Shown piece after piece: positions 1 through 64,000 of a stretch of DNA of 64,000 bases (position 1 is the stretch's first letter; each line of letters begins with the position of its first letter). Source of the stretch: Candidatus Versatilivorator sp. (GTDB lineage: Bacteria; Acidobacteriota; Terriglobia; Versatilivoradales; Versatilivoraceae); contig OZ242296.1 of assembly GCA_965207735.1 (NCBI GenBank), positions 1,376,001 to 1,440,000 on the forward strand. The letters run 5' to 3'. The notes beneath the pieces were generated by a model. That model was not told the origin of the DNA and searched no databases. It worked only from the letters and a program-made list of their open reading frames with translations. A program made the translations under genes and the position numbers.

Positions 1-706
1 TCCATTCCGGCTTGTTTCCCGATTTTCGAAAGGCATCCACCACCTTGAGGCGTTTGGAGAACTTGAGCTTTTTCTGCTGGGATGTCTCGGTCTTCATTCT
101 GTTGCGGAGATCGATGGACAGGTCCTCGATATCGATCTGCTTCAGGAGCTGCTTGATCGCCTCGGCGCCCATCAGAGCCGTAAACTTGCCCGGATGCTCC
201 TCCATCATCTGTCGGTACTTCTCTTCGCCGAGCACTTCCTTTTCGTTCAGGGGAGTATCCCCCGGATCGAGAACCACGTAGGCTTCGAAGTAGAGGATAC
301 GCTCCAACTCTCTCAAGCTCAGGTCCAGCAGATGTCCGATTCGACTCGGCAAACCCTTGAAGAACCATACATGGGAGCAGGGACTGGCCAATTCGATGTG
401 GCCGAGACGCTCCCGCCGCACCTTGGACAGCGTGACCTCGACTCCGCACTTGTCGCAGATCACTCCCCGGTGCTTCATCCGTTTGTACTTCCCGCAAAGA
501 CACTCCCAATCGGTCACGGGGCCAAAGATCCTGGCGCAGAACAGTCCGTCGCGCTCCGGCTTGAAGGTTCGGTAGTTGATGGTCTCAGGTTTGGTGACTT
601 CACCCTTGGACCAGGATCGGATCGTGTCCGGCGAAGCCAGACTGATCCGGATGCTGTCGAAATCCGCGGTGAAGTTTCCCCTGTCATGGGGGTTTGGTCC
701 AAACAC
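1..706 (-). CDS. rpoC: DNA-directed RNA polymerase subunit beta' (N-terminal part, runs off window start)
   Basis: Manual translation from GTG at 706 after an AAGGAGG RBS: [63 protein letters not shown]; lies downstream of rpoB. Confidence 0.97.
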
Positions 707-807
707 TATCGCCTCCTTGAGAAGCCGACTCCCTTAGATGGTACTACCCTGCGGTTCCAGCCCCGGGGCACCCATTGGAAACCCCGAAAACGGACTGCTT
801 TCCGCCC

Positions 808-3800
808 CTAATTTTGCTCGTACTTCTTCAGCAACTCCACATCCAGGCACAGACTCTGCAGCTCGCGAATCAAGACGTTGAAGGATTCCGGCAAACCGGG
901 CTCGATGGCTGCCTCCCCCTTCACGATGGCCTCGTAGATCTTGGCTCGACCATAGACATCGTCGGCTTTGGCGGTCAGGAGTTCCTGCAGGATATGAGCG
1001 GCGCCGTAAGCCTCGAGCGCCCACACTTCCATCTCCCCAAATCGCTGGCCCCCGAACTGAGCCTTGCCGCCCAAAGGCTGCTGGGTTATGAGAGAGTACG
1101 GTCCGATGGATCGGGCATGGATCTTGTCGTCCACCAGGTGAGAGAGCTTCAGCATGTAGATATAGCCGACGGTGACCTTCTGCTCGAAGCGTTCTCCTGT
1201 CAGACCGTCACACAAGTAAGTCTTCCCGGAAAGGGGAAGCCGGGCAGTGCCCAACCGGGACTTGATTTCCTGCTCCGAGGCTCCGTCGAAGACGGGGGTG
1301 GAAAAATGCAATCCCAGAGCCCTGGCGGCCCAACCCAGATGGGCTTCCAGGATTTGTCCCACGTTCATGCGGGAAGGAACGCCCAAGGGGTTCAGTACGA
1401 TTTCAACAGGAGTCCCGTCCGGCAGATAGGGCATGTCTTCCTCAGGCAGAATCCGTGCGATGACTCCCTTGTTGCCATGTCTCCCGGCCATCTTGTCGCC
1501 CACCGAGAGCTTCCGTTTCATGGCCACATAGACTTTGACCAGCTTGATGACTCCTGGCGGCAACTCGTCGCCCTTCTTCAACTTGGACAATTTGTCTTCG
1601 TGAAGCGCCTGCAGCACTTCGATTTGCCGTTGGGTCATCTTCTCGATTTGCAGGATCTGAGACTTCAGCTTTGCATCCTTGCGGCCGATCTTGACTCGAC
1701 CCAGATCCCTGGCCCCCAGGCGTTGAATAATCTCCCGGCTCAACCGTGTCCGGCGAGCCAGAATTCGTTTTCCGCTCCGCTCGTGGGTCAGATCGGCTGT
1801 TAGAACCTCTCCCTCCAGCAGCTCGCAGATTCGCTTGTTGCGCTCACCGGTCAGAATCCGCATTTCATCGTTGAGGTTCCTCTCGATCCGCTCGATTTCG
1901 TGGTCCTCAATGGCCTTGGCCCGCTCATCCTTTTCCTGGCCCTTCCGAGAAAAGACCTTGACGTCCACCACCACTCCTTCAATTCCAGGCGGCGTGATCA
2001 GAGAAGCATCGCGCACATCGCCCGCTTTTTCCCCAAAGATAGCTCTCAGCAGCTTTTCCTCGGGGGTCAGCTGGGTCTCACCCTTGGGGGTGACCTTGCC
2101 CACGATGACGTCGCCGGGCTTGACGCTGGCCCCGATGCGGATGATCCCACTATCGTCCAAGTCCCGCAGGAAGCTTTCGCTCACGTTGGGAATATCCCGA
2201 GTGATCTCCTCGGGTCCCAGTTTGGTATCTCGAGCCTCGATCTCAAACTCTTCGATGTGGATCGAAGTGTAGTAGTCGTCCCTGATGAGTCGTTCGCTGA
2301 CCAGGATGGCATCCTCGAAATTGTAGCCACGCCAGGGCATGAATCCGACCAGGATGTTTCGGCCCAGGGCCAGCTCTCCCAAGTCGGTGCAGGGTCCGTC
2401 GGCCAGCACCTGTCCGGCCTGCACCCGGTCACCCTTGGCAATGATCGGCTTCTGGTTGATGCAGGTATTCTGATTGGAGCGACGAAACTTCCTGAGCTGA
2501 TAGATGTCAGCTCCAACTTCTCGAGACAGTTGGCCGTTTTCTCCCGTTTCCACCCGCACGATAATCCGCTCGGAGTCGACGCTGTCCACCACGCCCGACC
2601 GACGGCACAGTACAACCGCTCCGGAGTCGTGGGCGGTAACCCGTTCCATTCCGGTTCCCACGTAGGGCGCCTCGGCCCGGAGAAGAGGCACCGCCTGCCG
2701 CTGCATGTTGGACCCCATCAAGGCACGGTTGGCATCGTCGTTTTCCAGGAAGGGGATCAGAGAAGCAGCCACACTGACCAGTTGCTTGGGCGAAACGTCG
2801 ATGTAGTCGATCTCTTCCCGGTTTTTAAGCACGAAGTTGCCGGCTTGCCGAGCATTCACCAGGGGGCTTGTGATCCGTCCTTGAGAGTCCAGTTCCACGT
2901 TGGCCTGGGCAATGACGTAGCGGTCTTCCTCCCAGGCGGTGAGGCAGAAGGAATAGGGCTCGAATTCCACCAATCGCCTGTTATCCGTCTTGAGCTGGCT
3001 GTTCTTCTCTTCAACCGCCGCTCGTTCCAGATGTTGTCCGATCTTGAGATCTGACTCCCCACCGTTGGTCACGGTGACGTAGTCCACCACCTGCCCGTTC
3101 TTCACCTTTCGATAGGGGCTTTCGATGAATCCGAACTCGTTGATCTGAGCATAGCAACTCAGGGAAGAAATCAACCCGATGTTGGGACCCTCGGGAGTTT
3201 CAATGGGGCAGATACGCCCGTAGTGAGTGGTGTGAACGTCCCGGACCTCGAACCCGGCTCTTTCTCGACTCAATCCGCCAGGACCCAATGCGGACAAGCG
3301 CCGCTTGTGGGTGATCTCCGACAAGGGGTTGGTCTGATCCATAAATTGAGACAACTGGCTCGAACCGAAAAACTCTCGCACCGCAGCCATCACCGGCTTG
3401 GCATTGATCAGATCGTGGGGCATGGCGGTGGAGATCTCCTGATAGACCGACATCTTTTCTTTGATCGCCCGTTCCATGCGCACCAGACCGATTCGAAACT
3501 GGTTTTCCAGCAACTCACCCACTGCCCGAACCCGTCGATTGCCCAAGTGGTCGATATCGTCAACGTTTCCGATGTTCTTCCGCAACTTCAGGAGATAGGC
3601 GATGACGGCGTAGAAATCGTTTGGATCCAGCGTGCGTTCTTCCAGCGGTGTGTCGAGACCCAGCTTGATGTTGAATTTCAGGCGGCCGACTCTGGAAAAA
3701 TCGTACTTGCGAGAATCGAAGAACATCCCTTGAAACAGATGGGTGGCGGTCTCCAGCGTGGGGGGGTCCCCTGGACGGAGCTTGCGGTAGATCTCGATCA

Positions 3801-5076
3801 AGGCCTCCTTGGAGGTCTTGACGCTATCCTTCTTGATCGTCTGGCTGAGCACCACCCCCACATCGTCTCGCTCCGGGTTGAAAACGGCAAACTCGGGAAT
3901 GCCGGCATCGATGATTTCTGCGACGTCTGCCGCCTTGAGCTCTTCGTTGGCTTCGATCAGCACTTCCCCGGTCTCGGGATTTACCACGTCAGCCGCGGTA
4001 AAGTACCCTTCCAGATCGTGGGCACTGATTTCTACCTGGCCGACCCCGGCTTTGGTGATGTGATTGTATTGGCTCTGCGAGATTCTCTTCCCGGCATGAC
4101 TCAGCACGTCCCCGGTTTCGGGATGAACCACGTCATGCGACACCTTCATACCGATCAGACTTTCCGAAACTTTCCACAGGAGCCGCCGGTCGTCCACACC
4201 TATGGAATCAGTCTGGTAGAACGTACGGATCAACTCCTCGTCGTTCTTCAGCCCGAGTGCGCGCAAGAAGATGGACCCCAGGAATTTCCGCTTTCGGTCG
4301 ATCCGGACGTAAAGGATGTTCTTCTGATCGTATTCGAATTCCACCCAGGAACCACGGTAGGGAATGATCTTTCCCAGGAAATAGGTCTTGGCGCTGGCCG
4401 ACTCGAAAAACACACCGGGAGATCGATGTAGCTGGCTGACAATGACCCGCTCGGTGCCGTTGATCACGAAGGTTCCATTCTCGGTCATCAAAGGAATCTC
4501 GCCGAAGTAGACTTCCTGCTCCTTGATGTCGCGGATGGTCTTGCCTCCCGAATCGGGATCCTTGTCGTAAATCGTAAGCCGGATGGTTACTTTCAGCGGC
4601 GCGGCATAGGTCATTCCCCGCTCCTGACATTCAGCCACGTCGTACTTCAGCTTGAGGCTGACGGGATCGCCGCAATCTTCGCAAAATCTGGCTGCATTTC
4701 GGTTGTAGGTTCCGCATCCGGCGCAAACGACGTCAGCGATGGAGAACGGGTTGGTCACGATGTCGATCCCGCAGGATTGGCACTTGACTCTCAAGTGCTC
4801 CAATCCCTTGAGTTGACCACACTTGCACTCCCAGTTGCCGATCGAGTAGTCCACAAACTCCAGCGAGGAAACTCCCCGAAAGTCGCTTATGGGAAACACG
4901 GAATTGAACACGGCTTGCAGACCGAAATCCTCCCGCTCATCGGGTAACAGGCTCATTTGAAGAAACCGCTCATACGATTTCCTTTGAACCTCGATGAGGT
5001 TGGGAATCTGAATGGAAGTGAGGATCTTGGAAAAGTTCACCCGCTCCCTGGAATGTCCGTTTGAAGCAGTGCCCAT
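808..5076 (-). CDS. rpoB: DNA-directed RNA polymerase subunit beta
   Basis: 1422 aa; motifs [43 protein letters not shown]. Confidence 0.99.
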
Positions 5077-5296
5077 TGGCTTGACTCCCTCAGATTGCGT
5101 AGAAAGCGCTTATCCTGTTTCCCGTACCCGGCGACCCGGTCAGAAACGCAGGTTGTCGCCCGGCCTTCTCCCCGACGACGCAAAAGAAACCGGCTCGCCC
5201 TTGAAGCTGTGGTGTCGAGACACCCGAACCCCAGACACACCGGTAGGTCCAATTGTCGGTTTGGAAATTCGAATAAGGAGAATCGTGGTTCTCAAG

Positions 5297-5683
5297 CTAT
5301 TTCAATTCGACGGTAGCTCCCGCCTCCTCAAACTTCTTTTTGAGGGCTTCTGCCTCGTCTTTGGGGATGTCTTCCTTGACGGGCTTGGGAGCACTGTCTA
5401 CCAGATCCTTGGCCTCCTTGAGGCCCAGACTGGTCACTTCTCGAACCACTTTGATGGTATTGATCTTCTTGCTGGCACCGAAACCAGTGAGAATCACGCT
5501 GAATTCCGTCTGCTCCTCAACTTCCTCGGCTGCCGGTCCGGCTGGGCCAGCCACGGCCACGGGAGCGGCGGCAGCGGCAGATACCCCGAACCTTTCCTCC
5601 AAACCCTTCACGAGTTCAGAGGCTTCCAGCAACGTCAATTGCTGAATCTCGTCGAGCAACTTCTGAATCTTCTCCGACATCAA
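5297..5683 (-). CDS. rplL: 50S ribosomal protein L7/L12
   Basis: Ala-rich hinge, [20 protein letters not shown], ends GATVELK. Confidence 0.98.
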
Positions 5684-5710
5684 GTCCTCCTCTTTAACGG
5701 TAACGAATTT

Positions 5711-6235
5711 CTACTCTGAGAATTTCTTTTCCTTGCCCGCCTCTTCCATCACCACGGCCAGGTTGCGGGGCACCGCCTGAACCACGCTGGCCAACCTCTG
5801 GGCTCCTGTGTTGAGCAGAAACATCAACTTGGAGATCAGTTCCTCCTTGCTCGGCAGACTGGCAATTTGGTTCAGATCCGCCAGATCGATGACCCGCCCT
5901 TCCACCACACCTGCCTTGAATACCAGGCGGGGGTGGGCCTTGGCGAAGGTCGTGATCGCCTTGGCCAAGGTCACGGGATCTTCAGCGTTGTAGGCGACTG
6001 CGCTGGACCCGGTGAACTGGTCCTTGATGGACTCCAAGTCCGTCCCCTGCGCGGCTCGCTTGGCCAACGTGTTCTTGACTACCCGGTACCTGGACCCGCC
6101 GGCGCGAATGGATCGGCGCAACTCAGTATCCTGTCCCACGGTTAATCCCTGAAAACCCGTCACGAGCAGGTTCCTGGCGTCGATGAATTCCTTTCGCAGG
6201 TTTTCGATCTCTTTTTCCTTGTCGTTGCGATGCAC
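5711..6235 (-). CDS. rplJ: 50S ribosomal protein L10
   Basis: YRVVKNTLAKRA, LPSKEELISKL; GTG start at 6235 after GGAGG (the ORF-track start at 6370 overlaps rplA). Confidence 0.95.
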   Translation of the reverse strand: MHRNDKEKEIENLRKEFIDARNLLVTGFQGLTVGQDTELRRSIRAGGSRYRVVKNTLAKRAAQGTDLESIKDQFTGSSAVAYNAEDPVTLAKAITTFAKAHPRLVFKAGVVEGRVIDLADLNQIASLPSKEELISKLMFLLNTGAQRLASVVQAVPRNLAVVMEEAGKEKKFSE

Positions 6236-6255
6236 GGTTGAATCCTCCGAAGGAG

Positions 6256-6948
6256 CTACTTGTCCAGCGATGTCAGTTCCACGCGAATCCCCGGGCCCAT
6301 GGTGGAGCACACAATGACACTGCGCAGGTATCTGCCCTTGGCCGCGGACGGCTTGGCCTTGATGACGCACTCGATGAGCGTCCTGGCATTTTCCAGGAGG
6401 TGCTCACCGTCAAAGGACACCTTTCCCAGGGGCGTGTGAATTATGGCTGTCCTGTCGACCCGAAACTCGACTTTTCCGGCCTTGATTTCCTTTACCGCGC
6501 TGCCCACTTCAAAGGTAACGGTTCCGGTCTTGGGATTAGGCATCAAACCCTTGGGGCCGAGAATTCTTCCCAGCCTTCCCAGGAATTTCATCATGTCCGG
6601 CGTAGCCACCATCGCTTCGAAGTCCAGCCAGCCACCCTGGATCTTGCCCACCAATTCTTCGCCGCCCACATGCTCTGCCCCGGCTTGTTCAGCTTCCTTC
6701 TGCTTTTCCCCGCTGGCAATCACGCAGACCTTTTTGCTCTTCCCCAGACCGTGGGGCAACACCACGGTGCCACGCACCATCTGATCGGCGTGCCTGGGGT
6801 CCACTCCCAGGCGCAGCGAGATTTCAACCGTCTCGTCAAACTTGGCCGAGGCCAGCTTCTGCACCAGCGGAAGTGCCGCCTGCAGAGGATAGGCCTGTCC
6901 TTGAATCTCCGTTCTGGCCCGGGCCATGCGCTTACTCGTCTTCGCCAT
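6256..6948 (-). CDS. rplA: 50S ribosomal protein L1
   Basis: [37 protein letters not shown]. Confidence 0.99.
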
Positions 6949-6957
6949 TGGAACTCC

Positions 6958-7389
6958 TCAATTAACCACCTCGATTCCCATGCTGCGGGCCGTTCCCTTG
7001 ACGATGGCGACCGCCCCGGCCAGATCATGGGAATTGAGATCCGGCATTTTTTGCTTGGCTATTTCCTCCACCTGCCCCTCTGTGACCGTGCCCACCTTGT
7101 TCCGGTTGGGAGTGCCGGATCCCTTGGCAATTCCGGCCAGCCGTTTCAGTAGCACGGCTGCCGGTGGGGTTTTGGTTATAAAGGAAAAGGTGCGGTCCGC
7201 AAACACCGTGATCACCACGGGAATGATGAGGCCCTCCTGATCCTTGTTCGAGGTCTTGGCATTGAAGGCCTTGCAGAAGTCCATGATGTTGACTCCGTGC
7301 TGGCCCAATGCCGGACCCACCGGGGGAGCAGGAGTCGCCTTGGCGGCCGGGATCTGCAGTTTGATGTTTCCGATTACCTTTTTCGCCAT
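6958..7389 (-). CDS. rplK: 50S ribosomal protein L11
   Basis: [32 protein letters not shown]; ATG at 7389 after GGAGG. Confidence 0.98.
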
Positions 7390-7467
7390 CAACACCTCCG
7401 CTGGCGTTCGACGCCCAACCGAACTGGGCAGGCGCCCCGCAACCGTGGGCGCGCAGAGCAATGCGGA

Positions 7468-8001
7468 CTAGGGCTTTTCAACCTGCAGAAAATCCAACTC
7501 CACCGGGGTCTGGCGTCCAAAGATGGTGACGTTGACTTTGAGCGTGTTCCGGTCCTCGTTCAACTCCTCCACTGTTCCGGTGAAGTTGCTGAAGGGGCCG
7601 TCGATGATCTTGACGGTCTCGCCGTGCTCAAAGGTCAACTCGATCTTGGGCTTCTCCGCCGTCGCTTCGGCGTGGTAGATAATCTGATCGACTTCCTGCT
7701 GGCTCAGGGGCGAAGGAATCTGTCCCGAACCGACAAAACCAGTGACCCTGGGAGTATTCTTGACGACATGCCAGGCCCGATCGGTCATTTCCATTTCAAT
7801 CAACACGTAGCCGGGAAAGGTGATCTTTTTGCTGGTGACACGCTTCCCGCCCTTCATTTCTACGACATCCTCCTCAGGAACCAGGGGTTCTTCGCCGAAC
7901 TGGTCCTGCATGTCGAAGGCCTCAACCCGGCTCTTGAGACTTGCGGCAACCTTGCGCTCAAATCCGGAATAAGTGTGAATGATGTACCACTGCTTGCCCA
8001 T
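7468..8001 (-). CDS. nusG: Transcription termination/antitermination factor NusG
   Basis: [20 protein letters not shown] motif [23 protein letters not shown]; ATG at 8001 preferred. Confidence 0.97.
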
Positions 8002-8055
8002 TCCAGATTCCTCCCGATGGCCGGCCCCTTCCAAGAAAGTCACACCCAATGACCA

Positions 8056-8271
8056 CTACCGGCCAGCCAACCAACCATATAAACTCTGAACCCCAAACTG
8101 CAGGACCATATCGACCAGACCCAGATAGATTCCAAAGAAAAACACGGCGCAAAGGACGACAATGGTGGTCCCGTAAACTTCTTTTCGCCCCGGCCAGGAG
8201 ACCTTCCGCATCTCCAATTTGACATCGCCGAAGAACTGATTGATTCTGGAAACCTTCAACGATTCCAACAA
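8056..8271 (-). CDS. secE: Preprotein translocase subunit SecE
   Basis: EMRKVSWPGRKEV plus one TM helix; lies between tRNA-Trp and nusG; TTG start after GGAGGT. Confidence 0.92.
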   Translation of the reverse strand: MLESLKVSRINQFFGDVKLEMRKVSWPGRKEVYGTTIVVLCAVFFFGIYLGLVDMVLQFGVQSLYGWLAGR

Positions 8272-8319
8272 GGAGCCACCTCCATAACAGGGACGATCGC
8301 GAAATTCATTGAGGAAAGA

Positions 8320-8396
8320 TGGCAGGCCAGGAGGGATTCGAACCCCCAACATCCGGTTTTGGAGACCGGCGCTCTACCAGTTCGAGCTACTGGCCT
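8320..8396 (-). tRNA. tRNA-Trp (CCA)
   Basis: AGGCCAG...CCGGT-CT-CCA-AA-ACCGG...GGTTCGAATCC...CTGGCCTGCCA. Confidence 0.97.
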
Positions 8397-8471
8397 GTAG
8401 TGAGGACCAGAGGGCAAGAATTTCCTTGTCACTGCGATCTCTAACACCGACAGCGCCGACCGAGGCGGTTC

Positions 8472-8621
8472 CTATCGAGTCTCTCGATGGACCGTATGGG
8501 CTCGGCAGGAGCGACAGAACTTCTTGATCTCCAGTCGTCCGGGAGTCTTCTTCTTGTTCTTGGTGGTCGAATAGTTCCTTCGTTTGCAACTGTTGCACTG
8601 CAGAGTCACAATGTCTCGCAT
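8472..8621 (-). CDS. rpmG: 50S ribosomal protein L33 (Zn-ribbon type)
   Basis: Manual translation (below the ORF-track cutoff): [49 protein letters not shown]. Confidence 0.96.
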
Positions 8622-8670
8622 CTGCTTGACCTTCCGCTCCCGGCAACCGGCTCAAAGAGGTTGGGCGCTG

Positions 8671-9858
<1,188 letters not shown>

Positions 9859-9963
9859 CGCTTACTCTCCTTGCAATCACGGGACAAGCCTCAGCAGCCA
9901 TCCCAACATGAACGTGATATCGGACCTCTTTCGGGTGCGGACGGACTGCTCAACGGAAGGCAG

Positions 9964-10037
9964 AGCCCACGACCAGGCTTGAACTGGTGACCTCGTCCTT
10001 ACCAAGGACGCGCTCGTACCAACTGAGCTACGTGGGC
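9964..10037 (-). tRNA. tRNA-Thr (GGT), CCA not encoded
   Basis: GCCCACG acceptor stem, anticodon arm CGTCC-TT-GGT-AA-GGACG, T-loop TTCAAGC. Confidence 0.93.
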
Positions 10038-10044
10038 ATAACTC

Positions 10045-10119
10045 TGGAGCGGGAGACGGGGCTCGAACCCGCGACCAACAGCTTGGAAGGCTGTGACTCT
10101 ACCACTGAGTTACTCCCGC
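10045..10119 (-). tRNA. tRNA-Gly (TCC)
   Basis: GCGGGAG...CAGCC-TTCCAA-GCTG...GGTTCGAGCCC...CTCCCGCTCCA. Confidence 0.96.
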
Positions 10120-10144
10120 CTCGATCTCCGGCTAAATATATATG

Positions 10145-10233
10145 TGGTGGAGAGAGGAGGATTCGAACCTCCGTAGCTCGCAAGGAGCGGCAGATTTACA
10201 GTCTGCTGCCATTAACCACTCGGCCATCTCTCC
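10145..10233 (-). tRNA. tRNA-Tyr (GTA)
   Basis: GGAGAGA...GCAGA-CT-GTA-AA-TCTGC, long variable arm, TCTCTCCACCA. Confidence 0.96.
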
Positions 10234-10249
10234 CAACGAACTCAATCGC

Positions 10250-10325
10250 TGGAGCTGGCGAAGGGACTTGAACCCCCGACCCTCTGATTACAAATCAGAT
10301 GCTCTACCAACTGAGCTACGCCAGC
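10250..10325 (-). tRNA. tRNA-Thr (TGT)
   Basis: GCTGGCG...TCTGA-TT-TGT-AA-TCAGA...GGTTCAAGTCC...CGCCAGCTCCA. Confidence 0.96.
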
Positions 10326-10342
10326 CCGTTGGCAAACCCCGA

Positions 10343-10371
10343 AATATAGCAAAAAGACCTACCTAACGCAA
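10343..10371 (-). promoter_or_regulatory. Sigma70-type promoter of the tRNA-tuf operon
   Basis: TTGCGT-N17-TATATT with TGn extended -10, immediately upstream of tRNA-Thr(TGT). Confidence 0.7.
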
Positions 10372-10398
10372 CAATAATTACGGTCCAATCCACTTCAA

Positions 10399-11142
10399 TC
10401 AACTGCTTCGGCTGCGACCCCGCTGCCGGATGGCCTCATAAAGCACAATGCCGGCAGCAACCGACACGTTTAACGACTGGATGGGCCCCGGAGTGGGAAT
10501 CGAAGCCAGAAAATCGCACTTTTCCCGCACCAGTCGCCTCAATCCCGCCTCTTCACTCCCCAAAACCAATGCCGTGCCAAGGGTTAAATCCAGGTCCTGA
10601 CAACCGAGAGGCTGCCCCGTTTCCACCCCTGCAACCCATATTCCCTTCGTTTTGAGCTGGTCGATGGCCCTGGCGAGATTGCTCACTCGAGCGATGGAAA
10701 GGTACTCCAGGCCACCGGCTGCCGCCTTGGAGACGGTTGCGTTCACTCCAGCGGCATGGTCCTTGGTGACAACCACCCCATCCACCCCGGCGGCCGCGCA
10801 GCACCTCAAGGCGGCACCCAGATTTCTCGGGTCCTTGACGGAATCCAACAAAACCACCAGAGGCACCGGCCCCAAACCGTCCAGGAGATCTTCCATCTCG
10901 ACGTAGGGCCGGGCAACACAGACCGCCACCACCCCCTGGTGATTGGCGCCGCCCACCTGCTGATCCAGAAGCTTGCGCGGTTCAAACCGGATGGTGTATC
11001 CCTGGCGCTGGGCGAGTTGGACGACAGCCTTGAGCCCCGGGCTGCCGGCGCCACGGGCGACGAAGAGGCACGAAACCGGCCTGGTACCGGATCTCAGGCA
11101 CTCTCTCACCGGATGGATGCCGTAGATCAGTTGCTCCATCAA
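10399..11142 (-). CDS. rlmB: 23S rRNA (G2251-2'-O)-methyltransferase, SpoU/TrmH family
   Basis: IYGIHPV, HQGVVA, LDSVKDPRNLGA, LGSEEAGL, QSLNVSVAAG. Confidence 0.92.
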   Translation of the reverse strand: MMEQLIYGIHPVRECLRSGTRPVSCLFVARGAGSPGLKAVVQLAQRQGYTIRFEPRKLLDQQVGGANHQGVVAVCVARPYVEMEDLLDGLGPVPLVVLLDSVKDPRNLGAALRCCAAAGVDGVVVTKDHAAGVNATVSKAAAGGLEYLSIARVSNLARAIDQLKTKGIWVAGVETGQPLGCQDLDLTLGTALVLGSEEAGLRRLVREKCDFLASIPTPGPIQSLNVSVAAGIVLYEAIRQRGRSRSS

Positions 11143-12660
11143 TCAATGGATACGGCTCAGTCCCTGGGAACGCATGGCGCTATGGAACTCGTTGCTCCTG
11201 TCCCGGCAATCCTTGATTCGACGGGGCAATTCAAGTCGACTGCCGCCTTCGAAAATGGGCACCAGCTTGTCCAGCTCAGGCCCTGAGTCCTTGCCGGTCA
11301 GGGCCACCCGAATGGGATGGAAAAGCTTCCTCCCCTTTTGACCGCTGCCGGCCTTCACGCTCTGGACGATGGAGGGCCATTCCCGGACCACGTCGCGCTT
11401 GCCAAGGGTAAGCTGATTCCTGAGTTCCTCAACGACTCTTGCGGCCCCGGGTGACGACAGGACCTGGCGAACTCCCTCATCCTGTACTGCCTTTTCCGCC
11501 TCAAAGTCCCACAACTGGGGAGCCTTTCGGGAAAGCTGGCTCAAGTGGTCCAGGCCGGGCAGAAAGGCCTCGACCACCAGCCCTACCCATTGGCGCACTC
11601 TGGAATCCACCTCTCCCAACAACCCCTCCTGCCTCAGATAGTCGCTGGCCCACTCGACGGTACGGGAGAGCTCGCATTCTTTCAGGTAGTGGCGGTTGAA
11701 AAAATACAGCTTTTGGGCGTCGAAAATGGCTGGACTCTTCGACACCCGTTCGATGTCGAAGCCTTCTACCAGCTCCTCTGGCGAGAGAATCTCATCCTGG
11801 TCTTCCCCGGGCGCCCATCCCAGAAGTGTCAAGTAGTTGAGCAAGGCCTCCCAGAGAACTCCCTGCTCTCGATAGTGTTTCAGCGAGGTTGCCCCATGTC
11901 GCTTCGAAAGACGAGTGCGGTCCGGTCCAAGAATGGTCGACAAATGAGCGAAGACCGGCAAGGGCCATCCCAAGGCCTCGTATATCAGTACCTGTCGAGG
12001 GGTGTTGGAGAGGTGGTCGTCGCCTCGGATGACGTGGCTGATCTTCATCAAGCCGTCGTCCACCACCGCCGCGTAGTTGTAGGTGGGCATGCCATTGGAC
12101 CGAACCAGAATGGGGTCTCCCAAGACGGCGCTGTCAAACTGCATCTCGCCGTGGACCAGATCCCGAAAGACAACCTTGCCGGATCGGACCTTCAGGCGAA
12201 TCACCGACGGATGTCCGTCCGCAAGCCGCCGAGCCACCTCCACGGGCGACAGTCGCCCGCAGGTTCCGGGATACTTCCAGGTTAGCCCCGCCTGCCGCGC
12301 CTCCCTTGCCTGCCGCCCCAATTCCTCCTCACTGCAAAAACAGCGGTAAGCGGATTTCTGCTCCAACAGGACTTCGGCGTAGCGGGCATAAATTGCCGTG
12401 CGGCTGCTTTGACGATAGGGCCCGAACGGCCCGCCGCAGTCCGGCCCCTCTTGCCAATCCAGACCCAACCACTTCAGATCCCCGCAAATCAGGTCCTCAA
12501 ATCGACTTTCGGAACGGACCCGGTCGGTGTCTTCGATCCGAATGACCAGACTGCCGCCATACTTTTTCACGTACAGCCAATTGAAGACGGCGGTCCGGGC
12601 ATTTCCGACATGCAGATCACCGGTCGGGCTCGGCGCGAAACGGAGACGATTGGGCATCAC
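11143..12660 (-). CDS. gltX: Glutamate--tRNA ligase
   Basis: RFAPSPTGDLHVGN, RIEDTD, RLSKRHG. Confidence 0.96.
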   Translation of the reverse strand: MMPNRLRFAPSPTGDLHVGNARTAVFNWLYVKKYGGSLVIRIEDTDRVRSESRFEDLICGDLKWLGLDWQEGPDCGGPFGPYRQSSRTAIYARYAEVLLEQKSAYRCFCSEEELGRQAREARQAGLTWKYPGTCGRLSPVEVARRLADGHPSVIRLKVRSGKVVFRDLVHGEMQFDSAVLGDPILVRSNGMPTYNYAAVVDDGLMKISHVIRGDDHLSNTPRQVLIYEALGWPLPVFAHLSTILGPDRTRLSKRHGATSLKHYREQGVLWEALLNYLTLLGWAPGEDQDEILSPEELVEGFDIERVSKSPAIFDAQKLYFFNRHYLKECELSRTVEWASDYLRQEGLLGEVDSRVRQWVGLVVEAFLPGLDHLSQLSRKAPQLWDFEAEKAVQDEGVRQVLSSPGAARVVEELRNQLTLGKRDVVREWPSIVQSVKAGSGQKGRKLFHPIRVALTGKDSGPELDKLVPIFEGGSRLELPRRIKDCRDRSNEFHSAMRSQGLSRIH

Positions 12661-12785
12661 TAGAGAAACTGTACCTCAGACCGACAAGCAATAAAGGCAA
12701 ATGAGACATCCACCAAGAGACTGGTTGGCGGACTGTTGATCGCCGATCCTCGATCGGGGAGTCTTGACAACCGATTTTGCCCTGC

Positions 12786-13487
12786 TCAACCGCCAGCCCC
12801 GCGACGGGAAGACTGCCGGACGAAGAACTGGGCCAGCGGCAGGTCCGAGGGCTTGGTAATCTTGATGTTCCGCTCACTGCCCAGCAGTACCGTGACCGGA
12901 TAACCCAAACGCTCCACCAGACAGGACTCGTCGCTGGCGTAATAGTTGTCGGCACGAGCCCTTTCCAGAGCATCTCTCAGAATCTCGTAGCGAAAGGCTT
13001 GCGGAGTCTGAACCATGACAATCTTTTCGCGAGGCAGAGTAGCCACCACCCGTTGTCGTTCCACCTGCTTGACCGTATCGATACAGGGGAGGGCAAGGAT
13101 AGCGCTGCCCTTATCAGCCGCCGCATCGATAACGGACTCGATCATTGCCACCTCCACAAAGGGCCTGACACCGTCGTGGACCACCACGATGTCGGTGCCT
13201 GGGTCAATGGCCCTGAAGGCGTTGTAGACCGATTCCTGGCGGTGGGCTCCACCGGCTACCAGATGGGCGAAGTTCGACAGCCCCCGCTGCTCCAACTCCT
13301 GGCGGAAAACCGGCATGTCCGCCACTCTGAGCGAGACGCAGGCGCCCGTAACCCGTCCGCAGGCCACGAACTTTCCCAAGGTGTGGATGAGTACCGAACC
13401 GTCCCCCAGCGGAATGAACTGTTTGGGGCCGGAGGACTTCATCCGAGTCCCGACTCCCGCCGCCGGTATGATGGCAGCCACGTTCAT
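12786..13487 (-). CDS. ispD: 2-C-methyl-D-erythritol 4-phosphate cytidylyltransferase
   Basis: PAAGVGTRM..PKQF, VHDGVRPF, VQTPQAF, NIKITKPSDL. Confidence 0.95.
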   Translation of the reverse strand: MNVAAIIPAAGVGTRMKSSGPKQFIPLGDGSVLIHTLGKFVACGRVTGACVSLRVADMPVFRQELEQRGLSNFAHLVAGGAHRQESVYNAFRAIDPGTDIVVVHDGVRPFVEVAMIESVIDAAADKGSAILALPCIDTVKQVERQRVVATLPREKIVMVQTPQAFRYEILRDALERARADNYYASDESCLVERLGYPVTVLLGSERNIKITKPSDLPLAQFFVRQSSRRGAGG

Positions 13488-14500
13488 GGTCCAACGGCTT
13501 CCATCTTGTGAGAGCGGTCGTGGTAGCGACCGAATATCATCTTGCCCGCGGTGGTCTGGAGGACGCTGGTGACCGATGTGTCAATGGTCTTTCCGATCAT
13601 CTTCCTGGCGTTATCCACCACCACCATGGTGCCGTCATCGAGGTAGGCCACCCCCTGGTTGTACTCTTTGCCCTCTTTGAGAATGAATACCTTCATCACC
13701 TCGCCGGGAAGGACGACCGGCTTCAGCGAATTGGCCAACTCATTGATATTCAACACGGGAACATCTTGCAACTGAGCTATTTTGTTGAGATTGAAGTCGT
13801 TGGTAACAATCTTGGCATCCAGGTCCTTGGCCAGCTCGATGAGCTTCAGGTCCACTTCCCGGATGTGAGGAAAATCCTTCTCCAGAATCTGAACTTCAAT
13901 CCCGGCCATTTTCTGTATGCGCTGCAGGATATCCAGACCGCGCCGACCGCGATTTCGCTTCAGGGAATCTGCCGAATCGGCTACCTGCTGGAGCTCACGC
14001 AGCACAAACTGCGGTACGAGCAGGACTCCGTCGATAAAGCCGGTCTCACAGACGTCAGCAACGCGTCCGTCAATGATCACGCTGGTATCCAGGATCTTGT
14101 AGTTCTTTCCGCTGCGCCTCTCCCCGGCAAAAAACCCGCCCAAAGCCGACAGGTTGAGAAGGTCGCCCTTGTTGGCTCCCATCACCAGACCGACGTACCC
14201 CATGAAAAGGAACAGTCCGATTTGAAGAAACGACATGGTTTCGGGGTCCATGGTGGTCTTGACCAGCATGCTGCCGATCATGGCGGCTCCGCTGATGCCC
14301 AGAATGGACCCGATGGCAGCTCCGATGAGCTGTTTCAACGAGGTCTTTCTCAAGCGCACTTCGAATACGATGATCGCCGCGGAAGCCACGCCCCCGACAG
14401 CCGCCGCCCAGGGCTTGGTCAAATCAAATGGCTGAAAGTAATAGCAGCTGAAAATGAAAACCGCACAAAACACCACCCGAACAAAAGTTGTCTCCAACAA
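13484..14500 (-). CDS. PIN/TRAM domain membrane protein (YacL family)
   Basis: Four N-terminal TM segments, LDTSVIIDGR, TNDFNLNK, YLDDGTMVVV; usual linkage to ispD. Confidence 0.92.
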   Translation of the reverse strand: MLETTFVRVVFCAVFIFSCYYFQPFDLTKPWAAAVGGVASAAIIVFEVRLRKTSLKQLIGAAIGSILGISGAAMIGSMLVKTTMDPETMSFLQIGLFLFMGYVGLVMGANKGDLLNLSALGGFFAGERRSGKNYKILDTSVIIDGRVADVCETGFIDGVLLVPQFVLRELQQVADSADSLKRNRGRRGLDILQRIQKMAGIEVQILEKDFPHIREVDLKLIELAKDLDAKIVTNDFNLNKIAQLQDVPVLNINELANSLKPVVLPGEVMKVFILKEGKEYNQGVAYLDDGTMVVVDNARKMIGKTIDTSVTSVLQTTAGKMIFGRYHDRSHKMEAVGP

Positions 14501-14839
14501 CTGGTCTCACCCCCTTCGAATCAGGACGGAACGCCCGCAACTTGGCTGGAAAGAGCCGCAATATTCGGCACAATAATTGACAAGGGAACAACTGGTACAG
14601 GCAGGTCTTTCGGCGAGAAGAAGCTTGGAGGAACAATCAACAGGCTGCCTGCCGACGTTGGTCATTTTGAAACCCCATTTCATTCGGAGCACTGAATCAG
14701 TGTCTTGAATCGAATTCCATGGGAGTCGCAGGAAGTCGCATCCCGCGTGGGTGCAGTATAGCATTGTACCGGTGTTGCATTCAACCGCCGCGCCGTTTCG
14801 CCGGGAAGAACTTGTCCCAGCAAGCTCAAACACTTATAC

Positions 14840-17296
14840 TTGACGGAGCGTTCGTCTTGGTTGAGCACACTCGCGGTGAATCCCACCCCTCTTCGCCCCG
14901 AAGTCCATGTTGGGCCGGTTCCGGTGGCATCCGGACCTGGCCGCCTGCCGTTTCTGCTGGCCTTTCTGGCCATTTTTGTATCACCGCCCCTGCAAGCTTC
15001 CACCTTCGAACGGGAGGTGCTGCCTTTCCTGGCGCGGCACTGCCTGCAGTGCCACAACGCCAATCTCAGAACCGCCGAAATCGATCTGAGTGAATTCGAC
15101 CCCCGACTGCCGGTCCGAGACAGGCAGGAGTTGTGGCAGGCCGTGCTGAGGGAGCTTCGCGCCGGCCGCATGCCCCCGCCGGGCAGTCCACGTCCGACCG
15201 TGGATCAATTGAGGACCATAGGCGAGTGGATCGAGGCGAGACTCGAGGAAGAGGCTGCCGGCGTGTCACCCAGCCCGGGACGGGTCACGGCCAGGCGGCT
15301 CAATCGAAGTGAATACGACAATACCGTTCGCGACTGGTTGGGCCTGGATCTTCACTTGTCGGAGAACTTTCCGCTGGATGATTCCGGTTACGGATTCGAC
15401 AACATCGGGGATGTGCTCTCGCTCTCTCCGCTGTTAATGGAAAAATACCTGGCGGCTGCCGAAGAGATCGCCGGCCGAGCTGTGGTGGTTCGGCGAAAAA
15501 CAAGGCCCATGCTGGCCCGTTACCTGGCCTCCCGAAGCCGGCAGCCCCCCTCTGTTCCGGAAGGCGTCCACACCGTACCCTACTCGCCCGAGGGCGAGCT
15601 TCGCGCCCGGCATTCCTTTCCCTCCCCGGGAGAGTACGAACTGAGGGTCAGACTGGTGGACAGAAGGAGAATGCCGCCGGCCGAAGAGGGACAGTGGGCG
15701 CCGGCCGAGCTGCCTTCAGCCACCCTGTCGGTCCTGCTTGACGACAGCACCCTTCAGACCTTTCACGTCGAGACAGACGCATACCACAGGGGCACCTTCG
15801 ACATTCGCATCCGGGTCGAATCGGGTGTGCATCGGCTGGACGCGTTGCCCCGGTTGGATTCCGAGTCGCTGGGTACGATTTTCAACCAGGCGGTCTGGGA
15901 GGACAGAGTGGAGGATCCCCCGGAACGCCTGGTCTATGCCGATTCCATGGAAATCCTGGGTCCATTCAATGTGAAGCCAAAGCCCCTGACCGACAGCCAT
16001 CGCCGGGTCCTGATCTGCGGTCACCAGCCCGAGAAACACCTGGAGGAATGCACCGATTCGATTCTGCGGAACCTGACGTTGCGAGCCTACCGCCGGCCTG
16101 CAACCGAGCAGGAGATCAACCGGTTGCGCGGCCTGGTAGCCTCGGCTCAAGGTGACGGTGAGCCCTTGGAACGAGGAATCCAGCTGGCTCTTCAAGCCGT
16201 CCTGGCCTCGCCCCATTTCCTCTTTCGACCTGAATTCGATCCGGAGGCCGGCCCCGCCGGTTCCCATTACCCCGTAGGACCCTACGAACTCGCCTCTCGT
16301 CTCTCCTACTTCCTCTGGAGCAGCCTGCCCGACGACGAACTCTTCGCTTTGGCCCGGGAAGCCAAAATTCACGATCCTCGGGTTATGAGGCAACAGGTGG
16401 GGCGGATGCTCAAGGATCCCAAGTCCGAGGCCCTGGTGGAAAATTTTGCCGGGCAGTGGCTGCAACTAAGGAATCTGGAGAGCGCCCAACCCGACCCCGA
16501 CCGGTTTCCCGACTTTGACGAACCATTGCGGGAGGCCATGCGTCGCGAAACGGAGCTCTTTTTCCGATGGATCCTGGAAAAGGACCGCAGCCTGATCGAT
16601 TTTCTGGACGCCAACTACACCTTCCTCAACCAGCGTCTGGCCCGTCACTACGGGCATCCAGGAATCGAAGGCCCGCTGTTCCGGAGGATTGAGATTGCCG
16701 GTGATCAGCGAGGAGGACTGATGACACATGCCAGCATCCTGACTGTGTCGTCCTATCCGACCCGAACCTCCCCGGTATTGCGGGGCAAGTGGATCCTGGA
16801 AACCCTCCTTGGCGCCCCACCTCCGCCACCACCGGTCATGGAGACACTCGAGGAAGAACCGGAGAGTGGCTCGATGACCCTGAGGCAACGCCTGGAGAAA
16901 CACCGGAGCCAACCTGCCTGCGCCGCCTGCCACCAGAAGATGGACGCCCTGGGTTTCGGGTTGGAAAACTACGACGCTATCGGAGCCTGGCGGACGAAAG
17001 ACGGCGGGGTCCCGGTCGACGCCGCCGGAGAGTTGCCGGGCGGACGCTCGTTTCAGGGACCGAAGGGTCTCAAGGCGCTGCTGGCCCAAACGGAGCGCGA
17101 CGCATTCGTTCGCTGCCTGACCGAAAAAATGTTAACCTACGCCCTGGGAAGAGGCCTGGAATCCTACGACAAGGCCGCCGTTGACCGGATCTGCCGGGAA
17201 TTGGAAAACAACGGCTTCAGGTTCAGCCAACTGGTCCAATCCATTGTCGAGAGCCTGCCGTTCCAAATGAGGGCCACCAACGGAGGAGGATCATGA
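14840..17296 (+). CDS. DUF1592/DUF1588-family protein with heme-c (CxxCH) motifs (Planctomycete-cytochrome-like)
   Basis: CLQCH, RRLNRSEYDNT, ELASRLSYFLW, TRTSPVLRGKW, CAACH; start codon uncertain. Confidence 0.88.
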   Translation: MTERSSWLSTLAVNPTPLRPEVHVGPVPVASGPGRLPFLLAFLAIFVSPPLQASTFEREVLPFLARHCLQCHNANLRTAEIDLSEFDPRLPVRDRQELWQAVLRELRAGRMPPPGSPRPTVDQLRTIGEWIEARLEEEAAGVSPSPGRVTARRLNRSEYDNTVRDWLGLDLHLSENFPLDDSGYGFDNIGDVLSLSPLLMEKYLAAAEEIAGRAVVVRRKTRPMLARYLASRSRQPPSVPEGVHTVPYSPEGELRARHSFPSPGEYELRVRLVDRRRMPPAEEGQWAPAELPSATLSVLLDDSTLQTFHVETDAYHRGTFDIRIRVESGVHRLDALPRLDSESLGTIFNQAVWEDRVEDPPERLVYADSMEILGPFNVKPKPLTDSHRRVLICGHQPEKHLEECTDSILRNLTLRAYRRPATEQEINRLRGLVASAQGDGEPLERGIQLALQAVLASPHFLFRPEFDPEAGPAGSHYPVGPYELASRLSYFLWSSLPDDELFALAREAKIHDPRVMRQQVGRMLKDPKSEALVENFAGQWLQLRNLESAQPDPDRFPDFDEPLREAMRRETELFFRWILEKDRSLIDFLDANYTFLNQRLARHYGHPGIEGPLFRRIEIAGDQRGGLMTHASILTVSSYPTRTSPVLRGKWILETLLGAPPPPPPVMETLEEEPESGSMTLRQRLEKHRSQPACAACHQKMDALGFGLENYDAIGAWRTKDGGVPVDAAGELPGGRSFQGPKGLKALLAQTERDAFVRCLTEKMLTYALGRGLESYDKAAVDRICRELENNGFRFSQLVQSIVESLPFQMRATNGGGS

Positions 17297-18636
17297 CGCC
17301 ACGACATCTTCCACGGCGAACCTTTCTGCGTGGGATGGGAGTAGCCATCGGCCTCCCCTGGCTGGATGCCATGGTTCCCGCCTTTGCCGCCAAGGCCCCG
17401 ACCTCGGCGGACTCACCGACCCGACTGGCCTTTGTCTACGTTCCCAATGGAATCATCATGTCCGACTGGACGCCGGCCGCAGTGGGCTCAGACTTCGAGC
17501 TGCCGTCCATCCTGCAGCCCCTGGAGGACTACCGCAACGACTGCCTCTGGCTCAGCGGACTGACCCACAACAACGGCCGTGCTCTCGGCGACGGTCCCGG
17601 CGACCACGCCCGGGCCGCGGCTTCCTACCTCACCGGAGTCCATCCCAAGAAGACCCAGGGAGTGGATATCCGGAATGGCATCTCGGTGGACCAGATTGCG
17701 GCTCAGGCCGTCGGCGGCCGGACCCGCTTTGCCTCCCTGGAGCTGGGAACCGAACACACCCGCCTGGTCGGCAATTGCGACTCCGGTTACAGCTGCGCCT
17801 ACAACAACAGCATTTCCTGGCGCAGCCCCACCAGTCCCATGCCGCCCGAGGTCAATCCAAGCTCGATCTTCAATCGCCTCTTCGGCGCCCCTCGGGATGC
17901 GAACGAATCCAGCCAAACCCGCGCCAAGGACCGGACCAGCATTCTGGACCTGGTCCAGGACGAGGCGCGCAGTCTTTTCAATCGCCTGGGTCCGGTGGAC
18001 CGCCGCAAGCTGGACGAATACCTGTTTGCGGTCCGCGACATCGAAAAACGAATCGAGTCGCTCCAGAGCGAGCCGGCCGAACCGGCGCCGGACATGGACA
18101 TACCCGAGGGCATCCCCATCGAATTTGTCGAGCACCTGCGACTGCTGTACGATCTTCAGACGGTGGCCTTCCAGACGAACCTGACCCGTGTTACAACTCT
18201 GATGGTGGGGCGGGAGGGCAGCAACCGAACCTACCGGGAGATCGGCGTGGCCGGAGCGCACCACGGACTCACTCACCACCAGGGAGATCAGGCCAAGATC
18301 GAGCAGATCACCAGGATCAACCGCTACCACGTGGAGCAGTTCGCCTATTGGCTGGGAAAACTGAAGTCGATTTCCGACGGCGACGGCAGTTTGCTTGACA
18401 ACCTCATGGTTGTCTACGGTAGCGGTCTCAGCGACGGCAACGAACACCTGCACCACGACCTGCCGGTGATGGTCGCCGGACGTGGTTCCGGGAGCCTCCA
18501 CCCCGGCCGCCATGTCCGCTACCCCGACGAGACACCGTTGACCAATCTTTACATGACCCTGCTGAGCCACATGGGCGTCCATCCCGAGTCGATCGGCGAC
18601 AGCAACGGCCAACTACAGCTTCTGTCGGAGATTTGA
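17293..18636 (+). CDS. DUF1552 domain protein with Tat-like leader
   Basis: PRRTFLRG, FVYVPNG, CDSGYSCAY, HHGLTHH; ATGA overlap with its DUF1592 partner. Confidence 0.9.
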   Translation: MTPRHLPRRTFLRGMGVAIGLPWLDAMVPAFAAKAPTSADSPTRLAFVYVPNGIIMSDWTPAAVGSDFELPSILQPLEDYRNDCLWLSGLTHNNGRALGDGPGDHARAAASYLTGVHPKKTQGVDIRNGISVDQIAAQAVGGRTRFASLELGTEHTRLVGNCDSGYSCAYNNSISWRSPTSPMPPEVNPSSIFNRLFGAPRDANESSQTRAKDRTSILDLVQDEARSLFNRLGPVDRRKLDEYLFAVRDIEKRIESLQSEPAEPAPDMDIPEGIPIEFVEHLRLLYDLQTVAFQTNLTRVTTLMVGREGSNRTYREIGVAGAHHGLTHHQGDQAKIEQITRINRYHVEQFAYWLGKLKSISDGDGSLLDNLMVVYGSGLSDGNEHLHHDLPVMVAGRGSGSLHPGRHVRYPDETPLTNLYMTLLSHMGVHPESIGDSNGQLQLLSEI

Positions 18637-18649
18637 TCCTGGTCTGCCG

Positions 18650-19774
18650 GTGGCATATTCCGCACGCAACAGAATTAGAGCCCTGATCAGGAGCGCCGGC
18701 GTTGTCACGCTCCTGGCCATCAGCGCGCCAATGTACGCCGAAACCCTCTTTAACGGCCGTCCTTCCCTGATTCTGGAGGGCCAGGCCGCCCGGTTGGTGG
18801 TGGATCTCGGTGGAGGTTCATTGGTGGACTTCCGCTTGAGCGGGCACTCCGTCAACCCTCTCCAGTGGGACCCGGGGGAATCGGTGGTCTTGAAACCCTT
18901 GGGCCATTTCCTCTGCCTGGATCGCTGGGGCGCGCCCTCGGAAGCCGAAGAAAGCAACGGGATGTTCTTTCACGGGGAGGCTACCCGGGTCGAGTGGACG
19001 GTTCACGAGGGACCGGCTCGCAAGGGTGATGCCGTGGAAGCGAAAATGTCGGCCCTGCTTCCCATGGCCGGACTTGAGGTCTTGCGGACCGTTCGCCTGT
19101 CCGACTCCTCGGCGAGCTGCATCGTCTCCGAAAGCGTTACCAACAGAAACAAGCTGGGGCGTATCTACAATATGGTCCAGCACCCCACCATCGGCCCCCC
19201 GTTCCTGGACGAGGGCACCCTGGTCGACAGCAACGCGCGCAAGGGCTTCATGCAGACCAGCCCCCTACCCAACCCGGAGGAGCCGGCAGTGTATTGGCCC
19301 CAGGCGCTCAAACAGGGTCAACCGCTGTCGCTGCGCAGACTGGCGGACGACTCGGACCCCAACGTGGTCTCTTTTGTCTTTGACGTAGACCTTGGCTGGA
19401 TCACCGCCAGCAGTCCCTCGCAAGGGTTGCTGATCGGGTACCTGTGGAGCACTGCGGAGTACCCCTGGCTCAACATCTGGCGCCACTCGGAAAACGGCAA
19501 GCCGCAGGCGCGGGGACTGGAGTTCGGAACCAGCGGACTGCACCACCCCTTCCCGGTCCTGGTCGAGAAGGGCAGAATCTTCGGCCGACCGCTCTATGTT
19601 CACCTGGACGCCGGTCAGACCACGGTGCGGTCTTATCTGGCCTTCCTGTTCAAGATCCCCGAAGATTACCGGGGGGTGGCCGGCCTGACCTATCGGAGCG
19701 GCCGCCTGGTCATCCGGGAACTGGGAGGAAGCAGTGACCGGGACCTGAGCATGACCACCGGAGCCTTCCCTTAA
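18650..19774 (+). CDS. Secreted hypothetical protein, probable galactose-mutarotase-like fold
   Basis: Signal peptide; GHFLCLDRWG, HGEA, QHPTIG, RGLEFG. Confidence 0.6.
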   Translation: MAYSARNRIRALIRSAGVVTLLAISAPMYAETLFNGRPSLILEGQAARLVVDLGGGSLVDFRLSGHSVNPLQWDPGESVVLKPLGHFLCLDRWGAPSEAEESNGMFFHGEATRVEWTVHEGPARKGDAVEAKMSALLPMAGLEVLRTVRLSDSSASCIVSESVTNRNKLGRIYNMVQHPTIGPPFLDEGTLVDSNARKGFMQTSPLPNPEEPAVYWPQALKQGQPLSLRRLADDSDPNVVSFVFDVDLGWITASSPSQGLLIGYLWSTAEYPWLNIWRHSENGKPQARGLEFGTSGLHHPFPVLVEKGRIFGRPLYVHLDAGQTTVRSYLAFLFKIPEDYRGVAGLTYRSGRLVIRELGGSSDRDLSMTTGAFP

Positions 19775-20277
19775 ACAAACGACAAACGACAAAAGAAAAA
19801 GACTTATCCACGAAGGGGCACAAAGAACGACGAAGGGCCACCAAGGCGCTGGAGAAGGCTCAAGAGGGATGGGGCGAAGGTCGGCAAGGGGATCAAGGAA
19901 GGACACAAGGGACAAAGAGGATTTGTCCGCGAAGAAGCAACAAGGACTGCGGCGGAGCCAGTGGGGGGCGCTTCCGATCCCATCGTGATTTACAGGGATG
20001 ATTAACATCGATGCACAGGATTCACAGGATTCTTCAGGAAACGGCCAGCTTCTAATGCCGGGAATCCGCAAATCCGCACCGGATCATCGCCCGAGTTGGC
20101 TTCTGGTGCAGGAAGCTCTCGTCCTGTTAATCCTGTTAATCCTGTGCATTGATGTTCAATAGGTAGAAATCCATGCTAACCGAACAGGGTCCTTGTTCCC
20201 GACCGGCTGTGAAGATTCGTTGTTTCACTCTCGTATGATCCGCACGGCAGGGCGGGGGCTCGGCTTGCCTGAAACAA
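19765..20277 (+). repeat. Non-coding repeat cassette A, copy 1 (intron-free), bounded by a 14-bp imperfect direct repeat
   Basis: Shares the 5' block GACTTATCCACGAAGGGGCAC..AAGAACGACGAAGGG and a 39/40-nt 3' block with the intron-containing copy at 30202-32393. Confidence 0.8.
20002..20159. repeat. Palindromic ~160-bp MITE-like repeat (ACAGGAT type), copy 1
   Basis: Ends AACATCGATGCACAGGATTCACAGGAT / ATCCTGTTAATCCTGTGCATTGATGTT. Confidence 0.8.
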
Positions 20278-20334
20278 ACCCCTTGCGCCGGGTGGCTGGA
20301 GACCGGCTCAAGGTCAAGCATGGGTAGTTGGTTT

Positions 20335-20495
20335 ATTCACATGGATGCACAGGATGCACAGGATTTTTTCCGGAGACGGCTGGCTTGCAGTCCTGGACAT
20401 CCGCAAATCCACACTCGATCATTGAGCGAGTCTGCTTCCCGCGCGACGGCCTCTCGTCCTGTTAATCCTGTTTATCCTGTGCATCGATGTTCAAT
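20335..20495. repeat. Palindromic ~160-bp MITE-like repeat (ACAGGAT type), copy 2
   Basis: Same inverted ends and a similar interior (ATCCGCAAATCC, CTCTCGTCCTGTTAATCCTG) as copy 1. Confidence 0.8.
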
Positions 20496-20750
20496 TTATA
20501 GTCTTTCTCGTTTGATCTTCCCCAAGGCGGGCCTTGGCTATGCCCAATGCCCCGATTCCCAGTCAGCGTTTCGTGCAGCGGCCTCTGGTCCTATTAATCC
20601 TGTCCCTTTGGTTGCCGCTCGCTTTCCCTGCGATGCCGCAGCCCACCCTCCTGCCAGCGGGAATCGCATGGGCTCGGCCGAAGCAGAGCCATGGCGCCGT
20701 TGCCGTTCGATCCGGGTCGAGAAAATGGGTGAGGCTATACCAGGATTTGT

Positions 20751-20773
20751 GCGGGCGGGACGCCCGCGCTCCC
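20751..20773 (+). repeat. REP-like palindrome GCGGGCGGGACGCCCGCGCTCCC
   Basis: Identical 23-mer in inverse orientation at 25402-25424; flanks are also similar. Confidence 0.75.
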
Positions 20774-20804
20774 GGGGGGGTCTTCTTCCCATGCCGCCGG
20801 GATC

Positions 20805-22256
20805 ATGAACGAACCCTGGAAAACGAAAATCACCGAGAGCACCCGGAATTCCTTCGGGAAAGCTCATCCGTTGCGGGTCTGCCTGCTGCTGGCGCTTGGC
20901 CTGGCTGCTCTCTCCATGCAGCCAAGCCGGGCCGAACCGCCCAAAGACAACCCCGAGGACATCCCTCCCCTGGAGTTGTTCTTTCAGGCCGGAGCCGCCA
21001 AGGAGGCCGACGCCAAACCTGCACTGGAGGCCATCAGCCGTTCCTGGCGAGACTCCTATACGGCCATGCTGGTCGAGCTCAGCGGTCCGACCTACCCTGA
21101 AATCAAGAGTCGGCTCTTTCGCTTCCTCAGCAAGCAGACCCGCCAATTCTTCGGGCAGGACCACCAGCGCTGGTTGAGGTGGGTCTGGAAGCAGCCCTAC
21201 GATCCCCACCCTGCATACCTCATCTTCAAGCGCTCCTTCTACAAGATCATCGATCCGCGAATGGTCAAGTTCTTCCCGCCGGGCGCCCGCTCCCTGGTCC
21301 GGCTGGACGAGGTGCAATGGGGAGGGGTGAAGGTCAACGGCATCCCTCCTCTCGACCACCCCGAGAACATTCCGGCCAGTGAGGCCGACTACCTCAAGGA
21401 CAACCACGTCGTCTTCGGTCTATCGGTGGAGGGCAGTGCTCGAGCCTATCCCAAGCGGATTCTGGCATGGCACGAGATGGCGCTGGACAGAGTGGGAGGG
21501 ACCGATATTACCCTGGTCTACTGCACCCTCTGCGGTACCGCCATCCCCTACAAGAGCGTCGTCGGGGGGCGGCACCGGACCTTCGGCACCAGCGGACTGA
21601 TCTATCGGGCCAACAAGCTGATGTTCGATCACGAGTCCAACAGTCTGTGGTCTACCCTGCTGGGAACACCGGTGATCGGTAAATTGGCGGGCTCCGGCCT
21701 CAAGCTGGAGTCACTTCCCATCGTGACCACCCGCTGGGGGGAATGGAGGAAGAAACACCCCGACACCACCGTCCTGTCTCTGGACACGGGGCATGAGCGT
21801 GACTACCGCGAGGGCCAGGCCTACAAGCGGTACTTTGCGACCGATTCGCTGATGTTCCAGGTGGCCGAGAGGGACAAGCGCCTGAGAAACAAGACCGAAG
21901 TCCTGGGCATTGTGCTCTCTCCCTACGCCCCCGACGGCAAGGAGCAGTCTCTGGCGGTCAGCTCGAGATTCCTGAAAAAGAATCCCGTGTTCCAGACCGA
22001 GCTGGCCGGCCACCGCCTGACCATCCTGACGACCCGAGCCGGCGCCAACCGTGTCTTCAAGACCGGGGAGCAAGGGTTCCAACGGCTGCTGCGGGATGAC
22101 CGGGTGGTCGACGACAGCGGAAAAGCCTGGAAAATGACCGAAGACGGCCTGATTTCCGAGGAAAACCCCGACCGAGTGTTGCCTCGAGTCCCGGCCTTCC
22201 GCGCCTTTTGGTTCGGGTGGTTCGCTCAATATCCCGAGACCCGGCTGGTCAAGTAA
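20805..22256 (+). CDS. DUF3179 domain-containing secreted protein
   Basis: WGGVKVNGIPPLD, RAYP.RILAWHE, YCTLCG, FGTSGL, AFWFGWFAQYP. Confidence 0.85.
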   Translation: MNEPWKTKITESTRNSFGKAHPLRVCLLLALGLAALSMQPSRAEPPKDNPEDIPPLELFFQAGAAKEADAKPALEAISRSWRDSYTAMLVELSGPTYPEIKSRLFRFLSKQTRQFFGQDHQRWLRWVWKQPYDPHPAYLIFKRSFYKIIDPRMVKFFPPGARSLVRLDEVQWGGVKVNGIPPLDHPENIPASEADYLKDNHVVFGLSVEGSARAYPKRILAWHEMALDRVGGTDITLVYCTLCGTAIPYKSVVGGRHRTFGTSGLIYRANKLMFDHESNSLWSTLLGTPVIGKLAGSGLKLESLPIVTTRWGEWRKKHPDTTVLSLDTGHERDYREGQAYKRYFATDSLMFQVAERDKRLRNKTEVLGIVLSPYAPDGKEQSLAVSSRFLKKNPVFQTELAGHRLTILTTRAGANRVFKTGEQGFQRLLRDDRVVDDSGKAWKMTEDGLISEENPDRVLPRVPAFRAFWFGWFAQYPETRLVK

Positions 22257-23508
22257 GTTGCCCGGGGGGATGCGGGTCTCGCACTTCCAGGAGGTCCCAG
22301 GCTGCTCTCTGCCTGGCAATGGCCGCCGGATTGGGCCATTGAGCCGGCGAAGTGATTCGTCCCGGCACTCCCGCTCGCCACACGGCCCGAGGCCGAAGGC
22401 GCTGTCGGACTCGGCGCAGCTGGGATTGGCAATCCTCCAATTCGCTGTCGACCCTGTCCAGCGAGAGCACCGTCACGTCCGCCTCCCTCCCGACTCCCAG
22501 GCTTCCGATGCGGTCGGCCCAGCCTATGGCCCTGGCCGGTTCAACGGTGGTTCGCCGAATGACTTCCGTCAGCGGCAGACCCAGGTGGAGCAGCTTGGTC
22601 ATGACCGTCGGCAAGTCGTAGGCAGGTCCTTCGCAGGTTCCGCTGTGAAGATCGCTGCTGATGGTGTCGGGCCAAAACCCCTGCTGAAAACTCAACTCGG
22701 CAACCGTCCAGTTGAACGATCCCTGCCCGAACCCCACGTCGAACAACACGCCCCTTTCCCGGGCTGCTCGGACCGAGGGATCCAACCGCCCGTCAGAACG
22801 GATGATGGTGCTGCGAAATCCATGGTAGGTGTGGGTATAAATGTCGCCCGCGGCCATTTTGCCCGGACAGTCTTCCAGACTCACCGTAGAGAGCGTGTGG
22901 TGGACCATCAGGGGAAGCCGGACCGCACGAGCCGCGGCCAGGGCCCGGCGATAGGCTTCGGCCTCGTTGCGTCCCTCATCGGCCAGTGAGGCCGAAAGAC
23001 GAACCTTGACTCCCGCAATCAGGTCGCGATTGGCATTCACGCAGTCGATGCAGCCCTCCAGGTCGGCCAAGTCCAGCAAATCCAACTCGCCGGGCGTAGC
23101 CTTGTCGCCGCCCAGCCTGGCGAAGGCCAGCCCCGCGCAAGAGATGTTGAGAAGGGCCAGCAGGCGGGTTCGGTTGGGCCGGAAGGCATAGGTTCGAAAG
23201 CCTTCGAAAGTGCTGCAGCCGGCGCTCCCGGTATCGACCGCCGTGGTCACCCCTCGCCCCTGGCAGTAGTGGTCCACGTTGATGCCCAGAGGGGTGACGT
23301 GCTCATAGCCGTGCATGTGCAGATCGATCAGGCCGGGAACCACCAGCAATCCCCTGGCGTCGAATCGCTGGTCGGAAGTTTCCTCGCGGGCCGACCGCGT
23401 CAACCGCGAAATGCGGCCCTCCCGGATACACAGGTCCAGCTGAGCGTCCACTCGATTGGCCGGGTCCATCACCCGGCCTCCCGCGATGATCCAGTCGTGA
23501 TGCGCCAT
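22249..23508 (-). CDS. Amidohydrolase/deacetylase family metallohydrolase (dihydroorotase-like)
   Basis: PGLIDLHMH, GVTTAVDTGSAG, PDTISSD. Confidence 0.85.
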   Translation of the reverse strand: MAHHDWIIAGGRVMDPANRVDAQLDLCIREGRISRLTRSAREETSDQRFDARGLLVVPGLIDLHMHGYEHVTPLGINVDHYCQGRGVTTAVDTGSAGCSTFEGFRTYAFRPNRTRLLALLNISCAGLAFARLGGDKATPGELDLLDLADLEGCIDCVNANRDLIAGVKVRLSASLADEGRNEAEAYRRALAAARAVRLPLMVHHTLSTVSLEDCPGKMAAGDIYTHTYHGFRSTIIRSDGRLDPSVRAARERGVLFDVGFGQGSFNWTVAELSFQQGFWPDTISSDLHSGTCEGPAYDLPTVMTKLLHLGLPLTEVIRRTTVEPARAIGWADRIGSLGVGREADVTVLSLDRVDSELEDCQSQLRRVRQRLRPRAVWRAGVPGRITSPAQWPNPAAIARQRAAWDLLEVRDPHPPGQLT

Positions 23509-23674
23509 GCGATCTTCCTGGGGGAAAGCCTGAGAACTTTCCTGGAAAAGGTGTTTTCCCGGGCTGGAATTAACAGTAAGATGCGACCGGGTTCAGGGGA
23601 TTCCGGGCTCCCCTGGCCACGCAACCGGCAATGAGAACATCCCGGCTCGCATTGCTCACCGATTCGGCGGCGAC

Positions 23675-24613
23675 ATGAAGAAAGCGATCGATCTCGAGGA
23701 GGCCATCCAACACCTCGACCGGCAGGGATACGTGGTGCTCGAAGGAGTCCTGGACAGGAAGCGGCTGCAACGGATTCGAGGGGAAGTCGATCGGCTCTTC
23801 GAGCAGGAACGGCAGCGGCCCTTCGACCCGGGCGACGGCCCCGCGGGGCCCGACGATGCCGCCATCGAAGCCTTTATCTCGGAGGGCTACACCGCCTCGC
23901 CGGCCGAAGTGGCACGAATCATGAAGCGGGTCCGACACACCCGCGCTCTCAACCGGAACACCTCCTGGCCGGTGCCCCCCAACCAGGTCATGAAGCTGTT
24001 CTTTCATCTCCCGCTGCTCTTCGATCAGGATCGGTCTCAACGCATCATGAACCTGCCGGCCAAGTCGGATGGGGCCCTGCACCTGGTTGAAGAACCCCAT
24101 ATCTTGAAATTGGTCCGGGGGGTTCTGGGCGAGGACTGCGTCCTCTCCGACCTGAGCGCCACCAGCATCGGCGCCCATGCCACCGAGGGAGGCGCCTGGC
24201 ACGTGGATGTGCCCTTGGGGCAACTGTCGGAGCCCCTGCCCGATTTCCCCTTGACGGTGCAGAACGCCTGGATGCTGGACGATTTCACGGCCGAAAACGG
24301 CGCCACTCGGGTTGTGCCCCGGAGCCACAAGCTGAGGAAGAAGCCCGCCTGGTCTCCCGAGCAGGAGCAGGAAGAGGTGGTCCTGACCGCTCCCGCCGGG
24401 TCGGTGGCCGTCTGGCTGTCGAACACCTGGCACCGTTCGGGCCCCAATACCACCGACCGCCCCCGCCGGGCTTTGCTCGGCTACTATTCCCGATCCTGGG
24501 TCAAGCCCTTCAGCGACTACCGCACCTGCTTTTCCGAAGGGAAACTGGCGGGTCTCTCCCCTACCCTGCGATACCTGCTGGGCTTCTCCGCCAACGGGAT
24601 CGTGCGGGGATGA
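23675..24613 (+). CDS. Phytanoyl-CoA dioxygenase (PhyH) family Fe/2OG oxygenase
   Basis: WHVD, LDDFTAENGATRVVPRSH, WHRSG..RR. Confidence 0.88.
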   Translation: MKKAIDLEEAIQHLDRQGYVVLEGVLDRKRLQRIRGEVDRLFEQERQRPFDPGDGPAGPDDAAIEAFISEGYTASPAEVARIMKRVRHTRALNRNTSWPVPPNQVMKLFFHLPLLFDQDRSQRIMNLPAKSDGALHLVEEPHILKLVRGVLGEDCVLSDLSATSIGAHATEGGAWHVDVPLGQLSEPLPDFPLTVQNAWMLDDFTAENGATRVVPRSHKLRKKPAWSPEQEQEEVVLTAPAGSVAVWLSNTWHRSGPNTTDRPRRALLGYYSRSWVKPFSDYRTCFSEGKLAGLSPTLRYLLGFSANGIVRG

Positions 24614-24633
24614 CCGGGTCGAGCCCGCGTTCC

Positions 24634-25185
24634 TCAACTCCGGCTTTGGGCCGGCTCCATTGAGAAAACCCGGTCGTAGGATTCCAGGGCCACTCCACCG
24701 AGTCTCTCCGCCATACCCCGGAAGGCCTGCCTGCGAAGACTCCAGCGATCATCCCGCGGCACCTGCTCCAGCCAATCGCACAGATGGATTCGACACAGGT
24801 CGTCAAAGTCCTCCTTGGAGAGTTCGATCTCCTGCTGCTGGAAACGATCCTTCACAATGTAGGGCGCCTGTCCCCGCTTGACGCTCTCGTCCAGGGAATC
24901 CCGCAACAGGCAACAGTTGAGATAGGCGAGTCTCTCCGCCCGCTCTCCAATGAGGTCCCGCACCTCGCCCCGGCGTTCCAGCGGCAAGGTGAACCCCTGG
25001 AACAGCTCGGTGCCGTAGATCGAATGAAACATGCCGACATCGCACAGTTCCTGGCTGCAACCCCAGGACTTCAGGTCGCGGTAGACCCCGCAGGCATGGG
25101 CCAGGTAGGTGTTTGCGGAATGGCCGATATCCGCGGCTCCCAGTTCCTTGAAAAAGTCGGCAAACCTCCGCATCCTCTCACTCAT
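24634..25185 (-). CDS. DUF6817-type hypothetical protein
   Basis: H-S..YLAH, GMFHSIYGTE, IGERAERLAY. Confidence 0.7.
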   Translation of the reverse strand: MSERMRRFADFFKELGAADIGHSANTYLAHACGVYRDLKSWGCSQELCDVGMFHSIYGTELFQGFTLPLERRGEVRDLIGERAERLAYLNCCLLRDSLDESVKRGQAPYIVKDRFQQQEIELSKEDFDDLCRIHLCDWLEQVPRDDRWSLRRQAFRGMAERLGGVALESYDRVFSMEPAQSRS

Positions 25186-25274
25186 GGAAACCCTCCTCGG
25201 ATCGTTGGGATAAAGCGCGCCACCAAGATTGGAACCAGCTTACTTTACACCAGAGTGACCGTCCCGCCTTAGGT

Positions 25275-25580
25275 CCTGTCTGAAACCAACGAAAAAAAGA
25301 GTGATCCACCAAGGGCCACCAGGCGGGACGACTCTACCGCATCGGCAGGGCAACCCGGCGCGCCCCCCCTTCAGGGACACGGGTGAGGGAGGAGCTCCCC
25401 CGGGAGCGCGGGCGTCCCGCCCGCCCCAGTCCGGGCGCAGCCCGGCTCCACTCCCGCGCCCCGATCGAGCGGAAACGCCGCATCAATTCTCCTTCCACCC
25501 GGCCGGCCTCGCAAGAATCTCGCTGGCGCGCTCCGCTGGCTGCGCACCGGGTGGCGGGAAACCGGTTCAAAGTCAAGCAA
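25275..25580. repeat. Composite intergenic repeat (degenerate cassette-A left end, REP palindrome and TCAAAGTCAAGCA block)
   Basis: CCTGTCTGAAACCA..ATCCACCAAGGGCCACC; REP at 25402-25424; 25543-25580 resembles 20285-20320. Confidence 0.6.
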
Positions 25581-25630
25581 CGACACTACGTTCTTGAAAT
25601 AGGACGCGCCCACAAAGTAGCATCGGTCCC

Positions 25631-26995
25631 ATGGCTGACGATCCACGCAATCCCTATCGACTGCACCCCGATTCCGTTCTGAAGCCTCCCAAACGCTTTT
25701 TTTCCATTCTCAGCCACATCGGTCCCGGACTGATCCTGACCAGCACTATCGTGGGATCGGGCGAACTGATCGCAACCACCGTTCTGGGGGCCGAGCAGGG
25801 GTATACGCTGCTCTGGCTGATCCTGGTGAGCTGCATCGTCAAGATCGTGGTCCAGAATGAGTTGGGACGTTACGCCATTGGGACGGGCGAGACCACCCTG
25901 GAAGCCTTCGACAAGCTTCCCGGACCTCGATGGCGGGTTTCCTGGGTGGTTTGGCTGTGGTTCCTGGTCGTGCTGCTGGGACTCTTCTCCATCGGAGGCA
26001 TGCTGGGAGGCATCTCGGAGGTTCTCAACACCCTGCTTCCCGGAGTCTCCTTCAACGCCTGGTTGTTGATCCTCAATCTCTTCACGGTCGGATTGCTGGT
26101 CGTCGGCCGCTACTCGCTGATAGAGCGGGTGGCGATAGCCATGGTAGTGACTTTTACCGCACTGACCGTCGGCTGCGCCTATCTGCTTTCCCAAGACCCG
26201 CAATACTTCTCCTGGGCCAGAGTTCTGGACGGCCTCTCCTTTCACCCTCCGCGGGGCGGCCTGAGCACGGCGGTCACCGTCTTCGGCGCCACCGGAGTGG
26301 GAGCCATCGAATTGATCGCCTATCCCTACTGGTGCATCGAGAAGGGCTATGCACGGTTCACCGGTATTCGGGAAAGGACCGAAGCCTGGAGAACCAGGGC
26401 CGAGGGCTGGATCAAGGTGATGGGAACCGACGTCCTCAGCGCCTGCGTGATCTACACCTTTGCCACGATAGCCTTCTATTTCCTGGGAGCGGGTGTCCTT
26501 TCGGGAATGGGCCTGGTGCCCGAGGGTCTCGACATGGTCAGAACCCTATCCCACATGTTCACCCAGACCCTGGGAAACTGGTCCTTCTATCTTTTCCTGA
26601 TCGGCTCCATGGCTGTCCTCTATTCGACCGTCTTCTCCGGAATCGCCGCCCTGAGCCGCATGCTGGCCGACTTTGCAGGCATGCTCGGCCTCTACCCCAA
26701 AGACGACTATGCCGCCAGGCTAAGGGCCATTCGGCTCCTGGTGGTGGGACTGCCGTTGATTCCCACGCTGCTGTTCCTGTACCTCCAGGAGCCGGTTGTC
26801 ATGATCAAGGTCAGCGGAATCAGCCAGGCCCTGCTGCTGCCCGGAATCGGCTTTGCCATGCTCTACCTCGGCAAGACCTATCTGCCGCGCGAGATCGCAC
26901 CCAAGAACTGGATCACCGCGGCCCTCTGGGGAACCACCCTGATCATGGCCCTCCTGATGGGCTATTCGGTGGTCCTGGCCTTTCTCCGCTGGTAG
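25631..26995 (+). CDS. Nramp/MntH-like divalent metal transporter
   Basis: IGPGLILTSTIVGSGELI, about 11 TM helices, YPYWCIEKG. Confidence 0.8.
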   Translation: MADDPRNPYRLHPDSVLKPPKRFFSILSHIGPGLILTSTIVGSGELIATTVLGAEQGYTLLWLILVSCIVKIVVQNELGRYAIGTGETTLEAFDKLPGPRWRVSWVVWLWFLVVLLGLFSIGGMLGGISEVLNTLLPGVSFNAWLLILNLFTVGLLVVGRYSLIERVAIAMVVTFTALTVGCAYLLSQDPQYFSWARVLDGLSFHPPRGGLSTAVTVFGATGVGAIELIAYPYWCIEKGYARFTGIRERTEAWRTRAEGWIKVMGTDVLSACVIYTFATIAFYFLGAGVLSGMGLVPEGLDMVRTLSHMFTQTLGNWSFYLFLIGSMAVLYSTVFSGIAALSRMLADFAGMLGLYPKDDYAARLRAIRLLVVGLPLIPTLLFLYLQEPVVMIKVSGISQALLLPGIGFAMLYLGKTYLPREIAPKNWITAALWGTTLIMALLMGYSVVLAFLRW

Positions 26996-26997
26996 CG

Positions 26998-27114
26998 GCC
27001 TGTCTGAGAGCATTCACCCGCATTTCTCACGGGGACAGGACTCGCGAGCCAAGGCAAGTTCGTCTGAACTCTCCTTCAGCCCGAGCCGATCGCTGGGCAT
27101 CATTCCTGACAGGC
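26998..27114. mobile_element. Possible degenerate MITE
   Basis: GCCTGTC...GACAGGC inverted ends right after the Nramp stop codon; contains CCCGCATTTCTCAC (27017-27030), identical to the TIR core at 37801. Confidence 0.35.
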
Positions 27115-27245
27115 TCGAGGAAAGAATTGGCGCTCAGAGATGATCGATCTCCCGGGTGGAGGGGCCCCCGATTTCAGCGGAAGTGACGATTCATCGCCAC
27201 ATCTGGATTGCTCATTCCGATCGTGTATTATGGAACGCGAATATT

Positions 27246-27505
27246 ATGAGCAGGCATCCTAAATCCATTCCTGTTTTGAGAACGAAGCTGAGGAACAGGC
27301 TTTCTGGGAGGCCAGCGACGATTTCCTCGGTCCTCTCTTTCACACCTATTTCGAAAAATTGGGCCTGCCCAACTTGATGGCTAAGAAAAATTTCTACGAA
27401 CTGGCCGCGCACGTTCCCGAAGTTGAGATCGACCCCGAGATTTCTGAAAAGCTGGACGTCATCGCGCAAGTGGCACAGAGCGCGGAGGCCGCCCAGGAGA
27501 ATTAA
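27246..27505 (+). pseudogene. Chimeric frameshifted remnant: CopG/BrnA-type antitoxin N-terminus joined to an AAA-ATPase-like C-terminus
   Basis: MSRHPKSIP /frameshift/ FENEAEEQAFWE then ASDDFLGPLFHTYFEKLGLPNLM...EIDPEISEKLD*. Confidence 0.5.
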
Positions 27506-27516
27506 GGAGGCAAACC

Positions 27517-28440
27517 ATGAAGATCCTTGTTTCAGGTTCCGGCGGGCTGGTCGGCTCCGCTCTGTTGCCGGTGTTGAGATCGGCCGGGCACGAAGTCATC
27601 AGGCTGGTGCGACGCCCGTCGGCCTCGCTCGGGCCGGACGATGCTACGGTTCAATGGAACCCTGAAACCGGGGAACTGGACGGGAGTCGGCTAGAGGGGA
27701 TTGAGGCGGTGGTGCACCTGGCGGGCGAGAACATCGCCGCCCGGCGCTGGACACCCGCGCAGAAAGCCAGGATCCGCGACAGCCGTGTCCAGGGAACGGC
27801 CCTCCTGAGCGAGCGGCTGGCCAGCCTCGCCCTGCCTCCGGCCACGCTGGTGGCGGCCTCGGCCATCGGCTTTTACGGAGATCGCGGAGACAAACTGCTC
27901 CACGAAGACAGCTCTTCCGGCAACGACTTTCTGTCGGAGGTCTGCCGTCAATGGGAAGCGGCCTCTCTCCCCGCGGCGGAAAAAGGCGTCCGGGTCGTCC
28001 ATGTGCGGCTCGGCATCGTCCTGTCTCCCCGGGGCGGCGCCCTGGCCAAGATGTTGCTGCCCTTCAAGCTGGGGGCCGGGGGCAAGATCGGCAGCGGTCA
28101 ACAGCACATGAGCTGGATCGCTTTGGATGATGCGGTAGGGGCCCTTTGCCACGCTCTGACGGACTCGAACCTCAGCGGCCCCGTCAACGCGGTCGCCCCC
28201 AACTCCGCCACCAACCTGGAATTCACCAAGACCCTGGGAAAGGTGCTGTCCCGTCCGACCCTGTTCCCCATGCCTGGTTTTGCGGCTCGCATCGCCTTTG
28301 GAGAGATGGCCGAGGCCTTGCTGCTGGGCAGCACCCGGGTGGAACCCCGGCGGCTGGCCGATTCCGGCTACGCCTTCCAATACCCCACCCTGGAAGCCGC
28401 CCTGCGCCATCTCCTGAACAAGCCCGCTCGCGGCGGCTGA
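27517..28440 (+). CDS. TIGR01777 family NAD-dependent epimerase/oxidoreductase (YfcH-like)
   Basis: GSGGLVG, HLAGENIA, ASAIGFYG, GSGQQHMSWI, SGPVNAVAP. Confidence 0.92.
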   Translation: MKILVSGSGGLVGSALLPVLRSAGHEVIRLVRRPSASLGPDDATVQWNPETGELDGSRLEGIEAVVHLAGENIAARRWTPAQKARIRDSRVQGTALLSERLASLALPPATLVAASAIGFYGDRGDKLLHEDSSSGNDFLSEVCRQWEAASLPAAEKGVRVVHVRLGIVLSPRGGALAKMLLPFKLGAGGKIGSGQQHMSWIALDDAVGALCHALTDSNLSGPVNAVAPNSATNLEFTKTLGKVLSRPTLFPMPGFAARIAFGEMAEALLLGSTRVEPRRLADSGYAFQYPTLEAALRHLLNKPARGG

Positions 28441-28453
28441 GGCAAATCCAGCC

Positions 28454-29650
28454 TCAGGAATCCTGTCGTTTTTTCCATTCCCGGATCCCGTCGCAGAGCG
28501 CCTTCAGCGACCGGCTCAGCAGCTCGTGTTGCAGGGCGAAGGTCAATACCAGGTGGGCGGGGGCCATGTCGTAGAAGTAGCCGGGGTGCACCAGGACCCC
28601 CGCCTCCCGGAGGAGATCGATACAGAGGGCCTCCTCGTCGACCTCCGCCCCTCCCACCTTGAGAGTGAGATAGAACCCACCCCGCGGCGGGCTGAAGCAC
28701 ACGCCCGGACATTGGGAAAGCACCCCGCCACTGATGCGGCGGCAGCTCAGAAGCCAGGGCAGGCAGGCAGATGCAAAGGCTTCCCGGTTCTCCATTATGC
28801 CGCGGACCATGTGCTGGGCGAGGTCGTTGACCGGCAGGAAAGTATCCGAAATGAGCTCCATCACTTCCAGGGATCTTCGAACCCGGGCCGGCCTGCCGCT
28901 CAGCAATATCCAGCCCAGCTTCAGTCCGGGCAGACCCACCATCTTGGAAAATCCATTGAGGGTGAAAACCAGCGGCGCGGCGGTGGAGGCAGCCCGCGGC
29001 AGGGCTTCCAGGTCGTAGAGAAACTCGCTGAAGACTTCGTCGGCAAGGACCGGCAAGTCATGCCTGCAGGCGATGGCCGCCAGACCTTGGAGGGACTGGA
29101 CGCCCGCTACCATTCCGGTGGGATTGTGGGGTGAGATCACTACCAGGGCACGGGTTCGGGTACTGACCTGGGACTCCAGATGCTCGAGATCGATCTCCCA
29201 TCCCCGAGATTCCCGCAGCCGGTAATACCTCAACCGGAGTCCCGCCAACTCGGCAATCGACTCGAACAGAGGGTAGGACGGACGGGGGCAGAGGATCTCT
29301 TCTCCCGGACTGGCCAGCAGTTTGAAGCAGTAGAAGTAGGAAAGGCTGGTCCCGGGCGTGATGAGGACCTGCTCGGCCGAGGCTGGGATGCCGGCCGTCC
29401 GATAGTAGTCGGCAATGGCCTCGCGGGCGGATGGCAGTCCCAACGGATCGGGACGATAGATTTGTGCCCGTTGGGCCGCCTCCGCCAGGATGGCCTGCAG
29501 CCGCTCTTGAGGAAAGACCCACCCCTGTTGGGCCAGGTTGGTGGATATCAGATCAAGGACGGGTCTTCCGGAGGCGGCGGCTTTCTCATACTCCGTGTAG
29601 AGGCGATTGCGTTTTGCCGCCAAACGGTCGGCCAGCTTGGAGAACCGCAT
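28454..29650 (-). CDS. PLP-dependent aminotransferase class I/II
   Basis: SPHNPTG, DEVF, NGFSKMVGLPGLKLGW, LVHPGYFY. Confidence 0.9.
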   Translation of the reverse strand: MRFSKLADRLAAKRNRLYTEYEKAAASGRPVLDLISTNLAQQGWVFPQERLQAILAEAAQRAQIYRPDPLGLPSAREAIADYYRTAGIPASAEQVLITPGTSLSYFYCFKLLASPGEEILCPRPSYPLFESIAELAGLRLRYYRLRESRGWEIDLEHLESQVSTRTRALVVISPHNPTGMVAGVQSLQGLAAIACRHDLPVLADEVFSEFLYDLEALPRAASTAAPLVFTLNGFSKMVGLPGLKLGWILLSGRPARVRRSLEVMELISDTFLPVNDLAQHMVRGIMENREAFASACLPWLLSCRRISGGVLSQCPGVCFSPPRGGFYLTLKVGGAEVDEEALCIDLLREAGVLVHPGYFYDMAPAHLVLTFALQHELLSRSLKALCDGIREWKKRQDS

Positions 29651-29654
29651 GCCG

Positions 29655-30179
29655 TCACTGTGGGTTCAACTCCTTGAGCTTGGCAACCACGTCCTCGGCG
29701 GCCGTGGAAGCACTGACCTGACGATCCACGTAAAGGATCTTCCCGTCCTTTCCGATGTAGAAAGTCCATCGTTCCGGCAGGCTTCGGTTCTCGTGGACAA
29801 CGCCGTAAGCACGGGCGGTCGCTTTGCCCGGATCGCTCAATATGGGATAGTCCGCTTTCAGAGATTCGGCAAACCGGCGGTTGTCATCAGCGGTGTCACA
29901 GCTTGCGGTAAAGTAGGCAACGTTCAAGGCTCGCAAGGCTTGGCCATTCTCACGGAACGACCGGCACTCGGCCGTTCACCCACCGGTGAAGGCCTTGGGA
30001 TACCAGGCCAGCACCACCACCTGCTTGCCCTTGAACTGCTTCAGGCTGTAGGTCTTCCCGTCCGAACCCGGAAGCGAGAAATCGGGCGCCATGTCTCCGG
30101 GCTTCAGGTCGGCTGCCAGGGACTGGCCCCAGGCAAGCACCAACACGAATGCCAGCACCATGGAGATCTTCATCAACAT
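29655..30179 (-). CDS. Secreted BCP/PrxQ-type peroxiredoxin with probable selenocysteine (in-frame TGA at 29976-29978)
   Basis: Two in-frame ORF-track pieces join as WYPKAFTGG-U-TAEC; TGA occupies the peroxidatic Cys position; hairpin directly downstream. Confidence 0.85.
29955..29977 (-). promoter_or_regulatory. Candidate bacterial SECIS hairpin
   Basis: GAACGGCCG-AGUGC-CGGUCGUUC, a 9-bp stem (one G-U pair) beginning within the UGA. Confidence 0.5.
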
Positions 30180-30341
30180 TGGAGTCTCTCCTTTTCTTGA
30201 GTTGTTTTAGACAAGTCCCGCCCCCGCCCTGCCGTGCGGATCATTCGAGAGTGAAACAATCAGAAATCGACAATCCTTTCGCGAACTTGGTATCCCGTCA
30301 CGGTTAACCTCAGCGCCTTAGTGTCCCTTCGTCGTTCTTCG

Positions 30342-32336
30342 GTAGAGTCGAGGGGAGGCGCGCCGGCCTTAGATCGAGGGAGTCGCTGTTGCCGGCGGCT
30401 TTCGCCACTCGCCGGTGCCTCAATCTCGTTCCTCGCTGCGTTTCCTCGCCCCCGCTCGTCAAACCGGACGTGCGGTTTTCCCGCATCCGGCTTTCAGTCA
30501 AGATCATGCCTTCGCCCTCGGAAGGCTCTGTGGCTTCGACCCCAGGCAAGTGAGTCCATAGGTTTTCCATAGTCTCTCGTCCGAGAAGCGCACACTCCCC
30601 CCGGTCCTCACCTTGTGCTTCCGACAGAGCCACTGACGCAGCCGCCCGCCCGCGTGGCGGTCGATCGCTCGGTAGGCCGGGCTCACCTGCCCCAGAACGA
30701 AGTAGTTCGCCCACCCGGTCATCGCCCGGTTCAGGTGTTCTACCATCTGTCCTCGAAGCAGCGTCCCGTTCCTCGGCGCCGTCCACTCGCTGATCTTGCG
30801 GCAGATGCTCTGGACGCTCGCCTGGCTGGGTCGTGTGCCGATGTAGGCTCCTTTCCCTTTGGGGCGATAGTTGCGTCCGATGCGATATCCCAGAAACCCC
30901 ATCGGTTCCTCCGGACACCGCAAGCATCGGGTCTTCCGCTCGTTGACCGGTAGCTTCAGCTCCTCCATGATCCGCTTGACCGCCGTCAGCATCTCTGCCG
31001 CCGGTGCCCTGCCGAGTACACGGAAGTCATCCGCATAGTTGACGATCTCCGCACAGAAGCGCCGGGCATATCCCAGCACCTTCCAGCCCAAAACGAAGCG
31101 CCGCATGTAGAGATTGCTGAGCAACGGTGAGATCGGGGCTCCTTGCGGTGTCCCCTTCCGCTCCCGGCGCCCTCGGTTCCGGCGGCGTCTGCCACCCTTC
31201 CCGTCGTCCTCCTCCACCGGCATCTCCAGCCATGCCTTGATGAGCTTGAGCATCCTCCCGTCACTCACGCGCCGGGCAATGCTTCGAATCAGCTCCGCAT
31301 GCGGAATCTCGCCGAAGTAGTTGGACAGGTCGCCGTCAACCACCTCCTGGTAACCCCTTTGCAGGAGTTCATGCACGCGTTTGACCGCGTCGTTGGCACT
31401 CCGCCCCCGCCGATAGCCATATTGCTCCGGTTGCAGGTCCGCTTCGAAGATCGGCTCCAACACCAGCAAAGCCGCCGTCTGCGCTACCCGGTCCCGTATG
31501 CAGGGTATGCCCAAAGGCCGGAACTTGCCGGGCTGTTTCTTCGGGATCAGCACCTGCCGCACCGGCTTCGGTACGTAGGTTCCTTCCCTCAGGTCCCGCG
31601 CCAGTTCCCCCAGCCAGCCCTCCACCCCATACGCCTCGATGTCCTTGAAGCCCTCCCCGTCCACCCCGGCCGACCCGCCGTTTCGGCGTACCTGTGCCCA
31701 GGCTTCCTTCAGAAAGTCCTCTCGCCACACCTTGTCCGACAGCGCATGAAACCGCCGCTTGGGGTCCTCCTTCGCTTTCGCATGTAGCATGGTCTGGAAT
31801 TTCCGAACCCCCTCTGACCCTGTTAGACTCTTGTCAGTGGCCACGCCTTGCCTCCTTTCCATGCTGCTCTCAACTCAGGGTCCCTTCCCTCCACCGGCGT
31901 TACCCGGCTTCTCCGGTACTACCGACCCATCCGCCACCCTGACGGCCCGGCCTGCCCCTCGCGGGGTCCCGGTTGATGTGTGCCGCATCTCCCCCAGGGC
32001 TTCCCGTGTTGCTGCCTTCTTCCCCTTCCATGCGTGCCAGCGTCACTACCCCGACGGAAGCGGATCGGTGCCCGCGTCGCTCTCTTCCCCATCCGCCAAC
32101 GGCCTTCCCCTAAAGACAGGAGGGTCGGCTTCCGTATTGTCCGTTTCGAGGCCTGCTCGACGTTCACTCGCGTTCCGGCCCGCATGCTCGCTGAGCCGCC
32201 CTTGGCGGCCCTTGACCCCAGAGTGCTTCAGACCATTTCGTTACCTCCATGATCCGCCCTGGCTGCTACCAACCGGAGCGACAGTTGTTGGGCGGGGTTC
32301 GCACCCGCCAGAAGAAGGCGCCTTTCCACGGCGCAC
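30342..32336 (-). mobile_element. Group II intron 1 (RT-encoding, 1995 nt; class E/F-like, class uncertain)
   Basis: 5' GUGCG; domain V GAGAGCCGGAUGCGGGAAAACCGCACGUCCGGUUU; 3' CGACUCUAC; RT ORF in domain IV. Confidence 0.93.
30504..31862 (-). CDS. ltrA: Group II intron reverse transcriptase/maturase (no endonuclease domain)
   Basis: SAGVDG, RPLGIP.IRDR, GTPQGAPISPLL, YADD, FLGY, GWANYF. Confidence 0.95.
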   Translation of the reverse strand: MERRQGVATDKSLTGSEGVRKFQTMLHAKAKEDPKRRFHALSDKVWREDFLKEAWAQVRRNGGSAGVDGEGFKDIEAYGVEGWLGELARDLREGTYVPKPVRQVLIPKKQPGKFRPLGIPCIRDRVAQTAALLVLEPIFEADLQPEQYGYRRGRSANDAVKRVHELLQRGYQEVVDGDLSNYFGEIPHAELIRSIARRVSDGRMLKLIKAWLEMPVEEDDGKGGRRRRNRGRRERKGTPQGAPISPLLSNLYMRRFVLGWKVLGYARRFCAEIVNYADDFRVLGRAPAAEMLTAVKRIMEELKLPVNERKTRCLRCPEEPMGFLGYRIGRNYRPKGKGAYIGTRPSQASVQSICRKISEWTAPRNGTLLRGQMVEHLNRAMTGWANYFVLGQVSPAYRAIDRHAGGRLRQWLCRKHKVRTGGSVRFSDERLWKTYGLTCLGSKPQSLPRAKA

Positions 32337-32384
32337 TGCCCCTTCGTGGATAAGTCTTTTGTCTTTTGTCTTTTGTCGGTTGTT

Positions 32385-32762
32385 TCAGGCAAGCCCACCG
32401 CTGACCGGATTCCCCGACGCCACCCACTCCTTGTAGCCTCCCGCCATGGAGAACACGTTTCGGTAACCCATTCGCTGCAAGGCGTCGGCGGACAGCGCCG
32501 ACCGGTACCCCCCGCCGCAATAGAGAACAATCTCGGCGTCAGGGTCGGGCACCAGCGCCTCGATATCCCTTTCGATGATTCCCTTCCCCAGGTGGACGGC
32601 GCCCTCCGCATGCCCGCGAGACCATTCATGATCCTCGCGGATATCGACGAAGTGAAGGGACTGCCCCTTTTTCAGCTTTTCCCGCACCGCAGTTACCGAA
32701 ACCTCTCGAATTCGGGACTTGGCATCGTCGACCACCCGCAAAAAAGCCGCTGAGTGCTGCAT
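32385..32762 (-). CDS. Rhodanese-like sulfurtransferase
   Basis: DIREDHEW..GH, VLYCGGGYRSA, SMAGGY; ATG at 32762 (MQHSAAF). Confidence 0.9.
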   Translation of the reverse strand: MQHSAAFLRVVDDAKSRIREVSVTAVREKLKKGQSLHFVDIREDHEWSRGHAEGAVHLGKGIIERDIEALVPDPDAEIVLYCGGGYRSALSADALQRMGYRNVFSMAGGYKEWVASGNPVSGGLA

Positions 32763-32850
32763 TCCCCTACTCCTCGATCCCGACCACCCCCGGTTGCCGG
32801 CAGTGGAAGCCTCCCTCAAAATCGGAACAGCGATCCGCCTTCATCGAAAC

Positions 32851-33738
32851 TTATCGCGACACTACCTCCAACCCCGCTTCCACCGAAGCGGAAGCCGGGG
32901 CAAGGCGTTGGAAATCAAACAGCCCGGCATCCATCAGGTGCGAAGGGATCACATGCTTGAGAGCGGCCAGCATGGAGTCCCCGACTCTGGGATTCTCCGC
33001 CTGCAGCCGGGCGATCAACTCCTTGACCTCCTGACGCTTGAGATCCGGCTGAGAGCCGCAGAGGTCGCAGGGAATGATGGGATAGCCCATGTGGGAGGCG
33101 AAGCGGGCCAGATCGACCTCGCGGCAAAAGGTCAGCGGCCGGATGACGGTGTTGCGACCATCGTCGCTTCTCAAAACGGGAGGCATGGACTTCAACACCC
33201 CCCCATAAAACAGGTTCAGAAGCAGTGTCTCCAGAATGTCGTCGGCGTGATGACCCAGGGCGATCTTGTTGCACTCCATCTCGACGGCGGCATTGTAGAG
33301 GATGCCCCGACGCAGGCGTGAACAGAGCGAGCAGGCGGTGCCACCCTCCGGAATGTGAGACTGAACGATGGAATAGGTGTCCTTGGCCAGAATGCGGTAC
33401 TCCTGTCCCAGGTGTTGTAGATATTCGGGCAGCACCTCGGCGGGAAACCCCGGCTGCCTCTGGTCCAGATTGACGGCCACCATCGAGAAGGTGACCGGAG
33501 CCCGCTTCCGCAGGTCTCTCAGCAGCGTCAACAGGGCGTAGCTGTCCTTGCCTCCGCTCAGGCAGACCATGATCCGATCGCCCTCCGAGATCATGGAAAA
33601 GTCGGCGATCGCCTGCCCCACCTTTCTCAGAAGCCGCCGCCTCAGGCGTGGCAGATCCCCGCTGGAGGGTCTGCAAGCGGACGGCCCGGGCGCCGCGCCC
33701 GCCGTCCTCTGCTTGGGAAGCGTGTCATAGAGTCTCAA
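32851..33738 (-). CDS. ttcA: tRNA 2-thiocytidine(32) synthetase
   Basis: SGGKDS PP-loop, [25 protein letters not shown]; start uncertain. Confidence 0.93.
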
Positions 33739-34822
33739 CCGTTTCCTCCAAGCGCACGTAGTCCGCCTTTCGCTTTACCGGCTGGAACCCTTCGGACAGG
33801 ATGGCCTCGCGCAAAATATCTTCCGTGGCCCGGTGGTGAGCGCCGGCCGGCGTGATCACGTTTTCCTCGATCATGATGCTGCCCATGTCGTTGGCTCCAT
33901 GATGGAGTCCCTGCCTTCCCACCTCGACGCCCTGGGTCAGCCAGGATACCTGGATGTTGGGGATGTTGGGCAGGCAAATTCTGGCGAGTGCCAACCAGCG
34001 CAGATACTCTTCGCTCGTCTCTCGATCGGGGACCTTGCGACTGATCTTGGTGTTGTCGGGCTGCAGCGTCCAGGGGATGAAGGCCACAAAGCCGCCCGTC
34101 CGCCGCTGCAGCTCGTAGATGCGCTCCAGGTGCCGGATGCGGTGCTCCGGAGTTTCACCCATCCCGAACATCATGGTGGCCGTGCTGGGCAATCCCAGGC
34201 CGTGGGCGACCTCCATGACCTCCAGCCACTCGGCGGTGTTGCACTTGTTGGTGTTCTTTCTCCTGACCTCATCCACCAGAATCTCGGCCCCGCCTCCCGG
34301 AATCGAGTCAAGCCCCGCTGCCTTCAGCCTGAGCAGAACTTCCCGGGTGTCCATTGCGAAGATCCGGGTAAAGGCGTGGATCTCCGGCGGAGAGAAGCAG
34401 TGGAGGTGGATTCGGTACCGCCGCTTCAGCTCGCTCAGGAGCCGCTCGTACCATTCCAGCGGAAGGTCGGGGTGGAGCCCGCCCTGCATGAGAATGCCGC
34501 TGCCGCCAAGCTCCAGGGTCTCCTCGACTTTTTCAAAAATCTGCTGGTGGCTCAGGACATAACCTTCGCTGGAGCCGGGCGGCCGGTAAAAGGCGCAAAA
34601 GGTGCAGACGGCCGAACAGATATTGCTGTAGTTGATGTTGCGGTCCACCACGTAGGTGACCACGTCGTCGGGATGAAGGCGGCGCCGGATGCGGTCGGCC
34701 GTCTCCTGCAATCGGGCCAGTGGAGCCCCCCTGGCCAGAAGGCCGTATGCCTGCGGACTCAGGTGCTCCTCCTCGGCACGGGTGAGGCAATCCTGCACGT
34801 TCATGGCCGCAAATGGGTCCAC
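33725..34822 (-). CDS. mqnC: Radical SAM protein of the CofH/MqnC family (cyclic dehypoxanthine futalosine synthase-like)
   Basis: [39 protein letters not shown]. Confidence 0.8.
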
Positions 34823-34830
34823 TTCCGCAG

Positions 34831-36690
34831 TTACCGTCCTTCCAGAGTGGCCGTGAAACTCATTTCCCTGCCGTCACGCACCACTGAAATCTCTACCTCA
34901 TCCCCCGGTCGATGCTCCTGCAGGAGGTAAGTCAGGTCGTATATGTTGGTGATCTTTTTCCCCGACCACCCCACGATGAGATCGCCGGACCGCAATCCGC
35001 ACTTGGACGCCGGACTTCCCTCTCGTACACCGGTAAGCCGGACCCCCTCGACCTCCTCGCCGTAGTCGGGAATAATCCCCAGCGTCACCCTGAATCCGGT
35101 TCTGCCCGATTCCCGGGGCTCACCGGCCGTTTTCCGGAAGGCAGGCCGCTGCTCCATCGAACGGATGGACCTGGCAGTCTGAAAGATGAACTCCACGACG
35201 CGGGCGATCGAATCCGGCTCAATCTTATCATAGTCATCACTGGGCTTATGGTAGTCCCCGTGGACCCCGGTGAAGAAAAAGAGCACCGGAATATCGCGGC
35301 CGTAGAACGAGGAATGATCGCTGGGGCCGAACCCTCCCTCGCGATATTTGAGCTCCAGGTCCGCATCCTCGTTCAGTTGAGTCAGCAGGTCCCTCCAGCC
35401 CGGCGAGCTGCCCGTACCGCCGACGATCAATCGCGTGCCTTGCATGCGCCCGATCATGTCCATGTTGATCATGGCCACGGTCTTCTCCAGGGGCACCACC
35501 GGATGGTTGACGTAATGCCGAGAACCCAGCAGGCCCTGCTCTTCGCCGCTGAAGGCCAGAAAGAGGACGCCGCGGCCCGGTTGATCCTTCCGGGATGCCA
35601 GCGTCCCGGCCAGCTCCAGCAGTCCGGCCGTGCCCGAGGCATTGTCGTCGGCGCCGTTGTGGACCTCACTCCCGGGCTTGGCTGCCAGCGAACTCACCTC
35701 ACCCATTCCGAGATGGTCGAAGTGAGCCCCGATTGCCAGGACCTCCTCGGCCAGGTCGCCTTTGCCTTTCAGAAACCCCACCACGTTCCGAGCTGAACGG
35801 GTCTCCTTGACCAGGTCCGCGCGGAATTTCAGGCGAACGCCCGGCATATCGGCGGCACTGCCCTTGCGGCTTCGGGCAGTCTCCTCCAGGTCATCCAGGT
35901 TCAAGCCGGCTTTGGCCAGGATCCGGCGGGCAGAGGGACGACTGATGGCCAGAGCGGCAATGCCCGAATCGGCGAAAGAGCGGTCGAATCTGAGCTTGGA
36001 GAGCGAACTCCCGGAAAAATCTTCCGAGTCGTTCACGAAGACAATGCCGGTGGCGCCCCGGTCCCGAGCCGTTTGGGCCTTATAGCGCAGGGCATGGTAG
36101 CGTCCGAATTGCCCGTGGGGATCGTCTCCCTCGGGGCCGTAGCGCAGGGCGAAGACGAATTTCCCCTTCACATCCCTATTCCGATAATCGTCGTACTGGA
36201 GCGACGGCGCGGAAATGCCGTATCCCACAAACTGTGCCGCGCCCTCGAACTGCCCGCTCAACGAGAAGGAAACCGGTGTGAAGTCGCTGCCCGGCTCCAG
36301 ATCTCTCCCTCCACCCTCCTGGCTTGAGGAGCCACCCTTCCCCCAGGCCACCTCCAGGGTATTGGCGGAACCCAACCGCACCCCGGAGACGAAGGAGAAT
36401 TCCTGAAAGTAGCTGCCTTCGTCACCCAACGGCAGCAGATTCCGCCGGGCGAACTGTTCCGCGATGTAGCGGGCCGCCTTCTCCGCCCCCGGGCTTCCGG
36501 CAAGCCGTCCTTCCAACTCGTCGGAGGCCAGATACCGGATGTGCGGCATCAGTCTTTCAGCCGAAACGGCCCCCGTGGCCGGTGCCGGAATGGTAGAACG
36601 GAAATGCCAATTGCCGATCGGCACCAGGGCGGCCGGCAGCAGTAGAGTGGCCCACAAGATCCAATTTTTTCGGTTCAATGCAATCCTCAT
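34831..36690 (-). CDS. M28 family peptidase with PA and PDZ domains
   Basis: [37 protein letters not shown]; C-terminal LGIIPD/SPA PDZ. Confidence 0.88.
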
Positions 36691-36765
36691 CGTCAATATC
36701 GCGGATCAATCTCACCGCCTAAGACGGCAGCCTGGAAATGCTCTTGGACGACCCTGAATCCAGGT

Positions 36766-37872
36766 TCAGTGGGAGGACCCGGCCCCCGCGACGGGGAGAA
36801 CAGACAGCATTTCCCAGCCTTTCTCCTCTCGAGGCACAAAATAGTAGGCCTGCACCTGGGGAAATCGCTTCAGATAGCTTCGGGCCTTTTCGGGCCCCAT
36901 CACAAAAAGCGCATTGTCCAGGGCATCGCCCTCCGTTCCGGACCCGGCCACCACGGCGACGCTGAGAAGACCCTGGACCGGGCGGCCTGTTCTGGGGTCC
37001 ATGATATGGGAATAGGTCACGCCCTCGCGGACGAACGAATTCTCATAGCTGCCGGAAATGGACAAGCACTGATTCTCCAGCGAGACGGTGAGAGCGCTCC
37101 TTTGGGGGTTGCGCGGAGAAACCGGGTCTCGAACCTTGACCTTCCAGGCGGTCTTCCCGGGCGGAGTTCCCAGCCCGAAGACCGTGCTGCTGCCAGCGCT
37201 GACCAGGGCGCTTTCGATTCGGTATTCTCTCAGCAGGCTCACCACCCGGTCCACCGCATACCCCTTGGCTATGCCTCCCAGGTCCAGAGCCATGCCCTCC
37301 CGAAGGAACCGGACGGTGCGACGGCCGGGATCGAGGCTCAGCTTGCGGTAACCCACCGTCTGAAGGGCGTTGCGAAGCTCCCTCTCCGGCGGCAGCCGAC
37401 CCGGGCCGCCGAAGAATCCCCAAGCCTTCATCAAGGGCTGAACGGTCACGTCGAAGGCGCCTTGGGACTGCCGGCTGAAGGCCAGGCATCGTTGCAGAAA
37501 GTCGAACAGCTCCGGCTCCACCAGGACCGCTTCCCGACCTGCTCGACGGTTGATGAAGGAGACAGAGCTGTTTCGCTTGTAGACGCTCATCAGGCGGTCG
37601 ATGCGATCCACCTCATCGAAGGCGCTCTCCGCCACCAGGGGCAGGTCGTCCCGGCCGGCTCCGTAGAGCTGAATCCCGTAGGTGGTGCCCATGGAGACAT
37701 GGCTGCCGCGGTAGTGGGCCACCGCCGGACCCGAACCGAGCGCACCGAGGCTGCAAAAAAGGGTCGGCGCCCCCACCAGGAACACCAGAATCGGCGCCAG
37801 CCCGCATTTCTCACCAGGCCGCTGGTGCCATGACGAAAAGTAGTTTATCTTCAGTACTTTGATTGGCTCCAT
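36766..37872 (-). CDS. apbE: FAD:protein FMN transferase, N-terminus interrupted by a MITE and intron (original start near 38931)
   Basis: SMGT, DLGGIAKGYAVD, SHIMDPRTG; upstream end of the open frame lies inside the MITE, with a candidate ATG at 37872. Confidence 0.85.
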   Translation of the reverse strand: MEPIKVLKINYFSSWHQRPGEKCGLAPILVFLVGAPTLFCSLGALGSGPAVAHYRGSHVSMGTTYGIQLYGAGRDDLPLVAESAFDEVDRIDRLMSVYKRNSSVSFINRRAGREAVLVEPELFDFLQRCLAFSRQSQGAFDVTVQPLMKAWGFFGGPGRLPPERELRNALQTVGYRKLSLDPGRRTVRFLREGMALDLGGIAKGYAVDRVVSLLREYRIESALVSAGSSTVFGLGTPPGKTAWKVKVRDPVSPRNPQRSALTVSLENQCLSISGSYENSFVREGVTYSHIMDPRTGRPVQGLLSVAVVAGSGTEGDALDNALFVMGPEKARSYLKRFPQVQAYYFVPREEKGWEMLSVLPVAGAGSSH

Positions 37873-38914
37873 GGTAAGGGCTTGTGGGTAACAGACGGCG
37901 CTGGGCATGCCCTGGCTTGTCTTTTTCCCTTCAGCGCGCACATGCTCCCTCGCACGTAGTGACCGCTACGCTCTTCGGTCGCGAGCACGCCCTGAAGGGA
38001 AAAATCCTGCGCCATGTTCATGCCCCCTGGGTAGAGTCGAGGACTGGCGCGTTGACTATAGGGTCCGGTGGCTATTCCGTCGCTTTCGCTTCGTGCCTCA
38101 GTCCGGCTCCCTTATCACGTTTCCAGTCCCCGCTCTCCGAACCGGACGTGCGGTTTTCCCGCATCTCGGCTCTCCAGTGGGATCATGCGTCTCGCACACA
38201 GGTCCCCGCTCGCATCCGTGGACGACTCCTATGGGATTGGCACCCGTCCCCCACTCCATCCACTTCCGCTCCCGGGTTGCCGCCAGGCCTGTTGATGCCC
38301 TGACGACGCCGTCCTCCTCCGACGACCCTTTCACTTTTGCATGTGATGCTTCCGGAGTCTCCGGCCCTTTTTTGGTCGGGGTTTCAGGCTTTCGCCACTC
38401 CCGGGACCCTTCCCCCTTCGGTCACCGCTCCTCACCTGAGGCCCCTTCCCTCCACCGGTATTACCCGGCTTCTCCGGTACTACAGGCCTCTCCGCCACCC
38501 TGTCGGCCTAGACTGACTCTCGCGAGCTTCCGGTTCGGTGCGTGCCTCACCACCCACAGGGCTTCCCATGTTGCTGCCTTCTTCCCCTTCCATGCGTGCC
38601 AGCGCCACTACCCCGGCGGGTCCAAAGGGGTGCCCGCGTCGCTCGCTTCCCCCTCCGTCTTCGGCCTTCCCCATTTCTCAGGTGGGTCGGCCCCCGCATT
38701 GCCCGTTTCGAGGCCTGCTCGACGTTCACTCGCGTTCCGGCCCGCATGCTCGCTGAACCGCCTTAAGCGGCCCTTTGACACCAGAGGGCTTCAGACCATA
38801 TCGTTACCTCCATGATCCGCCCTGGCTGCTACCAACCGGAGCGACAGTTGTTGGACGGGTTTCGCACCCGTTGGAAGAAGGCGCCTTTCCATGGCGCACT
38901 GAGAAATGCGGGCT
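37799..38914. mobile_element. MITE (247 bp without the intron) with 20-bp TIRs AGCCCGCATTTCTCACCAGG; right TIR split by intron 2
   Basis: Left TIR at 37799-37818; right TIR = 38026-38030 plus 38900-38914; internal inverted repeat TTTTTCCCTTCAG / CTGAAGGGAAAAA. Confidence 0.85.
38031..38899 (-). mobile_element. Group II intron 2 (ORF-less, 869 nt)
   Basis: 5' GUGCGCC; domains I-III highly similar to intron 1; domain V GAGAGCCGAGAUGCGGGAAAACCGCACGUCCGGUUC; 3' CGACUCUAC; short domain IV with no RT. Confidence 0.9.
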
Positions 38915-39016
38915 AGCCACCGCATCGCCATCGCAGGATACTCTGTTCGCAAATCGATAGGGAGTTGGACCACTAAACGGGAGGGATAGGTCGGTGCGGT
39001 CGGCACCAGGAGTCGG

Positions 39017-40396
39017 CTACACTTTTTGGGTCATCAGCTCTTGTTCCGGCTCTCCGGACTGGCGTCCCGGCCAAACCACCCGTTCCTTCCCGTCCATGGC
39101 CCGATTGGCGTAGATCACCGCCCGGGAGTCGGCGGCACCCACGTCCAGATCCGCCAGCGGCTTCTTGCCCTGGCGAATGCACTCGAAGAAATGCTCGTCC
39201 TCGGCCTGAATGGGATTGCGCTCGCGCTCGACCTCGATCACACCCAGCTCAACCAGCCAGCGGCGGGCATGCTCGACTTCGCGAGCCACAAATCCCTCGG
39301 ACTCGGCAGGAGGCTCAGACTGAATGGGAACCCCTTTGGCCTTCTGAAGGATGGTGGCTCCCGCCATCCAGTCCAGCTCTTTGGGAATTGCGGAAGACTC
39401 TCCGGCGGCGGGGGCGCCCCGAGCCAGTTTCTGGGGATAGAAGGTGGCTCGGGGATCGTTGCGTCCCAGTGTGATTTCAAGGGTTCCCCGATCTCCCAGG
39501 ATGGTTTCCGAGAACTCCAGATGCCGGTTGTGTCCGATGGCGCTGAAGAGGAACTTCTGTCCCCGGGGATATTGGTAAATCACGGCCACGTTGTCGAAGA
39601 TCTCCCGGCCATCCTTCCAGTAGTCGTTGCCTCCGACTCCGGTGACGCTGACCGGTTCCGACTCAAAGGCCCAATTGGCCACGTCCGCCATGTGGGACCC
39701 GAGTTCGGCCATCAGGCCACCCGAGTATTTCCGGTACATCCTCCAGTTGATGCTTCGTTCCAGCCCGGGATCCGGTACCGGACGGCGCCAACTGGTATTG
39801 CGGTGCCACTGGGCCCGGATGGTCATCACACGACCCAACACTCCCGTGTGAATCATGCGCATGGCGTTGCGGTAAACCCCGCTGTAGCGCCGCTGAAGTC
39901 CCACCTGCAGAACCAGCTCGGGGTGGCGATCCTTGGCCTCGTAGACCATGGGGATCTCGGCTTCCTCCTTCATCAGGCACTTCTCGACAAAGACGTGCTT
40001 TCCGGCGCTCAGGGCCTCCAGCAGCATGGGAACGTGCAGGTGGTAGGGGGTAGTGATGAAAACCGCCTCGACGTCCTTGCGCTCCAGCACGCGCCGGTAG
40101 TCGCCCGACTCGGTATCCGGCCGACCGCCGATCTCCTGCACCCCCTTGGCCAGGTTGGGAGCATGGGTATCGCACAGCACGGCGCATCGTCCGGATTTCA
40201 GGGTGCTCAAGTTCCTCAAGTGGTTTCTCCCCTGGGAGCCCGTGCCGATCAGGGCGTACACCACGGGCGAGTCCAGGCTCCGGGCAGAAATGATGGCGGG
40301 AGCCGCCACCTGGGAGGCCGCGGCTGCCGCGGCTGTCACGGAATTCTTCAGAAAGCCGCGACGGTTCATGGACGAACCATGCCGGCGGTCAGACAT
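39017..40396 (-). CDS. Gfo/Idh/MocA family oxidoreductase with Tat signal
   Basis: NRRGFLK, IGTGSQG, HVFVEK, VGLQRR, SGGLMAELGSH. Confidence 0.9.
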   Translation of the reverse strand: MSDRRHGSSMNRRGFLKNSVTAAAAAASQVAAPAIISARSLDSPVVYALIGTGSQGRNHLRNLSTLKSGRCAVLCDTHAPNLAKGVQEIGGRPDTESGDYRRVLERKDVEAVFITTPYHLHVPMLLEALSAGKHVFVEKCLMKEEAEIPMVYEAKDRHPELVLQVGLQRRYSGVYRNAMRMIHTGVLGRVMTIRAQWHRNTSWRRPVPDPGLERSINWRMYRKYSGGLMAELGSHMADVANWAFESEPVSVTGVGGNDYWKDGREIFDNVAVIYQYPRGQKFLFSAIGHNRHLEFSETILGDRGTLEITLGRNDPRATFYPQKLARGAPAAGESSAIPKELDWMAGATILQKAKGVPIQSEPPAESEGFVAREVEHARRWLVELGVIEVERERNPIQAEDEHFFECIRQGKKPLADLDVGAADSRAVIYANRAMDGKERVVWPGRQSGEPEQELMTQKV

Positions 40397-40535
40397 TCAA
40401 TTCCCCCTCTTGAATCCCAGCCCGGCGCGATCGAGCCGATCGATGAAACACAACCGTGACTCACCTGCAACACGAACTATCACAGTTTAGTCCCTTTCAC
40501 CCCCAAACCAAAGTCCAGGCTGTATAATCCTCACA

Positions 40536-41711
40536 GTGACTTCACTGCAACAGACCTTCAATCGATCGCTGGAAATCCTCTTCGAACTGATCCGTATTGA
40601 ATCGGTGAACCCTACCCTGGTGTCCGGAGGGGCCGGAGAGCAAGCCATCGCCGAGTATCTGTCCGACTTCCTGAGAAGCGAGGGCATCCCGAGCCAACTG
40701 CAGGCGGTCGCCGCGGGACGTTTCAACCTGTTGGCCACGGTGAAAGGGTCCGGCCCCGGACCGAGAGTGCTTCTCAATGGACACCTGGACACGGTGAGTA
40801 TCGCCGGGATGAAAACGCCCCTGGTGCCGGTCCTCGAGGACGGCAGAGTCTATGGCAGGGGGGCGCAGGACATGAAGGGCGGGCTGGCGGCAGCGGTTTC
40901 GGCGCTGCTGGCGCTGTCCCGACACAGGGAGGACTGGAAGGGCGAGGTTGTGCTGGCGGCCGTGGCCGACGAGGAGGACTTGAGTCTGGGAACCATCTGG
41001 TTTCTGGAGAATTGGCCGCAGGACAGACCCTTCGATTTCGCCTTGGTGCTGGAACCGACCGATCTTCAGGTGGCCACGGCCCACAAGGGGTTTGCCTGGG
41101 TCGAAGTCACCACCTACGGAAAGGCTGCCCACGGGAGTCGGCCGGCCGACGGTGTGGATGCTATTCGCCGGATGGGCCTGGTCCTGGGCCATCTGGACCG
41201 GCTGGACCGAGACCTGCAGAGCCGTCCTCTCCACCGCCTCCTGGGATCGGGCTCGCTGCACGCCTCAATGATCCAGGGCGGCCGTCAATGGAGCAGCTAT
41301 CCCGACCGCTGCCACCTGAAATACGAGCGAAGGACTGTTCCTCCCGAAACACGGGCGACCGTCGAATCCGAATTTGGACGAATCCTTCGAGATTGCCGGC
41401 GGCAGGATGGCCGCTTCCGGGGGGAAGCTTCGCTCGTCTGCGCGCGAGAACCCTTTGAAGCGGACCCTGATCAGAATGCCTTGCAGCGTTTCTATCACAC
41501 TGCCCGGTCGCATCGCCCCCGCCACGTTCGCTGGGGCAGTGTCTCATTCTGGACCGACGCGGCCCTGTTGGCGGGCGCCTCCATCCCGACTCTGGTCTTC
41601 GGCCCGCGAGGAGCCGGACTCCATTCCCTGGAAGAATATGTGGTGGCCGAGGACCTGGGCGACTGCGCCGAGATCATCTATCGCTTCGTGACTCAAGCCC
41701 TATCCGACTAA
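40536..41711 (+). CDS. M20 family ArgE/DapE-type deacylase
   Basis: NGHLDTV, GRGAQDMKG, ADEE, AHGS, GLHSLEE. Confidence 0.88.
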   Translation: MTSLQQTFNRSLEILFELIRIESVNPTLVSGGAGEQAIAEYLSDFLRSEGIPSQLQAVAAGRFNLLATVKGSGPGPRVLLNGHLDTVSIAGMKTPLVPVLEDGRVYGRGAQDMKGGLAAAVSALLALSRHREDWKGEVVLAAVADEEDLSLGTIWFLENWPQDRPFDFALVLEPTDLQVATAHKGFAWVEVTTYGKAAHGSRPADGVDAIRRMGLVLGHLDRLDRDLQSRPLHRLLGSGSLHASMIQGGRQWSSYPDRCHLKYERRTVPPETRATVESEFGRILRDCRRQDGRFRGEASLVCAREPFEADPDQNALQRFYHTARSHRPRHVRWGSVSFWTDAALLAGASIPTLVFGPRGAGLHSLEEYVVAEDLGDCAEIIYRFVTQALSD

Positions 41712-42682
41712 CGGTCTCGGTCCAGAATCATTCGTGGGATCGCCTGCAGCGCCTGCCGGTAGGGAGAGGGGGGGAAACAGTCCAGAGCCGCTTCAGCTCT
41801 GGCGGCGAACTCCTGGGCGCGTTTTCGGGCTTTCTCCAGGACACGGTATCGGGTGACGATGGAAAGGATCTCCTCCTTGGAGACAGAGCGAAAGGCTTTC
41901 TCCCGCAGGACCGTCTTGATCTTCCCGGCCTCCTGCCGGTTGCAGACCTGCAGGGCGTAAACCAGCGGCAAGGTCATCTTGCCCTCTTTGAGATCGCTCC
42001 CCACCGGCTTCCCCAGAACCCGTTGCGAAGAACTCAAGTCGAGGATGTCGTCAGTAACCTGGAAGACCAGGCCCACGCACAGACCATAGTCCCCCAGCGC
42101 CCTTTCCTGGTCATCGCTGACCCTTCCCAGCAACCCTCCGATCCTGGCGCATCCGGAAAACAGATAAGCTGTCTTTCGCCGGGCGATATCCAGGACCTCC
42201 TGCTCGCTGACTTCGGGTCTGCCGTCCAGGTCGAGCTGAATCAGTTCCCCTTCCACCATCCTTTGGGTCAAGTCGATCAGGATGTCCAGAATGCGAAAGT
42301 TGCGTTCCTGCAGCGCCAGGTAGAAGGACTGCATGTAGAGCCAATCGCCCACCAGCACCGTGATCTGATTGCCCCACTTGTGGTTGACGCTGGAGCGGCC
42401 CCGGCGAACACTGGCGCCATCGATGATGTCGTCATGAACGAGAGTGGCGGTATGGATGAACTCGACCACGGCAGCCAGCTTGATGGCCGACTCGTTGACC
42501 TGGCCGCGGAGCTTGGTGCAAAGCAGCAGCAGGCTGGGGCGAATCCGCTTGCCACCGCCTTCCTGCAGGTATTTGCCGATCTCTTCGATGGTGCGAACCG
42601 GCGAGCGGCGCTGGCGTGCAAACTCCCCCTCGACCTGTCGCAACTCGTCTTTGACCAGATGGAATATCTCTTGGGGCCGCAC
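41708..42682 (-). CDS. Polyprenyl diphosphate synthase
   Basis: GGKRIRP, LVHDDIID..RRG, FQVTDDILD. Confidence 0.93.
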   Translation of the reverse strand: MRPQEIFHLVKDELRQVEGEFARQRRSPVRTIEEIGKYLQEGGGKRIRPSLLLLCTKLRGQVNESAIKLAAVVEFIHTATLVHDDIIDGASVRRGRSSVNHKWGNQITVLVGDWLYMQSFYLALQERNFRILDILIDLTQRMVEGELIQLDLDGRPEVSEQEVLDIARRKTAYLFSGCARIGGLLGRVSDDQERALGDYGLCVGLVFQVTDDILDLSSSQRVLGKPVGSDLKEGKMTLPLVYALQVCNRQEAGKIKTVLREKAFRSVSKEEILSIVTRYRVLEKARKRAQEFAARAEAALDCFPPSPYRQALQAIPRMILDRDR

Positions 42683-42747
42683 TCAAACCCTTCCAGTAAT
42701 TGACTTGGGCAAGACCTTGATTTGACCGGCGCCGGGACTTCCGGCGG

Positions 42748-43620
42748 TCATTGCGGCGTTTCGCGCCCACCGGATGCGGAACCACCGGACTCGAAGCCCG
42801 CCCCGAGGCCCAAGGCCGGCAAAGCCTCAGCAGGCCTGCTCGGATAAGCCGGGCGGAACAGCCGCTGATAGTTCTCGGTCGTACACTTGGCCACGGCCTC
42901 CAGGCTGACCTGCTTGACCTCTGCCAGGGCTCTGGCGGTCTCCACCACCCAGGCCGGCTCATTACGCCTTCCGCGGAAAGGCACCGGGGCCAGATAGGGG
43001 GCATCGGTCTCGATCAACAGCCGGTCCATGGGGACGGCCCCGGCAACCTGACGGATGTCGTGAGCCTTGGGGAAGGTCAGCATACCGGAGAACGAGATAT
43101 GAAATCCCATTTCCAGACAGCTCCGGGCCATGGCCAGGCTGCCGGTGAAGCAGTGCATCACACCCGCCGGACCGCCACTGCGGTAGTGCTTGCCCAGAAT
43201 TTCGAGTGTCCGGACCTCGGCTTCCCTGGTGTGAATCACCACCGGGAGCTCCACCTCACGAGCCAGAGCCAGTTGTCGAGTGAATACCTCCTCCTGCTCT
43301 TCGGGCGTGGAATGGCGGTAATGGTAATCCAATCCGATTTCTCCCCAGGCAACCAGGCTGCCCGAGCGAGCCAGCCGGACAAGGTTCTCCAGACTCGCCT
43401 CCGAGGCCAGACCCGCCTCGTGCGGATGAATCCCGGCGGCCACATCCAGGTCTTCCTCCCGTTCCGCCAGCAGAACCGCCCTCTCGGTTTTGGCCGCATC
43501 CGCCCCGTCCCCAATCACCAGCACCCGTTCCACCAGGGCCGAGCGGGCTCGATCCAGCACTGACGGCAGGTCCGATTCAAACTCGGCTTCCGCCAGATGG
43601 GAATGGGAATCAATAAACAT
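42748..43620 (-). CDS. tatD: TatD family hydrolase/DNase
   Basis: DSHSHL, GIHPH, GEIGLDY, IHTREA, HCFTG, ETDAPYL. Confidence 0.9.
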   Translation of the reverse strand: MFIDSHSHLAEAEFESDLPSVLDRARSALVERVLVIGDGADAAKTERAVLLAEREEDLDVAAGIHPHEAGLASEASLENLVRLARSGSLVAWGEIGLDYHYRHSTPEEQEEVFTRQLALAREVELPVVIHTREAEVRTLEILGKHYRSGGPAGVMHCFTGSLAMARSCLEMGFHISFSGMLTFPKAHDIRQVAGAVPMDRLLIETDAPYLAPVPFRGRRNEPAWVVETARALAEVKQVSLEAVAKCTTENYQRLFRPAYPSRPAEALPALGLGAGFESGGSASGGRETPQ

Positions 43621-43646
43621 CGGATCGGCGGCAGTCAACGCCCAGA

Positions 43647-44285
43647 CTACGCCCCCGGCCGACCTCCGAACCGGGTTCGCGCGACTTCATAGAGTATGGG
43701 AGTAATCGACAGGAACACGATCAGGAGGACCACCTTCTCCAGGTTGTCGCGAATCCAGGCCACCTGCCCCAGGTAATACCCGGTCAAGACCATCGACACC
43801 ACCCAAAAGATACCACCAAACACATTGAAGGCGGCAAAGCGAGGATAGGACATCTGGCCGATACCGGCCACAACCGGCGCAAAGGTTCGGGCGAAGGGCA
43901 CGAATCGGGCCAGCACAATCGCCTTTCCACCGTGCTTCTCGTAAAACTCCCGGGCGTAGAACAGGTGCTTCTTGCGAAACCAGAAGCTGTCGTCCCTCTT
44001 GTAGAGAGCCACACCCGCTCGGTAGCCAATGGCATAGCCCACGGCGTCACCGACGATGGCCATCACGCTCAGCAGCACCAACAGGACACTGACGTTGAAG
44101 AACCCCTTGGCAGCCACCAGGCCCGCCAGGAACAGCAATGAGTCTCCGGGCAGGAAAAAACCGATAAAAAGGCCTGTTTCGGCAAAGACGATAACCGCCA
44201 GCACCAGGTAACCGCCAGACCGAATCAGTTCGATCAGCTTGTCCGGATTGTAAAGACTTGAGAAAAATTCGAGAATCGCTTCCAA
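43647..44285 (-). CDS. DedA/VTT family membrane protein
   Basis: FAETGLFIGFFLPGDSLL, ARFVPFARTFAP. Confidence 0.92.
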   Translation of the reverse strand: MEAILEFFSSLYNPDKLIELIRSGGYLVLAVIVFAETGLFIGFFLPGDSLLFLAGLVAAKGFFNVSVLLVLLSVMAIVGDAVGYAIGYRAGVALYKRDDSFWFRKKHLFYAREFYEKHGGKAIVLARFVPFARTFAPVVAGIGQMSYPRFAAFNVFGGIFWVVSMVLTGYYLGQVAWIRDNLEKVVLLIVFLSITPILYEVARTRFGGRPGA

Positions 44286-44375
44286 GAAGCCTCTGGGGGG
44301 GCTCTATCCCACACTTCTCACCGGGCTGCCGGCGAAATCATGAAAGGGTGAGCCATTTGCAAAATTTGTCCTGCC

Positions 44376-46382
44376 CTATTTCAGGCGAGCCCCGTTGGGA
44401 ACTTCCTCCAGAAAGGTCGCCAGTACCGGTCTGTCTTCCTCTCCGACCGACGCCGCCAGCAGCATTCCGTTGGATTCCAGTCCCCGTAGCTTGCGTGGCT
44501 GCAGGTTGGCAACCACTATGATCTTCCTTCCGACCAGGCTCTCGGCGGCATAGGCCTGGGCGATTCCAGCCAGAATCTGACGGGTTTCCCGTCCCAGATC
44601 CACGGTCAGCCGCAAGAGACGGTCGGCGCCCTTGACCTTGTCGGCCTCGACCACCTGCCCCACCCGAAGATCGATTTTGGCAAAGTCCCCAATGGTAATG
44701 GTGCTTCCGTCGGCAGGCGCGGCCGCCGCCGTCTTGGCCGCCGCCTTTCCTGCCACTTCCCGGGGAACCGGGGACGCCTTCTTTTTTCGACTGTCAGCAG
44801 GCTTCTGCTGTCCCCCGCTGCCGGAATCGAAAAGAGTCTCCAAAAGCGCCTTTCTGTCCAGACGCGGGAAAACCGCCGTGACTTCACCCAGCCGATTTCC
44901 CGCCAGTTCCCGGCTCCATTGCAAGCGGTTCAGGCGCTGAAGATTCAATGCCTCTCGCTGCCCCAACTGTTTCCAGACCTTGGCGCAACTGACCGGCAGC
45001 ACCGGGGCCAACAGGACAGTGACGATACGGACCACTTCCGCGCAGGTGTGGAGGATGGTCGCCAGCCGGGGCCGTTGGGCCTCGTCGCCCGCCATGGTCC
45101 AGGGAGCACAGACATTGATGTATTTGTTGGTCCGGGAAAGCAGATTCCAGACCGTCTCCAGGGCTCTGCTGAAGGCCAACCGGTCCAAATGGCCTTGATA
45201 AGCCTCAATGGTTGCCAGGACATGGTCCTTCAGTTCATTTTCCAGGGAAGAGAGATCTGCGGCAGGGGGCGGAACGGTGTTCTCGAAATTCCTGGAAATC
45301 AGCGCCAAGGTGCGGGAGACCAGGTTGCCCAGATCGTTGGCAAGGTCGCTGTTGGTCCTTTGAATCATGGCCTGGTAGGAAAAATTTCCGTCGGCGCCAA
45401 AGGGAATCTCCCTCAGCAGAAAATATCGGACCGCATCCGAGCCGAAGTGATTGAGCAGCAGGTGGGGATTGATCACGTTGCCACGAGACTTGGACATCTT
45501 GGCTTCGTCCTTGAGCCACCAGCCGTGGGCGTGGACCCGTTCGTGAAGCGGGAGGCCGGCTGCCAACAAGAAGGCCGGCCAATAGACGGTGTGAAAGCGA
45601 ATGATGTCCTTCCCCACCAATTGAACCTGGGCCGGCCAGTACTTGCGGAACTGGTCCTGCTCCCGGCTGTTTCCGAATCCGATCCCCGAGAGGTAGCCCA
45701 CCAGGGCGTCGAACCAGACGTAGATGACGTGGTTGTCGGCGACGGGAACGGGAATGCCCCATTTGACCGAGGTCCGGCTGACGGACAGATCCTTGAGGCC
45801 ATCGCTGACGAAGCGAACCACTTCATTGCGACGAGAGGTCGGGTTGATGAACTCGGGGTGCTTTTCGAAGAGATCCAGAAGCGGCTTCTGAAAGGCAGAC
45901 AGCTTGAAGAAATAGCTCTCCTCGGTGACGCGCTCGGTGGGGCGCTGACAGACGTCGCAGTCGGGGGCCGCGTCAGCCTCCGGGGCAAACAGGTTGCAGG
46001 GAATGCAGTACCAGCCGGAATACTCGCCCTTGTAAATGAAACCGTTGTCGAAGGCGCGCTGGAACACCTCGGAGGCGGCGGCGTAGTGGCTCTTGCTGGT
46101 GGTGCGAATGAAACGGTCATACTCCACGCCGAAGCGCGACCACAACTTGCGGTAGGCTCCCGCGTTCCGATCCGCCAGCACCTCCGGCGCGACTCCCTGG
46201 GCGGCGGCAGCCCGCTCGATGTTCTGGCCGTGCTCGTCGGTGCCGGTGAGAAAGCACACGTCGTAGCCTTGCATTCGCTTGTAGCGGCTCAAGCAATCGG
46301 CCACCAGGGTAGTATAGGTGTGTCCCAGATGCGGCCGGGCATTGACGTAGTAGAGAGGGGTGGTGATGTAGAAGGTATCCAT
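44376..46382 (-). CDS. metG: Methionine--tRNA ligase with C-terminal tRNA-binding domain
   Basis: PHLGH, TGTDEHG, KMSKSRGN, DLRVG..SNGMLL. Confidence 0.97.
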   Translation of the reverse strand: MDTFYITTPLYYVNARPHLGHTYTTLVADCLSRYKRMQGYDVCFLTGTDEHGQNIERAAAAQGVAPEVLADRNAGAYRKLWSRFGVEYDRFIRTTSKSHYAAASEVFQRAFDNGFIYKGEYSGWYCIPCNLFAPEADAAPDCDVCQRPTERVTEESYFFKLSAFQKPLLDLFEKHPEFINPTSRRNEVVRFVSDGLKDLSVSRTSVKWGIPVPVADNHVIYVWFDALVGYLSGIGFGNSREQDQFRKYWPAQVQLVGKDIIRFHTVYWPAFLLAAGLPLHERVHAHGWWLKDEAKMSKSRGNVINPHLLLNHFGSDAVRYFLLREIPFGADGNFSYQAMIQRTNSDLANDLGNLVSRTLALISRNFENTVPPPAADLSSLENELKDHVLATIEAYQGHLDRLAFSRALETVWNLLSRTNKYINVCAPWTMAGDEAQRPRLATILHTCAEVVRIVTVLLAPVLPVSCAKVWKQLGQREALNLQRLNRLQWSRELAGNRLGEVTAVFPRLDRKALLETLFDSGSGGQQKPADSRKKKASPVPREVAGKAAAKTAAAAPADGSTITIGDFAKIDLRVGQVVEADKVKGADRLLRLTVDLGRETRQILAGIAQAYAAESLVGRKIIVVANLQPRKLRGLESNGMLLAASVGEEDRPVLATFLEEVPNGARLK

Positions 46383-46416
46383 CGATCTCCGGGGGAGTGC
46401 TTCGCGGCCGCCGCTC

Positions 46417-47640
46417 CTAGCCCAAACCTGATCCGTGCCGCTTCAGGAACTCTTGCATCACCTGCCGATGCACCTGCTTGTAGGGCACCCGGCGGCGCTG
46501 GGCCAGATCCTTGCATTCCTCATACTCGGGAGAAAAGCTCACGATTCGGCCATCCAGCCGAGCCACTTTCACCGACACCGTACCCATTGGACTGTCCACC
46601 GCTTCGATGATTCGGTCCAACACCTTTCGACGGCATCGGTGGTAGCGAATGCCCAGGGTGGTGGTCTCCTCAAAAAGCACCTTGCAGACACCGTCCAGGA
46701 GTTCCAAGGGAAGAACCACGGTCAGAAGGATTCCCGGACGGTTCTTTTTCATCTGGACCGGGCAGGTAAACACATCGTGGACTCCCAGCTCGAACAACCT
46801 CCCCTGCACGTATCCGATAATCTGGGGGTTCATGTCATCGATGTTGGCCTCCAGAACCCACACCTCGGAATCCGATGAAGCCGAATCGGAATCGACCGGT
46901 TGGCCGCTCAACACTCGCAGCACATTGGGACCATCCTTGTGATCGCGGCTGCCGGCGCCGTACCCGATACTCTCCACCCGATAGCCCGGCAACTCTCCAA
47001 AACTCCGGCAAATGGTGGTCAGAATGGCTGCCCCGGTCGGCGTGACCAGTTCCCCTTCGATTCTGTTGGTGTAGATGGGCACTCCCTGGACCAGTTCCGC
47101 CGTGGCCGGGGCGGGAACGGGCATGGTCCCGTGGGCGCAGTCTACCGTTCCCCAACCCACGTTGAGCGCGGAGGCCAGGCATCCGGGGGAGCCCAGCCAG
47201 TGCAAGCCGACAAAGGCCCCGACAATATCGACGATGGCGTCGACGGCGCCGACTTCGTGGAAGTGGACTTTTTCCACGGTGGTTCCGTGAACCTTGGCCT
47301 CGGCTTTCGCAAGCCGGAGAAAGGATCGGCAGGCGTTGTCCTGCACCCAGGGATCCAAAGCACTGCCGCGGATGATTTTCTCAATGGTCGAATAGTGCCG
47401 GTGGTGGTGCTCTTCACCGGTCTCCACATCGAATTTGGTGGCCATCACCCCCGACTTGTCGACGCGGGAAGACTTGAGGCGGAAGTTCCTTACATTCAGC
47501 TTTTCCAATTCGCCGGCGAGATGCTCCATCGGGAGTCCCAGGTCCAGCAGCGCTCCCAGAATCATGTCTCCGCTGACTCCCGAGAAACAGTCAAAATACA
47601 AATTTTGCCCGCGTTGAGTACCCACCTGTCTTGTCTCCAC
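46417..47640 (-). CDS. larC: Nickel pincer cofactor biosynthesis protein LarC
   Basis: YFDCFSGVSGDM, HHHRH, VHFHEVGAVD, MKKNRPG, ETTTLG; start uncertain. Confidence 0.9.
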   Translation of the reverse strand: METRQVGTQRGQNLYFDCFSGVSGDMILGALLDLGLPMEHLAGELEKLNVRNFRLKSSRVDKSGVMATKFDVETGEEHHHRHYSTIEKIIRGSALDPWVQDNACRSFLRLAKAEAKVHGTTVEKVHFHEVGAVDAIVDIVGAFVGLHWLGSPGCLASALNVGWGTVDCAHGTMPVPAPATAELVQGVPIYTNRIEGELVTPTGAAILTTICRSFGELPGYRVESIGYGAGSRDHKDGPNVLRVLSGQPVDSDSASSDSEVWVLEANIDDMNPQIIGYVQGRLFELGVHDVFTCPVQMKKNRPGILLTVVLPLELLDGVCKVLFEETTTLGIRYHRCRRKVLDRIIEAVDSPMGTVSVKVARLDGRIVSFSPEYEECKDLAQRRRVPYKQVHRQVMQEFLKRHGSGLG

Positions 47641-47813
47641 GGAACTTTCCGGCGCCGTTGCGCTCCGAAATTCGGCAACCCTGCTTCCGAGACAGAACAC
47701 TAGGCTCAGACTCAGCCGTTTGTCAAGGCGAACCCGAGCGGCTGAGCGTCACCGGTAAAGCCTTCGCCCCGGACCGATCCGGAAGGGCCATGCCTGGGAT
47801 GGAAGTCCTGTTC

Positions 47814-48983
47814 CTACTGCATGAATTGCACAAAGACTTCATTGGAAAAAAGCCGTCCCTTGCGGGTCAGCTTCATTCGGTCTCCTTCGATTTCTATCAA
47901 CTGCCCCTGGACCAGTTCGCTCAATTCCCGGCCGAATCGTTCCAGCGGATCAAACCCGAATTTTCGGCGACAGCGGGACAAATCCAGGCCGGCATTCAGC
48001 CGCAAACCCAGAAATATCAGCTCTTCCAGATGCTGCCTGGGAGTGATCTCGGATCGAAAGGTGGTGGCGGGCTCTCCACCCTCCAGCAGTTCGACGTAAC
48101 GGACGGGGTCACGCTCGTTGCCCCAGCGCACCCCCGACCAGTAGGAATGGGCGCCGCACCCGAAACCGATGAAGGGTTGATCCGTCCAGTACTTCAGGTT
48201 ATGACGCGACTGCCGCCCAGGCCTGCAGAAGTTCGAGATCTCATACTGCTCCCAGCCGGCCTCTACCAGCCAGTCCACCGATTCCTCGTACCAGACGGCA
48301 ACCAGGTCTTCATCGGGCAAGGAACCATCGGCCCTTCCCTCTATCCTCCCCAAATGAGCGTCTTCGTGGATCTCCAGGAGATAGAGTGAGAGGTGCTCCG
48401 GAGAGACGGCGGCCACCTGGCTCAGGTTTTCCCGCCAATCGTCTTCCGTCTGGCCCGGCAGACCGGCAATCAGGTCCAGATTCAAGTTGTCGATCCCTCC
48501 CCGTCTGCACATCTCGATGGTCGAGATCGAGTCCGCCACGCTATGAGAACGGCCGACCCCTTTTAGCAGGTGGTCCTGGAATGTCTGGACCCCAAGGCTG
48601 ATTCGATTGACACCGGCCTCGCGGTAACTGTCCAGCTTGTCACCCGTCAGGGTGCCGGGATTGACTTCCAGGGTGATTTCCGGAACGGGAGCGAGCCTAA
48701 AGGCGCTGCGAATCCACTCCAGGGTTTGACCGATCTCCTGCTCATCCACCAGGGACGGGGTGCCGCCACCCACAAAAATGGTGTCGACGACCCAATCGGA
48801 GGTGGAGTTCCCGTTTGCATTCAATTTCTGCAGGAGGTCCGGCAGCGTTTCCATTTCCCGCCGTAGCGCCCCGAAATAGGGCTCGATCAAACTCCCGGGA
48901 AACACCCCCGAAGCGAAATGGCAGTAGCTGCACTTGGAGAGACAGAAGGGAATGTGAATGTACAACCCCAGCTCATTCGACAT
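47814..48983 (-). CDS. hemW: Radical SAM heme chaperone HemW
   Basis: LYIHIPFCLSKCSYC, GGGTPS, YEISNF, HNLKYW. Confidence 0.9.
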   Translation of the reverse strand: MSNELGLYIHIPFCLSKCSYCHFASGVFPGSLIEPYFGALRREMETLPDLLQKLNANGNSTSDWVVDTIFVGGGTPSLVDEQEIGQTLEWIRSAFRLAPVPEITLEVNPGTLTGDKLDSYREAGVNRISLGVQTFQDHLLKGVGRSHSVADSISTIEMCRRGGIDNLNLDLIAGLPGQTEDDWRENLSQVAAVSPEHLSLYLLEIHEDAHLGRIEGRADGSLPDEDLVAVWYEESVDWLVEAGWEQYEISNFCRPGRQSRHNLKYWTDQPFIGFGCGAHSYWSGVRWGNERDPVRYVELLEGGEPATTFRSEITPRQHLEELIFLGLRLNAGLDLSRCRRKFGFDPLERFGRELSELVQGQLIEIEGDRMKLTRKGRLFSNEVFVQFMQ

Positions 48984-48993
48984 CGGCCGACTC

Positions 48994-50619
48994 TTACAAG
49001 AGAAGCAATTGGTGGTCCGGGCTGGAAAGGTCGATGGTGTCGTAGAGCTCTTCCAGGAACTCGGGTCCGTAGCGCGACAGAAAGTAGAAAATGTTGATTT
49101 GACGTTCCTGAAGCCCTCTTGAGGGATAGAGCGTCCTCAACAGGCTGTCGACCTGTCGAGCGAGGATCTCCTGTTGGCGGGACTCGGCTCCCACAAACTT
49201 GGTCCGCAGGTGTTCCAGTTGATATTGGATTTTCTTGCGGGTGGTTCCCAAGGCTCCAACCAGGGTGGCATCCACCGCCTTCAGGGGCTCCTCCATCTCA
49301 GCCAGGCGATCGGCGAATTCTCTTTCCAGCCGGTCGAAGCCGGCGCCGACCGCCTGGTTGACGGTGCGCTCGACTATCTGTTTCAGCAGCGGCCGGCTGC
49401 CTTGAAATAAATCAGGAAATTCCAGGCGGTATTTGGCCAGCAACTTCTGGATTCTTCTTTCAACCACCGTGACGCTGGCGCGCGGCACTACCCGGGGCAT
49501 GGCTCTGCCCAGGGCATGGTAGAGCGGGGAGATCTGGGCATAATAGGCAATCTCGGAAGGACCGGCAACGTAGGCCAGCGTCGGAAGCAGAAAGTCCTGC
49601 ACCACCGGTCTGAAAAGCACGTTGGGGCTTATCTGCTCCGGTGCCTGATCGATGAGAACCTGAAGATCGAGCAACTCGCCGGTGCTCCCCTTCAGGGAAA
49701 AACCGTTGCGGGTACCCACAACTCCCCGGCGTTTCCCGTCCTGCTCCCAAAAGAGAAAGCTTGTCCCTCCTTCCCCACCGACTTGAGGGGTGTACCCGGA
49801 ACCGGCCAGTTGTCGGTTGCGGCCTCTCAGCAGCTCATCCAGTTGCCCCCAGGTTTCCGCGCCCTGCAGAAACACCGGCTTGGCCAGTTTCTTAAGTGTC
49901 GGCTCCCGCGGGTCCAGCAGAATGAGTCCGTATTCCGAAAGGAGAAAGGAAACGATTTCGGCGAACGCCTGCCCAAAGGTGTTCCCCGGCCGATAGGTCC
50001 GTTTCAATCGGGCTGCCAGCACCGGCTTGAATTCGGAGTCCGGCAAGCCCTGCAGAAACTGGTCCAGGTGGCCTGCGATCGAGGGATCAAGGGAAACGGG
50101 ACCGACCGGCAGTCGATTCTCCCCTGATTCTTGAGCATATTGGAGCGATTTCAGAGTCGAGTCAGCCGTCAGGATCCAGGTTCGGCCCACTTCCTCAAGA
50201 TCGTGGTCGTCGGTGGCCATCCAGAATACGGGGACCGCATCCACGCCCCGGCGCCGATAGCTCTCGGCCAACTTGACCGCGGTCAGCGCCTTGTAGATCG
50301 TATAGGCCGGACCGCTGAACAAGCCCACCTGCTGACCGGTAACCACCGCCAGGCAGTGGTCCCCGGCCATACGGTCCAGGTTCTCCATGGTCTTGGCGGA
50401 AGCGCCCCAAAGCCGATTCTGGCGCTTGAGGGTCTCCACCAGGGCCGCTCGATGGGGCAAGCGGGGCCAGGTTGCATCCGATTGGGGCCATCCGGAGGAC
50501 TCCAGGCCGGGTGGCCCGGGAAAGAAGGCCTGAACCCTCTCGGCGTGGTAGAGGTAATCCAGCAGCAGGGCCGGCGTTTTCGGAATCTTCTCGAAGCTCA
50601 AACCGACCGACTTGGCCAT
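48994..50619 (-). CDS. bshC: Bacillithiol biosynthesis cysteine-adding enzyme
   Basis: VTGQQVGLFSGP.Y, FWMATDDHD, SPNVLFRP, GPSEIAY, LQER. Confidence 0.9.
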   Translation of the reverse strand: MAKSVGLSFEKIPKTPALLLDYLYHAERVQAFFPGPPGLESSGWPQSDATWPRLPHRAALVETLKRQNRLWGASAKTMENLDRMAGDHCLAVVTGQQVGLFSGPAYTIYKALTAVKLAESYRRRGVDAVPVFWMATDDHDLEEVGRTWILTADSTLKSLQYAQESGENRLPVGPVSLDPSIAGHLDQFLQGLPDSEFKPVLAARLKRTYRPGNTFGQAFAEIVSFLLSEYGLILLDPREPTLKKLAKPVFLQGAETWGQLDELLRGRNRQLAGSGYTPQVGGEGGTSFLFWEQDGKRRGVVGTRNGFSLKGSTGELLDLQVLIDQAPEQISPNVLFRPVVQDFLLPTLAYVAGPSEIAYYAQISPLYHALGRAMPRVVPRASVTVVERRIQKLLAKYRLEFPDLFQGSRPLLKQIVERTVNQAVGAGFDRLEREFADRLAEMEEPLKAVDATLVGALGTTRKKIQYQLEHLRTKFVGAESRQQEILARQVDSLLRTLYPSRGLQERQINIFYFLSRYGPEFLEELYDTIDLSSPDHQLLLL

Positions 50620-50641
50620 CGTGTGTCCCGGGCAGTACAGG

Positions 50642-52357
<1,716 letters not shown>

Positions 52358-52372
52358 CTACTCCGCCCCGCC

Positions 52373-53134
52373 TCAGGGGAGCTTGCCTTGGACGGCAAGC
52401 TCATTGATTCGTACCAGGTCATCAGGCGTATCCACCGCTACTCCGCGATATTCGTACGGCACCACTTGAATCCGATACCCGTTGTCCAGGAAACGCAGTT
52501 GTTCGAGGTCCTCCACGGCTTCCAGCCAACAATCCGGCAGATCGGGGAGGATCTCCAGAAATGCCTTGCGGTAGGCATAGATTCCCACGTGCTTGAATAC
52601 GGCCGCATGTGCCACTTGACCTGGTCGCTGCCGCCTCAAGTGTGGAATGGAAGACCGAGAAAAGTAGAGGGCGTTCCCCTTGCGATCCGTAACCACCTTG
52701 ACAACGTTGGGATCTGAAATCTCCTCGGCCTCGGCGGGGCATTTCAGCGTCGAGATCATCAGGCTCGGATCGGACCGGAACGGTTCCACAACGGCTTCGA
52801 TGCACCCCGGATCCATCATTGGCTCGTCACCCTGAAGGTTGACCACCACCTCGACCTCCAGATCTCGCCCAACCTCCGCCACCCTTTCGGTACCCGATCG
52901 GTGTGTTCCGGAGGTCATACAGGCCCTGCCGCCAAAGCTCTCAACCGCACGAACTATTCGCTCGTCATCGGTGGCTACCATGACTTCGGCAATCCCCCGT
53001 GCGGCCGCTGCCCGCTCGAAGACGTGCTGAATCATGGGTTTACAAGCTATTATTGCGAGAGGTTTTCCAGGGAAACGTGTCGATTGAAAACGGGCGGGGA
53101 TGACGACGACAGCCTTCAGATCATTCTTGGTCAA
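52373..53134 (-). CDS. kdsB: 3-deoxy-manno-octulosonate cytidylyltransferase
   Basis: IPARFQSTRFPGKPL, SGTER, NLQGDEP, LEQLR. Confidence 0.95.
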   Translation of the reverse strand: MTKNDLKAVVVIPARFQSTRFPGKPLAIIACKPMIQHVFERAAAARGIAEVMVATDDERIVRAVESFGGRACMTSGTHRSGTERVAEVGRDLEVEVVVNLQGDEPMMDPGCIEAVVEPFRSDPSLMISTLKCPAEAEEISDPNVVKVVTDRKGNALYFSRSSIPHLRRQRPGQVAHAAVFKHVGIYAYRKAFLEILPDLPDCWLEAVEDLEQLRFLDNGYRIQVVPYEYRGVAVDTPDDLVRINELAVQGKLP

Positions 53135-53474
53135 AACCTGTTCAGAGTCTGACGATGAAGGGGGCCCAAATGAATCCGAGCCTCTGGAAGGGTCAGCGGT
53201 ATCTTTGTTGAAAATGGGGCGAAGATCAAGTCCTAAATTGGGCGGTTCCCGGCTCGAGCGGATCCCTACCCGCGGGCCGCATTGCGAGGCAAGGGTACTT
53301 CCGGGAACAATACCGCAAAATTCGACTCCAATCCGCGCTCGGATCCCCGCCCGTCAGGGATCTTCAGCTCTTTACTCGGCCTTTACTTTTCCGGGGGCTT
53401 CGGTCAAAATGTCGACGGGATTCTTGCAGAGACGATGACATACTGGAAGCTTTCATGAGCTGGAGCGGTGCTCT

Positions 53475-54452
53475 ATGAAAGGACGACGCTTTTCCATGGC
53501 TGCCTGCCGCCTCACCGCCGCCGCGATATTCGGTCTTGGGCTGTTTCTCGTCAGTCACCCCTTGTGCCTGGGTCAAGGCGGCTTGTCGGGAGACTCCTCT
53601 TCCGAGAACGGGTATTCCTCGCTGAAGATCGACGTGGATCTGGTTCTGGTCAGCGCCACCGTTACCGATCACAGCCGACGCTTCGTCACCGGATTGGAGA
53701 AACAGCACTTCCGCATCTTCGAGGACAAGATCGAGCAGGAGATCAAGCACTTCAGCAACGAGGATGTCCCCACCTCAATCGGTTTGCTTTTCGATGTCAG
53801 CAGCAGCATGGGGGACAAGATCGCCCGTGCCAGGGACGCGGCCGTTGCCTTCCTCAAAACCAGCAACCCGGCCGATGAGTACCTGTTGATCGCCTTCGCT
53901 GATCGGCCGTCAGTGGAGGAGGACTTTACCTCCGACATCAGCGAGATTCAAAACCGCCTGGTTCACAAGAGAGCCAAGGGATCGACAACGCTTTACGACG
54001 CCATCTATCTGGCGCTGGAAAAGATGAAGCAGGCCAATCACTCCAAGAAGGCTATCCTGCTCATCACCGATGGAGAGGACACCCGCAGCCGCTATTCCCT
54101 CATCAATGTGCGAAATGCCGTCAAGGAAGCCGACGTACAGATTTTCGCCATCGGCATTGTCAATTCCTACTATTCCGACCTGGCGCGCGGGCGCTCCGGA
54201 CGGGGAATTCTGGAACAGATTACCGAGATTACAGGGGGGCGGGCCTACTTCCCCAACTCCGTGTACGAGCTCGAGGACATCTGCACCAAGATCGCCATCG
54301 AGCTCAAGAACCAATATATCCTGGGCTACTCCTCCAGCAACCGGGCCAAGGATGGCCGCTGGCGCAAAATCAAAGTCAAAATGAAAACGCCCAAAGGGCT
54401 CCATTCTCTATCGGTCCGGACCAAGACCGGTTACTACGGACCTCAGGGATGA
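53475..54452 (+). CDS. VWA domain protein (Acidobacterial VWFA-related type)
   Basis: Signal peptide, DVSSSM MIDAS, TLYDAI, ITDGED, TGG, QYILGY. Confidence 0.85.
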   Translation: MKGRRFSMAACRLTAAAIFGLGLFLVSHPLCLGQGGLSGDSSSENGYSSLKIDVDLVLVSATVTDHSRRFVTGLEKQHFRIFEDKIEQEIKHFSNEDVPTSIGLLFDVSSSMGDKIARARDAAVAFLKTSNPADEYLLIAFADRPSVEEDFTSDISEIQNRLVHKRAKGSTTLYDAIYLALEKMKQANHSKKAILLITDGEDTRSRYSLINVRNAVKEADVQIFAIGIVNSYYSDLARGRSGRGILEQITEITGGRAYFPNSVYELEDICTKIAIELKNQYILGYSSSNRAKDGRWRKIKVKMKTPKGLHSLSVRTKTGYYGPQG

Positions 54453-54456
54453 TCGA

Positions 54457-55398
54457 ATGAATTCGGCGTTCGGAAGAATCCTTCTGGCGGCGCTGCTGCT
54501 CGTTGTGGTCACCCAGGCGATGGCCCAGCAGCAGAACCGCAAGGCCAGGGGCGACTTTACGCTCAAGGTGGACGTGGATCTGAGATTGCTCCATGTCACC
54601 GTCTTCGATTGGAAGGAGCAGTTGGTAAAAGGGTTGAAGCAGAACCATTTTGAAGTCTACGAAGACAAGATTCAGCAGGAGATCACCCTCTTCAAGGTAG
54701 AGGATATCCCCGTATCGCTTGGCTTGGTGATCGACAACAGCGGTAGCATGCGATTCAAACGCAACCGGGTCAATCAGGCCGCCATCACCTTTGCCAAGAC
54801 CAGCAATCCCGAAGACGAAGTCTTCCTGATCAACTTCAACGACCAGGTCTTCCTGGACCAGGATTACACCCGGAACCTCGACGATCTTACCGACGCCCTG
54901 GACCACATCGACGCCCGGGGCGGTACGGCCCTCTACGACGCGATCTACCTGGCTCTGGAGCACATTCGGGAGGGACAGGAAGAAAAGAAGGCCATATTGG
55001 TCATTACCGACGGGCAGGACACCGAAAGTCGCTACCGGTTCGACACGGTTCTGGAATTTGCTCGGGAGTCCTACGCCAGCATTTACCTCATCGGACTGTT
55101 CGACAAGCTGTCGGAACTCACCCGGAAGGAAAGAAAAGCCGCCAAGCTCTTGCAGCAACTCTCAGAGGAAACCGGGGGGAAGTACTTCTTTCCCGAATCG
55201 GTGGACGAGGTGCATGCCATCTGCACCGAGGTGGCGCACGAAATCCGCAATCAGTACACTCTGGGGTACAAGCCCACCAACCTGAGCCGGGACGGGACCT
55301 GGAGGGACGTCACAGTCAGAGTGCTGGGGGCTCCCAAGGGCAAGCGGAAGTGGATCGCCAGAACCAAACGCGGCTACTATGCCCCAACCGAAAGCTAG
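54457..55398 (+). CDS. VWA domain protein (Acidobacterial VWFA-related type)
   Basis: DNSGSM, TALYDA, ITDGQD, ETGG, QYTLGY. Confidence 0.85.
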   Translation: MNSAFGRILLAALLLVVVTQAMAQQQNRKARGDFTLKVDVDLRLLHVTVFDWKEQLVKGLKQNHFEVYEDKIQQEITLFKVEDIPVSLGLVIDNSGSMRFKRNRVNQAAITFAKTSNPEDEVFLINFNDQVFLDQDYTRNLDDLTDALDHIDARGGTALYDAIYLALEHIREGQEEKKAILVITDGQDTESRYRFDTVLEFARESYASIYLIGLFDKLSELTRKERKAAKLLQQLSEETGGKYFFPESVDEVHAICTEVAHEIRNQYTLGYKPTNLSRDGTWRDVTVRVLGAPKGKRKWIARTKRGYYAPTES

Positions 55399-55844
55399 AA
55401 ACTCTTGGCGCTGTCCAGCAGGAACGTCACCGGGCCGTCGTTGGTGGAGCGAACACTCATGGTTTCCCTGAAAACACCCGTTTGGACCCTGATGCGTTGC
55501 TGCCGGCAGCTATCGACGAAGGATCGGTAGAGACGATTGGCTGCTTCCGGGGAAGCCGCCATTGAGAACGAAGGTCGGCGCCCCCTCCGGCAATCGCCGT
55601 AGAGCGTGAACTGCGAGACGATCAACAGAGACCCACCTGCTTCTTTCAGCGAGCGGTTCATTTTGCCGCTTTCATCCTCGAAAATTCTCAACCCCACGAT
55701 CTTGTCCACCAGGTAATCGGTGTCGGCCGGTCCGTCTCCGTCCTTGACGGCGAGGTAGAGGAGCAATCCCCGTCCGATTTGCCCGACCACCTCCCCACCG
55801 ACCGTCACCGAGGCTTCGAGAACTCGCTGGACCACCACACGCAT
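55395..55844 (-). CDS. dtd: D-aminoacyl-tRNA deacylase
   Basis: [19 protein letters not shown]; ATG at 55844. Confidence 0.95.
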
Positions 55845-55883
55845 GGATTTCTCCTTCACTGGAATGGAGCCCCGGCGAAACCG

Positions 55884-55912
55884 TTGACACCTCCGGGGGG
55901 CTCTTTTACTAT
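55884..55912 (+). promoter_or_regulatory. Sigma70-type promoter for the mutase genes
   Basis: TTGACA-N17-TACTAT, 36 nt upstream of the ATG at 55949. Confidence 0.65.
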
Positions 55913-55948
55913 CACGCAAGCTCGTTCCTAGGCAAACGGGGCAACGTC

Positions 55949-57628
55949 ATGGGCAGGACATCCACCGGGCAGACCAGGCTCAAGCAATCGAGGCGCCGCT
56001 GGGAAGAGCAGACCCTCGCTCCGTCCCGGAAACGGTTTTCCCCGAGGCTGCCCGAGTTCACCAGCATCTCGGGCCACCCCATCCAGGCTCTTTACGGTCC
56101 CGAGGACCTGGAAGACTTCGACCTCGAACAAGAGGTGGGATTCCCCGGAGAACCACCCTATACCCGGGGAATTCACCCCAGCATGTATCGCGGCCGCCTC
56201 TGGACCATGCGGCAATTCAGCGGCTTCGGCACAGCCCAGGACACCAATCAACGCTTTCTCTACCTGCTCGAGCAAGGACAAACCGGCCTTTCGGTCGCTT
56301 TTGACCTGCCTACTCTCATGGGGCTGGACTCGGATCACCCGACGGCTTCGGGCGAGATCGGCAAATGCGGCGTCGCCGTGGACACCCTGGCGGACATGGA
56401 AGTTCTCTTCAGGAACATCGACCTGGAGTCCATAAGCACCTCCATGACCATCAATTGCCCGGCAGCCGTCATCTGGGCCATGTTTCTGGCTCACGCCGAG
56501 AAAAGCGGCTTTAGCTGGGCCAGGTTGCGGGGCACCCTTCAGAACGACATCCTCAAGGAATACATTGCTCAGAAGGAGTGGATCTATCCGCCTCATCCCT
56601 CCATGCGGCTGGTTACCGACACCATTGCCTTCGCAGCTCAACACGTCCCCCAATGGAACAGCGTCTCGATCAGTGGCTATCACATCAGAGAAGCCGGTTC
56701 CACGGCCCTGCAGGAATTGGCCTTCACCCTGCGCGACGGCATCGAGTACGTGGAGGCGGCCGTTCGGGCCGGACTGGAGGTCGACGATTTCGCTCCCCGG
56801 CTTTCCTTTTTTTTCAATGCCCACAACGATTTCTTCGAAGAAATCGCCAAGTATCGAGCGGCTCGCAAGGTCTGGTACCGGGTAATGAAGGAACGCTTTC
56901 ACTGTCGAGACCCGCGATCCTGCGTGCTCCGATTCCATGCCCAGACCGCCGGGTGCTCCCTGACGGCCCAACAACCCCACAACAACATTGTTCGCACCAC
57001 CGTCCAGGCCCTGGCAGCCATTTTGGGCGGAACCCAGTCCCTGCACACAAACTCCATGGACGAAACCTACGCCTTGCCCACCGAGCAGGCCGCCACCATC
57101 GCTCTCAGAAGTCAGCAGATCCTTGCCACCGAAAGCGAAGTGGCCAACACGGTCGACCCCCTGGCCGGATCCTACTTCGTCGAGAAGCTGACCCTCGAAT
57201 TGGAAAAGGGCTGCTGGGACTATTTCGAAAAAATCGACGCCATGGGAGGCATGGTGGCCGCTATTGAGCGCTGCTATCCTCAGAAAGAAATTCTGGACGC
57301 CGCCTACCGCTACCAACAGGCCGTGGAACGGGGAGAGAAGGTCATTGTGGGTGTGAACCGGTTCGTGGTCGATGAGGAACAGCCGATCGACACCCTGGCC
57401 ATCGAGTCCGGCGTGGCTGACAAACAACTGGACAGTCTCGAGCGTATCAAGGCCAGCCGCGACCCGATGGCCGTGCAACGGTCACTGGCGGAGCTGCGCC
57501 GGGCTGCGGCCACCGATCGGAACCTCATGCCTTTTCTCCTGTCTTGTGTCAAGGCTTACGCGACCGTGGGAGAGGTCTGCGAGGAACTGAAACAGGTATT
57601 CGGCATTTATGAGGAGCCTGTCTTCTAG
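55949..57628 (+). CDS. B12-dependent acyl-CoA mutase large subunit (isobutyryl-CoA-mutase-like residues)
   Basis: [46 protein letters not shown]. Confidence 0.9.
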
Positions 57629-57690
57629 GTCGAAAGGGTAGCCGCCGGCGCCGGAGACGTAGATTTTCGAGCACCGGCATCAATTCAATC

Positions 57691-58098
57691 ATGAGTGAGA
57701 ATCCCATCCGAGTGTTGGTGGCCAAACCCGGCCTGGACGGCCACGATCGCGGCGCCAAGATTATAGCCCGGGCGCTTCGAGACGCCGGGATGGAAGTGAT
57801 TTACAGCGGTCTTCGCCAATCTCCCGTGCAGATCGTCAATGCCGCCCTGCAGGAGGACGTGCACTGCATCGGACTCTCCATACTCTCCGGAGCCCACAAT
57901 GTGATTCTTCCGCGCATCACCGAACTGTTGCGGGAAAGGAAGCTGGATGATGTCCTGGTGGTTGCCGGGGGCATTATTCCCGATCAGGACATCCCCACCC
58001 TGAAGGCATGCGGTATCTCCGAAATATTCTTGCCCGGAACTTCTACTCGGACCATCATCGAGTACATCCGGGAACACTGCGAGGCAACCTCGCGTTAG
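57691..58098 (+). CDS. Acyl-CoA mutase small subunit, cobalamin-binding domain
   Basis: [26 protein letters not shown]. Confidence 0.93.
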
Positions 58099-58158
58099 CA
58101 GCCCATATCCCGGAAGATCAGCAACCTTTTTGCAATCTCGGTCATCGCAGCCCAAGGG

Positions 58159-58187
58159 TTGACCCCCGGAATGCGGCTCTGTAGAAT
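58159..58187 (+). promoter_or_regulatory. Sigma70-type promoter
   Basis: TTGACC-N17-TAGAAT upstream of the AGGAGG RBS of the next gene. Confidence 0.55.
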
Positions 58188-58221
58188 CCTGGCAAAAGCG
58201 TCCGACAGGAGGTATTCAGCG

Positions 58222-59205
58222 ATGAAGATGGATAGGAATGCGCGCAAGTTCCTGTTTTGCGTGGGGGTGCTTCTTCTGGGCACATCGGTCGCCGCGGATC
58301 GGATCGGCGCTCAGAATTCCCCGGTCAATCCGACGCTCAAGAAGAAGATCAGGGCCGACATCGACAACCTGGTGGTCAACGTCGAACTCGTCAATGTCCT
58401 GTTCACAGTCACCGATCGCAAGGGACGCCTGGTCACCGATCTGCAGCAACCCAACTTCAAGTTGTACGAAGACAACAAACTGCAGGAAATTACCAATTTT
58501 TCTCGCGAAACCGATCTTCCGCTGACCATTGCCGTGCTCATCGACACCAGCACCAGCATTACCGACCGCTTCAAGTTCGAGCAGGAGGCGGCAATCGAGT
58601 TTCTTTACCAGACCCTGAGGCCGCGCAAGGACAAGGCTCTGCTGATCACATTCGACTCGGCCATTGAGCTGGTGCAGGACTTCACCAACGATCCCCAGGT
58701 GCTGGCGACATCGATCCGACGCATCCGACCCGGCGGAGGAACCAAGCTGCTGGACAGCGTTTACCTCACCTGCCAGGAAAAGCTGAAAGCCGAACCGGGA
58801 AGCACCAGAAAAATCATCATTCTCATCAGCGATGGAGATGACAACCTCAGCGTACAAAACCTGGCCTCCACGCTGGAGATGGTTCACCGGTCGGATGTCT
58901 CGATCTATGCCGTCAGTACCAATTCCAGCGGTTTCTTCAGCATCAAGGCGCCCAAGTCCGACAAGCTCCTGCGGCGCCTCGCCCGGGAAACGGGAGGGCG
59001 TGCCTTCTTCCCGTTCAAATCAGAGGAGTTGAGCCAGAGCTTCGCCAATATCGCCAGCGAACTTCGAAGCCAGTACTCCCTGGCCTATCGATCCTCGAAT
59101 GCCGCACGGGACGGCTCCTTTCGCTCCATCAAGATCACCACCGATCGCAAGAGGCTGCGGGTGAAATCCCGCAAGGGATATTACGCCTCCCGGAGTCCCA
59201 GCTAG
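58222..59205 (+). CDS. VWA domain protein (Acidobacterial VWFA-related type)
   Basis: DTSTSI, TKLLDS, ISDGDD, ETGG, QYSLAY; ATG at 58222 after AGGAGG. Confidence 0.85.
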   Translation: MKMDRNARKFLFCVGVLLLGTSVAADRIGAQNSPVNPTLKKKIRADIDNLVVNVELVNVLFTVTDRKGRLVTDLQQPNFKLYEDNKLQEITNFSRETDLPLTIAVLIDTSTSITDRFKFEQEAAIEFLYQTLRPRKDKALLITFDSAIELVQDFTNDPQVLATSIRRIRPGGGTKLLDSVYLTCQEKLKAEPGSTRKIIILISDGDDNLSVQNLASTLEMVHRSDVSIYAVSTNSSGFFSIKAPKSDKLLRRLARETGGRAFFPFKSEELSQSFANIASELRSQYSLAYRSSNAARDGSFRSIKITTDRKRLRVKSRKGYYASRSPS

Positions 59206-59296
59206 ACTGCAGTCCCCTGTCGACACATTCTGCTTCCCCAGGTCAGCGTTCCGGATTGTGTGCCGGTTTCGCGCTCACTCAAGACAATAAAGCCCC

Positions 59297-60802
59297 ATGA
59301 TCAGTTTCAGCCTGGTGGATTGGAGCATCATCATTGCCTACCTGATCGCCACCATGGCTGCCGGTCTGGCCATGCGCCGCTATGTCGGCCGGGTCGAGGA
59401 CTTCATCCTGGCCGGGCGCGGCATGGACGTCTATCTGGGTGTGGCTTCCCTGGCGGCAACCGAGTTCGGCATCATCACCGCCATGTATACGGCCGAGCTG
59501 GGATACAAGAACGGCTTCGCGGGCGCCACTCCCGGGATCCTGATGGCGGCCGCAATGCTGGTGGTCGGGCTCACCGGTTTCGTCATCAAGCCTCTGCGAG
59601 ACTCGGGGGCATACACCATTCCGGAGTTGCTGGACCGACGTTTCGGCCCCCGGGTTCGCTGGCTGGCGGGCCTGGTGATCGTCCTGGGGGGAGTTCTCAA
59701 CATGGGGGTCTTCTTTCGGGCCGGAGGCGAGTTTCTGGTGATCATGACCGGAATCCCTCCAGGTTATCTGGAAGTCACCATGACAGTGCTGGTCATCCTG
59801 GTGCTGATCTACACGGTTCTGGGGGGAATGATCTCGGTCCTGGTCACCGACTACCTCCAGTTTCTGGTGATGGGAATCGGCCTGGTCGCCGTTTCCCTCC
59901 TGGTGGCGGCCCAGGTGGGATGGGAGCAGGTGGTGTCGACCGTTGAAAGAGAACACGGACCGGGAGGGTTCAACCCCTTGATCAGCGAGGGAATGGGACC
60001 CGCCTACGTTGCCTGGCAGGCTCTCAATCAATTGGCCGTAGTGGTTACCTGGCAAACCGTCATTCAGCGAGTTCTCGCGGCCCGTGACAGTCGGACCGCC
60101 CGACGGGTGTATACCCGAACCAGCTTCTATTTCGTGGGGCGCTTCCTGATCCCTGCCTTTTGGGGTATGGCCGCCCTGGCCGTCCTGGGAGCCGAGCACC
60201 CCCCGGCGGCCTCGCTGCAAGCCATGCCCACCTTCCTGGCCTCCCTGCTCCCCTCGGGACTGGTGGGACTGGTGATCGCCGCCATGCTGGCTGCCGAGAT
60301 GTCGACCGATTCCAGTTACCTGTTGACCTGGAGCAGCATCCTCTACAATGACCTGATCTGCTCCGTCCGCAAGGAGCCATTCAGCGAGAAAGCGGGACTT
60401 CGCCTGAACCGGCTCATCGTCCTGGGCATCGCCGGATTCCTGCTGCTCTATGGACTCTGGTATCAACCTCCCGGAAGAGTCTGGGACTACCTGTCCATTA
60501 CGGCCAACATTTACCTGTCCAGTATCTTTATCCTGTTGGTGGCCTGCTGCTACTGGAAAGACGCCCGCGCCGCCGGGGGAATCGGAGCCATCGTCGGAGG
60601 AGCACTGCCTCCGCTGGCGTTCCTGCTGCTCAGCCAGGTCCAGTTTCCGACGGTTGAAGGCAGCCACTCCTTCGACATTTGGTCAGCGGCCGCGCGGTGG
60701 CTGAGCCGAAGCGAGGTGAGCGGATTGCTCTCCTTCGCCTTTGCCGCCAGCGGCATGATTCTGGGGTCGTGGATGGCCCGCAGAAGGGAGCGAATCGGCT
60801 AG
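59297..60802 (+). CDS. Sodium:solute symporter family protein
   Basis: DFILAGR, TIPELLDRRF, YTVLGG..SV.VTDYLQ, AAEMST. Confidence 0.9.
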   Translation: MISFSLVDWSIIIAYLIATMAAGLAMRRYVGRVEDFILAGRGMDVYLGVASLAATEFGIITAMYTAELGYKNGFAGATPGILMAAAMLVVGLTGFVIKPLRDSGAYTIPELLDRRFGPRVRWLAGLVIVLGGVLNMGVFFRAGGEFLVIMTGIPPGYLEVTMTVLVILVLIYTVLGGMISVLVTDYLQFLVMGIGLVAVSLLVAAQVGWEQVVSTVEREHGPGGFNPLISEGMGPAYVAWQALNQLAVVVTWQTVIQRVLAARDSRTARRVYTRTSFYFVGRFLIPAFWGMAALAVLGAEHPPAASLQAMPTFLASLLPSGLVGLVIAAMLAAEMSTDSSYLLTWSSILYNDLICSVRKEPFSEKAGLRLNRLIVLGIAGFLLLYGLWYQPPGRVWDYLSITANIYLSSIFILLVACCYWKDARAAGGIGAIVGGALPPLAFLLLSQVQFPTVEGSHSFDIWSAAARWLSRSEVSGLLSFAFAASGMILGSWMARRRERIG

Positions 60803-60806
60803 GCAA

Positions 60807-60947
60807 ATGCTTCCCTCTCATCCAATTTGGTTTTGTCTGACCTGGATCTGTATCCTGTGGTATGGATTTCTGGTGCTTTACGTCGGTTGGAAGGGCTTGG
60901 GCGATATCCGCCGGCTGATTGCCAATCTGAAGGAGAGGAACCAGTAG
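60807..60947 (+). CDS. Small (46 aa) single-TM membrane protein downstream of the SSS transporter
   Basis: Manual translation: MLPSHPIWFCLTWICILWYGFLVLYVGWKGLGDIRRLIANLKERNQ; fills the gap exactly between neighbouring genes. Confidence 0.7.
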   Translation: MLPSHPIWFCLTWICILWYGFLVLYVGWKGLGDIRRLIANLKERNQ

Positions 60948-60948
60948 C

Positions 60949-61350
60949 GTGGCAATTCGGTTGGGCTGGCTGTGCGGCATCGGACTCGGCCTGTCCTGTT
61001 TGATGGTCTCGGAAAACTGCCGGTGGCGTGTCCACCAACCCAGGGACGAGCCGGAACCACTCCTCCGACAGGAGCGGCCGCCGTCACCCTCCAACCCGAT
61101 TGAACTCGGCGAGCGATTGGACATCAACGCCGCCGGGCGCGAAGATCTGGAATCGCTGCCGGGAATCGGACCCGTGCTGGCCGGCCGAATTGTGGAGTTC
61201 CGAACCAAGAACCCTCCTTTCCGGCGAGTAGAGGAAATTCTGATCATCCGGGGAATCGGCCGGCGCAAGTTCCAGGCCCTGCGCAATCGGATCCGAGTGG
61301 GGACCTCCACCGGCCCGCCCGGCTCCGCCTCGGCGGAATGTTCGAAATGA
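60949..61350 (+). CDS. ComEA-like helix-hairpin-helix DNA-binding protein
   Basis: LDINAA..EDLESLPGIGPVLA.RIV, IRGIG. Confidence 0.85.
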   Translation: MAIRLGWLCGIGLGLSCLMVSENCRWRVHQPRDEPEPLLRQERPPSPSNPIELGERLDINAAGREDLESLPGIGPVLAGRIVEFRTKNPPFRRVEEILIIRGIGRRKFQALRNRIRVGTSTGPPGSASAECSK

Positions 61351-64000
61351 AGACCGTCATCCCGACTCACAGTCCCCTGCCTCGGGGGTTTCACCCCTAC
61401 CTGGCTCAGTGGTTCCGCCAACGCTTCGCCGTCCCCTCCCCTGCCCAGAAAGCGGGTTGGCCCCCGGTAATGGCCGGCCGAGATACGCTGGTCGCCGCGC
61501 CCACCGGATCGGGCAAGACCCTGGCGGCATTTCTGTGGTCCCTGAACCGGCTGGTGGGGTTGACCTTGAAGGGCCGGCTCGAAGACCGCACCTATGTGGT
61601 TTACGTGTCGCCCCTGAAGGCGCTGGGAAACGACATTCACAAGAACCTGCAGGTCCCGATGGAGGAAATCGGCCGCATCTCCCAAGAGGCGGGCGAGGCC
61701 CCGTTGGGAATTCGTGTGGCGGTGCGCTCGGGAGACACTCCCAACAGCGAACGGCAGGCCATGCTCCGCCGCCCACCCCATATCCTGATCACGACTCCCG
61801 AGTCGCTCTATATTCTGCTCACGGCCAAAGGGAGTCGCGGCTACCTGGCCGGGGCCGAAACGGTGATCGTGGACGAAATCCATGCCGTGGCCGGAGACAA
61901 GCGCGGTTCTCACCTGGCCCTGTCCCTGGAACGACTGGACCATCTGGCCGGCCGGCGCCTGCAGAGGATCGGACTCAGCGCCACTCAGAAGCCCGTATCC
62001 GCCATTGCCCGTCTGCTGGTCGGGACCTCGGGGCTCACGCCCAAGGGCCGGGTCAATTGCTCCATCGTGGATATAGGCCACCAGCGGGATCTTGAGTTAT
62101 CCATTGCCATTCCCGACCTGGAGTTCGGCCCCATTGCCAGTCTGGAGCTCTGGGAAGCCGTCTATGAGCGCATTGCCGCCGAATCGCGGGCTCACCGATC
62201 GACCCTGGTCTTTGTACACACCCGCCGCCTGGCGGAACGAGTCGCCCACAAGCTGAGTCAGCGCCTGGGAGAAGATCAGGTCGCCACCCACCACGGCAGC
62301 CTGTCCAAGGAGAGCCGTCTGGCGGCGGAACAGCAACTCAAGTCCGGCGTCATTGCGGTGGTGGTGGCCACGGCTTCGCTGGAACTGGGCATCGACATCG
62401 GCCACGTCGACCTCGTTTGCCATGTCGGGGCGCCCCGCTCCATCGCCAGCCTGCTGCAGAGAATCGGCCGCTCAGGGCACGGCCTGGACACGACTCCCAA
62501 GGGTCTCCTCTTCCCTCTCACCAGGGACGAGCTGTTGCAAACCGCCGCGGCCGTGCGGGCCGTCCGCGACGGAGAGCTGGATCGGGTCCACATCCCCGAG
62601 AAGCCACTGGACATCCTGGCTCAGCAGATAGTCGCCACCGTCGCCAGCGGAGAGATCGACGAGGGGGAACTTTGGGAACAGTGCCGGAAGGCCTATCCCT
62701 ATCGCGACCTGACTCCCGCAGAGTTTGCAGAGGTGGTGGAGATTCTCTCCGAAGGGATTTCGACCCGCCGAGGCCGAGGCTCGGCCTACCTTCACCACGA
62801 TGGAGTCCACCGTCGCCTGCGTCCTCGCAGAAACGCGGCCCTGGCGGCCATCACCGGCGGGGGAGCCATTCCCGATACGGCCGATTACGACGTCATCCAG
62901 GAACCGGAGGGTATTGTCGTAGGCCGGGTCAACGAGGACTTCGCCATCGAGAGCATGGCCGGAGACATCTTCCTCCTCGGGAACCAGTCCTGGCGCATCC
63001 GTCGGGTCGAATCAGGCAAGCTGCGCGTGGAAGACGCGCAGGGGGCGGCTCCCACCATTCCCTTCTGGGTGGGAGAGGCTCCGGCGCGCACGGCGGAGTT
63101 GTCGGCAGCAGTCTCGGAGCTCCGCCGCGAGTTGGCCGAGAAACTGGACAGTGAACCGGACTCGGCCTGCGACTGGTTGTCCCGAGAGTGCGGTTTGCAT
63201 CGGTCGGGGGCCGAACAACTGGTCGCCTATCTGACCCAGACCCGGGCAGTCCTGGGAGAGGTTCCCACACAACAAACCGTAGTCGCCGAGCGCTTCTTCG
63301 ACGAATCGGGGGGCATGCAACTGGTGCTGCACACTCCGTTTGGAGGCCGCATCAATCGAGCCTGGGGCCTGGCCCTGAGGAAGCGGTTCTGCGTCTCCTT
63401 CAATTTCGAGCTTCAGGCGGCAGCCACCGATGACGGAGTGGTGATTTCCCTGGGAGAACAGCACAGCTTCCCGCTGCAGAGCGTCTCCTCCATGGTGAGA
63501 ACCGAACGAACCGAACGAGACCTGATCCAGGGAGTGCTGGCCTCTCCCATGTTCGGAAATCGCTGGCGCTGGAACGCCACCCGTTTTCTGGCCCTGCTGC
63601 GGTTCCAGCATGGCCGCCGGGTGCCCATGCCGATTCAGCGGATGCGGGCGGAAGATCTGCTGGCCGCCGTATTCCCGGCCCAGTTGGCCTGTCAGGACAA
63701 CGCTCCCGGTCCGGTGGAGCCGGTGGACCACCCGCTGGTAAACCAGACATTGCACGATTGCCTGCACGAACCGCTGGACCTGGAGGGGTTTCTGGAAGTT
63801 CTGGGCCGGCTGGAGGCAGGAGAGATTCGCTTCCTGGGGCGCGACACGCCCGCTCCCTCCCCCATGTCGCATGAGATCCTCAACGCCAACCCCTATGCCT
63901 TCCTGGATGACGCTCCCCTGGAGGAGCGACGGGCGCGGGCGGTGTCACTCAGACGGATGGAGACCGACGCCATCCAGGCCGATTCCATCCTGGATCCCGA
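61347..64000 (+). CDS. lhr: Lhr family DEAD/DEAH-box helicase (runs off window end)
   Basis: Manual translation MKTVIPTHSPLPRGFHPYLAQWF; APTGSGKT, YVSPLKALGND, TTPESL, DEIH, GLSAT, HHGSLS, LELGID, QRIGRSGH. Confidence 0.9.
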   Translation, partial: MKTVIPTHSPLPRGFHPYLAQWFRQRFAVPSPAQKAGWPPVMAGRDTLVAAPTGSGKTLAAFLWSLNRLVGLTLKGRLEDRTYVVYVSPLKALGNDIHKNLQVPMEEIGRISQEAGEAPLGIRVAVRSGDTPNSERQAMLRRPPHILITTPESLYILLTAKGSRGYLAGAETVIVDEIHAVAGDKRGSHLALSLERLDHLAGRRLQRIGLSATQKPVSAIARLLVGTSGLTPKGRVNCSIVDIGHQRDLELSIAIPDLEFGPIASLELWEAVYERIAAESRAHRSTLVFVHTRRLAERVAHKLSQRLGEDQVATHHGSLSKESRLAAEQQLKSGVIAVVVATASLELGIDIGHVDLVCHVGAPRSIASLLQRIGRSGHGLDTTPKGLLFPLTRDELLQTAAAVRAVRDGELDRVHIPEKPLDILAQQIVATVASGEIDEGELWEQCRKAYPYRDLTPAEFAEVVEILSEGISTRRGRGSAYLHHDGVHRRLRPRRNAALAAITGGGAIPDTADYDVIQEPEGIVVGRVNEDFAIESMAGDIFLLGNQSWRIRRVESGKLRVEDAQGAAPTIPFWVGEAPARTAELSAAVSELRRELAEKLDSEPDSACDWLSRECGLHRSGAEQLVAYLTQTRAVLGEVPTQQTVVAERFFDESGGMQLVLHTPFGGRINRAWGLALRKRFCVSFNFELQAAATDDGVVISLGEQHSFPLQSVSSMVRTERTERDLIQGVLASPMFGNRWRWNATRFLALLRFQHGRRVPMPIQRMRAEDLLAAVFPAQLACQDNAPGPVEPVDHPLVNQTLHDCLHEPLDLEGFLEVLGRLEAGEIRFLGRDTPAPSPMSHEILNANPYAFLDDAPLEERRARAVSLRRMETDAIQADSILDP

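Follow-up and report, generated by a model that had tools for sequence, protein, structure and literature searches.

The junction 19820/19821 of the window (the whole 64,000-nucleotide stretch analysed) is probably an unoccupied group II intron target in a miniature element (MITE) derived from an IS110-family element; the intron would enter such targets by reverse splicing at replication forks, for which this site is a low-odds one. The empty site is real, yet it is one of about 200 equivalent sites, and a single empty site is in itself ordinary. The window belongs to a genome of 5.26 Mb on one contig (G000), in which the intron family counts 45 elements: type A (13 copies at 99.5% identity or more, including intron 1 of the window), type B (28 ORF-less copies of 869 nt and one ORF-bearing relative), and type C (three elements). 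With a single intron and some 200 free, equivalent targets lying in either orientation of a closed genome, this is a natural homing system that can be counted.

Empty site and intron 1

The empty target site was located at 19801..19851 (+), with IBS1 (AGGGGCA) at 19814-19820 and IBS3 (C) at 19821; the sequence of this stretch was as given in the original prediction. The 20-base 5' exon of intron 1 has two exact matches in the window, 19801-19820 (+) and 32337-32356 (-) (none in 100 shuffles), the latter standing directly before group II intron 1. When the exons of intron 1 were joined, 48 of 51 bases were equal to those of the empty site, the differences being at +2, +18, and +22. The original prediction of an empty homing site of intron 1 in the same window, which fixes both intron boundaries, was thus borne out. 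Its claim of insertion without target duplication also held: in 12 of the 13 type A copies the exon ends were free of duplication, the two-base overlap at the thirteenth belongs to the target's own sequence, and for the copy at G000 2853090 the orthologous empty sites showed a clean insertion in all five congeners examined. The target had been described as a multicopy repeat and not a terminator, and we agree. It is non-coding, and neither a terminator-like site nor a promoter was found at the empty site in 19600-20400. Far from occurring only twice, the 20-mer has 322 matches in G000 at up to four mismatches (9 filled and 313 empty), and 11 of the 13 type A copies sit in the repeat, nine having the 20-mer within four mismatches in the 5' exon and two a looser or shifted match. 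The two ectopic copies, as well as the IS110 ends of the repeat, had been overlooked.

Intron 1 (32336..30342, - strand; 1995 nt) starts with GTGCGC and ends with CTCTAC. Rfam models RF02003 and RF00029 matched it above the gathering score (domain I and domains V-VI). The Rfam model places domains V-VI at 30342..30495 (-), with a 5-nt GAAAA loop in domain V and a long domain VI; the fold of this part gave a z score of -3.57, and that of the whole domain I was no better than those of shuffles (z = 0.46). The intron-encoded protein (30504..31862, -; 452 aa), intact in 12 of the 13 type A copies, has RVT_1 and GIIM domains, i.e., a reverse transcriptase (with YADD) and a maturase; no endonuclease domain was found in its 452 aa. 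EBS1 (UGUCUUU; 32112..32118, -) occupies a hairpin loop of domain I, and a weak candidate for EBS2 (UACGGAA; 32130..32136, -) was placed at the position of the 6-bp EBS2 of type B. Intron 1 thereby shows the marks of a mobile group II intron: domains I-VI with a GUGYG start and an AY end, an intact reverse transcriptase/maturase in domain IV, and a site defined by EBS1-IBS1 without target duplication. The near-identity of the copies suggests that type A was recently mobile. The sequencing runs used were labelled sponge metagenome and were consulted as assembled contigs, in which no splicing, circle, or junction product was seen; those of run X15, consulted for RNA evidence, cover intron 1 with a small word share and show neither its splicing nor its expression.

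An absent endonuclease domain, a 5-nt domain V loop, and a long domain VI are features of class F in the wide sense, according to the available text of PMC3753933, and all three are present in intron 1. Judged from sequence, its protein appears closest to that of the class F intron Ni.ha.I1 (46.6% identity) among the three references compared, the other two being B.th.I3 (g2; 33%) and Sr.me.I2 (g1; 31%) and none being of class D or E. We call intron 1 class F-like, leaving the subgroup wide. Ni.ha.I1 (g3; PMC3552965, PMC3753933, as far as their accessible text goes) is also like intron 1 in its RT-X protein without endonuclease, GUGCG start, 5-nt domain V loop, last 11 bases, and length of about 2 kb. 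Membership of class C (terminator/attC) was rejected on the sequence-specific target and the lack of a terminator-like site in the region searched.

The 183-bp repeat and the IS110 element

A profile search of G000 gave 329 hits of the repeat at 237 loci, in head-to-tail arrays of up to nine units, with mixed strands in 1 of 53 multi-unit clusters. REP/REPIN identity was rejected on the weak fold and the near absence of inverted units. A linked gene of the GxxExxY type was likewise rejected, as a pattern scan of 22,186 ORF stretches, with what we take to be the motif, gave one spurious hit. The unit of 183 bp starts with TGAAACAA and ends in a 50-bp tail plus CTTGYC. The unit interrupted by intron 1 is divided into a 5' part (32337..32389, -; 53 bp of the 183) and a 3' part (30212..30341, -; 130 bp, ending in an IS110-type tail and the CTTG core). 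The empty site is held by a long variant (19771..20269, +; about 500 bp), composed of a degenerate left end, the target motif, extra cargo with a hairpin, and an IS110-type tail (20220-20269). Ten other copies of this variant were found (339-496 bp, 81-98% identity), one of which (G000 731651) is filled. At the empty-site locus, the long-variant insert is absent in G002, and a standard unit stands there in G005 and G009. The hairpin is an imperfect inverted repeat (20005-20160) with 50-100 related hits in the genome.

An IS110-family element (1693 bp, 10 copies in G000) has the same two ends as the repeat unit. Its whole transposase matched DEDD_Tnp_IS110 and Transposase_20, and a 70-aa piece gave no Pfam match. 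The repeat tail and the IS110 end aligned over 54 columns with four mismatches and one 4-base gap. Both IS110 ends bound 228 units: 159 standard, 23 minimal (about 68 bp, the two ends fused), and the others longer. Contigs of runs X3 and X4, as well as the congener G002, were without precisely 2178 bp at the intron 1 locus, the length of the intron and a 183-bp unit together, and the crossover falls in CTTG. This indicates that the repeat unit is itself mobile, with IS110-type junctions. This presence/absence is resolved to the base at one locus, in two runs and one genome; the other loci are consistent and less clean. The go-back joints in the contigs fit tandem arrays as well as circles. In sum, the repeat has ends common to the autonomous IS110 of the genome, precise presence/absence, a short core, and no long duplication, and is likely to be a non-autonomous IS110 derivative (MITE). 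The IS110 recombinase with its bridge RNA would move it in trans through the CTTG core. Neither IS110 end was found at 80 of the 313 empty heads; thus, the target motif extends beyond the MITE and is older than it or independent of it.

In all 10 IS110 copies a repeat unit follows directly; this, together with the core motif present without IS ends and with REP sequences being known IS110 targets (PMC12288879, available text), could also mean that the repeat is independent and REP-like, and that IS110, like the intron, simply uses it as a target. We consider this unlikely, since the 10 IS copies all carry an identical tail and the repeats varying ones, the tail type is common to the IS copies of each congener, the minimal units are two joined IS ends, relatives lack exactly the unit, with the crossover in CTTG, and the fold of the unit is weak, unlike that of a REP palindrome. 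The homing conclusion would stand in either case. As for the intron, its absence together with the unit at the intron 1 locus and the retention of both ends in the filled unit could be taken as traces of one or a few homing events followed by spread through gene conversion between repeats or as MITE cargo, the 2178-bp unit having IS110 ends on both sides. This is very improbable and, as the main route, largely refuted: the exons vary among filled copies whose introns are nearly identical, two copies occupy unrelated sites, one of which is precisely empty in 5/5 congeners, the repeat of the 731651 locus is empty in congeners, and the fork bias (see below) is common to type B, which sits in other elements. 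Apart from intron 1, six of the 13 filled sites were followed through orthologous flanks, the locus at 4625974 being uninformative for want of its far flank.

The motif AG(A/G)CAAG occurs twice upstream of the IS110 transposase. With the guide layout taken from the available text of bioRxiv 10.1101/2025.10.25.684509, the two motifs may be read as a bridge RNA's putative guides for target and donor, that for the target being aimed at the element's own end. The left flank ended in AG(A/G)CAAG, which is also the element end, in 11/11 further IS110 copies from four congeners. A sister IS110 (G008 and G013) has AGGTCAG as first motif and a left flank ending in GGTCAG or GGTTAG in 9/9 copies; its second motif is as before and agrees with the right end. 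The guide reading rests on this one guide switch, and no right-hand guide sequences were identified in the IS110 element. A target guide matching the own end would explain the repeat beside all 10 IS copies, and the arrays. Many repeats were found in G009 and G011, with no full-length copy of the element among the matches listed. IS110 bridge RNAs (bioRxiv 10.1101/2025.10.25.684509, 10.64898/2026.08.31.748434; main texts as available) are similar in that an upstream non-coding region has two motifs matching the left halves of target and donor, and different in that here both motifs have the same sequence, which matches the end of the element itself; in those papers, donor-like "half-match" insertion is a minor, off-target pathway. 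The likely self-targeting guide and the sister with changed guide and target would offer a testable case of natural bridge-RNA reprogramming. This lead, on an IS110 with a first putative guide matching its own end and on the sister in which that guide has changed, covers L001 (G000 3044553-3046245) and L183-L202. The target flank of the sister consists of short TGGTCAG/TGATCAG tandem repeats in G008 and G013, and the latter genome also has a head-to-tail IS dimer (L132).

Target choice and orientation

EBS1 (UGUCUUU) and IBS1 (AGGGGCA) form four Watson-Crick and three G-U/T pairs. Full pairing with EBS1 and C or T at +1 were found in 194 of the 313 empty 20-mers, and about 5% of the suitable repeat sites are filled. 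In the whole genome, 21,515 sites pair with EBS1 and agree at +1; 4,845 are intergenic according to the gene calls made in the present analysis, and only 194 are repeat heads. Despite this, 9 of the 13 insertions are at repeat heads (11 with the two looser matches), and 0/121 of the second sites that pair equally well, situated 20 bp deeper in these repeat units, were used. These numbers indicate that EBS1 is insufficient and that the bases at -20 to -8 matter, perhaps through the weak EBS2 or through the protein. EBS2 pairing is poor, only GGA being able to pair with TCC at -14 to -12. The intron ribonucleoprotein may read the target through EBS1 (-7 to -1), EBS3 (+1), and further 5' bases at about -20 to -8.

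The intron 5' end (87 matches) and the repeat motif were found in 12 of 13 congeners and in none of the 27 more distant genomes searched. Junctions were read for 86 of the 87 matches, with EBS1 readable in 69. Pairing without mismatch over six bases was observed at 59 of these 69 (mean 21 and maximum 30 in shuffles; the copies are not independent), and EBS1 and target thus covary across the congeners. Position -3 is mismatched at one junction (G005, L099). The position within the 183-bp repeat is the same for eleven junctions from six congeners, and their five EBS1 alleles mostly follow the local repeat allele. Within one genus, the same intron scaffold carries at least 10 EBS1 alleles matched to different element ends, which amounts to a natural record of retargeting. 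We tentatively propose a chain of three tiers, which we hold possible though somewhat short of even chances: an own-end-guided IS110 renews the 183-bp arrays, and an intron lineage specialised there retunes its EBS1 as the repeat drifts between hosts. If so, the 183-bp miniature would be a self-replenishing homing site for the intron lineage.

The cumulative GC skew had its minimum at 3,540,555, beside dnaA, and its maximum at 729,361. Fork direction was assigned with a two-replichore model anchored on dnaA; the local 100-kb skew (co-oriented type A, 7/13; type B, 23/28) was noisy, and for this reason the model was used. The introns lie in the fork direction in 38 of 45 cases (p = 3e-6; type A, 11/13; type B, 24/28). 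Co-orientation was more frequent at filled than at empty sites, both for type A (9/11 versus 80/194; Fisher p = 0.011 with n = 11 copies, p = 0.021 when the copy adjoining the terminus is omitted) and for type B (26/31 versus 59/167; p = 6e-7). A segment of reversed GC skew (G000 3,984,694-4,507,578) is a recent inversion or an assembly join, and allowing for it (3.98-4.51 Mb) changes the strand bias little. The upstream gene is in sense for 8/13 type A and 17/28 type B introns; transcription as the cause of the strand bias was rejected on this small bias relative to neighbouring genes. An intron without endonuclease would prime its cDNA from the nascent lagging strand, and such priming would leave it co-oriented with the fork. 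A fork-priming bias, previously observed for class D introns in plasmid assays, is here seen in the wild for a class F-like intron.

The weak EBS2, the two ectopic copies among 13, and the dispensability of EBS2 for class E/F splicing (PMC3753933, available text) might suggest that there is little specificity beyond EBS1, selection clearing non-repeat insertions and the strand bias reflecting transcription or selection; we give this hardly any credence, as repeat heads make up only 194 of the 4,845 intergenic EBS1-compatible sites, the second sites left unused are in the same neutral repeats, and orientation tracks the fork and not the flanking genes.

Preferring reverse splicing at forks, we return to 19820/19821. 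The site is on the plus strand in a minus-leading replichore; it therefore faces against the fork and is a low-odds target. With the observed proportions taken at face value, the chance of receiving the next insertion is about 0.13% per site of this type versus 0.87% per favoured site. Two of the 11 filled repeats are against the fork, so an insertion here may still occur. The designation of 19820/19821 as a predicted future insertion point was overstated, the site being 1 of 194 empty sites that pair equally with EBS1 and the +1 base, and in the disfavoured orientation. It is predicted to be among the less likely next targets, and the original prediction is a weak one; intron junctions at this locus, also proposed to be sought in related strains, were found in 0/5 congeners.

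Related introns and known systems

Types B and C differ from type A in EBS1 loops and targets. Intron 2 (type B; 38031..38899, -; 869 nt) is an ORF-less sister with EBS1 UGAGAAA and targets, instead of the 183-bp repeat, the terminal inverted repeat of an element presumed from its DDE_Tnp_1_4 match to be of IS1380 type, and the miniatures of this element. At G000 2734834, 2999332, and 5247114, IS1380-type elements are inserted at CTAA/CTAG inside the repeat, and some of them later received type B introns, which makes the repeat a shared landing site. The target of type C is a palindrome, and several copies are near phage-integrase genes. Type B outnumbers its only ORF-bearing relative (G000 5004992; protein 83% identical to that of type A) 28 to 1.

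The best-matching known cases are taken from the available text of the papers cited. RmInt1 (target ISRm2011-2) and RmInt2 (target, the inverted repeats of ISRm17) of Sinorhizobium meliloti, for both of which a preference for the lagging-strand template was shown (PMC4615759, PMC5894124), resemble type A in being endonuclease-less, homing into a multicopy mobile element with a bias to that template, using ectopic sites, having related introns with different targets in one genome, and forming head-to-tail dimers. They differ in being of class D, type A being class F-like; their targets are a transposase gene or the end of a DDE element, whereas that of type A is a short non-coding unit, likely IS110-derived, with about 200 free sites (about 5% filled). 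The repeat, in turn, resembles MITEPpu9/ISPpu9 of Pseudomonas putida (PMC12288879) in being short, having IS110 ends and a short invariant core, and standing beside its parent and alone, sometimes in tandem. MITEPpu9 has 8 copies (versus about 230-330 here), has a gene for a small RNA, and uses REPs as insertion sites, and the text of that paper that is available mentions no intron in it. ORF-less companion introns were already known (PMC4424553), and both element types are mentioned, with no link between intron and miniature in the available text, in PMC4853749 and PMC6053426. In the literature searched (few subscription papers; bioRxiv without supplements), no group II intron was reported to home into an IS110-derived miniature, nor any intron into a MITE, REP, or interspersed repeat; a sequence look-up of the 183-bp repeat also had no result. 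Homing into a multicopy IS, strand bias, ectopic sites, ORF-less companions, and an IS110 MITE are each known singly; their combination is unreported in that literature.

Several further introns are of note in their own right. In G004, G005, and G008, the repeat motif targeted by type A also harbours ORF-less introns of 860-864 nt with a type A-like EBS1 (L042-L044, L047, L079). In G011 (155437-159432; L058), two full introns stand head to tail, as described for RmInt2. A remnant of 117 nt (G000 4261108-4260992), still in a type C target, is made up of the first 84 bases of an intron and the last 37 of one of another type. The ectopic type A copy at G000 2853090 (L006) separates, in sense orientation, the ATG of a conserved gene (about 440 aa) from its ribosome-binding site; translation of that gene would depend on splicing or a new start signal. 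In G005 (L129), a type B intron in an IS-end repeat stands right after the same rhodanese-like gene as intron 1 (about 32820-32865 of the window); this intergenic spot has been used independently by introns in G005 and in the genome of the window.

Follow-up and report, generated by a model that had tools for sequence, protein, structure and literature searches.

The window, the whole stretch of 64,000 nucleotides that was analysed, contains two group II introns on the minus strand, both with the ends GUGCG...CUCUAC. Intron 1 (30,342-32,336, 1995 nt, identical to eight other genome copies) carries an ORF for 452 amino acids with a YADD motif (30,504-31,862, minus strand), the product of which is a group II RT/maturase (TIGR04416, 328.7 bits versus a cut-off of 300). 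Pfam search of this RT detected RVT_1 and GIIM only and no endonuclease domain; a PDB search returned general group II RTs only. Intron 2 (38,031-38,899, 869 nt) is ORF-less; its domain IV is short and can be loosely aligned with the start of the RT ORF. Both introns score above the gathering thresholds of the Rfam models RF02003 (32,168-32,310 and 38,730-38,873) and RF00029 (30,342-30,495 and 38,031-38,174), and these matches together with folds of the 3' ends reveal the GUGYG start, the AY end with a bulged A and the AGC triad of domain V. In intron 1, domain V (30,462-30,492, minus strand) ends in a 5-nt GAAAA loop, and a long domain VI extends from there to 30,342. The fold energy of the whole domain I gave no support for intron 1 (z 0.67) and a z of -2.5 for intron 2.

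EBS1 is located in the ID3 loop and reads UGUCUUU in intron 1 (32,112-32,118, minus strand) and UGAGAAA in intron 2 (38,674-38,680, minus strand). The former pairs with AGGGGCA of its own 5' exon with three G-U pairs, the latter perfectly with UUUCUCA; the closing pair of the EBS1 stem is U-A in intron 1 and A-U in intron 2, and C starts both 3' exons. All of this, including the intron limits, had been claimed in a previous sequence-only reading and was confirmed. A bulge at 32,136-32,146 (minus strand) of intron 1 holds a putative EBS2 with the core GGA, which would pair with TCC at -14 to -12; the corresponding bulge of intron 2 (38,698-38,708, minus strand) contains CGGGC, which would pair with GCCCG at -14 to -10. 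The G at 32,107 (minus strand) is a putative EBS3 from its position in the IIB structure, and its partner would be the C of exon position +1.

The two introns share a run of 54 identical nucleotides, close to the 50 reported before, but their domains I, described as near-identical except for one loop, differ in 39 of 324 alignment columns (88% identity). Over the last 160 nt the identity is just 71%, and the idea of one scaffold gives way to two 3' bodies combined with several 5' modules. A functional physical pair is ruled out by the housekeeping genes that separate introns 1 and 2, and by the finding that a spacing this short arises in 93% of trials when 45 copies are placed at random 5,000 times.

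Each intron sits in a repeat, as had been proposed. Intron 1 interrupts an intergenic cassette, the 5' half of which lies at 32,337-32,396 and the 3' half at 30,210-30,341 (minus strand, outer limits approximate); the TATCCACGAAGRRRCA motif of the cassette (32,337-32,352, minus strand) includes IBS1 at 32,337-32,343. The TTATCCAC sequence in this target was considered as a DnaA box and rejected; the genome has eight true TTATCCACA boxes versus 185 copies of TTATCCACG, which is thus a repeat motif. GxxExxY genes, considered as possibly linked to the cassette, gave three fragmentary matches only in the genome. Intron 2 is inserted 13 nt inside the terminal repeat of an IS1380-family MITE (37,797-38,916) that measures 251 bp without the intron. 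One terminal repeat is empty (37,801-37,813, plus strand); the other (38,900-38,912, minus strand) is split and resumes at 38,030. The inverted repeats of the MITE also flank a transposase of the IS1380 family (NF033539, 410.6 bits versus a cut-off of 180; PF13701).

Class IIE/IIF introns are distinguished by an alpha-prime sequence that sits in the loop of a hairpin, by a domain V loop of 5 nt together with a long domain VI, and by an RT that lacks an endonuclease (PMC3753933). The same features are present here, where alpha-prime lies at the apex of a stem-loop (GUCGCU/AGCGAC), and are shared with bacterial class E/F (g3) introns (PMC3753933, PMC3552965, PMC4244168). The RT of intron 1 is 48% identical to a 440-residue RT of R. 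tropici CIAT 899. A supplementary row lists a g3 RT of 442 residues for that strain (PMC4244168), and the match by organism and length, rather than by accession, makes the former a probable g3 RT. Among the plasmid matches listed, the best reach about 55% identity. From structural features and RT identity, the window introns appear to be IIE/IIF-like.

Genome-wide, 45 copies of the intron were found (genome G000), and they fall into three guide families instead of the two originally described: A (UGUCUUU, 13 copies), B (UGAGAAA, 29) and C (UGUAAUU, 3); in the copies of the genus that could be read, EBS1 has 12 variants. The motif of the family A cassette matches 263 times in the genome (about 260 copies), and the cassette hosts ten of the 13 A copies, the other three lying outside an intact cassette. 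All 29 B copies are inserted at the IS1380 terminal 13-mer (169 sites), namely at 19 MITE ends (12 left, 7 right), seven IS ends (3 left, 4 right) and three other places, and all three C copies in a palindromic repeat of 20 copies. Repeated 16-mers are present at 38 of the 45 insertion sites versus 1,510 of 20,000 random positions, which confirms the predicted enrichment in repeats. The family B copies are ORF-less with a single exception; intron 2 is among these 28, of which 22 have the same sequence.

Three RT types, 83-91% identical, are encoded in the genome, and the sequence-only reading assumed that one RT is shared in trans. In that form the claim is unproven in G000, since a B-guide intron at G000:5004992 encodes an intact RT. 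It is possible, if somewhat doubtful, that this cognate enzyme alone moved the ORF-less B copies, without a contribution of the family A RT in the window and without any common driver RT: it has 452 residues and is just 83.4% identical to the A RT, the domain I of its intron is 95% like that of the ORF-less B copies, and in T. elongatus the members of an IEP pair with 87% identity differ sharply in specificity (PMC2882425). Against this speak the single B copy facing 12 intact A RTs and the occurrence of one ORF-less 3' body with A, B and C guides. Furthermore, in genome G011 the nine intact RT genes are all located in D-guide introns, whereas the ORF-less copies are of type B in nine of nine full copies with a readable guide (of 11 full copies). 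This arrangement suggests a driver IEP that mobilises non-cognate ORF-less introns. G011 also contains a truncated B-guide RT gene, which may have moved its ORF-less copies earlier.

The sequence-only reading had explained the two targets by a single intron lineage with a diversified EBS1 that homes into different high-copy repeats, and covariation supports this together with the repeat enrichment. Over 134 insertions with 23 distinct guides, EBS1 pairs with its exon at a mean of 5.33 of 6 positions compared to 2.55 ± 0.24 after shuffling, and none of 20,000 shuffles was as high, a significance that is overstated as the covarying sequences are kin. Watson-Crick pairing was found at exon position -1 in 23 of 23 guides and at -2 and -4 in 22 of 23. 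Contrary to what had been implied, the loop is not the sole determinant: a register scan over 21 bulge types places EBS2 opposite -14 to -11 (z 6.9; the four windows ranked next share its diagonal), although the pairing is short and in family A comprises 3 bp with the register off by one. The EBS3 candidate G is invariant and so offers no covariation to score; exon +1, which is C in 76 cases out of 100 and T in 19, is compatible with it. UGCGGG/UACGGA, located just 5' of ID3, was suggested as EBS2 by the match of its B form to CCCGCA at -13 to -8. This assignment was rejected since in folds the segment has an intron-internal partner, with compensatory changes between the two, and since its A form fails to match the exon.

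One could alternatively assume that the RT or a DNA structure picks the repeat and that the RNA loops were adapted later to permit splicing. EBS1 and EBS3 alone fit as many as 21,790 (A) and 1,676 (B) sites, and the perfect guide A match AAAGACA (553 genome sites), common just upstream in the cassette, is used by none of the 13 A copies. T-16/A-15 is common to A and B targets alike, and of the favourably oriented ends, seven of the eight next to IS1182 carry an intron versus 18 of the 67 others. However, EBS2 is dispensable for splicing of IIE/IIF introns in vitro (PMC3753933) and covaries with the target anyway. Addition of the EBS2 core and TA narrows the fitting sites to 152 (A) and 121 (B), and the A and C RTs, 91% identical, go with unrelated targets. 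We therefore consider a secondary adaptation of the loops unlikely and retain guide pairing as the probable basis of target choice.

The orientation of the copies points to the mode of spread. The lagging-strand template is favoured by 38 of 45 insertions (p 3e-6), as for endonuclease-minus retrohoming of the RmInt1 type, and the bias is present in family B (25 of 29, with 50 of 140 among the empty ends; p 6e-7) and in family A (11 of 13 versus 116 of 254, p 0.008). Seven of the 45 copies are on the disfavoured strand under a simple ori/ter model, which relies on the position of dnaA and on a GC skew that is reversed in one segment (3.98-4.51 Mb). An origin at the lone GC-skew minimum (4.51 Mb) was dropped in favour of dnaA (3.54 Mb); all three origin models put 37-40 of 45 copies on the favoured strand. 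This bias indicates independent retrohoming, and together with the identity of 22 of the 28 ORF-less B copies it supports the earlier claim that ORF-less variants are mobile. Passive multiplication with a duplicating MITE, IS or cassette would be conceivable for targets that are mobile elements, and seven B copies indeed have a long identical upstream flank. These seven (at an IS1182 end) have three different downstream ends, though, B copies are found at ends of four types, the terminal repeat is split by the intron, and the strand bias of the B copies is absent from empty ends, which largely refutes such hitchhiking and leaves it very improbable. As far as sequence can tell, the family likely spread by site-specific retrohoming and not by co-duplication with its host repeat. 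In four metatranscriptome runs, contigs of relatives cover the introns; no lariat joint was detected among the matches listed, and joined exons are identical to the empty repeat. Neither splicing nor strand or level is readable from these contigs, which are not counted as support.

Trees of the 5' and 3' parts of 31 distinct full-length introns of the genus are incongruent. In the 5' tree (EBS1 loop removed) a clade of ORF-less introns is rejected (p-AU 1.4e-95); in the 3' tree the ORF-less introns form one clade (100/100) and a B clade is rejected (p-AU 4.1e-42). Two 3' bodies, RT-coding and ORF-less, are hence joined to several 5' modules. The single 3' clade, domain IV remnants of 88.6-97.3% identity and the identical B copies are in agreement with an origin in a single deletion for the ORF-less introns and with active mobility. 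The domain I of copy c8 is 98.5% like that of a C-type RT intron and its 3' end 98.1% like ORF-less B, with the switch between alignment columns 400 and 413; in copy c30 (117 nt), a 5' end of A/C type is fused to a 3' end of ORF-less type. Mosaic copies of G000 include G000:1135573, G000:4261108 and G000:5004992. Assembly artefacts, to be feared in MAG-type assemblies with many near-identical repeats, are hardly credible as their source, given that mosaics recur in G000, G004, G005 and G008, that c8 has private differences from both parents, that the three copies of G004 group in a separate clade and that c30 has the same type of junction, A/C 5' to ORF-less 3'. The conflict between the trees makes it likely that RT-coding and ORF-less introns have exchanged guides, i.e. 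that guide-bearing 5' halves were swapped by recombination. A literature search found no published precedent for such an exchange of guide modules, and the apparent swap of the front half is the likely new element of the system.

Taken together, we are fairly confident that the 45 copies represent a family of IIE/IIF-like group II introns without endonuclease, which likely retrohomed by RNA-DNA pairing into high-copy non-coding repeats of three kinds and the guide halves of which were likely exchanged by recombination between RT-coding and ORF-less bodies. Guide families, targets, covariation, strand bias and tree incongruence are read from sequence, and the remaining steps are modelled on known group II biology. 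Spliced RNA with bound RT would reverse-splice into the single-stranded lagging-strand template, with EBS1 pairing to -1 to -6/7, the bulged EBS2 to about -11 to -14 and EBS3 (G) to +1, and the nascent lagging strand would prime reverse transcription. For ORF-less copies, an RT from among the three types would act in trans. Repeats would provide many harmless and renewable sites, and the terminal repeats of an IS would always present one end in the favoured orientation. As a tentative model, somewhat less likely than not, an RT-coding body and a compact ORF-less carrier may exchange entire guide modules (domains I-II) time and again, at a place close to the domain II/III junction. This would retarget the introns beside point mutation and yield a natural mix-and-match targetron set that tracks the abundant repeat, any family RT driving any carrier.

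Guide-diversified intron families as such are already established, in T. elongatus by experiment (PMC2882425) and for RmInt2 in IS inverted repeats, and the concept put forward in the sequence-only reading is not new. The T. elongatus introns TeI3/TeI4 arose from one lineage and form EBS families with different targets (Mohr, Ghanem and Lambowitz 2010, PMC2882425). ORF-less copies exceed RT-coding ones there and are moved in trans, one family uses a fixed site in an IS200 element, and the targetron parallel has been drawn (PMC2882425). In both systems, a single genome contains several EBS families that differ in their targets, in our case three families with three targets. However, the T. elongatus lineage is CL/IIB1, endonuclease-bearing and thermophilic, and its EBS families are clades with disjoint ORF-containing (F1-F2) and ORF-less (F3-F6) sets (PMC2882425). 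Here, guides are common to both bodies, the 5' and 3' trees conflict so that EBS families do not correspond to clades over the full intron, and all three families target high-copy repeats. RmInt2/RmInt1 of Sinorhizobium meliloti are likewise endonuclease-less and home into IS inverted repeats (ISRm17), which double the RmInt2 targets and guarantee one lagging-template site; IBS2 at -14 to -10, head-to-tail copies and partial cross-complementation between related IEPs are further likenesses (PMC4615759). RmInt2 is of class D and targets another IS, and the accessible sections of that article mention neither an ORF-less family nor guide exchange (PMC4615759). In c-Ha.de.I1 of Hamiltonella, two intron subgroups multiplied independently of each other, one of them within IS elements (Leclercq and Cordaux 2012, PMC3522654), and a gene conversion of about 700 bp occurred between them; it is a single event that the accessible text does not link to guide exchange or ORF-less bodies (PMC3522654).

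The accessible parts of the IIE/IIF literature (PMC3753933, PMC3552965, PMC4244168) give no in vivo targeting rules. The 134 insertions with 23 guides described here hold natural rules of target recognition, the EBS2 position included, for a little-studied IIE/IIF-like class in which EBS2 plays no part in splicing in vitro. The recently mobile and naturally retargeted intron of 869 nt is a candidate gene-targeting scaffold for GC-rich bacteria.

Both group II introns lie on the minus strand with exactly the limits that the sequence-only reading had assigned to them, intron 1 (RT-coding) at 30342-32336 and intron 2 (ORF-less) at 38031-38899, and each is matched in Rfam by RF02003 (domain I) and RF00029 (domains V-VI). 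The ORF of intron 1 codes for a group II RT/maturase of 452 aa that scores above the profile cut-off; a domain search of this protein found no endonuclease domain. The guide loops described in that reading (EBS1, UGUCUUU in intron 1 and UGAGAAA in intron 2) and their pairing with the last 7 nt of their own 5' exons were confirmed, as were the change of the closing pair from U-A to A-U and the C at position +1 of both 3' exons. Among 24 distinct 12-nt ID3 inserts this closing pair is U-A in 13, G-C in six, A-U in three, G-U in one and mismatched in one. The term 'near-identical' for the two domains I proved too strong, since these differ in 39 of 324 columns, and the two introns are not a functional pair, with housekeeping genes in between and a distance as expected by chance. 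Five tRNA genes are located at 8323-8396 and 9964-10325 on the minus strand.

A BLAST search with the 5' 420 nt revealed 45 intron copies in the genome (G000), which fall into three families according to their guide. Family A, represented by intron 1, comprises 13 copies, all with an ORF (intact in 12) and nine of them identical. Family B, to which intron 2 belongs, consists of 28 copies that lack the ORF, are 868-870 nt long and in 22 cases identical, and one copy carrying its own intact RT. The three members of family C (guide UGUAAUU) are an RT-coding copy with altered C-terminus, an ORF-less copy and a 117-nt remnant. The three intron RTs share 83-91% pairwise identity; the remaining RT matches in the genome are weaker and located outside this intron family. 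The nearest relatives are found in records titled Terriglobia or Ca. Versatilivoraceae, followed by Alphaproteobacteria and others at ~75%, and the intron 5' region is present in 13/13 same-genus genomes searched. Intron copies in head-to-tail tandem, an arrangement reported for RmInt2 (PMC4615759), occur in relatives at loci L046/L143 and L110.

Each guide family is associated with a repeat of its own. Nine of the 13 family A copies reside at the motif of an intergenic cassette (263 matches in the genome), one in a variant cassette and three outside an intact cassette. Family B inserts 13 nt into a terminal repeat common to an IS1380 element (NF033539; ~21 full copies) and a ~250-bp MITE. The exact terminal 13-mer occurs 157 times, compared to 0.14 expected, and allowing two wobble positions gives 169 sites, 29 of them filled by B introns. 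Family C is found at the palindrome centre of a 20-copy repeat. The proposed enrichment of insertion sites in repeats thus holds: in 38/45 copies the 16-mer 5' of the insertion is present five or more times in the genome, against only 1,510/20,000 random positions, a count that includes occupied copies, although empty sites outnumber occupied ones in every family. The A and B targets are nested, as IS1380 inserts into the A cassette at CTAA (G000:2736423, 3001650, 4362192 and 5248563); one such IS1380 end holds a B intron. At locus L005 (G000:572757) a MITE ends with GTGC instead of the family CCAG, exactly at the intron insertion site, which looks like a scar from imprecise intron loss via GCC microhomology. 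In relatives, at L011, L013, L020, L039 and other loci, introns with two further guides, D (UGUUAAU) and E (UGAAUUU), are inserted after motifs that are preceded by YTAR and resemble terminal repeats of other IS elements.

The postulated covariation of loop and flanking exon was examined in G000 and relatives, using the 134 distinct insertions for which ID3 could be read and leaving out loci with unreadable start or loop. The 23 EBS1 types pair with their own exon at 5.33 of six positions versus 2.55 after shuffling, and 0/20,000 shuffles scored as high; kinship among the introns inflates this significance, but the types nonetheless include unrelated loops. The bulge after CCUCG covaries with exon positions -14 to -11 (z 6.9, 21 types, top five windows on one diagonal) and is likely EBS2; RmInt2 has its IBS2 at -14 to -10 (PMC4615759). 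EBS1 alone is insufficient for site choice: in family A, EBS1 and EBS3 together match 21,790 sites, a number that the EBS2 core plus TA reduces to 152. Alphaproteobacterial introns (L087-L089, L094; RT ~76% identical) carry the UGAGAAA guide at sites resembling the IS1380 end of family B, suggesting that guide and target may have travelled together across phyla.

Passive duplication together with the host repeat could in principle also place introns in repeats, but the strand bias argues against it and for independent retrohoming. If replication starts at dnaA (3.54 Mb) and ends at the skew maximum (0.73 Mb), the strand templating lagging-strand synthesis holds 38/45 introns, or 40/45 if a segment of reversed skew is flipped. 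Every IS or MITE has one end per orientation and so provides an internal control: 25/29 occupied ends show the favoured orientation versus 50/140 empty ones (p 6e-7). Such a preference for the lagging-strand template has been described for endonuclease-minus introns (PMC4615759). The window itself contains an empty A cassette (19805-19820) and a solo IS1380 terminal 13-mer (27017-27029), both on the plus strand and in the disfavoured orientation. In the segment at G000:3.98-4.51 Mb the GC skew is opposite to the replichore, suggesting a recent inversion or misassembly; the two introns located there agree with the local skew. At 10 sites, such as L168 (G000:838600-840270), L169 and similar loci, IS1182 (NF033551, ~13 copies) directly adjoins a terminal repeat of the IS1380 type. 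B introns fill 7/8 of these ends in the favoured orientation versus 18/67 of the rest (post hoc Fisher test, p 0.0015); they could be hotspots through distal sequence or IS1182-driven transcription.

The guide-bearing 5' module and the 3' body appear to have separate histories in 31 distinct full-length introns of the genus, of which 18 are ORF-less and 13 RT-coding. After removal of the EBS1 loop, the first 400 nt cluster according to guide family with B on one side (100/99) and reject an ORF-less clade (p-AU 1.4e-95). The last 160 nt, 71% identical between RT-coding and ORF-less types, group by body with the ORF-less introns as a single clade (100/100) and reject a B clade (p-AU 4.1e-42). 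Domain IV remnants of ORF-less introns match the B type at 88.6-100% identity whatever the guide, indicating that the ORF was deleted once. Well-supported branches force at least three body changes on the 5' tree, and in one mosaic copy (c8) a C-like sequence gives way to a B-like one between columns 400 and 413. These changes could have arisen through homologous recombination, gene conversion or RT template switching. The 117-nt remnant in the C palindrome (G000:4260992-4261108) consists of 84 nt from a 5' end of the A/C type followed by 33 nt from an ORF-less 3' end; it probably arose by internal deletion from an ORF-less mosaic with a C guide.

The occurrence of guide-diversified introns in repeats is real, but already a known phenomenon. 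Mohr et al. 2010 (PMC2882425) described 28 introns of T. elongatus with six EBS families, driver IEPs that mobilise ORF-less copies and one intron family at a fixed IS200 site, and RmInt2 homes into IS inverted repeats (PMC4615759). The present introns work in the manner of these two systems but stand outside both lineages; they share RNA features described for IIE/IIF introns (PMC3753933) and are IIE/IIF-like, tentatively g3. What distinguishes them is a likely exchange of guide modules that produced mosaic introns, together with a preference for high-copy repeats in all three families. Of four papers retrieved on group II introns and IS1380, none deals with IS1380 as a target according to its title or the beginning of its abstract. 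One gene conversion between intron subgroups is noted in PMC3522654; searches on recombination and mosaicism, with few subscription papers covered, yielded no account of guide-module exchange with ORF-less bodies.

In G000, where a cognate B RT is present, either this enzyme or another RT of the intron family could move the ORF-less copies. In the relative G011 all nine intact RT genes belong to introns with a D guide (three guides read directly, six assigned by a DI score equal to that of a read D copy) and a B-guide RT gene is truncated, whereas the ORF-less guides are all B in the nine read of 11 full copies. This favours, but does not prove, that ORF-less B copies may be mobilised across guides by a non-cognate RT. 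Another relative, G004, contains 18 equal-scoring copies of a further, distantly related RT (34% identity; open frame of 526 aa), for example at G004 C1:2586280-2587506.
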